From positions 31,496,001-31,560,000 of the forward strand of contig OX597814.1 in assembly GCA_951406725.2 (NCBI GenBank): a stretch of DNA of 64,000 nucleotides, read 5' to 3'. Source of the DNA: Octopus vulgaris (lineage: Eukaryota). The notes under the pieces are model-generated. The model searched no databases. It had not been told where the DNA came from and saw only the letters and a list, made by a program, of their open reading frames with translations. Of this stretch, positions 1 to 64,000 are shown piece by piece (position 1 is the stretch's first letter; the number at the start of each line of letters is the position of its first letter). A program made the translations under genes and the position numbers.

Positions 1-971
1 TGAAATATTATTGTATATTTTTGCTTCTATTACTTTGTTGGTGGTTAGGAAATGCTGTTGTAGTATTTGCTTTTATATCGAGTGTATACCTCCGTGTGTG
101 TTAGTGTGTGTATGTATGTGAGTATGTGTGTATGTGTGTGTTTCTTTGTATGTGTGTGTGCGCGTGTGTGTGTAGTTTATGTAGTCTCTGTTATCTCTTA
201 GCATTGCGTGTGTTTTTATATTTAGAAAGAATATTTACTTCAATATATAATACTGGGGCATTGTATTCCTATAAAGCATGTTGATAGAGTAGGGACGTTT
301 CCTGCTTTCTATTGTACGCTCGTTTGTTTTTTCTGAAAATATTTCCTGTACTCCACGGACCGTTTTCTCTATTCAACTTGTAGTCATAAAAATTTCTTGA
401 AAGAAAATTCGAAATCTAACTTTAAACGTCTTTTGCTTTGCTGATATTGTGTGGCATTCAGGTTTTTCTGAACGGTATTAGCGATGTTAATGCGATGAAA
501 TATTTGCTGAAAATTGTTTAGAATATTTAGTGACCATATGTGTTTCTTTTGTTCAGGTCTTATTGTAAACATAACAGAAAATATTGAGTCATTAAAATGT
601 AAAATAAAAAAAAGTAATTTTTCTTAGCTCTAATTATTAGTATTACAAATTACCACATATTAAACATATTCGAATTTATTTAGCTTGTATGTTCGCCCTT
701 TTTAAGATGGCGGAGTAGAATTTGAAAGCAATGTCATTTCACTTAAGACTCAATGAGTGACTGCATGTGGTCCAGATTGTCTACGTATCAAGGATATAAT
801 TCATAAGATTCATCACAGCATGCCCGAACATATAGTATTGTGCTTAAGGAAACGGCCTGAGCTTATAACTGGAGAAACAGATACACGTCTCACATCTATC
901 TGTTTCATAGACTAAAAATAAGTACATGTCAGATAACTTTTGGATCAGAACGACCACGATTGAAACAAATT

Positions 972-1372
972 CTCTTTTACTCTTTTACTCTTTTACTTGT
1001 TTCAGTCATTTGACTGTGGCCATGCTGGAGCACCGCCTTTAGTCGAGCAAATCGACCCCGGGACTTATTCTTTGTAAGCTCAGTACTTATTCTATCGGTC
1101 TCTTTTGCCGAACCGCTAAGTGACGGGGACGTAGACACACCAGCATCGGTTGTCAAGCAATGCTAGGGGGACAAACACAGACACACAAACACACACATAC
1201 ATATACATATATACGACAGGCTTCTTTCAGTTTCCGTCTACCAAATCCACTCACAAGGCTTTGGTCGGCCCGAGGCTATAGTAGAAGACACTTGCCCAAG
1301 GTGCTACGCAGTGGGACTGAACCCGGAACCATGTGGTTTGTAAACAGGCTACTTACCACACAGCCACTCCTG
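972..1372 (-). mobile_element. tRNA-derived SINE, family A (internal microsatellite, TAAAAGAG-type tail)
   Basis: The minus strand reads GGAGTGGCTGTGTGGTAAG...GGTTCAGTCCC (A/B-box-like head), a conserved body, an internal (TA/TG)n tract, and the tail ...GACTGAAACAAGTAAAAGAG repeated. About 10 related copies occur in this window. Confidence 0.9.
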
Positions 1373-1794
1373 TCTACAATAATTATAATACGTTACTGAT
1401 CTACAGCTAAACATCAAAGAAAACCGCACAACTCTCACCTTCACACACAAGCACAGGCTACATTTGATAAATCAGAAACAGAAATGTTGAGTAAAACAAT
1501 AAATGAGTAAAGCGAAGCTCCAGCAACGTTAGACAAACAATGCTACAGTTATATTGGAATATAAAAAAACAACAACATTCTATCACAATTTTTTTTTTTT
1601 GTAAGAGTAAGCAAAGAGAAATATTATTACTGTGCTACATCATTGATATAATCTACAGTTTCGTATGTGAATGACAAAGAAATAAATACTTATACTGGAA
1701 GCTATATATTTTATACAGAAGCTATGCGAAAAACATCTTTCAGTTAATTAGAGTTGGTTATTAAAACACAGTTTCTAACATAACTATTAGCCAC

Positions 1795-1887
<93 letters not shown>

Positions 1888-3493
1888 TGTGTGTGTGTGG
1901 GGGGTTGTATAAAGTATATTAACATATTACTGTTCTTATGTCAAGTTATATATAAAAATATTTTAACATTAAACTAATGCACAATACTTTTCAATAGAGT
2001 ACACATTTATTAAACTGATACAAGGAAGAGGTTGACAGTATATATATATGCATATATTTATGTATGTATATGCGTGTATGCCTGTGTACACAAGCACAAA
2101 TAACTGCAATGTTGTAGAGATTCTACTAAACAAATATTTGTGCCAGTTAAGGACACAATACTGTCTGTTAGCTTTATAGTTCCGTCAGCAATACAAAAAC
2201 TGGTAAAATGCGTAGGTTCATTTTCAACTAACACCACACTGTCGTAAGTTGTGAAACAATGATCGAAATATCAAGAGAAAATTTTCAAAAACGATTGTCA
2301 GTGTTTAGACGTTCAAATTTACTGATGGAAGTTGTCAAAAGTATAGCACTGGGCAAATATTCCCGCATGAGCTTATGAAATGACAGTGATAATATTTCTT
2401 TTGAAAGAGAGATTTAATGAGAACGCTGAAGGTAGAGAAGGCTGGAGATTGTGACCATTAGTCAGAATGGAACACCATGATAAAAACTGTTTGCTCAACG
2501 ACTACAAGACACTGAAAATCTAAAAACTGAACCCACGATCTTATGAGCATGAGAGGAAGACACTAACTGTAAGGCCAGACATCTTCACCATTGAACCATT
2601 TAGATTTTACTTTAAACATTTCCGCACGATTTTAATATGTCTGTCTTCATTAAAATATTATTGAATCATCAACACAAGAGTAGAAACCGTCTACAAATAT
2701 GTGTTTGTATTTCGGTTAGCTATACTCTCTCATTTTCAATAAAAGCTTGTAAGCATTCCTTTTGATAGATTGTTACTGTTTGTTTTGATGACTGATGTTA
2801 GTGATATTATATTACATTCCTTGCATTACATTTCTGGCACATAGAAATGAAGTACACGCTAACTATTTCTATAGATTTTAGCATTGCAGCAAAAAAGCCT
2901 AATATCTACAAACTGACATGTTATCAATATCATCACGTCAGATAACAATGATAGCAAGAGTCTCTTAAAAAAGAAACAGCTGCAAATTTAAAAAAATTCC
3001 TCCAGATGTTATTAATCGTTCATTGTTGCATATTAATCTTTCCACAACAGAATACTGATGAAAGGGACACGATTTCTCTAAGTTAAAAAACAAGACAAAA
3101 ACACGCTGAGTTAATAATTTCTTTCAGTTTCAATGAAAAGCGCATGCATGCCTGCACTTTAACACCGTTGGTTCTAAAAACATCTCATTCAATATATGTA
3201 TACTTATGCCCAAGAAAGGGTACTTTATATGATGCAGGTAAACATTTTTACATTTGTCTGGAGGAAATTTGAAAATTCTCTAAGAATAAAAGTTCTTAGT
3301 TCTTACATTCGTCTCTATAATTAAGATATATATTTTATGCTAGAAATGACATTTCCTTCTACGTCTATCGATGAAAAACGTTTTTAACAACTGAAAAGTT
3401 GATACATTAAAAGTAAAATACTAAATCTTATAATTCTGCCTGGAGTAGTTTTAATACAAAATAGAAAGGAAGAGGGAGAGAGGAAATGTGATT

Positions 3494-3609
<116 letters not shown>

Positions 3610-3836
3610 TACGCACACACATTTGATGTTTGTTCTATAACCAATGCTTCTTTATCTTCGTCTCATTTATATTTCAGCACTTCTTTTGCAGTCCTATAAA
3701 CCCTTTTGTTTCAAGAAAAAGAGAGAAATATTAATTATTTTTGTACACACACATTTATATGTTTGTAAACCCCCCCCCCCCGCCCATATATATATATATA
3801 TATATATATATCGGAAAAATTTTTTTCCGATGGCGG

Positions 3837-3897
3837 GATAACTGAAGAGATGGCAGCGTGGATTTCCACACCGAGATCCGAAACTCGGAGTTTTATC
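3837..3897 (+). ncRNA. Type I hammerhead ribozyme motif in a ~190-bp repeat fragment between (TA)n tracts
   Basis: Stem I GATAA(3837-41)/TTATC(3893-97); core CTGAAGA 3842-48; imperfect stem II with internal GTGG/CCAC hairpin; GAAA 3880-83; stem III ACT-CGG-AGT; GUU triplet ending at 3892. Confidence 0.7.
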
Positions 3898-4005
3898 ATC
3901 GCTACCGAATAATTGTCATATTACAATTACAGATAAATACCTCTATTTACATAATATCGAGGTCTCTTTCATTCTTTTGTTGTCTTACCATTTCTATCAA
4001 TATAT

Positions 4006-4055
<50 letters not shown>

Positions 4056-4384
4056 CTTTTCTATATTTATATATTAAACCACGGTTTTACCTGAACATTT
4101 CCAACAACTGTTTACCTTTTTGCTAGGACTACACTTAGTGAGGTAATACACGGATACGGTTTTCCCTAAGATGGTTGCATAACCACTAGCTCACAATTAT
4201 ATATATATATATATACATGCGGGCCCAGGTCGTCATGATATGTGTACAACAAAAAACACGAAGTACGAGTACATGGGATATGAACTATTTTTTAGAACGA
4301 AAGACTCAAATGGAAAACAAGATAAACAACATAGAGAACGACCCTTCATCAGTTGTTGTCTTTATCGATCGCATTCTCACCAGG

Positions 4385-4531
4385 AATCGATATTTGTAAT
4401 TTTTTCATGACTTATATACGCCCTGATACAGTCGGTATCTACATATCAAATTTGGGCGCAATCGGATGGAGGCTGCTCGAGATCCTAGAAGACACACACA
4501 CACAAACAAACAACGGATTTTATATAATAGA
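4385..4531 (-). mobile_element. Non-autonomous Helitron-like 5' fragment
   Basis: The minus strand starts A|TCTATTATATAAAA followed by a (TGTT)/(TG) microsatellite, a layout typical of insect and mollusc non-autonomous Helitrons. The 3' hairpin and CTRR end are not seen. Confidence 0.4.
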
Positions 4532-5782
4532 TATATACTACGGTGATCCGCCGTAGAGCACTACTTGGAACCGTATCTTTGTTTTAGATTTTTTCCGTCT
4601 TCATGTCCTTGAAGTAGAATAACTTTAATTTTCTATTCACCTAATTTCTCTATCTAATTCATACTTTCTAAACGCTCCGCTCCTCTGTACATTGCTTATA
4701 TTCTATATCAGATACTAGTTATCAATATTACCAATAGTGTTTTATTCAGTTGGATGCACTCTTCTTTTCTTTGTATTCCTTTTCTCTCTTTATCTATTAC
4801 GTACTGCTGCCCGACACAGATCTCCACTCCTCCATATTTTTTCGTCATACTCATTTCTATATTTTCAGACTAAGTTTTCTTAATGTCTTAATTTATGAAA
4901 CGATTTTTTATTTGCTACTATTATTATGTTTATTACCATTTTTATAAGTGAATTATGTTTATAATTCAATTTAATGCTTATATTATTTTATGTCTATGAA
5001 CAATTATTTTTACTCAAGAGATTACAAGAATTTTGAGAAGTAATAACCCCTCGCCATATAACTTTAAGCGTGTACTTATGAGTTTCCAACTATTTATCAC
5101 TGTGTCATTTATAAACATTCACAAATCACTGTATTTTTACAAAAGTTCACTGACCTTCATATGACCATATAAAGAACTGTTGCACAGAGAAATTAAGAAA
5201 TTCATCGAAGATGTGGCTGAAATGTTATGTAAAAATGTCCTGGATTTATTATCCTTATCGAGAAGAATTCTTGGAATATTAATGTTATTTCATTTTACAA
5301 TTCGCAAACCAAGAAGAAAGCCACTATTTACTGGCCTCATTTTCTAAAACAAAATGACGATCTATCGGAAAGCACACTGTGCAACCTTGAAAAAGAGAGG
5401 CACTTCAAAATATTTATAAAACAATGGGATTGTTACATTTGGAGTACTTTTGATAATAAGGCTACTACAACAATGATCAGCAAAATAACAACAATAGTTT
5501 CTTTAAAAACATTTTTTTTTTTTTTTTTCTCATTTCATTTTCACGCAGACTTAAGAAATGTAACATGTTACTATTCAACTATACAGTCGCTATATAACGG
5601 AATCATAAAAAAACGATGTCCAGCATAAGCTAATATATTGGAATACGAAGAAACGAAGCTTTATGTTAATGAAGCTTACATGCAAGCCTGTATCACATTG
5701 TTCAAACCAGAGAATTGTAACTTTCAAACAATGCGCCTATTGTTATTTCTGATAATAAATATATTCCGGAAAAATTATCGAA

Positions 5783-5855
<73 letters not shown>

Positions 5856-7644
5856 CATATGTATATATTTGTATGTATGTATATATATATTGTTTTGAAT
5901 TGTAACGTAAGGCTAATTTCTTTCAAATATTAACACATTTGATAACTGGAGTGAACATATCTGACAGCACTTTGCTGAATTGCATTTCTGGTTATAAGTT
6001 ATTGCTGCACGATAGTCGAGGTGTTAAATGTTAGATAATCAATGCCAAAGACAGAAACTACCGTCAACAAATGTAAGAAAACACACCTCTACCAAAATCA
6101 AAAAAGAAAAAAAAAGAAAAGATTATCTGGTGCAAGAATTTGCTTAAATTTATATATGAAATGTGAGTAAGAATTTTCTGGCGCTTCTCTGAAGGTGTTA
6201 AAGATCTATATCAAATGTAAAAGTATAGAGAGAATTTTCTGAATTAGGTGCTGAAGCAATAATTCCATGGAGATAAACTGTAAGTCTCCATAAATCATGG
6301 ATGTTGACACGTGTTAGTATATAGAAATATTTTGAAATCATACATATTTTGGAAACTTAGATGCTATTTTGAAAGCGTAGATCAATAAGTATGCACTGTA
6401 AGAGTATAAAGGTTAATTTAGACACATTGACATGCATTATAAATTTATTAAGTTCTTAGTTTTAATTATATATTACATCATGAAAGAAAGAAAAGTTTTT
6501 AAAGTACGAAATTGTTAAACTATTCAAAAGTCAGTATTTCATATTGCTTATAATTTTTGAAGGAAAATGTTAGAAATTAATTATAAATGTTAGGATAAGT
6601 TGGAATTGTTTGAAAATATTTTACCCATGTATGCGTCAAAGTAGAAATTACCATTTTAATAAGCAAACATTTGTTAGTAATTTCATCCATACTACCAAAA
6701 ACGTAGTATCTTCATAGATTTAGATGACAGCTTGATCAATAATGGTTGATCTGTGATAAAATAACAAAAACAACAAAACTGTCCTCATGCTGTCATTCGA
6801 CCTTCAACATCCTTTCAATTATTTACTATTCCTTAAAGGTGAAAATATATGGGATGAATGAACAATGTACGTGCAACTTTATACAATATATAAATCTATG
6901 TTTTCATTAATATTTTGCAGAACTAACAGACTGACTCAAAGTGTTTCAGACTCTGAGTGTTTCCTGTGTTGACTCAAAGTTTGTGTGCTTCCTGAGTGAA
7001 TCAAAGTCTGAGGGTTTCTTGCGTTGACACTTATCAAAGTTTGATAAGTGCCAAAGCATGAAAACCACGGGCCATGACTCATTCTGCTACTTCTGCTAAA
7101 TATTAATAAAAATATACAAACACTCACATTTTAAGTTCTACTTTTCCCGTTTGCATAACAACACCAGTAAAATATATATATCGAAATATTTATAAATACA
7201 TTCTTAATACTACATTTTTTAGTGGAAGCATGCACTAAGTAAAATATTCATCTAAGATGTTTCGATTTAAGGAGACATCTACATACTGTGTAAAATTATT
7301 GACTAGCAAATGCATATTTATATAATGGAAGCGATGAATATTTATTCCGGAAAGACTTCCGATAAGTCACGTCCCCAAACTAACACCCGTCGCCAATGGG
7401 ACAATTTATTTAATTAAAGTAGCTCCTACGGTAGCACTATAATGAGTCAATCACTTTATGCTCTTTTGATCAACGTATTTTCAGGACTAACAATTCAAAA
7501 ATTGATGTAAATAAACCGCTACCTACCACTTCTCTTCAGTACCTTTCCTAGCTTTTGTTTATCTAGACATTCGAGACCACCTCTCTGTCGCGCTTTTTGT
7601 CTCTCTTTCTCTCTTTTCTTCTCACACACTCAAATAAACATATC

Positions 7645-7885
7645 TTTTATCGTTAACTTTTATCTTTTAATTCTTTCATTCATTGGCCTACGGCCATGTT
7701 GCAGTACCACCTTGTAGAATTTTCAGTCGAATGAATGAAACCCAGTGTTTTTGTTAAACCTCATATTTATTCTGTCGGTCTCTTTCTCCGAACCTTTACG
7801 TTTCAGGAATGTAATCACCAACGCTGGTACCAAGCGATGGCGGGAGGACAAACACAGACACAAAGACATACACATACACACCCCT
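7645..7885 (-). mobile_element. Degenerate SINE family A tail
   Basis: Diverged match to the 972-1200 segment (ggccatgttgcagtaccacc...ggacaaacacagacac). Confidence 0.7.
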
Positions 7886-7959
7886 GTGTATATACAAACA
7901 TGGATCTATATATTTTAAACATGCGATTTATGGAGAAAATTGTGCCACACCTAAGAAGT

Positions 7960-8200
7960 GGATAAATGTCCTGGACCTCTTCTTTACAGATAACATCCAT
8001 TACGTTAAGGTGACACCGAGGATTTTCTCAGATCATAACTTAATAAAACTAACAATGTATGGTCCGTAGAAGACTACATATATGCAGGTTACTAGAAGCT
8101 CCCAACTCTCCTCCATTCTGAACCTCCATAAAGCTTATTGGAAGGGCATCAAGAAAGCGGTAATGCAAAAAAAACCCGGTCTACCAGTCTCTCTACGCAA
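7960..8200 (+). mobile_element. LINE APE-endonuclease C-terminal remnant
   Basis: Translates as NVLDLFFTDNIHYVKVTPRIFSDHNLI, containing the LDL...SDH motifs of apurinic-like endonucleases. Confidence 0.55.
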
Positions 8201-8220
8201 AATATCGACATAAAGCTGCA

Positions 8221-9018
8221 GCAGTGCTACCGAGAATAGTTACCCGTTCGGGATAAGCTCTACAGACACGGCTCGAGAAACACGGGGCCGACCTGCCCGA
8301 GATGCGATCAGAGCGACGAAACCGTCCTGCACGCACTCGTGCAGTGCTAACCATTTCCGACCAGTGGGGTTATGTCGAAAGACTGCTGTCACATGTGGGA
8401 CGAGTCGGTTTATCAGCTGAGTCTATCGTCAATATCGTCACGCCTTCTTCCTTCAAACGAGAATGAAGAGCTATATTCACCATACTTGTGGCTATGGCGA
8501 AAGAATGTATCTGGTGGACGCGTCTGAAAGGATTAGATACAAACACTTTCCGCTCTGGTCAATCTCTCATCAACTTTTTCAAGTATCACTTGAAAAGGAA
8601 AATGAGAGTAGAGAGACAAGTTTTGTCTAGCGAATGTTCCAAAAAACGATGGGTGAATGTAGCAAGGATGGCACGTATAAATGAGGAAGCCACCTTGAGC
8701 ATGATCCTTTGAACCCGCAAAAATTTAAAACAGAGAGTTACTTACTTGCAAATAAATGTGCTAACATGGGACATTATTGACCGAGGTTACCGTGGTCTTT
8801 TCCGTAGGCTTTTCATTCCACGGATAAACCTTATCTGTTTCTCACTTTACACTTTACATCATGACATTTCTGTGATACACGATCCCTATTGATGGTTTTC
8901 TGTTTTTACAATCCCTTTTGATCGAAAACCTAACCCCCTTTTTTCTCCCCTAAAAGAAAAGCTCTACTTTGTAATTTGTTCCATCTTTGTTCATCCCTGT
9001 ATGGCTAATAAAGAAACA
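8221..9018 (+). mobile_element. 5'-truncated L1/Tx1-clade LINE (CCHC finger, C-terminus, 3'UTR) ending in (TATC)n
   Basis: Translates as LPVRDKLYRHG...CPRCDQSDETVLHALVQC (CX2CX7HX4C) and then AMAKECIWWTR...KMRVER...RW. The 3'UTR is shared with 39095-39432 and runs into (TATC)n at 9019. Confidence 0.8.
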
Positions 9019-9099
<81 letters not shown>

Positions 9100-9138
9100 C
9101 TCTATCTATCTATCTATCTCTCTCTCTCTCTCTCTCTC

Positions 9139-9197
<59 letters not shown>

Positions 9198-9203
9198 CTT
9201 ATA

Positions 9204-9596
9204 GGCGTAGAAGTTGCTGTGTGTTAAGTAGCTTGCTTACCAACGACATGGTTCCGGGTTCAGTCCCACTGCGTGGCACCTTGGGCAAGTGTCTTCTACT
9301 ATAGCCTCGGGCCGGCCAAAGACTAACGTGTGAATTCGATAGACGGAAACTGAAAGAGGCCCGTCGTATATATGTGTATATATATGTATGTGTGTGTCTA
9401 TATGTGTCTGTGTTCGTCTCCCCAACGTCGCTTGACAACCGATGGTGGTGTGTTTACCTCCTCGTAACTTAGCGGTTCGGTATAAGAGACCGATAGAATA
9501 AGTACTAGGCTTACAAAGAATAAGTCCTGGGGTCGATTTGCTCGATTAAAGGCGGTGCTCCAGCTTGGCCACAGTCAAATGGCTGAAACAAGTAAA
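9204..9596 (+). mobile_element. SINE family A, full length
   Basis: Head GGCGTAGAAGTTGCTGTGTG, conserved body, internal TA/TG tract, tail GCTGAAACAAGTAAA. Confidence 0.9.
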
Positions 9597-9597
9597 G

Positions 9598-10600
9598 TCT
9601 TTGGCACTATGCAGTGATACCCTATTCTAGCATAAATGTAACTCTCAGTGCCCAAGTTCCTCCAAGATCTTTCAGATATATATTACGTCATATATTTCCT
9701 GCCTACGGTCTATGGAATAGAGTCTCAAGCTCTTGTGTCTTTCCCAGTATCTTATATGCTGAATAGAGGCTTTCTTCTTCGTATAGCTTTGTTGGATTGC
9801 ATCAAGTTCTGCAATTAATTTTACACTGGTTGGTGGCCATAGCTGAGAGCAATAGTCAAAGTGGATCAGGACAAATGTCCTCCAGAGGACCATCATGGTT
9901 TCTCGACCATCCGTCTTAAAAGTTCTAAGAATCCATCCAGTCATCCATCTGCATTTCATTGCCAAATTAACGACATGCACAAGGAAAGATGCATCATTAT
10001 GCATGTAAATGCTAAGGTCTCAACACTGACTGTGTCTTTGGGATTTCAGTTCTTCCAGATTCAGTGTATTTAATTGGATTGCATTTAGATTTGCATGCTG
10101 ATAGTATACGGCTTGGATCATTTCAGTATTAAACTGCATGCTATCTTTCTTGGCCCACTTATATATTCAATCTAACTCAGGTTGACGTACATAGTGTCTT
10201 CAGGGTTCTGTATTGCCTGTGAGACTAATGTATCCTCTTCATAACTTGTGTTCGTGGCTCTCTGTGTGGCCGAAGGTATATCTGAGAGGGCCATTATAAA
10301 CAGTAGTGGTCCCAAGGCAATGCCTTGCGGAACACCACTCACAATTTACGTGTCATTGGAGATGACACCATTGGCTACTACTGCTTGACTTCTATGTTTT
10401 AGAAAGTCATGCAACCATTCTCCCAATTTCCCGACTATGCCGAGATCATGCAGTTTGTGACATATCATCCCATGATCAACTTTGTCGAAAGCCTTTGCAA
10501 AGTCAAGATATATCACTTCCACATTTGAGCGGTTGAGCGGCTGTTTCAACACCCGGTCATTGTGCTGTAAGGGTTGAGTCACGAAGCTTCTTCCAGGTCG
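9598..10600 (-). mobile_element. Decayed CR1-group LINE reverse transcriptase fragment
   Basis: Motifs VIYLDFAKAFDKVDHG, SGVPQG.ALGPLLF, FDYCSQLWPP and YWERHKSLRLYSIDRR, with frameshifts and stops. Confidence 0.85.
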
Positions 10601-11039
10601 CTAGCAATTGCAGTCACCAGGTCGCTAGCCACCAGAATTTGCACAAAGTATGTACATTAGTATATGTATTTAATAATTTTTATTACACTAGATCTGCTTT
10701 TACTTCATATGTAAGTTTTCTATTAGGTATGCAAATTTCCGGGTATACCAGCTCATGATTTTACAATTCATGGGCAAGTCGTGGCAAGCTGATTCGCCTT
10801 CAACCCAAGCAGGTGCGTAATGCCGACGACCCACAAAAATGGCGAAACACCGATGTCTATCACTCCTAAATAAGACTGAGGGTGAGTTATCTCACCTATC
10901 CGTACCTAAGGTATTTTAACACCGGTAACATGAGAGGTTTATACTGCGCTATGACATTCCAGTCACCCGAAAATACACAAAGTATATACCTTATTATATG
11001 CACTTAATAATATTTATTACTTTTACTTCATATATATAC

Positions 11040-11075
<36 letters not shown>

Positions 11076-11101
11076 CTGAGTGTACATATATCTATATCGG
11101 C

Positions 11102-11180
<79 letters not shown>

Positions 11181-11509
11181 CATATATATCTATACATATA
11201 TATATATATATATATAGACAGATATATAGATTGACATTCATCCGAATGAAAAATGTTTGCTAAAAACAAAGCCTAAAATTTCGGACATTACCGTTGACAA
11301 TAAATTATACACCCCGTCAGAAAAAAACAGTTGGTTCTTTATACATCAGTATTGTCGATATTTTCTTAAAAATGTACTTCGTATTCGAGCTGTATTTTCT
11401 CGCGACATTTGCTCTGTTAACGTAATTACTTCTTAGAAAAACAATCCCACAACTTCTTACGCACATACACAGCCACATACGCACTCGAGTCTGTATACAT
11501 TATACATAG

Positions 11510-11578
<69 letters not shown>

Positions 11579-11654
11579 TGATATATAAATATATGATTTA
11601 TGTGTAGACATATATAAATGCACTTACACACATATATGATAAAGACATACATAA

Positions 11655-11693
<39 letters not shown>

Positions 11694-12678
11694 GGCAGAA
11701 GAAACGTTTACATAAGTATTTTGTGTAATTAAATGTGTTCATAAAATAAAATAACAATGTGCAATTACTATTTCACTCAGTTCAGATGTTCAGCATTTAT
11801 ATGATAATAATAGGGAACAATGATAAGTAAAAGAAATGTCGTTGCTGCAAAATTATATAGGAGTGATCATAAACAATATCGCAAAAGTTATTACAGCAAT
11901 CGTATTGTGTGCAAAAATATACAGGCTAAAAGTCACTTTAGATGACAGAATCACCACAACAACAAAACACAATAGAAACAACAGCAAGACACCAACAATT
12001 ACAACAACAATATGATATTACTGTAGTAGTAGTAGTAGTAGTTGTTGTTGTTGTTGTGGTAGTAATGATCAGTAAAATTTTTAAAAAATACATAATATTG
12101 TGTCTAACGAAATAATTTTTTTTTAAAAATCAGACCGTAGCATACATTTAACATGTGCGGAATTATCTTATAAAGGAGACGAAGTAGAAAGATCGAGAAG
12201 GAAAACTAACCGAGTTCTGATGAACTCATAATTACTAACAAAAGAATGTCGACAATAGGTTGTCTGTTGGTAGAAATCATGCAAATTCTGATCTACGCGA
12301 ACAATCCTTGTTAATGGTGATAACCACCTTGAAGCAATGGTGGATCATATATTCATTGCTTACATAGGCTGTACTTCATTTGTGCAGCCTTTAAAGGCCA
12401 TATTAAAATGCAGCCATGAGAGGTGATGGGAAAACAGAGAGGAATGCCTATAATTAGTATGAAAAATACTTCAAAAAATTGTCACCTTCAAATTTATTAT
12501 CGTCATTAGCAAAGTTTTAAATTATTTTTTGTTCACAAGTATTACGGTTCCGCTTGCAATTATACATAGGCGTTTCATGCGCACTCACATGCAAGCAAAC
12601 TCATTTGCATGGTCATACATACAGACATACACACATGCATACATACATATATACATACACACACACACACATATATAA

Positions 12679-12743
<65 letters not shown>

Positions 12744-12826
12744 GTACACATATTTACATATGTGCATGTACGAAGCTATATCTATTTATACATTCATATA
12801 TACATATGTGCTATACATACACACAC

Positions 12827-12880
<54 letters not shown>

Positions 12881-13489
12881 TTACATAAATACCTATATCG
12901 CACACACACACACGCATATACACACATACACACAAACACATAATACATATCTAAATATAGACATGTGTACTTTTGCTAGTTTATATCTATATATATACGT
13001 ATATGTTATTCCATATATGTTCGTGAGTTTGTATATATTATCATGGAAATGCAGTTGCAAGCTTCTGCGTGCGCACATTAAACAATTATGTAGAATTATT
13101 CTGTCTGTCTGTCTGTCTCTGCCCCCCTTCTCTCTCTATATATATACTTATCTATCACTCTGTCTGTCTTTCTGTCTCTGTCTCTGTTTCTGTTTGTCTG
13201 TCTGTCTCTCTCACTATATATATATTTATATATATCTATAAATATATGCATATATATATATACATATATACATATATATCTATCTATCTATCTATATATA
13301 TATATATGTTGAGAGAGCGAGAGAGAGAGAGATAGAGAAATAGAGAGGGGGAAGATAGCTAAATAGATAGATAACAGATAGATACATAGAAAATATAGAG
13401 ATCTTTGTGGGAGGTTTAAGATACAATACATATAAGCATGTATACACACACACTCGCAACACACACTCGCACACATACACATATGTATG

Positions 13490-13542
<53 letters not shown>

Positions 13543-13738
13543 GTGAATTTCAATATATGTTGATATATACTCAGACAAAGAAGTAAACAAATTCATAATT
13601 TAATTAAAGTGAACGTATTCGTTTATTCGGACGTATTTTTCCTACATATATATGTGCATTTTGTTAGGAAGGCGTTGGAGCTTTGTGTATAGCCATTCTT
13701 CCCCTCTGTGTGCGCAACATCTCTGTGCGATGATATCA

Positions 13739-13774
<36 letters not shown>

Positions 13775-13811
13775 GTATATATATATGATTCATACATATA
13801 TTTAATAGATT

Positions 13812-13845
<34 letters not shown>

Positions 13846-14415
13846 AAGTTACCTTGCTAGATAGATTGATAGATGTGTACGCATGTATGTGTATGTGTTT
13901 GCGTGCGTACTTGCCATACGAACGGCTGTATATATGAGTATGTGTCTGTGTGCATGCTGTGTCAATACTGGTGCTCATCATTGTGTCACTTTACCTGGTC
14001 GTAAAGTATTGTCACAGTTGATTCCATGCAAGCATTTCTTCAGTAAAACTATAACCAGGAGCCATGAGCTGTAAAAGCCAGCTCTAATTGGCAGGTTTCT
14101 TGTGAAGCCGACCAATTATACGCTAACTGATAAGTTACTGATCTTTTCTCCACACATCAGATATACGAAGAACCACATTCAGTTAGGGTTAATTCTTTTC
14201 GCATTGGAGTTTAGTAATAATGTATAACACACACATACGAACACTTCACACACATATACACGCACACATACCTACATATATATTTAAGAGCATACACACA
14301 CGCACAGACACACACACACACATATACATATACATATATATATATACACATATATACATACATATTCATATACATATATGTATCCACATATATATATTGA
14401 TATACATTTATATTA

Positions 14416-14592
14416 GGCGGCGAAGTGCTTAGCCGTACTTCGTCTGTCTTAATGTTCTGAGTTCAAATTCTTCCGACTTTACTTTTCATCCTAGCGGGGT
14501 CGATAAATTAAGTTTCAGTTGCATACTGCGGTCGATCTAATCGTCTGGGTTCCTTCCCTAAAAGTTTTGGACCTTGTGCCTAGAGTAGAAAA
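14416..14592 (+). mobile_element. SINE family B (Nin-like central domain), short-tail variant, diverged
   Basis: GTTCTGAGTTCAAATTC B box, then TTTCATCC..GGGGTCGATAAATTAAG core, then the tail CCTTGTGCCTAGAGTAGAAA. Confidence 0.75.
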
Positions 14593-14785
14593 TAATATTT
14601 ATTAATATGTATAGATATACATTAAAAAATAATATTTATATATCTATGAATATATACATGTGCATGTGTGTATATATATTTATATGGCTGTATATATGTT
14701 TCTCTTTATCTATCACCCTAACTATCTAGCTACCGCTCGCCCGAAGTCACACACATCAATGTACACGTATATATATGTGCATTTA

Positions 14786-15563
14786 TAAGGGGTAATCCAC
14801 ATGTTTTGTGAAGTTTTATGAAAGGCAGTTCTAACTATCTTAGATGATGGTAACATTTATATAGTATTACATCTAATAAGTTGACCTGCAAATTTTGTCA
14901 TTTCAGATTGAATGAGACGGCCGTAACAGCCCTTTCAAAGACGCTACTAAACACAGCTCGTCACACTTGGCTAGTTGGCAGAATGCAGTCGGGCTGTGAA
15001 GAGAATTGAGAATGTTCGCTATAACAGTTTTGCGTTAAACCGGGCAACATTCCAGAAACTTACGAAAAATCTGCAGACTGCAAGTCTGTGAAGAGCCATT
15101 TTTTCGGCCGCAAGAGAATCATCTAATTGTACTATGTTCTCTCTGGCCTACGATCAACAAAGACTACATTGTGGAGAGTTTTAGAGAGTTCTCGGAGTGA
15201 TTTCATTGCAAATGGCCAGAGTGCCTGCACCAAGTCAATGCGCCATCCTGACAACCAACTACTTAACAGAGATTGGATTGAAAACTGTCACTCTAAAGTC
15301 ATAGAGAGTAAGGCCTAGAATGTAGGTACATTCTAGGCCTTACTCTCTATAACTTTAGAGTGTTTTGTAAGATGAAGGAAACGATGTAGCAGGCTGTGCA
15401 AAGACTTTTGGAGAAATTCCTTTTACACGAACTTCATGAAATGGCTGACGAAGTGTATTGAAACCAGAGGAATTGATTTTAAATAGATTAGTGCTTTGTC
15501 GTTCTCTGAAATTAACAAATGTATCTCCGGATAAAGTCTCAAAACCTCTGGAAGTTACCTTGT
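14786..15563 (+). mobile_element. Old, internally deleted mariner-like element
   Basis: Degenerate TIRs (taaggggtaatccacatgttttg / caaaacctctggaagttaccttg). Contains an N-terminal FCVK.G-like remnant and a C-terminal W...KCIE..G..F-like remnant. Confidence 0.45.
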
Positions 15564-17259
15564 GTGCAAACAAACAAACATACATACGTACATACATACA
15601 TACATACATAATACATACATACATACATACATGCATACATACATACATACATACATACGTACATACAAATATACGTTTTTAAGAAACAATTTAATCTCCT
15701 GCCGTCTAAGGGCCCAGATGAGCCAATATCAAGGCAAGAGATTCAAAAGGAAGCAGTAGTGTCGAACTCACGCCTTCACCAAAAACCAATCGCGGTGTCT
15801 CAGCATGGCCACAACCTAAGGGCTGAAACGTGTAAAATAGTAAAATAATACATATATATATATATGCTATCGTTTTTAACAATGGCACGCGAGGTAGATA
15901 AAATTGTAAAAACCTTTTGGATGGAATGGACAAAGAATGGCCGTAGGACTCGAGCCCAATCTTCTGCATATATAAAAAGGCGTTCATGCATGTATGCGTG
16001 TGTGTACAGTGTGTTAGGTTAAATTTAATGACCGTTTGGATCGCATTTGTTCACGAGCAGCTTATTGTATTGGGGAACAGCAAACAGTGATATGGGGGAT
16101 AAAGATTAAAGCTATAGCAGAAGAAAATATCTGGTATGGAGGACTGGAAGCACCTGAATATTGGAAGAGATTTACCTTATTATGATCATTCACGCCGAGT
16201 ATCAAAATGACCACATTATGACTGCTCCTCAAGGCTCAATGTGCAACTTCAAGGCTGCAAGACTTAACATGGTCAGCTGCTACGTGACCACAGATCTGTA
16301 AGGCACTTAGCAAGCGTTCTGAATTCGTCCGGACACCCGCATTTCATTATTTTTCTTGAGTCCTACTTCTCATAAAACGGTAATTGGTAAGTCTTCTCTC
16401 ATCTCTGGGTACAAAAATGTTCGCTCCACTTGTATCGTTTGTTTCCTTTGAGAAGGATGCGCTTCATAAGTAATCGCTGTTATGAAAATCATGCTGATGA
16501 ACAACTAAATAAGCAGTAATATATAAATACATACATATATATTTATATGTAATTATCTATCTATCTACCTATCAATCTTTTTATATATATATATACACAC
16601 ATACGTATATATGTATATCTTGTTTCCATGACGTATAAGTGGCCAACATCACAAAAGTATTTCTGAACGGGACGCAGGTTTGCTGCTTTATTCAAGACGA
16701 ACGAGTTTGGACGAATGGGACAACTGAATTACGCCGACTTTATTTTTACCAATCCTGAATCGATGAAAGGCAAATTTGACCTCGGTGGAATTTGAACACA
16801 GAATTTAAAGAGTAGGAAGGAATGCAGCTAAGTAATTTATCCGATGTGCCAAAAATTCTGTTAGTTTACCGTCATAAATTAAGCATTACGTAACACATAC
16901 ATATTTCCTTTCATGGCATTCATGGGTTGAACAAATAGCTCGAATGGGTTGGGGTTTTGTAGGCACTTTACAAAATAGTTACATTTCAGCTAAGAACCTT
17001 CAAAGTTCTTAATATCAGAAATGGTATATATTATATATGCTATATATTTCATTATTGGAGATGTGTTTTAAAGTTATAAAACAGTTTTGATATATTGTCG
17101 TGCACCATAACATCTTTTTCGCACAGACCCATTAATTTTATATTAATATTCCCGAACATATACACACATTTTGGATATGGTTACATATTTCCACATATAG
17201 ATATACAAACACACATGTACATGGGCACTCATGTATATATATGTAAACAGTTGTGCACA

Positions 17260-17328
<69 letters not shown>

Positions 17329-17819
17329 GTATATATATATACAAATGCACATAAATACACGCGTATGCACACGCACGAACGCCAACACGCACAAACACAA
17401 ATAACCGATTTTTATCTTAGCATGAGAACGCTTTCCCTTATCTTAGATATATTCAAGTGTATACAGAAATATTTATAAAATTTGTATAAGTATATGCCTT
17501 AAGTAATATATTGTTATTGGAATATTATGATAAATATCAATACGATATCTTTAATAACATTTTCTTACACTGTTTCATCCACAATAAAAAATATATAGTC
17601 TGTCTGTCCAACATTTACGCCTAAAATATGCAACTTTTCCAAGGATACGTAGGACCTATTTTCTTCAGTCTTCATAACCATATTTTGTAAGATGTAAGTA
17701 AAATATACGACGTCTTGTCTGTAACAAAATGTTTCGCTTGCAGAAAGAAAAACTCATATGCAACATAGCTGTTATATCTTAGAGATTTTCATATTTTATT
17801 AAATAAAAAGGACATTGAA

Positions 17820-17890
<71 letters not shown>

Positions 17891-17982
17891 ATGTATACGT
17901 AGTGTGTGTGTGTGTATGAGTGTCTGTGTGTGTGTTGATACATAGATGGTTTAGGGAGATGGATGTGTGCATACCTACATAT

Positions 17983-18039
<57 letters not shown>

Positions 18040-18639
18040 ACTAGATATTACTTACATATGTACAACATATATATGTATATACATACATATACATTCATAT
18101 ATATATGTATTATGATATACATTTATACGTATGTGTGTGTATATATATATATAAATAGATTGATAGGTAGATAGATAGATAATTACATATAAATATATAT
18201 GTCTGTATTTATGTATTACAGCTTATTTAGTTGTTCATCAGCATGATTTTCATAACAGCGATTACTTATGAAGCGCATCCTTCCCAAAGGAAACAAACGA
18301 TACAAGTGGAGCGAACATTTTTGTACCCAGAGATGAGAGAAGACTTACCACTTCCTTGTGTCGAATTTTTTAGCTTTCTGGGCTATATCGTATATAATAT
18401 GCATTTTTTATAAGTATCTAATATGGAATTGTAAATAAGTATATGGCATATAATTTAACCACAATATTCGAAACTAGTTTTGTAAGGGAAGAAATTGACA
18501 AATATGTGCAATGTAGTATGAGGGCTTTTGTCTGGTTTGCAAAAGATAAATTTGCATCTTCAATAATATACATTTATATGATGCACGAATATATGAATAT
18601 GTCTCCGGATAACTTTTAATACTCCGTTTATATTATTTC

Positions 18640-19420
18640 TGGTCAACGCCTGCAGGAATAGCATAATAAATGGGCATTCCAGACTGATGATATTCTGGGG
18701 GTGAGAGATTGGATAACATCGTTAGTGAGTTTGGATTTAGATGCAACAAAGTTTTCAAGGGGTAGAGAACCAAGTGGTTGAAATTAGACAGCTAGCTTTC
18801 AGGACCAGAAGCAATTAAAGTACTGGTGCAAAAGATAGAGAGCACAACTGTGGAGAGAGACTGGAGTATATCAGTTATTAAATACTGATAACCGAGTTGC
18901 TTCCATATAAATAGTGCTCCGTATGAACAGAGTTCAAGATGTCTGTATGCGTTTCAGATGCTGAAACTGTACTCTGTCCTGAGTTTCGTTTGTATTTCTA
19001 ACATGTCGGCAACTTTTATACGTAAGATAAATCTTTGAGATATAGGTCTAGTTTTGTTAAGGATTTGCATTCGTTAGGAGAGATTCTCAGTGATAATGAG
19101 TTTCAGTATTATGAGTTTTAGATCAGTACCGGTAATTTTTAGTGTGTGTAGGGGCGATGTGGTTTTCGGGTTATGGGGACTGCTTACGTTTTGCTTTTTA
19201 TTTCTTTTGCTATTACATGAGACAAGGTTAACGCTTGTTAGCATTGAAGAATACTCGAACGATTTCTGTTTGTGGAATCAATGCAGGTTTAGCTGGCGAG
19301 TACTCGGTTGCGTGTGAATGAGGTATAGTCGTAGAAGATTAGGGAGGAAATATGGCCATATCATCTGCGTAAAAGTGGGTGATATTGGATGTGGTTGTCA
19401 GTAGCTTACTAATTTATAAA
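18640..19420 (-). mobile_element. Decayed CR1/Jockey-group LINE 3' fragment
   Basis: The minus strand reads THFYADDM (RT catalytic YADD) near 19380-19355, followed by degraded C-terminal coding sequence. Confidence 0.6.
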
Positions 19421-21591
19421 AGTGACCACAAAACTTTTTGACTTATGCATACATGTCTATATGCTTACTTGTGTTAAAGAATGTATTGCACAAGCCATTT
19501 TCAAATTTTGAGCATTAATGAAATCTATTTTACCAATTAAATATATTTTAATTGATAAACAGTTTTAGATTAACGTTTGTAATTTTCTGTGGAAATTCCC
19601 GAATGTATATCAAGTACAGTATTTATGTTGATTGGTCAAATTATTTTTGCAAAATTCTTGCATTTTTATATTTGTCATGAAGCCAGGTTTATTCATACTA
19701 CAATTGAAAATTCAATTATAGACAGATATTTGGATAAATGTTAGGAACTCGCCACCATGACAACACGAAAACAATTAATAACTTAAAAGATGAAAGTATT
19801 TTTATAAATATGATATTACTTGCTAAAGTTTCGAATTCCCCAACCTCCACGAAATTTTCCCGATGATTCATATAACAGTATGGAAAAAACGATTTATGAA
19901 AACAAAAATTAGAAGAACATAGAATTATAAAGAATGTTAATATGGCAAAATGAAGAATGTACAGAACAGAAAAATCTAATATGACTAGTATTGAAACTTT
20001 TCTCATAAATTATCCACAAGTCTGCTTTTCTTTTTCTAGCATTTCACCCGTCAAGTAAAGATTTAAACTGTTGTTCTACTTCTTTGTTTTTCATTATCTC
20101 CTCTTTTGTTTTCATAACTTCTTCTGTATTTAAAGAATTTGCATGTGGTGTATATCTACAGGTACAATACGAAATAGAGAAAAGAAAAAAAGAAAACATA
20201 AAACCGAATGAGGAATATTCGAAACATCCTATTACATACAAAAAATTATATTTATCAAAGTAAACTGAAGTCCATATTTTTACCTGCTGTCATATTACGT
20301 AAGATGCATGTTGCAATATCTTTATTTTTTTATTTAAAATTCATTTCTTTTAATAACATATTGACAATGTTAATAGTTTGATTGATTTGTTTTTGTGAAG
20401 AAAAAAATGAATTTTAAGAAATGACGTTTTTTTTATCACGTTCTTTGCTGCATTTCTGTTAAGCTAAGGAGAAAAAAAAATCATATTTTTCTATTTATTT
20501 TTAGGCTGCTCATATTTTTTAAGGAAGCAATTAATTTTTCTTTTCTTTTCAAGATGATAATTCTATTTTCTGAATGCTTTTCATTTTCAGTTGTTTTCAT
20601 TCCTATTCATTTGAAAAGATGCACATCTGTTTCTTCTACTCAAACACACTGAGGCGATGATATTGCCAAAACATTAAGAATAGAAATACCAATATTATGA
20701 TTTAGAATAATTAGAAACCCATAAAAACATCGTGTATAATAATGTTGTTGTATCTATTGTCATTATATTTATTGTTTATGTTGTTTAGAGCGAAGTTTAG
20801 TAACAATTCAAAGTGCAAAATGAAATAAAATGTTGGCCATTAATATCTTTAGAGGTGCCTCTAGTCCTGGTAAGATATCTGAATTGTCGTTTTAAAATAT
20901 AGTCGGTAGATGGCAGAAATGGTAGACGTCCGGTAAAATGCCTTGTTAATTGGCTGCGCCAAATAGGTTTTGAGTTCAAATCTCCCAAAATAAGAAGTTT
21001 GCATTTTCTAATTCTGTGGTCGATGAGCAGTGGTCAAGGAATACATTTAATCTAGTTGACCAACCTTTACCCAAGAATTTTTTTATCCTTCACTTATCTT
21101 AATTATTTTACTGCAGTCATGATAGGGTACAGTCTCGAAGGATTTTAGTCGAAGAAATCGCCCCATTAGTTATGTATTTTAATCTGATACAACGGTCTCT
21201 TTTCTATCGGTTTCATTTGCTGAACTGCTATGTTATGGAAACATAAAGAAACAACACCAATTTTCAAGCGGAGTGGGGAAAAACGTACAAGCGCGCGCAC
21301 ACACACACACACACATATATATACACACTCCTTTTTCTTTCAGTTGTTTCAGTTCTTTGACTGCAGATATTCTGGGGTACCACCTTGAATGATTTCAGTC
21401 GAACGAATGAATCCAAGTATTTATGAAAGCCCGTCACTTATTCACGCAACCTCTTTTGCCGAACTTCTAAGTTTTTGGGACATAAGAAAACAGAATACTG
21501 GTTATCGAGTGGCGATGGTGTAAACAATAACACATAACACGCACATACATTCATATAGATCTATATACATGTGTGCACGCACGCGTAAGAA

Positions 21592-21808
21592 AGTGCGTGG
21601 CCTAGTGGTTAGTGTAATCGGTTCTCGAACGTAAGGTTGCGTGTTCGATTCCAGGTTGCAAGTTGTGTCCTTGAGCAAGACACTTCATTTCATGTTGCTC
21701 CAGTCCACTCAGCTGCCAAAAATAAGTAGTACCTGTCGTTCAAGCTGGCTGTTCTGTTGACCGAATCAGCTGAAACACTCGTCGTCATAACCGACTGAGT
21801 GTCCCAGC
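21592..21808 (+). mobile_element. tRNA-derived SINE (diverged relative of family C)
   Basis: A box TGGCCTAGTGG, B box GTTCGATTCC, GTGTCCTTGAGCAAGACACTT core, and a tail CTCGTCGTCATAACCGAC..AGTG similar to the family C tail. Confidence 0.75.
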
Positions 21809-21864
<56 letters not shown>

Positions 21865-22404
21865 CAGGATAAACTATCCATATAATACAGAAACAAAATC
21901 GCTATCGCCCTGCCATGATTCTCGAAGTCACATCTTTGTGATTACGCGTCAAGGGGTTTACCTTTAACCCAAACTACCCAGTAAGGAATTGTTCTGCGAT
22001 TTTAGGATTTATAAATCTAGCTTTATAAGACGCTAACGTTAAATTCAACTTACAATGAAAGTAAACAAGGTTTACTTTAGAATCGTTGAGATGTATTGAA
22101 AGTACAGAAATAATTTATTCTCAAACGCCTGATAATGCTAATACAATGGCATGAACAGGATAAACTATCCATATATTGCAGAAAAAATCGTTACTGCCAG
22201 CTATGAGACTCGAACTTACATATCTGTGATTACACTTTGAGTGCTAGATAGTTTATCCTGTTCATGCCATTGTATTAGCATTATCATGCGTTTGAGAATA
22301 AATTATTTCTGTATCTTTCTATACATCACAATGCTTCTAAATCAAAATTTGTTTATTTTCATCGTACGTTATATATACGTATGTTTGTATATATGTATGT
22401 ATGT

Positions 22405-22790
22405 GGAAGCACTCCGTCGGTTACGACGATGAGGGTTCCGGTTGATCCGAATCAACGGAACAGCCTGCTCGTGAAATTAACGTGTAAGTGGCTGAGCACT
22501 CCACAGACACGTGCACCCTTAACGTAGTTCTCGGGGATATTCAGCGTGACACAAAGAGTGACAAGGCCGGCCCCTTGAAATACAGGTACAGCAGAAACAG
22601 GAAGTAAGAGTGAGAGAAAGTTGTGGTGAAAGAGTACAGCAGGGATCACCACCATCCCCTGCCGGAGACTCGTGGAGCTTTTAGGTGTTTTCGCTCAATA
22701 AACACTCACAACGCCCGGTCTGGGAATCGAAACCGCGATCCTATGACCGCGAGTCCGCTGCCTTAACCACTGGGCCATTGCGCATCCACA
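22405..22790 (-). mobile_element. tRNA-derived SINE family C, full length
   Basis: Reverse-complement match to 34095-34469, with A box TGGCCCAGTGG and B box GTTTCGATTCC. Inserted in (TATG)n. Confidence 0.9.
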
Positions 22791-22864
22791 TGTATGTATG
22801 TACATACATTTATCAATTTGTGTTGCAAGATTCCTTATGCGAAATCCTGTGTTGAAACCGATTC

Positions 22865-23242
22865 TGTTGTATTTTGGGTTAGTCATTTACTTATTTATTT
22901 TTGCCAAATAAACACACGCACTCTATATTTTTTCTTCCCTCATTTATTACTATTCTTATTTTATGTTCATTGTCCTGAAATCTTTCGTCACACATCTGTG
23001 ACCTCTTCAGCGACAATTTTTAATCGATACATATTTAATCGAATATTTGAAATAATTAAAGCAAATTGCCACACAAAATGTGTCACTGAAGAGGTAACAG
23101 ATGTGCGACGAGAGATTTCCGGACAATGGATATGAGTTAAAATAACATAATAAGAACAGTAATAAACAAGTGAAGAAAACAACGTAGTGCGGGTGTTTAT
23201 TTAAGAAACAAAAAAAAAATATGACCATCCCGAAATACAACA
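22865..23242. repeat. Inverted pair of Penelope pLTR-like fragments, each with a hammerhead-like core
   Basis: Arms ~22865-23020 and ~23075-23242 are diverged reverse complements. CTGAAGA-G-GTCAC/GTGAC-GAAA lies on the minus strand at 22971-23015. A related sequence is at 53230-53325. Confidence 0.65.
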
Positions 23243-24708
23243 ATATATATATACACGGTCTTTCACATAGCTTCCGACTGCCAAATTCATTCAAATGCCA
23301 TTAGTCGGGCAAGACGATATGGTTAGCGGGAGCACTGCACAGATATACCTTAGCTTTGTTCTCTGGGAGATTCAGCGTAACAAAAAATGTTGCATTGTTG
23401 GTCCATTTAACAAGAAGTAAAACTCATTTTGCCACTTGATTGGACTGAAGCAACGTGAAATAAAAAATTCTCCGAGGTGAGAGTGAACCCGGAGGAACGT
23501 CATGGCAAAGCGAGCTTCTTAACCACACAGGCAATCTCAGTTACAAGAATTCGTAAAGAAAACCGACGATTCTAAGTGTCAAATAATCCTAAATCCAGAC
23601 TTATTTGTATAATGTTGATTATTTTCTAAACGAAGCTGATCTACAATGAACTTTCCAGTTTCCTTACTATTAAAACATGGAAGCAAATAACACAATCGTA
23701 ATAATCTTAAGTATTTTCTGATTATAAGCAGTTTAATCAGAAAAATTACCCAAGTGATATAAGAAAGGCGTCAATTCACAAAATCATCACTCCGCTTTTT
23801 AAATACCTTGATATAATGTTCCGTTATTATGAAAATTCATTAGCAAATATTGTAGAGCACTTTCTGTTGTACAACGCAGTCTACTATAGTAGTTTCGTAA
23901 ATGTGCGTGAATGATCTAATACACGATCTCATTTAACACAGATTTCTGTAGAATAAACATCAGCTAGATTCTTAGAACTCATACAATATACCTTATCAAA
24001 TGTTCAGCACAAAAGTACTCCTAGATGGAAAAATTAAAATATCTTAATCGAATATTTGAAATAATTAAAGCAAATTAACGTACAAAAAAATCACGATGAT
24101 ATTAAATTCAGATACGATATATTAATACTTCATCTAATTTTCAGTAATCTAAGAGAATATCTATTTTTCTGATGAAGTGCTAATGTACAACTCTGATCTT
24201 TTGTATTGCTTTGTAAATTTGCTGATGTACTTCATAGTTGTGGTCTTATATTTAAAATCACATTGCCGATATGACGCAATGCTACATGAATAAATTATGT
24301 AGAAGTGCTAAATTCTTCTAGCTAGCATAATGCAATATAAAACGTGTCAAATCTATTGGAATTTCCTTGTATATTTTATGTTTGGTTTCTTTCATTTCTT
24401 TTAAGACAAATTAATTAATTAATTTGTTTTATGTGGGTGGAGGGAAAGAACGGTAATCATATCAAATCCTCGTATAATGTATTCAAAGATGTATAACTTT
24501 CTGTCAAAAGACAGCAAGGTATACATCATGCAGTACTGATATTGTTCGACTCAATACGCGTATGTGTGTGTGTGTGTGTGTGTGTGTCTACCTTATGATT
24601 AGGAAAGATCGAAGGTTTTCTACCAGAGGGTTCTTGAAACCAATATCCACACTCTCTTGCATACACACACACACGGATGCACACGCACACACAGACACAC
24701 AAGAGCAC

Positions 24709-24762
<54 letters not shown>

Positions 24763-24764
<2 letters not shown>

Positions 24765-25873
24765 TTGGACTCAATAATGGAAACACCTAGCAACATAGCA
24801 TCATAATTTTGAAATACCCGTCAAAAGCTTGTTTATTTTATGCTTTTTGATTGATCATTAATGTTGCTTAATGTTTTACTAAAATTGCTATTTCTTTTCA
24901 GATATCATCAGAAAAAGGTAATTAAAATTCATTAAAATGACAGATCTATCGCACTTTCAAAGAGGTCAAATTGATGGTGCTCGTATTGCAGGCGCTAGCG
25001 TAACGAAAACATCCGAAATGTTCGGTGTATCAAGAAGTACTGTCTAGAAAGTAATGACAGCCTTTAACAAAGAGGTGAAAATCCCTCCTCGTCGAAATAA
25101 GACTCCGAAAGAATATCAAAACGTTCATATAGGGATTGTTGGATATTTACGCGAATTTTTAGAAAGGATCACAAAAGTACAGCTCCCAAAATTACTGCAG
25201 AGCTTAATGACCACATCGAGAACCCAGTTTCCCTGAAACTGTTTGTCGGGAGCTGCACAAAGCCGGATTTCACGACAGGGCTGCAATCATAAAGCCACTA
25301 CTTTCGAAAACAAACGTTGTAAAGCGTTTAGAGTGGAGTAAAACCTACAGAATTTGTCCCTAGAGCAGTAGGAGAATGTTATTTTCTCTGACGATTCATC
25401 CTTTATCTTATTTCCAACCACTGGCCGAGTATCTGTGTGAAGACAGCCAAAAGAAGGATTTGACTCAGACTACCTTCTTCCAACCGTTAAACATGGAGGA
25501 GGATTCGTGATGATCTGGGGGTGGGGGCTATATCTTGGAAATCCACCGGCCCAATGGTTTGCCTCCATGACAGAATTTATAGTCAAGACTATTTAAGCAT
25601 TTTATCCGATCAAATCCATCCTATGGTTGTGTAACTATTTCCGGAGGGAAACGCAATCTTTCAGGATGACAATGCACCAATTCACACAGCTAAAGGTCTT
25701 ACTGAATGGCAAGAGGAACATTCTTATATGGTCACCACAGTCCCTTGATCTCAATATTATTGAACATTTACGGTGCATTTTAGAAAAAAACAGTAATTCA
25801 AACCTTGTACGGGCTTACACTTCGTAGAATACAAGTTATAATTACTGCCAAAGACGGTCCTACCCAATGTTAA
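24763..25873 (+). mobile_element. Decayed Tc1-family transposon (transposase pseudogene from ATG 24937)
   Basis: Translates as MTDLSHFQRGQI.GAR.AG, VIFSDDSSF, TVKHGGG.VMIWG, IFQDDNAPIHTAK, WSPQSLDLNIIEHL, with stops and frameshifts. Left end GGTTGGACTCAATAATGGAAACACC; right TIR not recognisable. Confidence 0.9.
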
Positions 25874-26018
25874 AATTAATTTGTTTGAAATTGTAAGGAG
25901 GGACCTTTATATGGGCCCTGTATGTATGTATGTATGTATGTATGTATTTATGTATGTATGTATGTATGTATGTATCTATCTATCTATCTATATATATATT
26001 TAGATCTATATATATATA

Positions 26019-26192
26019 GGGAGAGTTTACGAAAAAAACAAAGGACAAAGACAGGTGGTTTACAAAACAAACAGATGTATTAGTATAACGCTCAGGAATA
26101 GAAAAAGTATTTTACGTTTCGAGCCTACGGTCTTCTACAGAAAGGGACAGAAAAAACAAGGAGAGAAAAAATGTGTGTAGTGGCTAACGATA
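26019..26192 (-). repeat. Short pLTR-like repeat with minimal hammerhead-like motif
   Basis: Minus strand 26143-26110 reads TTT-CTGTAGA-A-GACC GTAG GCTC-GAAA-CG-TA-AAA. The fragment is embedded between TA tracts. Confidence 0.4.
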
Positions 26193-26301
26193 TATCATGG
26201 CGACTGATATTTATATATATATATATATGTGTGTGTGTGCCTGTGTGTGTGTGGTGTGTGTATATATATATGTGTGTGCCTGTGTGTGTGTGTGTGGCGT
26301 G

Positions 26302-26349
<48 letters not shown>

Positions 26350-26631
26350 GTGTGAGGTAGCGTTCGTGCATGCGTTTCTGATGAAGGAAATATGAAGCAA
26401 ATCAAATTTGTCAAGTGTGAAGACAAGAGTGTAATTGCCAGATTTGCAGTAATACTTATCTCTTTAAACACAGTAATATCTTTCCGTCTACTTATGTTGC
26501 ATTTGAGATTAGTGTTTGAGATGAGCATCAAATAAAATAACTTGCCTTTAGAATCATCGGTGTCAATAAAATAAAGTACCACTCAAGTAATAGGTCGATT
26601 TATTCGACCAACGCCTGTCCTATATATATGT

Positions 26632-26679
<48 letters not shown>

Positions 26680-26834
26680 GAGCTTCTTTCAGTTTCCATC
26701 TACCAAATTAACTCAGGAGACTTTGGTTATCCCGAAGCTATAGTAGAAAACAGTATCCAAAGTTCCACGCAGTGGGTTTGAACCCAGTGCCATGTGGCTG
26801 TGATGCACACTTCTTACCACACAGCCACTCCTGC
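26680..26834 (-). mobile_element. SINE family A head, diverged
   Basis: Match to the family A head and body (cttaccacacagccactcctgcg). Confidence 0.75.
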
Positions 26835-27232
26835 GTCTTTCTCTCTCTTTCTATACATGACCATCTGCATTTTTTCGAAAAGCCAGAAAATCGAAAAAGA
26901 CTAACATTACATATATGTGGCAATCGCTTTATGAATATTGTGTGTCTATTTTATGAACAAAGAGAATGTGGAGGACGCTAAATTTAAAAGGGGGGATAAT
27001 TCGATGCAAGTAAATACAACACATCTTGAAAATTGGCGCGTGTGCGTACGCATGTGCATTATATATATGCATACATACATAAATATGTATATATACACAT
27101 TTATATATGTATATATATATATGCATACATATATATATACACTGTATATATATATATGTGTGTGTGTGAGCGTGTTTGTGTGTGTAAACATATATCTGTA
27201 TATATATATATGTACACACACACACACACACA

Positions 27233-27270
<38 letters not shown>

Positions 27271-27639
27271 CATACATACATATATACCAACACACAGATA
27301 CATGCGTATGTTCGTTTATGTTTCTTACATATCACAGAAGCATGATTGTGTGCGTATATGTGAAATGTATATAAATCGAATGATATATAATGCAAACAGG
27401 TGATTTTCGAAAAGGATTTAACCACAAAAACCTGCGTCGTAAAATTTCAATAATACTATAAAGAGGGCTATTTGTGTCTATCTGGAGATGTAGCTTGTAT
27501 TATTAATACAAGGTGGTTATTTTCCTCTCAAGGAACTTGCCGTAAGGGGGAATCAAAACTATTAAAAGAAAGGCTCAAGGCCAACAATAATTTTAATGTA
27601 AAATAAACCCTAAACGTATTTGCAAATAATCAGAAAGTA

Positions 27640-28150
27640 GGAAAATACTCCCCTCCCACTAATTTTACCCAGATGATTACAAGATTGAATCTGTCAAGTT
27701 GTTCAACCAAATGTAATGGCCACCTGCAGCTATCTTTTCTGCTTGATACAAATAGATTGGCTTCGTCCCGTTAATTTTAGAAATACCCTCAAGTTCTTGA
27801 TTCTTATCTGGTTCGTCTCCTCTCCTGAATGAAATAGCATCTTAAATCACTTGCATAGTAACAATAATAGAAGACAATTTCTTGTTAATGTGTGAGAACA
27901 TCCGGGAGATATGTTACTTGAGGACAAATATCTCTTCATAATTTTTCGGTCTGTAGATGGATGTCGAAATGGTGATTTTAAGCTGTAGACAGCACTGATG
28001 GATTTTTGCCTATGGTCGTGATAAAATTAATGTCGAGCTGAAATATTTTGTGCAAATTATCGACAGAGTTTGCACACTTACAAATATTTCCTTTGGCAGG
28101 CAAGTATAAAAAAAAAATATTCAATTCCAATTTCTGTATACTTTCTATGA
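27640..28150 (-). mobile_element. Possible highly decayed Penelope GIY-YIG remnant
   Basis: Minus-strand C...YI(G).TT.Q-like remnant near 27730-27690, heavily disrupted. Confidence 0.3.
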
Positions 28151-28460
28151 ACTTTTCCGTTTAATTTAATTCTTGGTGATAAATTTTGAAGTTATTTTTT
28201 AAAAAATATATATTGTGTTTTCCTTTATATCTTCATTTAAAAAATATTTTTAATTGCAATTTAAGTTTACTCAGTTTTGTGTGTATCTAATATGTTGCGA
28301 TATATATAGATAATACTCATGCACAGATTCATACACACAACCGTACTACACACACTCATATATAACTATTCTAAAATCCATTAAGGCAACACATTCTGAA
28401 GCAGGTGGCGTTATGAGTGGTGGATAAAACCAATATTTATAGTTTTAAAACTTAGACAAA

Positions 28461-28533
<73 letters not shown>

Positions 28534-28617
28534 GCATAGGCGTGGCTGTGTGGTAAGAAGCTTGCTTCCCAACCTCATAGATCCAGTTTGTATATATATA
28601 TATATACATTTTTTTTT

Positions 28618-28829
28618 CTTTTTACTTGTTTCAGTCATTTGACTGCGGCCATGCTGGAGCACCGCCTTTAGTCGAGCAAATCGACCCCGGCACTTATTCT
28701 TTGTAAGCCCAGTACTTATTCTATCGGTCTCTTTTGCCGAACCGCTAAGTGACGGGGACGTAAACACACCAGCATTGGCTGTCAAGTAATGCTAGGGGGA
28801 CAAACACAGACACACACACACACACACAG

Positions 28830-28888
<59 letters not shown>

Positions 28889-29026
28889 TACGACAGGGCC
28901 TCTTTCAGTTTCCGTCTACCAAATCCACTCACAAGGCATTGGTCGGCCCAGGGCTATAGCAGAAGACTGAAACCGCAACCATGTGGTTGGTTAGCAAGCT
29001 ACTTACCACACAGCCACTCCTGCGCC
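28618..29026 (-). mobile_element. SINE family A (internal deletion) nested in an older plus-strand copy
   Basis: Near-consensus minus copy. A plus-strand head (28539-28590) lies to its left and a plus-strand tail (29090-29300) to its right. Confidence 0.85.
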
Positions 29027-29088
<62 letters not shown>

Positions 29089-29559
29089 TGTATATGTTTG
29101 TGTATCTGTCCTCCTGCTATCACTTGACAACCGATATTGGTATGTTTACGCCCCAGTAACTTTGCAGTTTGGCAAAAGTGACCAATAGAATAAATACTAG
29201 ATTTATAAAAATTATATCCTTGGGTCGATTTGTTCGACTAAAGGTAGTGCTCCAGCATGGCTGCATTCAAATGATTGAAACGAGTAAAAAATAAAAGAAT
29301 ATATAAACACATGCACATGCTTATGTATAAATATATGTATATGTGTGTATGTATGAGTGTGTATGTGAATATATATATATATTTATGTGTGTGTGTATTT
29401 GTGTGTATGTTCGTGTGTATGTACGTGAGACAATTCGTGGTAACTCATGCCGCGTGGGGTTTAAATTATCGAGACTCCTGTGATCTAAATGTCTCTCAAT
29501 TTGGTATTTAGATGAAGATAGGATGAAAGTAAAGAGCAGTGGACTCTGTTGAGCTTGAA

Positions 29560-30200
29560 CAGTGGCGGCTGGTGGGCATTTACCTGAACACGACAAAGTC
29601 CAGGAAAATGACAAAAGCTTACTGATACGACAAAAGATTACTTATATGATACGAGTGTTAGTTGAGGACGAACGATCTAACAAGCGTGTAGGGATGCAAT
29701 ACCAGGAAATTTGGTTAAGACAGGAGCAATTATTGACACGCTAATTCGTATGGAGTGAGTTTTGAAGAGGGGGTCTCCACTATCTAAAATTCCTAATTTA
29801 AGCAGTTTACGACGCCCTACCTGTCAATGCAACTTGTTCTCCTGGGGAAACGCGGTGTCATTTGCTTTCTACCTGTACCTGATATGAAGGACACTGGAAC
29901 ACATTCTCAGTTCCTGAAAAGGTCCTGAAGTACCTTTGTCAAGGGTGTTGCGAAGAAGCCGCCAGCTGCCTGTTTAACGTTTTTGGGTCTACAGGCAACA
30001 CCACAAGACTGGGAACTGAGAAACGACATCTGGGAACAACTAAAATTCCCAGAAGGTATCGCATTTACATTGTTAAGGTCACACTTGGGGCTGAATCCAG
30101 GCAGGTGTTTTACAAAGAACTCTCCATTTCCTGGAAGATCAATGGTGAGGAAGCGAATGAGAAAAATAGCAAGTTTGCCTTTATACAGGCCTTGTAAAAT
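29560..30200 (+). mobile_element. Decayed Hero-like (RLE-type) non-LTR retrotransposon fragment
   Basis: Translates as VGMQYQEIWLRQE, AVYDALPVNA..L.SWG, TLEHILSS and QDWELRNDIWEQLKFPEGIAFTLLR(S). This resembles the Hero pattern DW.L..DL..QL.FP..I..T.LRPD. Confidence 0.6.
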
Positions 30201-31149
30201 TTAGTCTGTCACTTTTTGAACAAACTTGAATATCTCATTATTTCAATATCGCCAGACAGTTTACGGAGAAGAAATTCGCGTCTTACGATATTCAGTGCCA
30301 GCTCATTACCCGATTATTTAGACTTTTTACGCGGATGTCTTAATAACAACAGCGCGATTGCACATTTTGATATGTTCATGCTTCGAACGATTTTTTGTCA
30401 TGTATAGTTACAAAGAAACAAAGTTACATACAATAGAAATGATATGCAAACTCACTAGATACAAACAATTATGGCATTATGTAATAAAATAAGAATTATA
30501 TTTTACCAGGAGACAAATTTTGTTTCTGAAAATTCGATGCGTCTACCGAGACACGACCAGAACAATTATCCAAGGGAAATAAAGCAGAAAAAATCGAATT
30601 TTTACTATTATATTCTCTCACCACTAGAAAACAACAACCTTTTAGGTGTCGAAATTTGATTTAATTTCCCCAAATTGAAATTTTCAATATTCATATGTAC
30701 AATAGCTATCACACTGAGCGTCTAGATGTAAAACTTTAGCTGTGTTAAAAGCTAATAATACAGGTAGTTCTCATAATGTACTATGAATGGAAATTAAAGC
30801 ATGGTTTAGTTTGGTGTACATTGTGCCAAATAATATATGTGTATGTTTTTGTGTGTGTATGTTGAGTGTGTAGTAATGATTATATGTGTGTCTGTAAAGA
30901 TGTTTATAATATTTATCATGTATGTAAAAAAAAAGAAGAGCAGTATGTCATCTCAGAGAAATATTTCAAAGAGATTTGTGTGCTTAAAACACCTGACCAG
31001 CCATCACAAATATAAGTGAATAGTGCTTGTGTATAGAAAGAATGATTCTTTCTATAACCGAAAGAAGCTATCGATTGAACAGGAGATCAACAATTAAATG
31101 AGGAGACCGAATCAGATTCAAACAACGACTTTCTATAATCCACCCACGT

Positions 31150-31358
31150 TGTATGTATACATGTATGTATGCATGTATGTATGTAAGTATGTATGTACGT
31201 ATGTATGTATGTATGTACGTACGTATGTATGTTTGTATGTATGTATGAATGTATGTATGTACGTATGTATGTATGCATGTATGTATGTATGTACGTTTTT
31301 ATGTATATACGTATGTATGTATGTACGTATTATGTTTGTATGTATGTATGTATGTATG
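31150..31358. repeat. (TATG)n microsatellite
   Basis: About 200 bp of degenerate TATG tandem repeat. Confidence 0.95.
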
Positions 31359-31359
31359 T

Positions 31360-32575
31360 TATTATTTTGTTTTATTTTAAGATTCCTTGTAATTAGATAA
31401 AGAGCTAGCTTCCAACCTAGATTCAAGGTTCCTTCGTTGGAATTTCAACATCAACAGGGTATTTTTGCATGTATATATGTACATGTGCAGTATTTGGAGT
31501 CAGTGCATGTGCAGATTTGTGTTTGTTTTATGCATGTATTCTCATGCATGTAGACCCGAGTGTATATAATTAAATAATAAGCTTTTGATAAGTTTTACGG
31601 GATTTTACAGTTCTAGTGATGGCTTGGATCTATTATCTTCGAACAAACGTTCTCCTTTCTGCTTTTGAGAAGCCTAATTTCTCAAGATTGGTATTGATGT
31701 AATGTGTATCTCAATGCCCCAATAATATGTATCCCAGTGCCCCAATAATTACAAGTGTAAAACTGATCTTGTAATCTGGATAGAGTAGCTGTACATTACT
31801 CAATTATTCTGCGTAGGTATTTTCTTTCTCGCTAATCTTTAGCTTTATGTTAACCTCCGCTGGGAAGCTTCTTTCCACAACTGTAAGCAGGTTCTCTTTC
31901 CTACTCTAGATCACTATGTTAGGTCTATCACATTTCTATTTTATTATATTTCCATTTTATTTCACTGAGCTATTCCACCAGAACTCCTTCTTATTATGAG
32001 TGACTATGGCTTCTACCATATTGTAGATTCTTGTTTCTTTAGCTTAAGGGTTATTCTTTCGTCGGATTACAAAAAACAATGTCTTAGCTACACCATGACT
32101 CGTCAGTAGATAATGCCACGTTGACTGTTTTCAGACAACTGCTTATGATGTGGGTGATATTTTCTGTGTTAACTCCACAAAATCTGCATCGGTTATCACA
32201 TTTTGCTGTTTTTACTGCGTCCCTTTTGTGCATCAGGTACTTGGTTAATATTTCCTGTTCCTGGATTGCAAACACAGACCCGGTTGTTAGTCCATGATAG
32301 ACTGTTTTGATGGTCAATGTTACCATAATCCTAGAGCTTTCTGCTAACATATCCATGCATGATCTTCTACTAATATACGCTCATCCTTTCATCTGATGAT
32401 ATAGTGCAGTAGCGCCGTGCGACTTCTTTGGGCATGTATTTAAGGTGATCATACAAGGAATGCTACTGCAGGAGATGCTTTCCAAATCCTATGATAGTCT
32501 CATGTATGTTAACTTGGTCAAGGGATGCACTCCGACACTTGGTGGTTAAAAGATATTGCCGAAGGGATATGATAT
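31360..32575 (-). mobile_element. 5'-truncated, decayed R4/Dong-like non-LTR retrotransposon
   Basis: Translates as FAIQEQEILTKY, CRFCGVNTENITHIISSC (CCHC), DRPNIVI, SFPAEVNIKLKISEKENTYAEL and VIIGALGY (restriction-like endonuclease region), then a 3'UTR. Confidence 0.8.
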
Positions 32576-32592
32576 GATATATAAATATATAT

Positions 32593-35055
32593 CAGTGGTG
32601 ACTCCTACACTCGGGCTGTTCGAGTTCAGCCCGGGTATAAATTTAGAAAAGTGAACGTGAATTTGCAAACTCATTTAATTTCTGCCAACACTGACTTCAA
32701 TTATGTAATTGCAGCCTATAACTCGGGATCCTTTTATTGAGCCTGGTCGCCGTTCATTTATATTCGTTCAGCGTCTGGCAGTTGTTTTGAGGTATTCTGT
32801 GTCAAAAAATATAATTCGTAGCAGACATTCTCTCGACATCGTTCACACGCGCCTGACACGGGCCCGAGTTGTTATTTTTAATCGTAAAAATTTAAAATAA
32901 TTCAAACTCAATATTTTCTTGAAACAATAAATTTCTATAGAGATTAGGATTTAATTCCAATCTATGAAAAGTTTCCATTCTAAAATATCATCCAGCTATT
33001 CGGGCTAATACGAACGAGCCTGGTAAGTGTAAAAGACTAACTGGCATCTCATGTGAAGTATGCAGGCGACAGTCAGATCGCTCATGTTTGTTTATTCTGT
33101 GCATCTGTGTGTAAAGATCACTTGTATTTTGCAGGGTTGTTATATTTTTACCCTTAAATTAGAAGTAGAGAAAGACATAGTACTTGATATTAAAAACAAG
33201 CCATTTGGAGCTAGAAATATTGCAGAAAACGAAGGCCGACTCCTTCATTGAAAACTAAATTTGGAACTCAAACATTCCAGACAAAATGGTATGAACAGAT
33301 TGATTGGCTTTGTGCAAGTAGCGTCACAGGGAAACTCTACACCTGGCCAAAAGCTAATCAGTCATGGATAGATGGAGGCTATAATAATTTTAAAAACACC
33401 CTGAATGATTGTAAGTATCACAGTAAATCATTGAGTCATTTAAGCATTAATAGCTGTAAAAGCTTGAAAACTTTCGGGCTGTACGATATTGTGACAGCTA
33501 TTAGTGAGTCTGCTAAACTGGAAAAAGAACGACGTAACAAAGCAGCTGAAGAAAACTGACGAAGCAGTTAACAAATACTGTGATGTTCCTGTGTAAACAA
33601 GAGTTGCCTTTATGTGGAAATGATGAAGGAAGTGACAGCCTTAATAGAGGAAATTACCGCGAACTATAGCAGTGCTTTGCTGAAATCGACAGCGTGTTTG
33701 CTTTTAGACTTTCTACTAAAGAAGGGTTGAAACAGTGTTCAGGAGTCTCAAATACAATACAAGATGACCTAATACAAACGATTGGAAATGTCATCTCTGA
33801 TGATATTTGAAGCGAAGTTGATAAAGCTCTGTTCATGTATGCGCAAGCCGACAAAACTACAGACTGTGTAATGCATGCCCAACTGTCAATCGTAATAAGA
33901 TATGCATATGAAGACAAAACATGTGAACGATATCTTGGATTCTACGAAGTCAGTGATAATAAAATTGCTATAAGACTGGCTAACGTGATCGCAACAGCGT
34001 TGAACTCCTTCAGTGACGCTACAGATAAATTAGTGAGCCAGACTTACGACGGAGCAGCTGTAATGCAGGAACGCTAAATGGAGTACAGAGCATATGGCCC
34101 AGTGGTTAGGGCAGCGGACTCGCGGTCATAGGATCGCGGTTTCGATTCCCAGACCGAGCGTGGTGAGTGTTTATTGAGCGAAAACACCTAAAGCTGCACG
34201 AGGCTCCGGCAAGGGATGGTGGTGATCCCTACTGTACTCTTTCACCACAACTTTCTCTCACTCTTACTTCCTGTTTCTGTTGTACCTGTATTTCAAAGGG
34301 CCGGCCTTGTCACTCTCTGTGTCACGCTGAATATCCCCGAGAACTACGTTAAGGGTACACGTGTCTGTGGAGTGCTCAGCCACTTACACGTTAATTTCAC
34401 GAGCAGGCTGTTCCGTTGATTCAGATCAACCGGAACCCTCGTCGTCGTGACCGAGGGAGTGCTTCCTCCACAGAGCATACTAAGGGATAAAGGAATTATA
34501 CCTGCACACTTCATTCACTGCTATGCGTATAAACTTAACTTAGTGTTGAGTAAAAGTTCTGAGATTGTGAGTGGAGTAAAAATGTGTTTTTCTCATCTAC
34601 GCCCATCTAGTAAATATACATCTTCCAGTGCCTAGTGGTAAAACGTTTACAGGCAATTGAAATCAGTATTCCATCTCTGTGCGAAACAGAATGGCGCTAT
34701 AGATCAAGAACTGTGTCATCCATAAAATTATTGCTTGAAAACTTGAAAAATACCTTCACGCGTATTCTAGGTTCTGGTGAAAGTGGGATGATAATGCACT
34801 TTGTCAAACAGGAAAACTATTGGCCAAGTTGAATGATTTCACATTCAAGTTTTTTATCAATTGCTTTCATAAGATATTTTCTCAGACTGGAAAACTTTGT
34901 CTAGAAAACAAGTATTCCTATATTTTTGAATGTAAGAGCTTAGTGAACGAGCTAAAATATATGTATATTGACAGTGATTTCAAAAAGTGCAAGTCATTCA
35001 ACTCCATTTTGAAATTATTGTATAAATTGCAGTTGACTTCCGCCATGCCGGAAGG
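32593..35055 (+). mobile_element. Decayed hAT transposon (ZMYM1/DUF4371-type transposase pseudogene)
   Basis: Left end CAGTGGTGACTCC. Motifs FQTKWYEQIDWL, LPLCGNDE..DSLNRGNYREL, IQDDLI, ADKTTD....QLSIVIRY, ERYLGF, SQTYDGAAVM, FIHCYAYKLNLVL, CETEW, with several stops. The 3' end is lost. Confidence 0.9.
34095..34469 (+). mobile_element. SINE family C inserted in the hAT transposase
   Basis: A and B boxes present; 10-bp target-site duplication ACAGAGCATA at 34085-34094 and 34470-34479. Confidence 0.95.
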
Positions 35056-36380
35056 GACCTGTCGTTTAGATCGACCCCAGTATGCAACTTTGTCGATCCT
35101 CAAAGGATGAAAAGCAAAGTCGACTTCGGTAGAATTTGAACTAAGTACGTAAAGACAGAAAATATACCTATTTCTTTACTACCCACAAGGGGCTAAACAC
35201 AGCGGGGACAAACAAGTACAGACACACGGATTAAGTCGATTATATCGACCTCAGTGCGTAACTGGTACATATCTAATCGACCCCGAAAGGATTAAAGGCA
35301 AAGTCGACCTCGGCGGAATTTGAACTAAGAACGTAGCGGCAGACAAAATACCGCTAAGCATTTCGCCCTGCGTGCTAACATTTCTGCCAGCTAGCCGCCT
35401 TAGTTCTGCTTCAAACCGTCCACTTCACAGTAGAACGCACAGAGAATAGTGTATTTTGATATATTCCTTTCTACTCTAGGTACAAGGCCCGAAAATTTTG
35501 GGGAAGTGGCCAGTCGATTAGATTCACTCCGATACGCAACAGGTATCGACCCGGAAAGGATAAAAAACAAAGTCTATCTCGGCGGAATTTGAAATCAGCG
35601 TAAAGACAGACGGAAAACCTATTTCTAAAGACGGAAAACCTATTTCTATTTCTTTACTACCCACAAGGGGCTAAACACAGAAAGCAGAAACAAGGACAGA
35701 CAAACAGATTAAGTCGATTATATCGACCCCAATGCGTATCTGGTACTTATTTAATCGACCCCAAAAGGATGAAAGGCAAAGTCAACCTCGGCAGAATTTG
35801 AACTGAGAACGTAACCGCAGACGAAATACGTATTTCTTTACTACCCACAAGGGGCTAAACACAGAGAGGACAAACAAGGACAGACAAACGGATTAAGTCG
35901 ATTATATCGACTCGAGTGCGTAACTGGTACTTATTTAATCGACCCCGAAAGGATGAAAGGCAAAGTCGACCTCGGCGGAATTTGAACTCAGAACGTAGAG
36001 GCAGACAAAATACTGCTGAGCATTTCGCCCGGTGTGCTAACGTTTCTGCCAGCTAGCCACCTCAGTTATGTTTCAAATCATCCACCTCACAGTAAAACGC
36101 TCAAAAATAGTGTACTTTGATATATTCCTTTCTACTCTAGGCACAAGGCCCGAAAAGTTTGGAGAAGAGGCCAGTCGATTAGATCGATCCCGGTACGCAA
36201 CAGGTACTTAACTTATCGACCCCGAAAAGATGAAAGGCAAAGTCGATCTCGGCGGAATTCGAACTTAACGTAAAGACAGACGGAATACCATCAAGCATTT
36301 TGCCCGGCGTTCTAATGTTTTTTCCTGCTAACCGCCTTAGTTCTGTTTTAAATCGTCCACCTCACAGTAGAACTCACACA
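35056..36380 (-). mobile_element. Cluster of tandem SINE family B copies (about 6 cores)
   Basis: Repeated ATCGACCCCGAAAGGATGAAAGGCAAAGTCGACCTCGGCGGAATTTGAAC cores with two alternating tail types. Confidence 0.9.
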
Positions 36381-39094
36381 CGCGCGCGCGCGCGCACACA
36401 GACACACACAAATTGAATATATAATGATCATACAGATGATAATGATTATATTTCAGCTATGGTAACTGCTCTAGTATTTACGAATATATAAAATATCAAT
36501 AGCCTCTTTGTTTTTTTATTCTTCTGTATATTTACACTAGTGAATGAATTAACTGTTAGCATTCTCTCCATGTCATACTGTTAAAGTGTATCATGACTAA
36601 GGTTGCAAGTGGCACTATTCTAAGATTGTTTTTCTCCTCTCCTCAATTATTTCTTGGTAGACGGTAAAACACATTTTTATAAAGCATTTTTCTATACAGT
36701 TTTATCTGTATTAGTATTAAATTTCCATGATACGAGAGCTAAGATTCTCAAAGTAAAAAGTGCTGATTCTTCGTGACTTCTCAAATTTATGCAGAATCTG
36801 ATATATCTAATTGAAATCATTGGTAAAATTCAGCATTTAACAAGAGTGTATAGGTTTAATATCAATTAGATACTTTAGCAGAAAATATTAATTGACATAC
36901 GTAGAACTATGTGAAAATTGTGATCAGATAAGTTAAGGGTGCTGTTTCCTGTCACGTGTGCCGCCATTTCTCATAATGATCGCCAGAAATTCATGCAGTT
37001 GTTTTTCTAAAAATGGCCACGGAATTCCCCGACAAGATATTATTTTTTCAGTATAGCTCATATTCAACTATTAATATTGCAAGTAAGGTAAGTATTTTTC
37101 TAAAACAACAAAATGTTGAAATATTGGGAATAAGAAAAACATCTTGTTAAGATCAGAAACGACTTTGAAAACATCCACTGAAAACAACACTCGTGAAATT
37201 GGAATCATACTGTAAATAGTAAAGGTAATTGCAAACTTAATGCTAGGATATTAAGTATTCCGTACTGGTACACTAAATGTAGAAGAGAAATGAACAAAAC
37301 ATCATTATAACCTATGGATATACATTAAGGAAGCGAGTGAGGAAATACCCTAGAGAGTCAGATATTCAATGTACATTACTAAATTAAACGCATTGTTTAT
37401 AAGGATATCCAGAAATAGCAACGAAAACTAAGATCGAAAATAGATATTTGAATGATAATTGTAGCTAAGGGTCAAGTAATTAGAATAATCGCCATCAAAG
37501 CGAATGTGGACAAAAGCTAGATTTGATCAGCTAAAGAGAATTGGTCGGATATGTGACTGCAAACTAAACAGCAATTCAACAACGTACTAGTAAACATAAT
37601 AATAGAAAGAAAGAAAAAAAAGCTACATAAAAGTTATATAGAACTGTCTGACAATATGTCTATTTTTTGTTGTTGTTAACGGAAAAACATGGTAGGAGGT
37701 CATTCGACATTTGATACTGCTGTTGCTTCCGGCTTTGATGACTAATTTAATGAATTCATCACATGTGATAAAACAAATAAGTCTAAAAAACGGACACATT
37801 CACTTTAGTTTCGTTGTGGAAAGTGAATGGCTTTCTTAGCTTTAGGGAAGGTCTTTCTGACTATTTACACTGAAAGTACATGAACCACATATCGTCTATT
37901 CTGTTTCCAGGAAAAGTAAGAATATGGTTATTGTGTTTGGTACTGTTGTTGCTGATTGATTGGCAAGCTGGCAATTTTAGAAGAATATTTTCGAAGTACT
38001 TAATAGTGACCTCTTAATTATACATTTCAGTACACAAAAACAATAAGGGAAGGAAGATAAAAGAGGCACCGTAAACTAAGTATTCTGATTCGTTCGTTCA
38101 ACTTTCCAAAGCATAAGAAAACATAAGAATCTGTAATATCAATCGTCCAAATTGGAGAGAAATGAAAGGAATCGACTGAGAGTCAAAAGCCTATTGTAAA
38201 ACAAATTTTTTTACGATATTAGTTGGCCTTCTTTCTCATTTCAATGTCTCCATCAACTTTGCTGAATACTCCGACTACATCCTCCTTAAACCAGATGATT
38301 TAGCATGTAGCATTCCTTCATATATATTTATATATATATATATATATATACGCATAGTGAGTTCTGCTTATACTGTCTTTCAAACATTCCATCTAGAAAG
38401 CCTTGAAAGTTGTGCAAAACGTTATCTAAATAGTCAATTTGTATTTAATTTATCACCCAATTTTCTTATACAAATTCTAACTTTACTATATTCGAATGTT
38501 CAGTTCTATGATACATACTCTTCGGTGTATACAGTAAGTACCTGCTAGTGTTACTAAGTACATATACGTACCTACGTATTTATATCACTCTAAATTTCCT
38601 TTTATTCCTCGAGCGTATCCCTAAAGAACTAACATAGATTTCCCACTGCTTCACATAAGAGATAACTTAACAAAAATATATTCAATAAGGGCAACGAATA
38701 ATCTTTTTACTCGGTTTGCTAAAAGCAAAGTAACAGTACCTTCCTGAAATTACGCAATCAAGTTTTCTGAAAGTAAATGACACATGGTATATAGTCGCCT
38801 TTACTCACGCTAAAGTGTGTGGGTGTTGACGGAAGGTTAATCAGAGTAGAACTAGGATTCAACAACAAGCATAACATAGTCATTATAATGAAAAGAGGTT
38901 TTTGATAAAATCATTACACTGTTCAAAGAGACAGCGTCATTCGACGCACTAACGACTCTGCTAAGCTCCTATTCATAAATACAGACACAAATACAAACAT
39001 ACATACGTACGTACATACATATTATTTTAAATAATTCAAAATTTACTGTTACTAACGTTCATTAAACCAATGGATATCTATCTATCTATTTATC

Positions 39095-39432
39095 TATTGA
39101 CCGAGGTTACCGTGGTCTTTTCCGTAGGCTTTTCTTTCCACGGGTAAACCTCACCTGTCCTCCCCTTTACACTTCATATTGACATTTCTGTGATAACGAT
39201 CCCTATTGATCATTTTTTTCCTTTCCCTTTTTTTTCCTCACCTCCCCTTTTTTTCCTCACCCCCCCTTTTAAAAATTTTATTTTCTTCCCCCCCTTTTTT
39301 TGTCCTCTTTCTTTTCATTTACGATCCCTTTTGATCGAAAACCAAACCCCCTTCTTTTACCCCCAAAAGAAAAGCTCTACCTTGTAATTTTGTCCTGTCT
39401 GTGTGCAGCCCTGTGTGGCTAATAGAGAAACA
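39095..39432 (+). mobile_element. Tx1-like LINE 3'UTR fragment flanked by TATC repeats
   Basis: Matches 8775-9018 (TATTGACCGAGGTTACCGTGGTC...GGCTAATA.AGAAACA), with (TATC)n on both sides. Confidence 0.85.
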
Positions 39433-40442
39433 TATCTATCTATCTATCTATTTTCTACGATTTAGTATACTAGAAGTACTTGCGCTGATGAAAATTTTTC
39501 AGTGGGTGTAGCACGGCCAATGCGACAAGAGAACTGAGAAAACCAGGTTCTGCTAAGGTCTCTCCTAATTAGTTAACCAAGCAAGGTTAAAGAGCTTCTG
39601 CCTACTCATGAAGTACTCTTCCCGTGACAGACGCCAAATTGACAACCAAACGCTTCATAGGGTGATTAAATAATATTCCGGCGTCCGAAGGGAACAGCTC
39701 ATACATACAAAAAGAAAATAATAATAATAATAATAACAATTGTGAAAGATGTGTAATTTAAAAATAAGATTTAAAAAATGTAAAAGATATGTAACTTAAA
39801 AATATAAGTAAAATAAGATATAAATATAAATGAGATATATAACAAAAAGTAAAAATATACATAAATATACTTACAGGAATATATATGAGACATACTTATC
39901 TACAAGGCCGAAACAGCTGTAAGATGTAATCTATACTTATATTTATATTTACTTATATTTATATTCTCTTTTATATATATTCCACTTATTATACAACATT
40001 ACTCTTTTATGAACACTTTTTTATGTACATTCCTTTATGTACACTGATTTGTTCTGCTTTTTATATTTAACCCTACAGTCTCTTATGTGGTGGTTTTTAA
40101 TAAAGTATGTGATTGAGTATTATCTGGTAATTGATATTTGATTTAGATGTATTTCTCTTATCTTGTAAAACGACATATACATATTTACACATATTTGTTG
40201 GATGGCCGTTGTCTGCTCATGAGTTCCTCTGCCCAACAATCACTCTCCTCACGAAACAAGCAAGCCTGGTGGTCTTGCCAGCTTAGTCGCCGATGACCCG
40301 ACTGCTTAACAGGTTGTGCTGGATTACATGTTACCAATAGCACTCCAGAACAACCTCTCTCTCTCTCTGTCTCTCTCTTCTTCTCTCTCACACACACACA
40401 TGAATATGTAAATAGAGACACATATATTTATGTAGTGTACGC

Positions 40443-40891
40443 ACTCTTTTACTCTTTTACTTGTTTCAGTCATTTGAGTGTGGCCATGCTGGAGCACCTC
40501 CTTTAGTCGTGCAAATCGCCCCCAGGACTTATTATTTGTAAGCCTAGTACTTATTCTATCAGTCTTTCCTGCCGAACCGCTAAGTTACGGGGACGTAAAT
40601 ACACCGGCATCGGTTGTCAAGCGATGTTGGGGGGGGGGGACAAACACAGAGACACAAACATATACACATACATACATATATATACATAAATATATATACA
40701 TATATATGTGTGTGTGTGTGTGTATACATACATATATACGACGGGCTTCTTTCAGTTTCCGTCTACCAAATACACTCACCAGGTTTTGGTCGGCCCCAGA
40801 TTATAATAGAAGACACTTGCCCAAGGTGCCACGCAGTGGGACTGAACTCGGAACCATGTGATTCGTAGGAAAGCTACTTACCACACAGCCA
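40443..40891 (-). mobile_element. SINE family A
   Basis: Full match to family A. Confidence 0.9.
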
Positions 40892-42065
40892 TTCTCTATG
40901 TGAAAGATTAACTGATCAACATGAAAAATTAGAAATCTAGAATTTAATAGTCTAAGTCATTGTATGTCGTTGTATGTAAAAAGTATGAGTCGATTTGAAC
41001 ATCACTCTGTTAGTAAAGTCTTAAACTGTTGCATATTGTATGTACTGATAGCAATCACATCTGTTTCATTATCAGTCTCCCAATTATGAGAGGACAATGA
41101 AACATTTTCTCGGCAGAGAGTCTTCATATATATAGACACGTAGGCGATATTTGCTTAAAACTTTTTCCTCTCCAAATGGAATGTAGGAAATGTTCTATAT
41201 TTAGTGATTGGTAGATTATTGTTACCTGCCATGATGATAAGTAATAACTGTATTATCTTTGACAAGCTATCTCACAGTAAACATTATTTTTACTTAATAT
41301 CCACTGCAGAAGATCTGTTAAAAAACAGCTGCTCATTACACCTATCGATTTCCCCAAAGAACACTCCTTGTTCATCCGCCAGCATGTTGACACATTTTTT
41401 TCTCTTAAAACAATCTCAAACGCTGCCATTTTTTCTTCATTCAAGCTGGGTACTCGCATTACTCTACACTAATATATATTACGCATGCAAGAGATGTACC
41501 CTGATACGCTAATCCCACTAGTGGCTGGTGTTACAAACGGTATCAAACATGATTGATATTCACTAACTAACTAACTAATAATAATAACAACAACAACAAC
41601 AACAACAACAATGATAATGATAATAATAATAAAAATAATAATAATAATTATCATCATAATCATCATCGTTGTCATCAAAAAATGTTCATTTTGAAATACC
41701 ACTGCCGTTAATAACAGTAGGATATTTATACACATTCAAAGTCCCTTTATTATTGGACATAATTTCATGGCTGTATGTGTGTGAGTATATGTAAATTAAA
41801 TATGTATACATGCTTTCAGTATATAATTTATAGCAGGAAAACTGTTTCCTGCATAAGCACACATACACACACGCGCACATACCCGCACATAATCATTTGT
41901 AAAAGTTACAAGTTGGCCGTTGGGGTAAAGAATGTATGCTTGTGTATTTGTTTTCGGCTGTGATGCCTGATGTGGAAAGCATTGTTGCCGAAAAAATGAT
42001 AGTTACATGTGAGCAAATTTTCTATCACGGAGCTGATGTAGCCGGCTAGTGATATTGTCTCTTTT

Positions 42066-42301
42066 AAGGCAACGAGCTGGCAGAAACGTTAGCACGCCGG
42101 GCGAAATGCGTAGCGGTGGTATTTCGTCTGCCGTTACGTTCTGAGTTCAAATTCCGCCGAGGTCGACTTTGCATTTCATCCTTTCGGGGTCGATTAAATA
42201 AGTACCAGTTACGCACTAGGGTCGATATAATCGACTTAATCCGTTTGTCTGTCCTTGTTTGTCCCCTCTGTGTTTAGCCCCTTGTGGGTAGTAAAGAAAT
42301 A
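42066..42301 (+). mobile_element. SINE family B, full length with TSD
   Basis: Head GAGCTGGCAGAAACGTTAGCACGCC, B box GAGTTCAAATTCC, Nin-like core. 15-bp TSD GATATTGTCTCTTTT at 42051-42065 and 42302-42316. Confidence 0.95.
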
Positions 42302-42449
42302 GATATTGTCTCTTTTGGATACTCTCAGAAAGCTCACCACATCCATAGTTCCACTTCCATAGGTCTAGTTGGCCCAGAGATTATAGGCTTTCAACATACA
42401 ATGTGAGTACTCATTCTATGAATAGCCTTAGAAATAGTTTAGTCTTTAG

Positions 42450-42655
42450 TCTTTTACTTGTTTCAGTCATTTGACTGCGGCCATGCTGGAGCACCGCCTT
42501 TAGTCGAGCAAATCGACCCCGAGACTTATTCTTTGTAAGCCCAGTACTTATTCTATCGGTCTGTTTTGCCGAACCGCTAAGTGACGGAGACATAAACACA
42601 CCAGCATAGGTTGTCAAGCAATGCTAGAGGGACAAACACAGACACACAAACATAT

Positions 42656-42720
<65 letters not shown>

Positions 42721-42875
42721 TATGACGGGCTTCTTTCAGTTTCCGTCTACCAAATCCACTCACAAGGCATTGGTCGGCCCGAGGCTATAGAAGAAGACAC
42801 TTGCCCAAGGTGCCACGCAGTGGGACTGAACCCGGAACCATGTGGTTGGTAGGCAAGCTACTTACCACACAGCCA
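42450..42875 (-). mobile_element. SINE family A
   Basis: Near-consensus copy with a long internal (TA)n. Confidence 0.9.
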
Positions 42876-43412
42876 ATCCGTTTATTCGGATTATTTAATA
42901 AATTGGGCTTAAATATAAGATTAAACTAATTGTAGCAAGCATTCTAACGTACCAATTAGAAATAGCGTAGTTTACCGCATGGTATGTCATCCTGGCCACT
43001 GTTTTCTTGCTGAACATTAGGTGTTCCTTTGTGAACAATTCTGTCAAGAATGACGACCACTCATATTCATTAATTTTATTAGTAGCAAAGTGCAGCATGA
43101 AACTGAAGATGTACCAAATATGGGTGACACAGATTCTTGGCAGGGTAAAAGGCATCTCGGTTGAAAATGATTAAATAAAACTTCGGACATATGGTACTAG
43201 ATTTAAGCAGGCAAACAAGTCCATCATTCCCGCTACATAAAAGAAACACCCCGTGCCCTATTGATAGAAGACGTAGAATCGACTTCAGTAACAAGCTAGC
43301 AAATATATATAAGGAGAAACGTGTGGGTTTTACAGAAAACAAAATGTGGAGTAAACAATCTAATTTAATCCACAATATAAATACATTAATCCCAGAAACA
43401 TATATATATATA

Positions 43413-43643
43413 TATTTCTCTATTACCCACAAGAGGCTAAACATAGAGGGGACAAATAAGGACAGACAAACGGATTAAGCCGATTACATCGACCCCAGTG
43501 CGAAACTGGTACTTTATTTATCGACCCCGGAAGGATGAAAGGCAAAGTCGACCTCGGTGGAATTTGAACTCAGAACGTAACGACAGACGAAATACCACAA
43601 AGCATTTCGCCCGGCGTGCTAACGTTTCTGCTAGCTCGCCGCC
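43413..43643 (-). mobile_element. SINE family B, full length
   Basis: Reverse-complement match to 42066-42301. Confidence 0.9.
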
Positions 43644-43650
43644 TTTATAA

Positions 43651-43760
<110 letters not shown>

Positions 43761-43844
43761 GTATATATATATATATACTTGTGTGTGTGTATGTGAGCGT
43801 GTGTGTGTGTCTGTCATCTACTAGATTCTAGCTGGGACATAAAA

Positions 43845-44220
43845 ATTTACTCGAAGTAGGCGATCTCAGCTTTTCCTACAACCTCAAGAAAGCTCTGGAA
43901 CCTGGAGCATGCATTCCTCACTGTGTCACTGGGAAGGTTTGGAAACACCTCCTTGATCTTGACCACCAGTTCGGGCTTCGTGATACCGGCAGTGAGGTTG
44001 GTGTCTTTTACCACTGTGCACCACATATAGTAATCTATGGGAATTACAATCCGGGGAATTAGGAGGCTAGAAACTGGGGCTGGTGGAATTGCAGACATTC
44101 TCCGATAAAACGCTTCAGGCTCTTTTCTGTGATATAGGGAAGAATCAAATTCTGCTGCCGCGCATATGGATTTTTAGAAGCAAATCTCTCCAACCAAGGT
44201 CTTATGACAGTCACCAGCAG
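43845..44220 (-). mobile_element. IS630-Tc1-mariner transposase C-terminal remnant (maT/DD37D-like)
   Basis: The minus strand gives PPNSPDCN(P)IDYYMW...NACSRFQSFLEVVGKAEIAYFE*. Confidence 0.7.
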
Positions 44221-44966
44221 TTATGACATCAGTATTTTGATAATTAGTGCAAATAATCACGATAACAGATTTAGATAGCTTTCCCAATATTTAGATAGCT
44301 TTGTGGTCACCATGTCAGATAACTGCTACGCTTTTAGTGTTTATATTCTCGAATACCGTTGACAGTTTACCAACATCTCAAATATTCCTGAAGAAGGAAA
44401 CATAAAAATAGTCACACTTAGCCCGAGCACAGTGTATATACGTGTATTTTTTCTCTGTGTGTTATGTGTGTGCGCGTGCGAGCAGACCTGGATATGTAGA
44501 TATAAAAGCAATGGATGACCTCTGAAAATCCACTGTGGCCAACAAATGCTTTGGAACAACGAAGGCTAATGAAGATATCTTAACATCCGCGATTAATCCT
44601 TTATTTATTGAAATTACCTTCGAATCCGGAGAGAGTAGACCAATCGTTTGGCATTTATCACGATTTCCAAATGAGAAAGCGAGATAAATTGTAGGAAAAA
44701 TTGTCCAAAATTGGCAGCCACAAATGAAAAGATTGTCTGATTGTCTGAAATGAAGAGAAGAGCTTCAGAAATATGTTTGTCTGTCGATAAATGCTATCAG
44801 CATAGTATTGTCCAGTATTGTAATCAGATAACGGGAAACTTTGCGAGATATAAAGAGTGGGATTTATAAATTGCTCTTTATATTCGAAAATGTATGCTTT
44901 TTTAAGAATAAATATACATAATACGAATACATACCTACGTAAGCAGGTTTAAGTAAGATATATTTG

Positions 44967-45557
44967 AAGGTGCCGAACCGACAGAAACGTCAGCACGCCG
45001 CGCGAAATGCTTAGCGGTATTTCGTCTGCCGTTACGTTCTGAGTTCAAATTCCGCCGAGGTCGACTTTTCATCCTTTCGGGGTCGATTAAAAAAGTACCA
45101 GTAACGCACTGAGGTCGATATAATCGACTTAATCCGTTTGTCTGTCCTTGTTTGTGCTCTCTGTGTTTAGCCCCAAGTGAGTAGTGAAGAAATAGGTATT
45201 TCGTCTGCCGCTACGTTCTGAGTTCAAATTCCGCCGAGGTCGACTTTTCATCCTTTCGGGGTCGATTAAAAAAGTACCAGTAACGCACTGAGGTCGATAT
45301 AATCGACTTAATCCGTTTGTCTGTCCTTGTTTGTGCTCTCTGTGTTTAGCCCCAAGTGAGTAGTGAAGAAATAGGTATTTCGTCTGCCGCTACGTTCTGA
45401 GTTCAAATTCCGCCGAGGTCGACTTTGCCTTTCATCCTTTCGGGGTCGATTAAATAAGTACAAGATACGCACTGGAGTCGATATAATCGACTTGATCCAT
45501 TTGTCTGTCCTTGTTTGTCCCCTCTGTATTTAGCCCCTTGTGGGTAGTAAAGGAACG
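44967..45557 (+). mobile_element. SINE family B trimer (179-bp period)
   Basis: GGTATTTCGTCTGCC recurs at 45016, 45195 and 45374. A 13-bp flanking duplication TTAAGTAAGATAT is at 44949 and 45558. Confidence 0.9.
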
Positions 45558-45605
45558 TTAAGTAAGATATGATCAATTATTTGCATTTGCACCAGTATCT
45601 CTCTT

Positions 45606-45654
<49 letters not shown>

Positions 45655-46006
45655 TTAGATGCATATAAATATTTGAATATATACATATATAAATATGTAT
45701 GCATGTATGTATATATATTTATGCACACACACCTACACATATACTATATATAGAGAGATAGATAGATATCTGTGTGTGGACATTATACGTATACACATAT
45801 AGATATATACACGCATATTGGTGATTATATATATTTTAAACGCAAATATCTTTGCTGGTAGTACACAGGATAATAAATATATTCGTAAGAGATCTAAATT
45901 CACCAGTAGCAAACGTAGATCTAACTATTTATGAACACGCCTACACACACCTTTATACATATATATGCACACACACAGACTCAACACACGCACATATACA
46001 CACACG

Positions 46007-46037
<31 letters not shown>

Positions 46038-46259
46038 CTGTGTGTGTGTGTATACTAATATATTCATATGCCCTGTACAGAACTGTCCAAAATTGGCGCG
46101 TAAGCGCCTTGTTCAATCTGACAGTTTTAGCCTGTGCCGTTGCGGATAACCGAATTTAATTATTTATATTCCACTTCCGGTGTTGAGTACTTCATCTTCC
46201 GTTCGATACCATTCGCGTACATATATACATATACATACATATCTCTCTCACTCTTTCTC

Positions 46260-46332
<73 letters not shown>

Positions 46333-47001
46333 GCATGTATATATATATGTATATATAATATATATACACATATTTCTCTCTCTCTCTGTATATATATATA
46401 TATATGTGCATATATATGTATATATATACGTATATGTATATATATATATATATATATACACATATGTATATACATATGTATGTGTGTGTATGTATAAGCA
46501 CATATTGACATATATTTATATATATATATTCATATATGTATATTACGTAAATACATATATACATACACACACACACAAGCAAACATACGCACATGCACAT
46601 AAAGTGAGACATATGAAGGTGATTATATTCGTGCAAAAAATAATACATACATGTATACGCACACACATGTATATATACATATATATATATATATATTTAT
46701 GAGTTTGTGTGTATTGACATTCGGGACGTTCATAATAATCTTACAGATATATGTATTCATATATCGGTACGTATATAAATTCGCACGCTGTAAAACAATG
46801 CAAGATATAAGTACGGATGGTTTGTATATGTTTATATACCAATATTTCAAAACAGGAATAAAGAATAAAGAAATATATATTTCAAAACAGGGACATATGG
46901 ATGTACATATGAAACGACTTGGCTGCAACCTCATACTTACCTATAGACGTACACATATATGCATTCATATATGTAGATATACATAGAGGCATAAGTGATA
47001 T

Positions 47002-47293
47002 GTGTGGAGGTGTAATGGCCCAGTGGTTAGAGCAGCGGACTCGCGGTTGTAGGATCACTGTTTCGATTCCCAGGCCGTGCGTTTTGAGTGTTTATTGGGC
47101 GAAAACACCTAAAGCTCAATGAGGCTCCGGCAGGGGGATGCTGGCGATCCCTGCTGTACTCTTTCTTTTGTTGGCCTGCTTGCTTAGCCAGTGGGGTGGC
47201 GTCATTTGAAGGCTAAAACAATGCGACACGCATTGTGACCAGCGATGTGTAGCAACGTCTGATAGACTGGTCGGTCACGGTGATCACGGTGAT
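47002..47293 (+). mobile_element. SINE with family C head and a different 3' tail
   Basis: Head and body match 34095-34243 up to CTGTACTCTTTC. An unrelated tail follows, ending GTCACGGTGATCACGGTGATA. Confidence 0.8.
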
Positions 47294-47323
47294 AAGTGAT
47301 ACGTATATGTATACATACATATA

Positions 47324-47485
47324 GGCGCAGGTGTGGCTGTGTGGTAAGTAGCTTGTTTACCAACCACATGGTTCCGGGTTCAGTCCCACTGCGTGGCACC
47401 TTGGGCAAGTGTCTTCTACTATAGCCTCGGGCCGACCAAAGCCTTATGAGTGGATTTGGTAGACGGAAACTGAAAGAAGCCCGTC

Positions 47486-47554
<69 letters not shown>

Positions 47555-47779
47555 TGTGTGTGTGTTTGTGTGTGTGTGTTTGTCCCCCTAGCATTGCTTG
47601 ACAACTGATGCTGGTGTGTTTATGTCCCCGTCACTTAGCGGTTCGGCAAAAGAGACCGATAGAATAAGTACTGGGCTTACAAAAGAATAAGTCCCGGGGT
47701 CGAGTTGCTCGATTAAAGGCGGTGCCCCAGCATGGCCGCAGTCAAATGACTGAAACAAGTAAACGATAAACGATAAACG
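47324..47779 (+). mobile_element. SINE family A, full length
   Basis: Near-consensus copy with internal (TA)n(TG)n and tail repeat TAAACGA. Confidence 0.9.
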
Positions 47780-47839
47780 ATGCATACACGCCCACACATA
47801 CATATGTGCAAATATACACATACACACACACACACACAA

Positions 47840-47872
<33 letters not shown>

Positions 47873-47904
47873 TATACATACATATACGTATATATATATA
47901 TGAA

Positions 47905-47953
<49 letters not shown>

Positions 47954-48172
47954 CAGTGCTTTTCAAACTTTTTGCTGGAGCGGAACCCCAAGGAAACATT
48001 CCACTGGCTCGATGAACACCTGTGCAATAATTTAATAGTCTTATGCACACATATATGCACAGGAGAATTAAAAATTACTGCCGATTTTAGCAGTTTTGTA
48101 ACTTCTTGCAGAACCCCTGGACTGTGCTGCCGGAACCCTAAGGTTCCACGGAACCCTGGTTGAAAACCACTG
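47954..48172. mobile_element. hAT (Charlie-like) MITE, 219 bp
   Basis: TIRs CAGTGCTTTTCAA / TTGAAAACCACTG, internal GGAACCC repeats, and 8-bp ATATATAT on both sides. Confidence 0.85.
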
Positions 48173-48753
48173 ATATATATATATACATATACATATATAT
48201 ACATATATATTTATCTATGTATATGTATGTATTTTCATACATACATACGCTCATACATATATACATACGTTTGTTTTTTAAGTGCTTTGGTTTTACTGAT
48301 ATCGCCCTTTTAAGTAGAAAGAATAGCCAAAAGTTTTTGACTGCTATTTCTAAATTCGGTATATGGTGAGGCAAATCGTTGCTGAACCCTTAATTAATTA
48401 GTATTACTTAAACCTTCCTTGAATGGGTCTTTTACATGCCGAACTCTACTTGGTGAAATTAATGATTATTTCTAAATTAATTAATTTCACCCTATATTAT
48501 TGATAACTGTATTTCATCCCAGTAAAAAACCGTAGCATCTTATTTTGGCAGCACGCTGGCGGAAGTGGGAAGGTGATTTACTTTCATTCACCCTTTGAAT
48601 TCGTTGGTACTGGTAAGGCTCACGTTCGCTCTGATACCATGAGTTGAGGTGATGTCTTCTAGTGCCTTCAAATTTAATACACAATTATTAATAATTGAGA
48701 CACAATTATTTATAATTGAAGAATCCTACGCTGAGGAGGAAAATAGTCAGGTA

Positions 48754-50041
48754 CGAGGGGCGTTCAATAAGTAATGCCCCTAACCCACTTGCATTTATTT
48801 GATCTAGCTGAAAATTTACATGTGCAATTATTTATATCTCTATGGATTAAGTGGCAAATTACAGCTCTGAACTTATTGTGGTTTCCGATTTACAGGTGTT
48901 TGAACTGAGTCAAGTGTGAAATGGAGCATGTTGAGTGTCGAGCAGTGATCCGGTTTTTGTATTTGAAAGGACGCACACCACGGGAGACTTTTGATGAAAT
49001 GAAAGTAACTTATGGTGATGATGCCCCATCATATGACCTTGTAAAACGCTGGCATCGTGAATTCAAACATGGTCGGAACTCTGTGGAAATAGCTCCCAGA
49101 TCTGGTCGCCCCCTTCTGCCATTGATGAGGCATCTGTCTGTCAAGTTGAGGCTGCCATTTTGGAAGATCGATGCATAACTATTCGCCAAATAGCCCATGA
49201 GGTCAAGATTAGTATCGGGTCTGTGGAAACAATCATTCATGACCATTTGCATATGCAAAAGGTGTCTGCCAGATGGATTCCCAGGTTGCTCACACCTTTC
49301 TAGAAGCAAGAACGCATCGATTGCTCGAGGATGAATTTGGAGATGTGCCAAGATGAGTCAAAATTTTTCAAAAGACTGATTACACAGGATGAAACCTGGG
49401 TCCATCACTATGATCCAGAGACCAAAGCCCAGTCAATGCAGTGGAAGCACCGTGACTCACCTCCTCCAAAGAAGGCAAGGGTGCAGCCCTCCGCTGGCAA
49501 GGTCATGCTTACAGTCTTCTGGGACCAGGACGGAGTAGTGAAGACAGATTTCCTGGCAAAGGGTGCCACAATTACAGGAGTCTATTATGCTTCAATTTTG
49601 AGGAAATTAAGAGAAGCTATCAAAATCAAGAGGCGGGGCAAGATCAGCAAAGGCATCCTCCTCTTGCAGGACAACGCTCCGATCCACAACTCGCGTTCCG
49701 CCAGATCAGAAGCACAGGCGTGCGGCTATGAACTCATCCCCCATCCCCCTACTCTCTTGACCTTGCACCCTCTGATTTTCACCTCTTCCCAGCCATGAAG
49801 TTGTTTTTGAAAGGAAAGCGTTTCCCAGATGATGCAGCCTTGATTTCTGAAGTCACGTCGTGATTGGAGGACCAAGCTGGGGTCTTCTACAAAAACGGTC
49901 TTCAGAGCCGCATCAAACAATGGGAGAAATGCGTAACTCTGGGTGGTTCCTCTGTAGAAAAAGACTAATAACTGTTCCAAGTTTCGTTGCTCTACTGCTA
50001 TGGGAAGTGGGTCAGGGGCATTACTTATTGAACGCCCCTCG
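48754..50041 (+). mobile_element. Full-length mariner (DD34D, probably irritans-like), 1288 bp
   Basis: 28-bp perfect TIR CGAGGGGCGTTCAATAAGTAATGCCCCT, with TA duplication at 48752-53 and 50042-43. Confidence 0.97.
48921..49968 (+). pseudogene. Mariner transposase pseudogene
   Basis: Translates as MEHVECRAVIRFL..., WIPRLL, TQDETWVHHYDPE, LQDNAP and YSLDLAPSDF. Frameshifts near 49115 and 49750; in-frame stops near 49301 and 49861. Confidence 0.95.
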
Positions 50042-50569
50042 TAAGACATAATTATTTAATTTTTATGCTCTGAATTGATTTGATTCCGAAACGTACGTCC
50101 GTAGGTAACTTAATATAGAATGATTTCCGTCATTTCTTTCTCTTTTGCCTGCGTCGTTTGTTTTTTAAGTGCTTTGGTTTTACTGGGATCGCCCTTTTAA
50201 GTAGAAAGAATAGCCAAAACTTTTTGACTGCTATTTCTAAATTCGGTATGTAGTGAGGCAAATCGTTGCTGAACCCTTAATTAATTAGTATATACATACA
50301 TACATGCATACATGCATACATGCATGTACTATCAAAAGTCTAGAAAAAGAAAAAAAAATATGGCGAATCAATGCGGAATTTCCAGTTCTTGTAAGTTACA
50401 TATCAATGTCTTGCTTATATACACTTTTAAGCGAATTCTACCTGAGTACCTGTCCAGCGAGCCATGTAGATGTTCAGACAAGATAGGGTTTGGATGCTAT
50501 CTGTCTGCAATAAATCTTAAAATGACTTGTAAATGATATTTATGTTTGAGAAAGAACCTGCTTCGTGGC

Positions 50570-51330
50570 ATTACAAAATAGGGTCACTGTTTGAAGAAGA
50601 CAGCCCACTAAGTGCATACCCCCGGTGTATAAGTTAAGTGCTAAATAAACAATTCCAAATTGCCTTTACTTCTCTACTAGGAAATATGCAAACAAACAAG
50701 TTTAATGGGTTCTTCAAAACCGCAGATCTACATGGGCAAGAAGTAACCGTCGATTACATCGACATAAAGTAGGAAGATGTAATAGCAGCCATTGATGAGG
50801 CGAAGTCTGGCTCTTCTTTTAACGATATGCAAGAAAGCTCTCGCAAAACTACTACAGAAAAGATTGCCAGAGCTTACTTAGTTGTGCTAAACTTCCCAAA
50901 GCGCAAAAAAATTGTTGTAATATAGAGGAAGCAAAGATGCTACAAATTACAAGTTTATCTCTGTGACCTCACCCGTCAGTATGGTCGTAGAATGCATTGT
51001 TACAAGAAGGCTGATCACGTACCTGGATAAAATAACATGGCTTCTGTCCAACGAGGAGCTGCCTCACACAATTACTACTGCAATATGATCGGAAGCTGAA
51101 ACTACCGCACAACCACTCAAATAATGATGTGAATTTGCCTCCGAAAATGTTAATTATAGAATTACATGCTACAATTTGCGTGACACTAGTATCGCTACAA
51201 AAATGAGAGTGGATGCCTGGCTTTTTAAAAGACAGAAGTCAGACAGTTTTAGCCGAAGTTGCTCTCTGCGGGGAGACGTCAATTCTCGGCAGAGTCCCCA
51301 AGGTACTGTACTGCGGTCACTACTGCGTAA
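50570..51330 (+). mobile_element. Highly decayed CR1-group LINE RT fragment
   Basis: Remnants of NY..ISVTS, HGFCPTRSCLTQLL and a ..SPQGTVLRSLL motif. Confidence 0.65.
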
Positions 51331-51349
51331 TGATGCAATAGTGCATGTT

Positions 51350-51668
51350 ACTCTTATACTCTTTTACTTGTTTCAGTCATGTGACTGTGGCCATGCTGGA
51401 GCACCGCCTTTAATCGAGCAAGTCGATCCCAGGACTTATTTTTTGTAAGCCTAGCACTTATTCTATCGGATCTCTTTTGCTGAACCGCTAACTTACTGGG
51501 ACGTAAACACACCAGCATCGGTTGTCAAGTGAATGTTGGGGGGACAAATACAGACACACAAACATACACACACATATATATATACATATATACGACAGGC
51601 GTCTTTCAGTTTCCTTCTACCAAATCCACTCACAAGGCTTTGGTCGGCCCGAGGCTATAGTAGAAGAA
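51350..51668 (-). mobile_element. SINE family A, head truncated
   Basis: Matches the family A tail and body. Confidence 0.85.
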
Positions 51669-51669
51669 A

Positions 51670-53330
51670 ATGCTGTCCTTCTAAGATGTGTTTCCTTATA
51701 TGCGCATGCGTTTGTGCCCTTGTTTGGGTGTTTGTATGTGTATGTTTGTATGCTTGTGTGTGTGTCATAGTATTTCGCAGCAGTATGGCTTTTCCCTCAG
51801 CCTCATCCTCTCACCCCTTTGTGCTGCGGCTCTCCTAACACCCGAAAAGAATATGGTACAGTTCTTGTATTCCTCTGTGTATGTGGGTTCGCCCACGTTT
51901 TTGCCATCGTGGTAGTTGTTGTTTTTGTTGTTGTTGTTGTTGTTATTGCTATCGTTGGCATAGCCGCTGTTGCTGACCGTTGTAGTTGTGTTGTGGACAT
52001 CGTTATGGCCGTCCATGAAGTTTCATGCGTGCGTGTCTGTGTGTGTCTGTGTATATGTTCGCGTTGTATGTATCCATGCACTTTATATAGTTTCATTTAT
52101 TTATTTTCTCTATCTGTCTTACAACTATCACAGGTATGTTGCATATATATCTATATATTTATTTATCTGTTTATATATTTATTTATTTACTTTTTTGATA
52201 CACCAGTCTCTATTTCTCATGAGTATCACAGGTAAGTGCATATATGTTTATTATGTGTGTATGCTTCTCTGTATTATTTACGGTTTTTTCTCTTTCCCTC
52301 TCTCTTCACATCCCTACTGTATTTAGTCGTGTGGTGTGGCGTGGTGGTGAGTGTTACTATTCCATTCATGTTTTCTATTGAGGCTCGGTCTATCTAGTGT
52401 TATCTGTGTAGCTGCTGTAATCTAAGTGTCGTGTCAGTTCTATGTTTCGATAGTACTTTAACATCTATAGCATTAATCGAGCCTCCACGTTCTGCCTGAG
52501 CATGTTGGTAGGGCACTGACGAGCTTTTTCGTTCTTTGTGCTCTTGCCAATGTCCACCTCTAAGCTCTCCTATGCTGCGTGCAGTATCTCCTATGTATGG
52601 AGATGTCATGTTTCTGCACCGTCCCTCAGTACATCGTAAGCTATAACTGCATTCCTAACCTTACTGTATTAACCCACAGGATAACAATTGTACTCTCTAC
52701 AGGGAGACTTATCATATGGCTAGGTATTGCAGATCAGAGATTTTAAAGGGACACCAGACCTTTCTATTAATTTAACTCGTAGATTCGGCTTACGTAATGT
52801 AATTCTAAAAAGGTGTGCTAGTTCGCCGCCAGGGGTAGCTTCAACGAATATCACACTTTGGTATTTTTTACAGTCATATCAAGTATTGGCCTTATTTATC
52901 GTATTACTGTACCGCGAGCAGATCCCCTTACCATCACTCTCTATGATAGCTTTGTACTTATTCCTCGTCCCTTTGTACACTCTAAGTCCGTCCTTTTGAT
53001 TGTGGCCAGAGAACTGTATGCGGTGGCAACAGAGTGGACGAACATACATACACAGGGGAATACAGGAACTGTAGAATTTGTTTTTTCGGGTCTTAGGTCA
53101 GCAGCAGCAAAGTGGGGTGTGAGGATGGGACCGACAGGAAGGCCACACTGCTGCTAAAACAATGATACATACACAAGCATACACTCACATACACACAAAC
53201 AAGGACACAATAACATGCGCACGTAAGGATACACATTTTAGAAGAACAGAAGTCACAGCTGTGTGATGAAAGATTTCTGGATAATGGACATGAGTTACAA
53301 TAATAAAATAAGAGCAGTGAATAATACACA
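51670..53330 (-). mobile_element. Old Penelope-like remnant (GIY-YIG) between diverged inverted pLTRs
   Basis: Minus ORF 52400-52609 contains PYIGDTARS...EH. Segments 51675-51910 and 53020-53245 are diverged reverse complements. Confidence 0.65.
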
Positions 53331-53828
53331 CACACACACACACACATATGTGTGTGTGTGTGTGTGTGTGTGTGTACAGGACGTCATCAACAGTAAACAG
53401 CATGAAATACGAAAACAAATGAGCTCAATACGTAAACGAGAGAAACAAAAGGGAAACAGGACAAGTAACACAATGAACAACCCTTCATTAGTTGTCGGGT
53501 GACTATCTACTCCTCATTTTGAGCATTGAACGACAGTATGACTCTTCGAAGGAAGTTGCTCTTATTACTACTAAAATAAAATTTAGGATTTATGGAGGCT
53601 CAAAGTTGGGAATAAAAACAGGACAGTGGAGACATACAAGGAAACCAAACGAAAACAAGCATGGAGGGTCGTTAGACCATAACAAGGGCAAAATATCAAA
53701 CGCTGGAGAAATATTTTCTTTGAAAACAGAAAAGACAGAAAAGGGAGATAGAATATGTCCAGTCCTTATGACAGACCTAGAGATGATCGCTTGAGGAACA
53801 TATATGTATACATACATACATACATGTC

Positions 53829-53873
<45 letters not shown>

Positions 53874-53897
53874 GTGTGTGTGATTGTGTATAGAAGA

Positions 53898-54463
53898 ATA
53901 TATTAATAAAAAGAATTCCAACCTTGTCTGATTTTCACGTTTTATTTACAATCTTATAATGATATATTATAAGATAATATATTATAATTGAATAAAATAA
54001 AATGAAATAGTAGAATGTTAAATATTCATTCTGATTGAACTAGTACTTTCATGCATTGAATTCTGCAATATTCGGGTTCATGTAGTAGTGTTGACAGTCA
54101 TGCTTCACAATTTTTGACTGTAGCAAGATGAGTGATTCTGTGCTATAAATACAGCTGGGTAGGCTCCAGAGTGCTAGGTTTTGCAAACTGTATTCTGACC
54201 AATCAGTGTGTAGTATCACTCAATTACTTAAGCTGATTGGTTGGTTGAGCTGATTGGTTTAGGCATCACGCTTTGTTGGACAGGTCAAGAGTCCTGTATC
54301 TTGACCCTGGCCGAAGCAGCAATTGTTGGGTTATTTTTAGAAATGTTGTAAATATCCTTTGTCAGAGATTTTTATATTTTTATATTTCAATTGTCATCAT
54401 CATCATTGTCAGCACCTTAATTATTGTTGCTAGTGGTGATGGTGGTGGCAATAGAACTTTTAA
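53898..54463 (-). repeat. Inverted 5' copy of pLTR
   Basis: Reverse complement of 57790-58356; I see one substitution and one 1-bp indel. Confidence 0.95.
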
Positions 54464-55444
54464 TGGAAAAAACTCCTTAACATAAGAAAACAAAACTTCT
54501 GGAAGGCATATAAATGCGAAAAATATGCTGAAATACATTCGAAATGGATATCTTTAGCGGCACCCATACTTCCTCGGAAGTACCTAATTAAAGAAATTGC
54601 AGGAGAACCAGAGGAAGAAACTAAACTTCGATGGGACCTTAGTTTGATAAAATTCAGGACCGACATCTCCATTACCCTGTCTAAACAATCCCGCTACAAA
54701 GCCAAATACGAAGCTATCGATGATCAAATCAGAGATGAAATATCCAAACTAACGACCGGCAATATAGCAGAAAAAATGCGAGAACTATGGATCAGAGATA
54801 TCTCAAAAGAAGAAAGCAGATCAAGAAAGTTTTGGCAGCGGAAACAATTATTTCTCGACAAATATGCTACAAATTACGGTAAAGACACCAGAACTCCGAG
54901 AAATAGCATTAAAAGTGGACAACCTCACCAACGCAACATACACCAGAACACGTGGCAACATGAACACCCGTTTCACCACGAATCGAAGACGAACTACGGT
55001 AAGAACTCTTCCCATTTTGTATGCAAACACCCTAATGCACACAACATGAACAAAAAGCACAAACAAAATAGATATTGTTTTGAACAGACCATTAGCAGTA
55101 GAAATAACAGGAGATCATTTTCAAGACCTCAACAGAGATTACCCACAAGAAACTGGACAAAAAACCGATCTAGATCTAGAAGTAAACCCAGATCATTTCT
55201 CCAGGTGGTTAAAAACAATGCTAACAAGAAATTGAAAAGTAGCATACATAATACCAAAAACAAGACAGAAAACATAACGAAACCAAGTAAAGTACCACAA
55301 CCAAAACGCAAAATTCATCAAGCAAACATCAACAGGAATATAAATCATAACCAGAAAAAAATCCATTTTTTTACGTCAGGACAACAAACACCGGAGAAAG
55401 AAAAAATCCAAGAGGAAACATACCCCAAACAACTGAACGTATAG
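54464..55444 (+). CDS. PLE upstream ORF (5'-truncated; helical W-rich domain plus basic low-complexity tail)
   Basis: Open from the inversion junction (WKKLLNIRKQNFWKAYK...) to TAG at 55442-44, with no authentic start codon at its 5' end. The tail is R/S/K/N-rich (RSRSRSKPRS). Confidence 0.7.
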   Translation, partial: WKKLLNIRKQNFWKAYKCEKYAEIHSKWISLAAPILPRKYLIKEIAGEPEEETKLRWDLSLIKFRTDISITLSKQSRYKAKYEAIDDQIRDEISKLTTGNIAEKMRELWIRDISKEESRSRKFWQRKQLFLDKYATNYGKDTRTPRNSIKSGQPHQRNIHQNTWQHEHPFHHESKTNYGKNSSHFVCKHPNAHNMNKKHKQNRYCFEQTISSRNNRRSFSRPQQRLPTRNWTKNRSRSRSKPRSFLQVVKNNANKKLKSSIHNTKNKTENITKPSKVPQPKRKIHQANINRNINHNQKKIHFFTSGQQTPEKEKIQEETYPKQLNV

Positions 55445-57678
55445 ATCCTAAAATAATTAATTTATCAAAAAGAGATCTTGACAATGATGAAATCCAACTT
55501 CTGTCAAAAGGACTGAAATTCACACCTACACCAACAGCCAACCACCAAGAATTAAAGGAGGATATCCAAAAATTCTGTCGAAAATTACGACTTGTAGAAT
55601 TCTTCGCTAACAAAAGTAATGAGATTGATGAATCCCTAGTAAGGAATAAATCAAATTTCACCCCACCAAAAGGAAGAAATAACTACCTTGACCAATACAT
55701 TGATATCCTGTCTAAATTTCCCCTTAGACGCAATACCAATGTTAGGCCAAACATTAGCAAATCAGAGATGTCTGCATGTAAACGTATACAAAACGATCAA
55801 ACAATAATAATTAAACAAGCAGATAAAGGTGGTGCAATTGTTATTATGGATACCGAATACTATAAGGATTTGGTTGAAGACCAACTGAAGGATACAACCT
55901 TCTATTGTGAAATACCCGCAAATATAGACCACCACATCATGAAAAAGATCAACAACCTGATTTCAACACACCACAACTCACTTACGGATAATGAAAAAGA
56001 CTACATCACCAATTTTGAACCAAAACCCAGCAACTTCTACGGCTTACCAAAAATACACAAATCAAAAAACATTCAACAGGCAGTAAAAGAACAAGAAAGT
56101 GAGTACATAACATTATTACATCCAAAAGACCTAAAACTTAGACCTATTATAGCTGGTCCAGCATGCCCTACACACCGTCTAAGCAATTTTATTGACATTG
56201 TTTTGAAACCACTATGTACTTACATACCAAGTTTCATCAGGGATGACATCGACTTCCTGTCCCATCTTCCCAAAACAACAGAAACAAATTCAGTTTTACT
56301 AAGTTTTGATGTGGTAAGCCTCTACACCAATATTCCACACGATTTAGGAATAAAGGCGATTAAATACTGGTTAGAAAAACATAGAGAAGTGATTCCCAGC
56401 AGATTCACAGTGCCATTTATATTAGACACAGTCAAACTTATTCTAGAAAATAACACATTCTTCTTCAATGGAAAGAATTACATCCAAATTAGAGGCACGG
56501 CGATGGGAACGAGGTTTGCTCCCGTTTACGCCAACTCTGTAATGGGATACTTAGAAGAACAACTCTACCAAGAGGTGGAGGTAAACTATGGCACTGGATT
56601 TAGAAAGTATATTGAAAAGGCATGGAAGAGATACCTAGACGACTGTTTCATAATCTGGACAGAATCTCTAAATACTCTGGAAGAGTTCAATATCCTCCTG
56701 AACAACCTACACCCATCTCTCAAATTTACAAAGGAGATGAGTAGTACCAAATTACCATTCCTGGATATAATGGTAATTAAAAAAGACACCACCATCACCA
56801 CAGATATATACTATAAACACACAGACACACATCAATACCTAAATTTTAAGTCGTGCCATCCACCACATACAAAACGTAACATCCCATACTGCCTAGCCAG
56901 AAGAATTTGTACTATTGTAGAAGATGCAAATATCAGGAACAAACGCCTAATAGAACTAAGAGAATTTTTGCTCAAACAAAAATACCCATCTCTACTTATA
57001 GAAAATGGCATACAGCGGGCTGTAAAAATACCTATACAACAACTTAGGACAACCCAAGGAAGAGGAAAACAAGAACAAGTCATACCATTCATAGTGACAC
57101 ACAACCCATGTCACCAGAATATCTTCAACATTGCCAAAGCAAACCTACCAATCATTGCCCAAAGTAATGAATTAAAAGACATAATCAAGGATCGAGCTAT
57201 GGTGCTTAGTAAAAGACAGCCTAAAAACTTGAAAACATTACTAACAAAGGCAAAATTTGACCTCAGCAACAAAGACCAAACATTCACGGTATCTAAATGC
57301 AATGATAGCCGATGTGGCACATGCCAATTCATACATACCGGTCAATATATAAACACAAAAACCGGGAAAATATTCACAAACGCGAATATGAACTGCAAAA
57401 GCAGAAATTTAATTTACTGCATCAAATGCCCAAATTGTGAAGAAATATATGTAGGTCAGACGGGAAACGCACTATTAGAACGCTCACGTGTACACCGGCA
57501 ACAGATTAGAGACCCAGAGGTCCGTCAGATACCTTTGAGTAACCACCTAGCAACATGTGGTCGGAAAATATATATAATATTTCCATTCTACAAATTACAC
57601 AGCCCAAGTGAAATCGAGAGGAAAATCAGAGAAAAGAATTTTATTGATAAATTCGAACCCAAGCTAAATAAGCAATAA
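55351..57678 (+). CDS. PLE reverse transcriptase plus Cys-rich linker plus GIY-YIG endonuclease
   Basis: The frame is open from 55351 (first ATG 55768). Motifs: IINLS..L...LLSKGLKFTPTP, IKQADKG, FYGLPKIHK, LRPII, SFDVVSLYTNIP, GTAMG, RYLDD, PFLD, CNDSRCGTC, LIYCIKCPNCEEIYVGQT...ER...H. Confidence 0.95.
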   Translation, partial: PEKNPFFYVRTTNTGERKNPRGNIPQTTERIDPKIINLSKRDLDNDEIQLLSKGLKFTPTPTANHQELKEDIQKFCRKLRLVEFFANKSNEIDESLVRNKSNFTPPKGRNNYLDQYIDILSKFPLRRNTNVRPNISKSEMSACKRIQNDQTIIIKQADKGGAIVIMDTEYYKDLVEDQLKDTTFYCEIPANIDHHIMKKINNLISTHHNSLTDNEKDYITNFEPKPSNFYGLPKIHKSKNIQQAVKEQESEYITLLHPKDLKLRPIIAGPACPTHRLSNFIDIVLKPLCTYIPSFIRDDIDFLSHLPKTTETNSVLLSFDVVSLYTNIPHDLGIKAIKYWLEKHREVIPSRFTVPFILDTVKLILENNTFFFNGKNYIQIRGTAMGTRFAPVYANSVMGYLEEQLYQEVEVNYGTGFRKYIEKAWKRYLDDCFIIWTESLNTLEEFNILLNNLHPSLKFTKEMSSTKLPFLDIMVIKKDTTITTDIYYKHTDTHQYLNFKSCHPPHTKRNIPYCLARRICTIVEDANIRNKRLIELREFLLKQKYPSLLIENGIQRAVKIPIQQLRTTQGRGKQEQVIPFIVTHNPCHQNIFNIAKANLPIIAQSNELKDIIKDRAMVLSKRQPKNLKTLLTKAKFDLSNKDQTFTVSKCNDSRCGTCQFIHTGQYINTKTGKIFTNANMNCKSRNLIYCIKCPNCEEIYVGQTGNALLERSRVHRQQIRDPEVRQIPLSNHLATCGRKIYIIFPFYKLHSPSEIERKIREKNFIDKFEPKLNKQ

Positions 57679-57789
57679 TAATAATACTTAGAGGTATTAC
57701 TTCCACTGCTACGACCATGACCACTAACAACAACAACAATACTAAAGGTGATCAAGACGAAGATAGCAGGAAAATTATCTTATTTAGGG

Positions 57790-58490
<701 letters not shown>

Positions 58491-58516
58491 GTGTGTGTAC
58501 ATATATATATATATAT

Positions 58517-58626
58517 AGCCCGAGGTTAGAGTAGCAGATACTTGCCCAAGGTGCCACGCAGTGGGGCTGAATCCGGAACCATGTCGTTGGTAAGCATGAT
58601 ACTTACCATACAGCCACTCCTGCGCC
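58517..58626 (-). mobile_element. SINE family A head
   Basis: Matches the family A head. Confidence 0.8.
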
Positions 58627-59111
58627 TATAAATATACATATATATTACTGTGATAATAAATATATGTACTTAAATGCTATTGATATACGCACATACATCA
58701 TCCATCTATACAAGTATTGCTCCGTTAGAATATTTCTACGGGGATCTCTATAATTTTCTGATCTCGGTGGACATTTCAACGAATATCATGAAAAATATCA
58801 ATAAAAATAATTGATCCATATTGACATTAACATTCATTATTTTATAAACCGATTGTTATCCCAGACATAACTACCATATTGGGCAGTGTACAACAGAAAA
58901 TTCTTCTGGAATTTGGTAAGAAAAAACAAAAAAAAAAAATAGTGAAAGAGAAAAGTAAAAAGAAAAAAGACAAAATGAAACAAAATGGTAGTCTATAACA
59001 TCAACAACGGTTGATAATAAAAGAAAAAATTACTAGCATAAGGCAGAAATTGCTATAAATTGTTACATTAGTTTAAGGAAATATTTTCACTGCGGGAAAA
59101 TATCTCGACAT

Positions 59112-59144
59112 ACTGCTGCTGCTGCTCCTGCCACTACTACTACA

Positions 59145-59209
<65 letters not shown>

Positions 59210-59245
59210 AACTACTAATATCACCACCACCACAACCACAACCAA

Positions 59246-59277
<32 letters not shown>

Positions 59278-59313
59278 ATAATAATAATAATAATAATATT
59301 AATAATAATAATG

Positions 59314-59374
<61 letters not shown>

Positions 59375-59392
59375 TGATAATAATAATGATTA
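59112..59392. repeat. Compound trinucleotide microsatellite (CTG)(CTA)(CCA)(ATA)
   Basis: Direct inspection. Confidence 0.95.
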
Positions 59393-59802
59393 TTATTATA
59401 ACGTAAAAGAACTGAAAGAATGATGGTGTAATTAGATATTTCTAAAATATCACTTGATGATAGACATTTCGATATGTGTGAGTGTGTGTGTGTGTGAGTG
59501 TGCATATGCGTATGCGTGCGGTTGTGCTTGTATGCGTACATTTACATGTATATGAAGCATAGGTTTATGTATATGTTTCTGAATAAAATATAAATACCCA
59601 TCATATTTATGGGTATATGATATGAAGTTATTATAAAAATGAATACACACGGGTATGTGCAGAATGCATAGAAGACAGACATATATATATAGATAAATAT
59701 TTTTGTGTTATAGTGTGTATATACAAATACACACGCACACACATATATATGCATGCGAGTGTGCTTTTGAGCGTGTTCACATACACACATATACATATAT
59801 GT

Positions 59803-59836
<34 letters not shown>

Positions 59837-60217
59837 TGTGTGTGTGTGTGTGTGTGCATGTGTTTTATTATAGTACCTAAAAACATCAGTGCACAAATGA
59901 AGGGAATTTTTAGAAATATAGCTGTGGTAAAATAAATGACTGTTAAAATGCCGATACGCCGTATATTTAACTGTTTTTCTCTATCGTAATATGTATGGGT
60001 TATAACATCACTTAATGTTGAATATTGAATAGTAAATGATAAGCGAAAAGGATGGAGTATCCCGCGGAAGTTTCATGTTTTGCGTTATGTTTCATTAAAA
60101 GAATATTTTACAGGGGAAAAAAATGTATAAGGCTTAGTAACTGGCGTTCTAATATGAGGTTAAAAATTTTATCCATTCAAAATAATTCCTCTGACAATCA
60201 TAACTTGGAAAATGTAA

Positions 60218-60265
<48 letters not shown>

Positions 60266-60603
60266 TGCGAGCATACGCGTACACATATATATTTAGCTCA
60301 CACATAGTATGTAATATCAAACTTGTTTCGTATGCCTATTATTTACAACGTTTAACGGTGGAGACATTTAACGGTTGCCAGCTAAAGTACTGATTACAGA
60401 TAATAACAAATTTCTCCTCAAATCTTTTGAAATATAGGAAGAAACAAAATTCTTATTCCTGTATTCATACATAACAATATGTTATCTTGGATGCCCTTCG
60501 TTTTCAGTTTCTTTATTCCGATGTTCATGCATGCATACATACATAAATGCATACTTAGATACATATGTAGATGTATGCATTGCATATAATACATATGTAT
60601 AAG

Positions 60604-60651
<48 letters not shown>

Positions 60652-61175
60652 ATATACATTTTATATATATATATATACACATGCATTTTCATGTATGAAT
60701 TTATATAAAATTGCATTGTATTCAGTCTCTCAACATCTTTGTAATGGCATATAAATTCAAACGTATATATTGTCACACATGATCTTAGATTCTTGCACGA
60801 TTAAAGCCCTGAAAATTCTATACAATATGGTGATTGCCAAAAGAACATTGACTGAATCCATAAGAAGCTTTGCCAGACATTAAATACTTATAAAAGATGT
60901 CAATGTACATTTGTACCAACAACATTCGTAGCACTTTGTTACATTTGACTCAAATGTATACACTATTTACTATTGCAACTTACTACTTAGACTAGTTAGG
61001 CTCCTTACTATTTAGTCCATGCGTCTGATAATAGTTACGCATGAAAGTAGTGCCTAGGGATTAAAAATCAAAACGAACAACATTATCACTAAGAAGTACA
61101 ACAGTAACAAGAACAAAACATTTTTCTAACCCTAGCACAAGGTTGACTGCATTACTTGACAAGCATTACTTGAAA

Positions 61176-61579
61176 GGCGTAGGAGTGGCTGTGTGGTATG
61201 TAGCTTGCTAACCAACCACATGGTTCCGGGTTCAGTCCCACTGTGTGGCATCTTGGCCAAGTGTCTTCTACTATAGCCTCGGACCGACCAATGCCTTGTG
61301 AGTGGATTTGGTAGACGGAAACTGAAAGAAGCCCGTCGTATATATGTACGTGTGTGTGTGTATGTTTGTGTGTCTGTGTTTGTCCCCCCAACATCGCTTG
61401 ACAACATATGCTGGTGTATTTAAGTCCCCGTAACTTAGCGGTTCGGCATAAGTACTAGATAGAATAAGATAGAATAAATACTAGGCTTATAAAGAATAAG
61501 TCCTTGGATCGATTTGCTCGACTAAAGGCGGTGCTCCAGCATGGCCGCAGTCAAATGACTGAAACAAGTAAAAGAGTAA
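61176..61579 (+). mobile_element. SINE family A, full length
   Basis: Near-consensus copy. Confidence 0.9.
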
Positions 61580-61730
61580 GCACTTAAGGAAATGCAAAGA
61601 CAGCATCGATAAAATTTGGATCGATTTGCTCGACTAAAGGCGGTGCTCCAGCATGGCCGCAGTCAAATGACTGAAACAAGTAAAAGAGTAAGCACTTAAG
61701 GAAATGCAAAGACAGCATCGATAAAATTTG
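61504..61730. repeat. Exact 112-bp tandem duplication
   Basis: 61504-61615 is repeated at 61616-61727 and covers the SINE tail plus unique flank. Confidence 0.95.
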
Positions 61731-61914
61731 AATTAAGAATGTAAAGCTCTGAAAAAATGCTGCATTATAAAAACAACAATAATAATATATAAGTAAGTGG
61801 AAATTAGTACGGAGGCTGAATTTAACTCACGAACTATAACAACGATTACAGAATAAGGATAAAAAGCGTATGGTACCACAGATATTGGTTTCAGATTTTG
61901 GCAGGAAAATGGCA

Positions 61915-62195
61915 AGCCCGGAAAGATGAAAGGCCACAGTCAATTTCGACAGAATTTGAATTCAGAACATAAAGAGACGAACTAAAATGACGCTAAGCTT
62001 TCTGCCGGGCGTGCAGACTCTTCTGCCGGCCGTTTTTATTTTTTATTTGCCGTTTTTTATCTTTGTACGACTGTTAAATCGACCTCAGTGCTGAACTGGT
62101 ACTTATTTTATCGACCCCGGAAGCATTTGAACTTAGAATGTAAATACCACTAAACATTTTGTCTGGTGCGATAACGATTCTCCACGCTCACCGTC
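61915..62195 (-). mobile_element. Two diverged SINE family B fragments
   Basis: AAGATGAAAGGCCACAGTCAATTTCGACAGAATTTGAA and CTGGTACTTATTTTATCGACCCCGGAAG cores. Confidence 0.65.
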
Positions 62196-62662
62196 TTATA
62201 GTAACACAGATATTGAAAACTGAAAGACTTAAAACAATAAAGAGACATCATGAGGACATACTAGTGGATCTTCGACCTGCTAGAAAAAGCTTTCATGTAT
62301 ATTTTAAAGGAAAATTTTTCTTACAAACGGTAGCACACATTAAATAGTGTAATCCTAGAGAGTTTTAAAAAAAGATACAATGGCAACGGTTAGACCTATT
62401 TTGATCATAAAACGACTTGTTTATTTCACTGTATTTTTGACTAGAACTGACCGTACGAGTGCGATCAAGTGATGTTTCAGACCCTCTATTCTTTCTAGTA
62501 TGACTACTAGGTGGCAGAAACTGTAAATTTGTTCCATTTATTAATAACTAAATACAGGAATGTCGATAGGTGTTGCTTGAAACTAAATAACAGTATCAAA
62601 AATACAAATATATTTGGAAGAAATTCAGTTTCGCAAAAATGTGCAAAACGTGAAGCATAATA

Positions 62663-62803
62663 TTAGGTTGTCCCAAAAGTTCGTAAACACTTGCGAAAAT
62701 TGAATTTTTACTCGCCAAGTACTAACAAAAACAACAAAAATTATTCCTCAAAATAAAGACCATTATTTTCCAAGACTTTCTACGAACTTTTGGGACAACC
62801 TTA
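62663..62803. mobile_element. Mariner-derived MITE, 141 bp
   Basis: TIR TTAGGTTGTCCCAAAAGTTCGTA / TACGAACTTTTGGGACAACCTTA, flanked by TA on both sides. Confidence 0.9.
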
Positions 62804-63339
62804 TATATCAAAAAGTTAAGAACGGAAATCAAGAGACAAAACGTTTTCTCTATAACTAATCGATCATTTTATGAAAGAGAATGTACTTCGAAGGTCAATG
62901 AAAACTACGTAGTGAACCTCTATTTTTTCAGGAACTCGAAAGAACTGCTGAATTTTAATTATGCATTCTTTAAAAAAAAATATACTTTTACTACTTATTT
63001 TGTATTTTAATATTGTAAACCCAAAGCAGTGAACGGGTAGTGTCGTCAGTACACCGGACAAAATGCTTAACGGCATTTCGTCCGTTTCCGTTATACTTCT
63101 TGTAACCATGTAATTTATCCTTCTAAACTGTAGCCATATTTCATTTTCTATAATTCCGGCATGTAATATGCATCATTGTTGGCGTTTATGTTTCAACTAT
63201 TGACGAAAAAGTTGGTCGTGGCTGCTTTTGGAATTGACAAAAGAAAAAAAAAATCTGGAATGTTCGCAACATATTAGTATTTCTGAAATGTCAAGCTTCT
63301 CTGGTAGACCATTATTTTATTATGAAGCGTAACTAATTA

Positions 63340-63990
63340 CCTAAACCAAAAGTATTAGATTCTGAAATCTTAAAACACGTTAAATTATTGTGTTGGCGAT
63401 GGCTGAATGGATTCTGAAGTAACAGAATAAGGGGCCAGGGTACTATGCTGGTTCTATGGAGGACATTTCTCCTCAGCCGTCTGGACTACCGCTCTCATCT
63501 CTGGTTACTCCACAGTGACAAAATTAATAGCAGTACGTGATATAGAGCAGTGGTACTACAAAAGGAAGGTTGCATCAATAGAACAGCTGAGATACTGAGA
63601 AACGCTAGAAGAGTTACAGTTTTACTCCATGGAGCGAAGACGAGAGAACTATGTGGTGATTGACATATGGAAGATCCTAAAAAGTTTGGCATTAAATTGT
63701 CATAGGACCCCCCTGAACTGGACATCACTGCGCTCTTACGGTTCCAACCATCTCATCTTGAGTGACGACCAGGTACAACAATAGCTTGGGATTCAAAGCC
63801 CCACAATTATTTAAAATTTTACTAAAATGTCTCAGGGATCTACATGAAGTGGGGTAGAGGTTTTCAAGAAACAACTTGATCTCCTACTGTCCAAGGTCCT
63901 AAATCACGACAGGAAATTCAAAATAGGGTAACAATATAGAATTCCACACTTCATCAAAGGACAATAACAAAAGAATGGCCATTAAAAGGT
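63340..63990 (+). mobile_element. Decayed CR1-group LINE 3' fragment
   Basis: Translates as LDYRSHLW.. and LEELQFYSMERRRENYVVIDIWKIL; same family as 9598-10600. Confidence 0.75.
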
Positions 63991-64000
63991 GATAATACTG

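Follow-up and report, generated by a model that had tools for sequence, protein, structure and literature searches.

Within the 64,000 nucleotides of Octopus vulgaris DNA analysed here (the window), a mariner transposon splits a type I hammerhead ribozyme motif that belongs to a dispersed repeat family. We give a probability of about 0.8 to the following reading: this copy is a 5′-truncated member of a non-coding repeat of about 600 bp, the repeat being likely a Penelope-type, non-autonomous retrozyme; the mariner likely jumped into the extended helix II of the copy later and by chance; and the copy is likely dead. The hammerhead motif is real, the family is of the retrozyme type and without a description found by title, and the copy in the window is interrupted by an ordinary nested mariner. 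Among openly accessible papers on octopus or cephalopod ribozymes, none was listed by its title as describing the family. An earlier note on the same DNA had singled out the split motif and overlooked its membership in this Penelope-type retrozyme family.

A type I hammerhead motif split by a mariner

In-silico removal of the mariner (48754-50041) and one TA yields a 91-nt type I hammerhead motif (Table 1) with the CUGANGA and GAAA core, the A15.1-U16.1 pair and an NUH cleavage triplet. The motif has the canonical metazoan form as described in PMC4209133, namely a 6-bp helix I, a 4-bp helix II and a short palindromic helix III. On re-reading, the coordinates that the earlier note gave for the helices, core, palindrome and cleavage site were all correct, and its claims that deleting the mariner restores a complete type I hammerhead (full helix I, intact core, GUC) and that helix III is a palindrome of the dimer type were borne out.

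A type I descriptor (helix I of at least 6 bp, helix II of at least 4 bp, halves at most 1,500 nt apart, both strands) matched the window once and none of 100 block-shuffled windows. The 22-nt 3′ half (50084-50105) has 88 exact copies in the 2.8-Gb genome, and a full-motif pattern search of the genome returned 501 uninterrupted copies, the core of which is fixed by the selection pattern used to pick them; both searches gave 0 in their controls. These counts and the shuffles rule out a chance pairing of the two halves, and they supply the uninterrupted genomic copies conserving the motif on which the earlier note had made its proposal depend.

Table 1. Coordinates of the split hammerhead, its host repeat and the mariner in the window
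Feature	Position in window	Strand	Details
5′-truncated repeat unit	48268..48753	+	unit positions 56 to ~541 (position 1 directly follows the cleavage site); 94% match with a full unit
5′ half of hammerhead	48725..48741	+	helix I strand, CUGAGGA core, helix II strand
Helix I	48725-30 with 50100-05		CCTACG with CGTAGG; 6/6 paired
Core CTGAGGA	48731-37
Helix II base	48738-41 with 50084-87		GGAA with TTCC
Loop 2 (internal), 5′ side, and helix II extension, 5′ side	48742..48749	+	loop 48742-44, extension 48745-49 (pairs 50076-80); predicted P 0.97 in excised form; covariation across subfamilies
Donor-like CAG/GTAAGA in helix II	48749-50047 (excised)		acceptor-like tract downstream, 50169
Tc1/mariner DNA transposon with flanking TA	48752..50043	+	inverted repeats 48752-48790 and 50005-50043
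Remainder of extended helix II and loop 2, 3′ side	50044..50083	+	last base A50083
3′ half of hammerhead	50084..50106	+	helix II strand, GAAA, palindromic helix III, helix I strand, U1.7 at 50106; 50084-50105 has the 88 exact genomic copies
GAAA of core	50088-91
Palindrome ACGTACGT (helix III)	50091-98
GUC triplet	ends 50099		C17 = C50099; predicted cleavage after C50099
3′ tail	50107..50292	+	ends at first preferred end (unit position 193), adjoining TA/TACA microsatellite
Predicted anti-helix-I strand	50145..50153	+	complementary 9/9, with G-U, to 50100-50108

The host repeat family

Thirty of the 88 copies of the 3′ half were fetched, of which 22 are uninterrupted, seven are 5′-truncated inside helix II and one is the window copy. 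Among the uninterrupted copies, 19 have a 52-nt spacer, one has 54 nt, one a 3-nt deletion and one a core mutation. The hammerhead motif recurs once per unit of a head-to-tail repeat of 582-601 bp, in arrays of up to four units (dimers to tetramers, full dimers being common) with nothing between joined units; loci L124, L126 and L134 hold at least two consecutive complete hammerheads. The unit has a GC content of 35.9%, its subfamilies are 74-98% alike, and neither the unit nor the space between tandem units contains a long open reading frame (ORF).

Without the mariner, the window copy (48268-50292) is preceded by a TA/TACA microsatellite and spans unit positions 56-599 and then 1-193, so that a 137-bp direct repeat stands at 48268 and 50155 (50155-50291 repeats 48268-48404 at 96%). 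Its host sequence is 97.9% identical to that of the nearest sister over 388 nt. The copy has one hammerhead, split, whereas an 'active' copy in the sense of the preprint by Li et al. (bioRxiv 10.64898/2026.07.22.740005) has two or more complete hammerheads in succession; because it has only one, the window copy cannot excise a monomer. Elsewhere in the family, locus L031 (G000:C4:31207000-31215000) shows a 2.94-kb tandem duplication in which a retrozyme copy lies beside an unrelated Penelope-like remnant.

Tandem type I hammerhead repeats without coding capacity are described as non-LTR retrozymes, with Penelope-like elements as their proposed drivers (Cervera and de la Pena 2020, PMC7229834; bioRxiv 10.64898/2026.07.22.740005). 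As those two sources portray the metazoan representatives, the octopus family is like them in its head-to-tail repeats, which are non-coding and low in GC and have a single type I hammerhead in each unit, its short palindromic helix III, its strongly self-paired predicted monomer and the co-occurrence of Penelope-like elements. Its unit of about 600 bp compares with 150-450 bp in PMC7229834 and falls inside the 51-972 bp of the preprint. It differs in a helix II that extends about 52 nt beyond the 4-bp base and in mostly dispersed insertions of 1.2 to 2 units in (TA)n; its circular RNA and its cleavage are putative.

Insertion anatomy and a likely Penelope connection

The ends of the copies fall at preferred places. 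Upstream of unit position 415 there are 56 distinct alignment ends, of which 21 are at 185-200 and another 19 at 284-305; a TA-type microsatellite adjoins 35 of these 40 preferred ends as against 6 of the 16 others. The 5′ ends are ragged, frequently with an inverted piece; inverted pairs stand at L002/3, L006/7, L008, L010/11, L022/23 and L137. The family thus presents hallmarks of non-autonomous Penelope-like elements: partial tandem and inverted insertions, preferred 3′ ends and a microsatellite bias. Published accounts attribute partial tandems, inverted 5′ copies, tails and microsatellite bias to Penelope-like elements (PMC8557442), the tail being produced by two internal starts of reverse transcription (PMC11167929). 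Because this Penelope-type anatomy is combined with the lack of an ORF, we regard the family as most likely being a non-LTR retrozyme that a Penelope-like element mobilises.

Three protein searches for a Penelope-like partner gave 9,070-13,776 first-look candidates each, and few of the many families were taken in. The young Penelope-like families that we found in the genome have ORFs of 899, 838-841, about 955 and 1,312 amino acids; Pfam returned no family for the 899-aa or the 1,312-aa protein. We take the 899-aa, 838-841-aa and ~955-aa families to have a DKT-type or related reverse transcriptase and, by motifs only, to belong to the Hydra clade, and from known motifs we take the 899-aa and 1,312-aa proteins to combine reverse transcriptase with GIY-YIG. 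The latter labels also draw on the DKT motif in PMC8557442. Several of these young families carry terminal-repeat hammerheads, whose spacers measure about 55, 16 and 85 nt and whose helix III is an 8-nt palindrome. None of the Penelope-like families compared shares sequence with the repeat unit, and we therefore infer a driver rather than name one. We ran blastn and an nhmmer profile across 53 loci chosen for their Penelope-like ORFs; the only matches were to insertions of the repeat nearby, and not to those elements' own terminal repeats. No ORF with reverse transcriptase and GIY-YIG was found between terminal repeats: there was none between tandem units, and nearby ORF pieces are out of phase with the unit. 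As partners we rejected the L024 reverse transcriptase, the L031 endonuclease and the L165 ORF, which either lie next to the repeat in a common microsatellite tract or are on the opposite strand.

Alternatively, an autonomous Penelope-like element that escaped the search could have this unit as its terminal repeat (pseudo-LTR), and the copies would be its 5′-truncated ends. The autonomous Hydra-type elements of this genome do have two tail ends and similar hammerheads, with a helix II of about 55 or 85 nt and an 8-nt palindromic helix III, and a matching family could lie among the many not compared. However, a terminal repeat does not readily account for units joined head to tail up to four times with nothing between them, or for the common full dimers, and the ORF pieces by L024, L031 and L165 belong, where this can be seen, to families with different terminal repeats and are set apart by microsatellite or by strand. 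We consider this explanation unlikely. The hammerheads of Penelope pseudo-LTRs, as presented in PMC4209133, PMC8557442 and PMC11167929, resemble the octopus family in their partial tandems, 5′ inversions, two preferred 3′ ends and microsatellite targets; the octopus family differs in having no ORF, in a canonical 6-bp helix I and 4-bp helix II instead of the minimal motif, and in ends about 100 nt apart instead of a 30-40-bp tail, and no sequence-matched autonomous partner was found among the families compared.

Besides the retrozyme itself, autonomous Hydra-type families with intact frames of 890-960 aa at L075, L078, L080, L083 (terminal repeats), L167 and L170 carry or adjoin hammerheads with a helix II of about 55 or 85 nt, and the 899-aa family is found in 3.6-kb tandems. 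A very young family with a frame of 1,311-1,312 aa (L128-L133), its copies 99% identical, forms 4.6-kb tandems and has no hammerhead by the descriptor. The window also contains a Penelope-like element (53900-58340) with RVT_1 and GIY-YIG domains (55351-57675, 775 aa), an upstream frame (54464-55441) and an inverted copy of its own 3′ UTR at its 5′ end; it has no homology to the retrozyme unit. A distant family of 565-bp repeats (L076:6069-7327, L123, L161 and L122) has a different hammerhead with a 10-nt palindromic helix III and matches unit positions ~100-300 at 66-71%, both preferred 3′ ends included. This common region is a candidate signal for the mobilising protein.

Ribozyme structure across copies

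We compared 52 distinct intact copies. Helix II shows double-sided changes at three pairs (G-C 27, A-U 25; A-U 45, G-C 7; C-G 24, U-G 17, U-A 10), and 92.7% of cells are paired as against 22-39% with slid partners, a T-T pair written into the structure (columns 45-55) being scored as unpaired. Helix I varies by wobble changes only. The observed number of doubly changed pairs was reached in 52 of 500 shuffles and, the copies being related, the covariation may reflect perhaps three or four events. The loop II of about 50 nt described in the earlier note has that length, at 52 nt, and is not a plain loop: a 3+3 internal loop is followed by an extended, irregular and covarying helix.

A tertiary contact between loops 1 and 2 of hammerheads joins U1.7 to the last A of loop 2, a conserved pair. 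In the octopus family the U after helix I (U1.7) and the final A of loop 2 are invariant in all 52 copies, an invariance seen equally in 18 of 80 unselected columns. Both the palindromic helix III of hammerheads and their loop contacts are treated in PMC3088659. When the 52 copies are folded singly, helix I is favoured in 42 of them and helix II in 40. The RNAalifold consensus is another fold, not the hammerhead, in which the 5′ helix I strand pairs with GGUAAGAC; we set it aside, since it exceeds P 0.5 in only 2 of the 52 single sequences, against the 42 that favour helix I. Helix III has a predicted probability of 0.01-0.04 in the monomer, and the palindrome duplex of a dimer is predicted at 8 bp and -11.2 kcal/mol. 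A helix III that is weak in the monomer and formed in the dimer has been reported for metazoan type I motifs (PMC4209133). The circular monomer has a predicted folding z score of -6.2 against 40 shuffles.

Flanking sequence alters these predictions. With 400 nt upstream, helix I has a predicted probability of 0.00-0.27 and is not favoured even in intact copies. In 50 of 53 copies, compared with 0 of 53 in a control stretch, a strand located 45-54 nt past the cleavage site is predicted to pair with the 3′ helix I strand at 8-9 of its 9 positions. When 60 nt are added downstream, the predicted probability of helix I drops to about 0 both for the window copy and for four sisters. This anti-helix-I strand is a predicted off-switch, which would displace helix I once transcribed; the RNAfold prediction for the distant L076 family does not contain the pairing.

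The extended helix II also resembles a spliceosomal intron donor, CAG/GTAAGA, with the TA of the mariner inside it. Were an intron removed from here, the cleavage site would be deleted, so that splicing and self-cleavage would be alternatives. Penelope-like elements are described with 5′ UTR introns near the hammerhead (PMC4209133, PMC8557442), the TAA of GGTAAG is invariant in all 52 copies, and a pyrimidine tract with an AG stands at 50169. Yet the invariance of the donor alone is weak, given the equally invariant unselected columns, and the related L076 family has no donor. The acceptor AG is lost in 3 of 8 aligned family units (CAAATG twice, TACGTG once), and among the contig matches listed there was no GT..AG joint. 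We rejected the intron because its acceptor is not conserved across subfamilies, and consider it highly improbable.

The mariner insertion

The mariner comprises 1,288 bp between a TA at 48752-53 and a TA at 50042-43, with terminal inverted repeats that are perfect over 30 nt including the TA and match at 38 of 39 positions over 39 nt. Its transposase (about 48921-49968; Pfam Transposase_1, E 2.5e-24, and HTH_48, E 8.3e-10) is broken: its frame shifts near 49110 and again near 49744, and stop codons stand at 49301 and 49861. Near-full-length sisters at 93-100% account for 37 of 40 scored candidates; 17 of the 19 that were fetched are TA-flanked at both ends, and L101 keeps a 365-aa transposase frame. 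Compared with the majority of the 12 closest sisters, the window element has 25 substitutions in 1,292 positions and four deleted bases. It is like other nested Tc1/mariner insertions in its 1.29-kb length, TA duplication, short inverted repeats, HTH_48 and Transposase_1 domains and many sisters at 93-97%, and is ordinary except for its landing site. In contigs of run X1, loose telomere-like (TTAGGG)n ends fall inside the mariner near 48894 and 48927.

The left junction between mariner and hammerhead occurs once in the genome in an exact-pattern search, which a mutated junction would escape. On this evidence, limited to the exact pattern of the left junction, a co-amplification of mariner and retrozyme was rejected. 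From the TA duplication and the unique junction, the simplest order of events is retrozyme first and mariner second, in place.

Predicted folding of the split hammerhead

The earlier note had also suggested that the mariner's terminal inverted repeats pair and extrude the insert, so that the hammerhead might still fold. Stated as a function of the locus, the paired 36-39-bp inverted repeats would push 1.3 kb out of helix II into a side arm, and read-through RNA would be cleaved after C50099, a second hammerhead RNA giving helix III in trans. The mariner sits 11 nt beyond helix II, sparing loop 2, A50083 and U50106, and ViennaRNA pairs the inverted repeats with a probability of 0.97. With 10, 60 and 150 nt upstream, the predicted probability of helix I is 0.96, 0.86 and 0.47 with the mariner in place and 0.95, 0.88 and 0.43 with it excised; helix II, at 0.58, 0.56 and 0.63 as against 0.95 when excised, is weakened but formed. 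With 150 nt on both sides, however, the mariner form loses both hammerhead helices, I and II each being at about 0, and the excised form retains helix II at 0.87; equilibrium folding over 1.4 kb is also unreliable. As a matter of chemistry, the suggestion of the earlier note is reasonable.

At all 39 core and helix positions the copy agrees with the family majority, but by simple arithmetic zero changes in 39 nt are expected about half the time at 2% divergence, and the split copy is without measurable sign of selection. The unique left junction was never amplified; there is a single hammerhead with a weak helix III, so that a helix III partner would be needed; and no host-gene exon was recognised among the longer ORFs of the window, where short exons would be missed. 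Contigs of runs X1, X2 and X16 join across the empty site, which other copies can explain, and four runs guessed to be RNA contain family sequence as contigs, which is not evidence of expression; among the matches listed, no run is on record as RNA and no contig bridges the mariner junction.

A precedent exists in the discontinuous hammerheads of mammalian Clec2 3′ UTRs (Martick et al. 2008, as reported in PMC2950038 and PMC2920678), whose halves likewise lie far apart on one strand and escape pattern searches. As portrayed there, the Clec2 ribozymes are active, belong to the 3′ UTRs of mRNAs and occur in more than one mammal; the searches for them allowed inserts in loop 1 or 3. In contrast, the window hammerhead is split in helix II by a recognisable transposon and, its left junction having been found once, is unique in its own genome, where a recurrence of the Clec2 type was not encountered; it is described here through its letters and predicted folding. 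Overall, a function of the split form at this locus is quite unlikely, and we regard it as very unlikely that the transposon made a natural discontinuous hammerhead, clamped by inverted repeats that extrude 1.3 kb from helix II, which still cuts transcripts of the locus in vivo. If it had, any inverted-repeat transposon in a peripheral helix could leave a ribozyme working, unseen by scanners. That the split RNA, given a helix III partner, cleaves measurably in vitro is possible, if somewhat doubtful, and such activity would be compatible with our preferred reading of a truncated retrozyme copy hit by chance.

Detection and the long helix II

Rfam hammerhead models gave no match in the window at the gathering score, in keeping with the earlier note's expectation that scanners miss the motif. 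An Rfam search of six loci whose motifs are intact, one from a family with a short helix II, returned 137 matches at E up to 10, and no hammerhead was among them. Because intact copies, including one with a short helix II, are missed as well, the miss is not caused by the mariner; it is a detection limit and not a defining test of a hammerhead. With the left junction unique and the host copy truncated and reduced to a single hammerhead, the notion that the insertion is what hides the motif or makes it special is not sustained.

The pattern CTGANGA-N40-68-GAAACGTACGT has 830 matches genome-wide (control 3). Besides the retrozyme family, it covers many unrelated hammerhead families, for example at L108, L110, L115, L122, L127, L134 and L138, in which helix II is predicted to be well paired and helix III is palindromic. 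Craig et al. (PMC8557442) give a 7-17-nt spacer as the one used, and eight 'half-core' cases at 35-50 nt. The chances are about even that long-helix-II hammerheads form a common, undercounted class in Penelope-type elements, and the matches suggest that descriptors with a short helix II set hammerhead counts in such elements too low. The long helix II, common to many families of this genome, is the part most worth following.

A proposed cycle and the place of the window copy

From the anatomy of the insertions and from published retrozymes, the following mechanism may be proposed for the family. Tandem copies would be transcribed, and consecutive hammerheads would pair through the ACGUACGU palindrome and cut after GUC, freeing a monomer of about 600 nt that is perhaps circularised; the anti-helix-I strand would confine cleavage to a short co-transcriptional window. 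A Penelope-like protein with reverse transcriptase and GIY-YIG would nick a (TA)n tract, and reverse transcription would start internally, either ~193 or 290-301 nt beyond the cleavage site. Copying beyond one unit length would then produce arrays of 1.2 to 4 units with fixed 3′ ends, ragged 5′ ends and inversions. In the preprint on metazoan retrozymes, eight of nine predicted dimers did not cleave (bioRxiv 10.64898/2026.07.22.740005).

The window copy is likely dead, even while its split fold is predicted to form, and in itself matters little, being most likely one decayed insertion among hundreds. It supplies a natural construct for testing whether the inverted repeats of a transposon can push a kilobase insert out of a ribozyme. 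Of greater weight is the family, with about 500 canonical hammerheads that have a long helix II and were missed by Rfam in the loci tested, and its two preferred 3′ ends provide a non-coding substrate for studying the internal initiation of Penelope reverse transcription. Elsewhere in the window, DUF4371 fragments at 33215-35107 (E 0.0015, below the cut-off) presumably represent a hAT-type DNA transposon.
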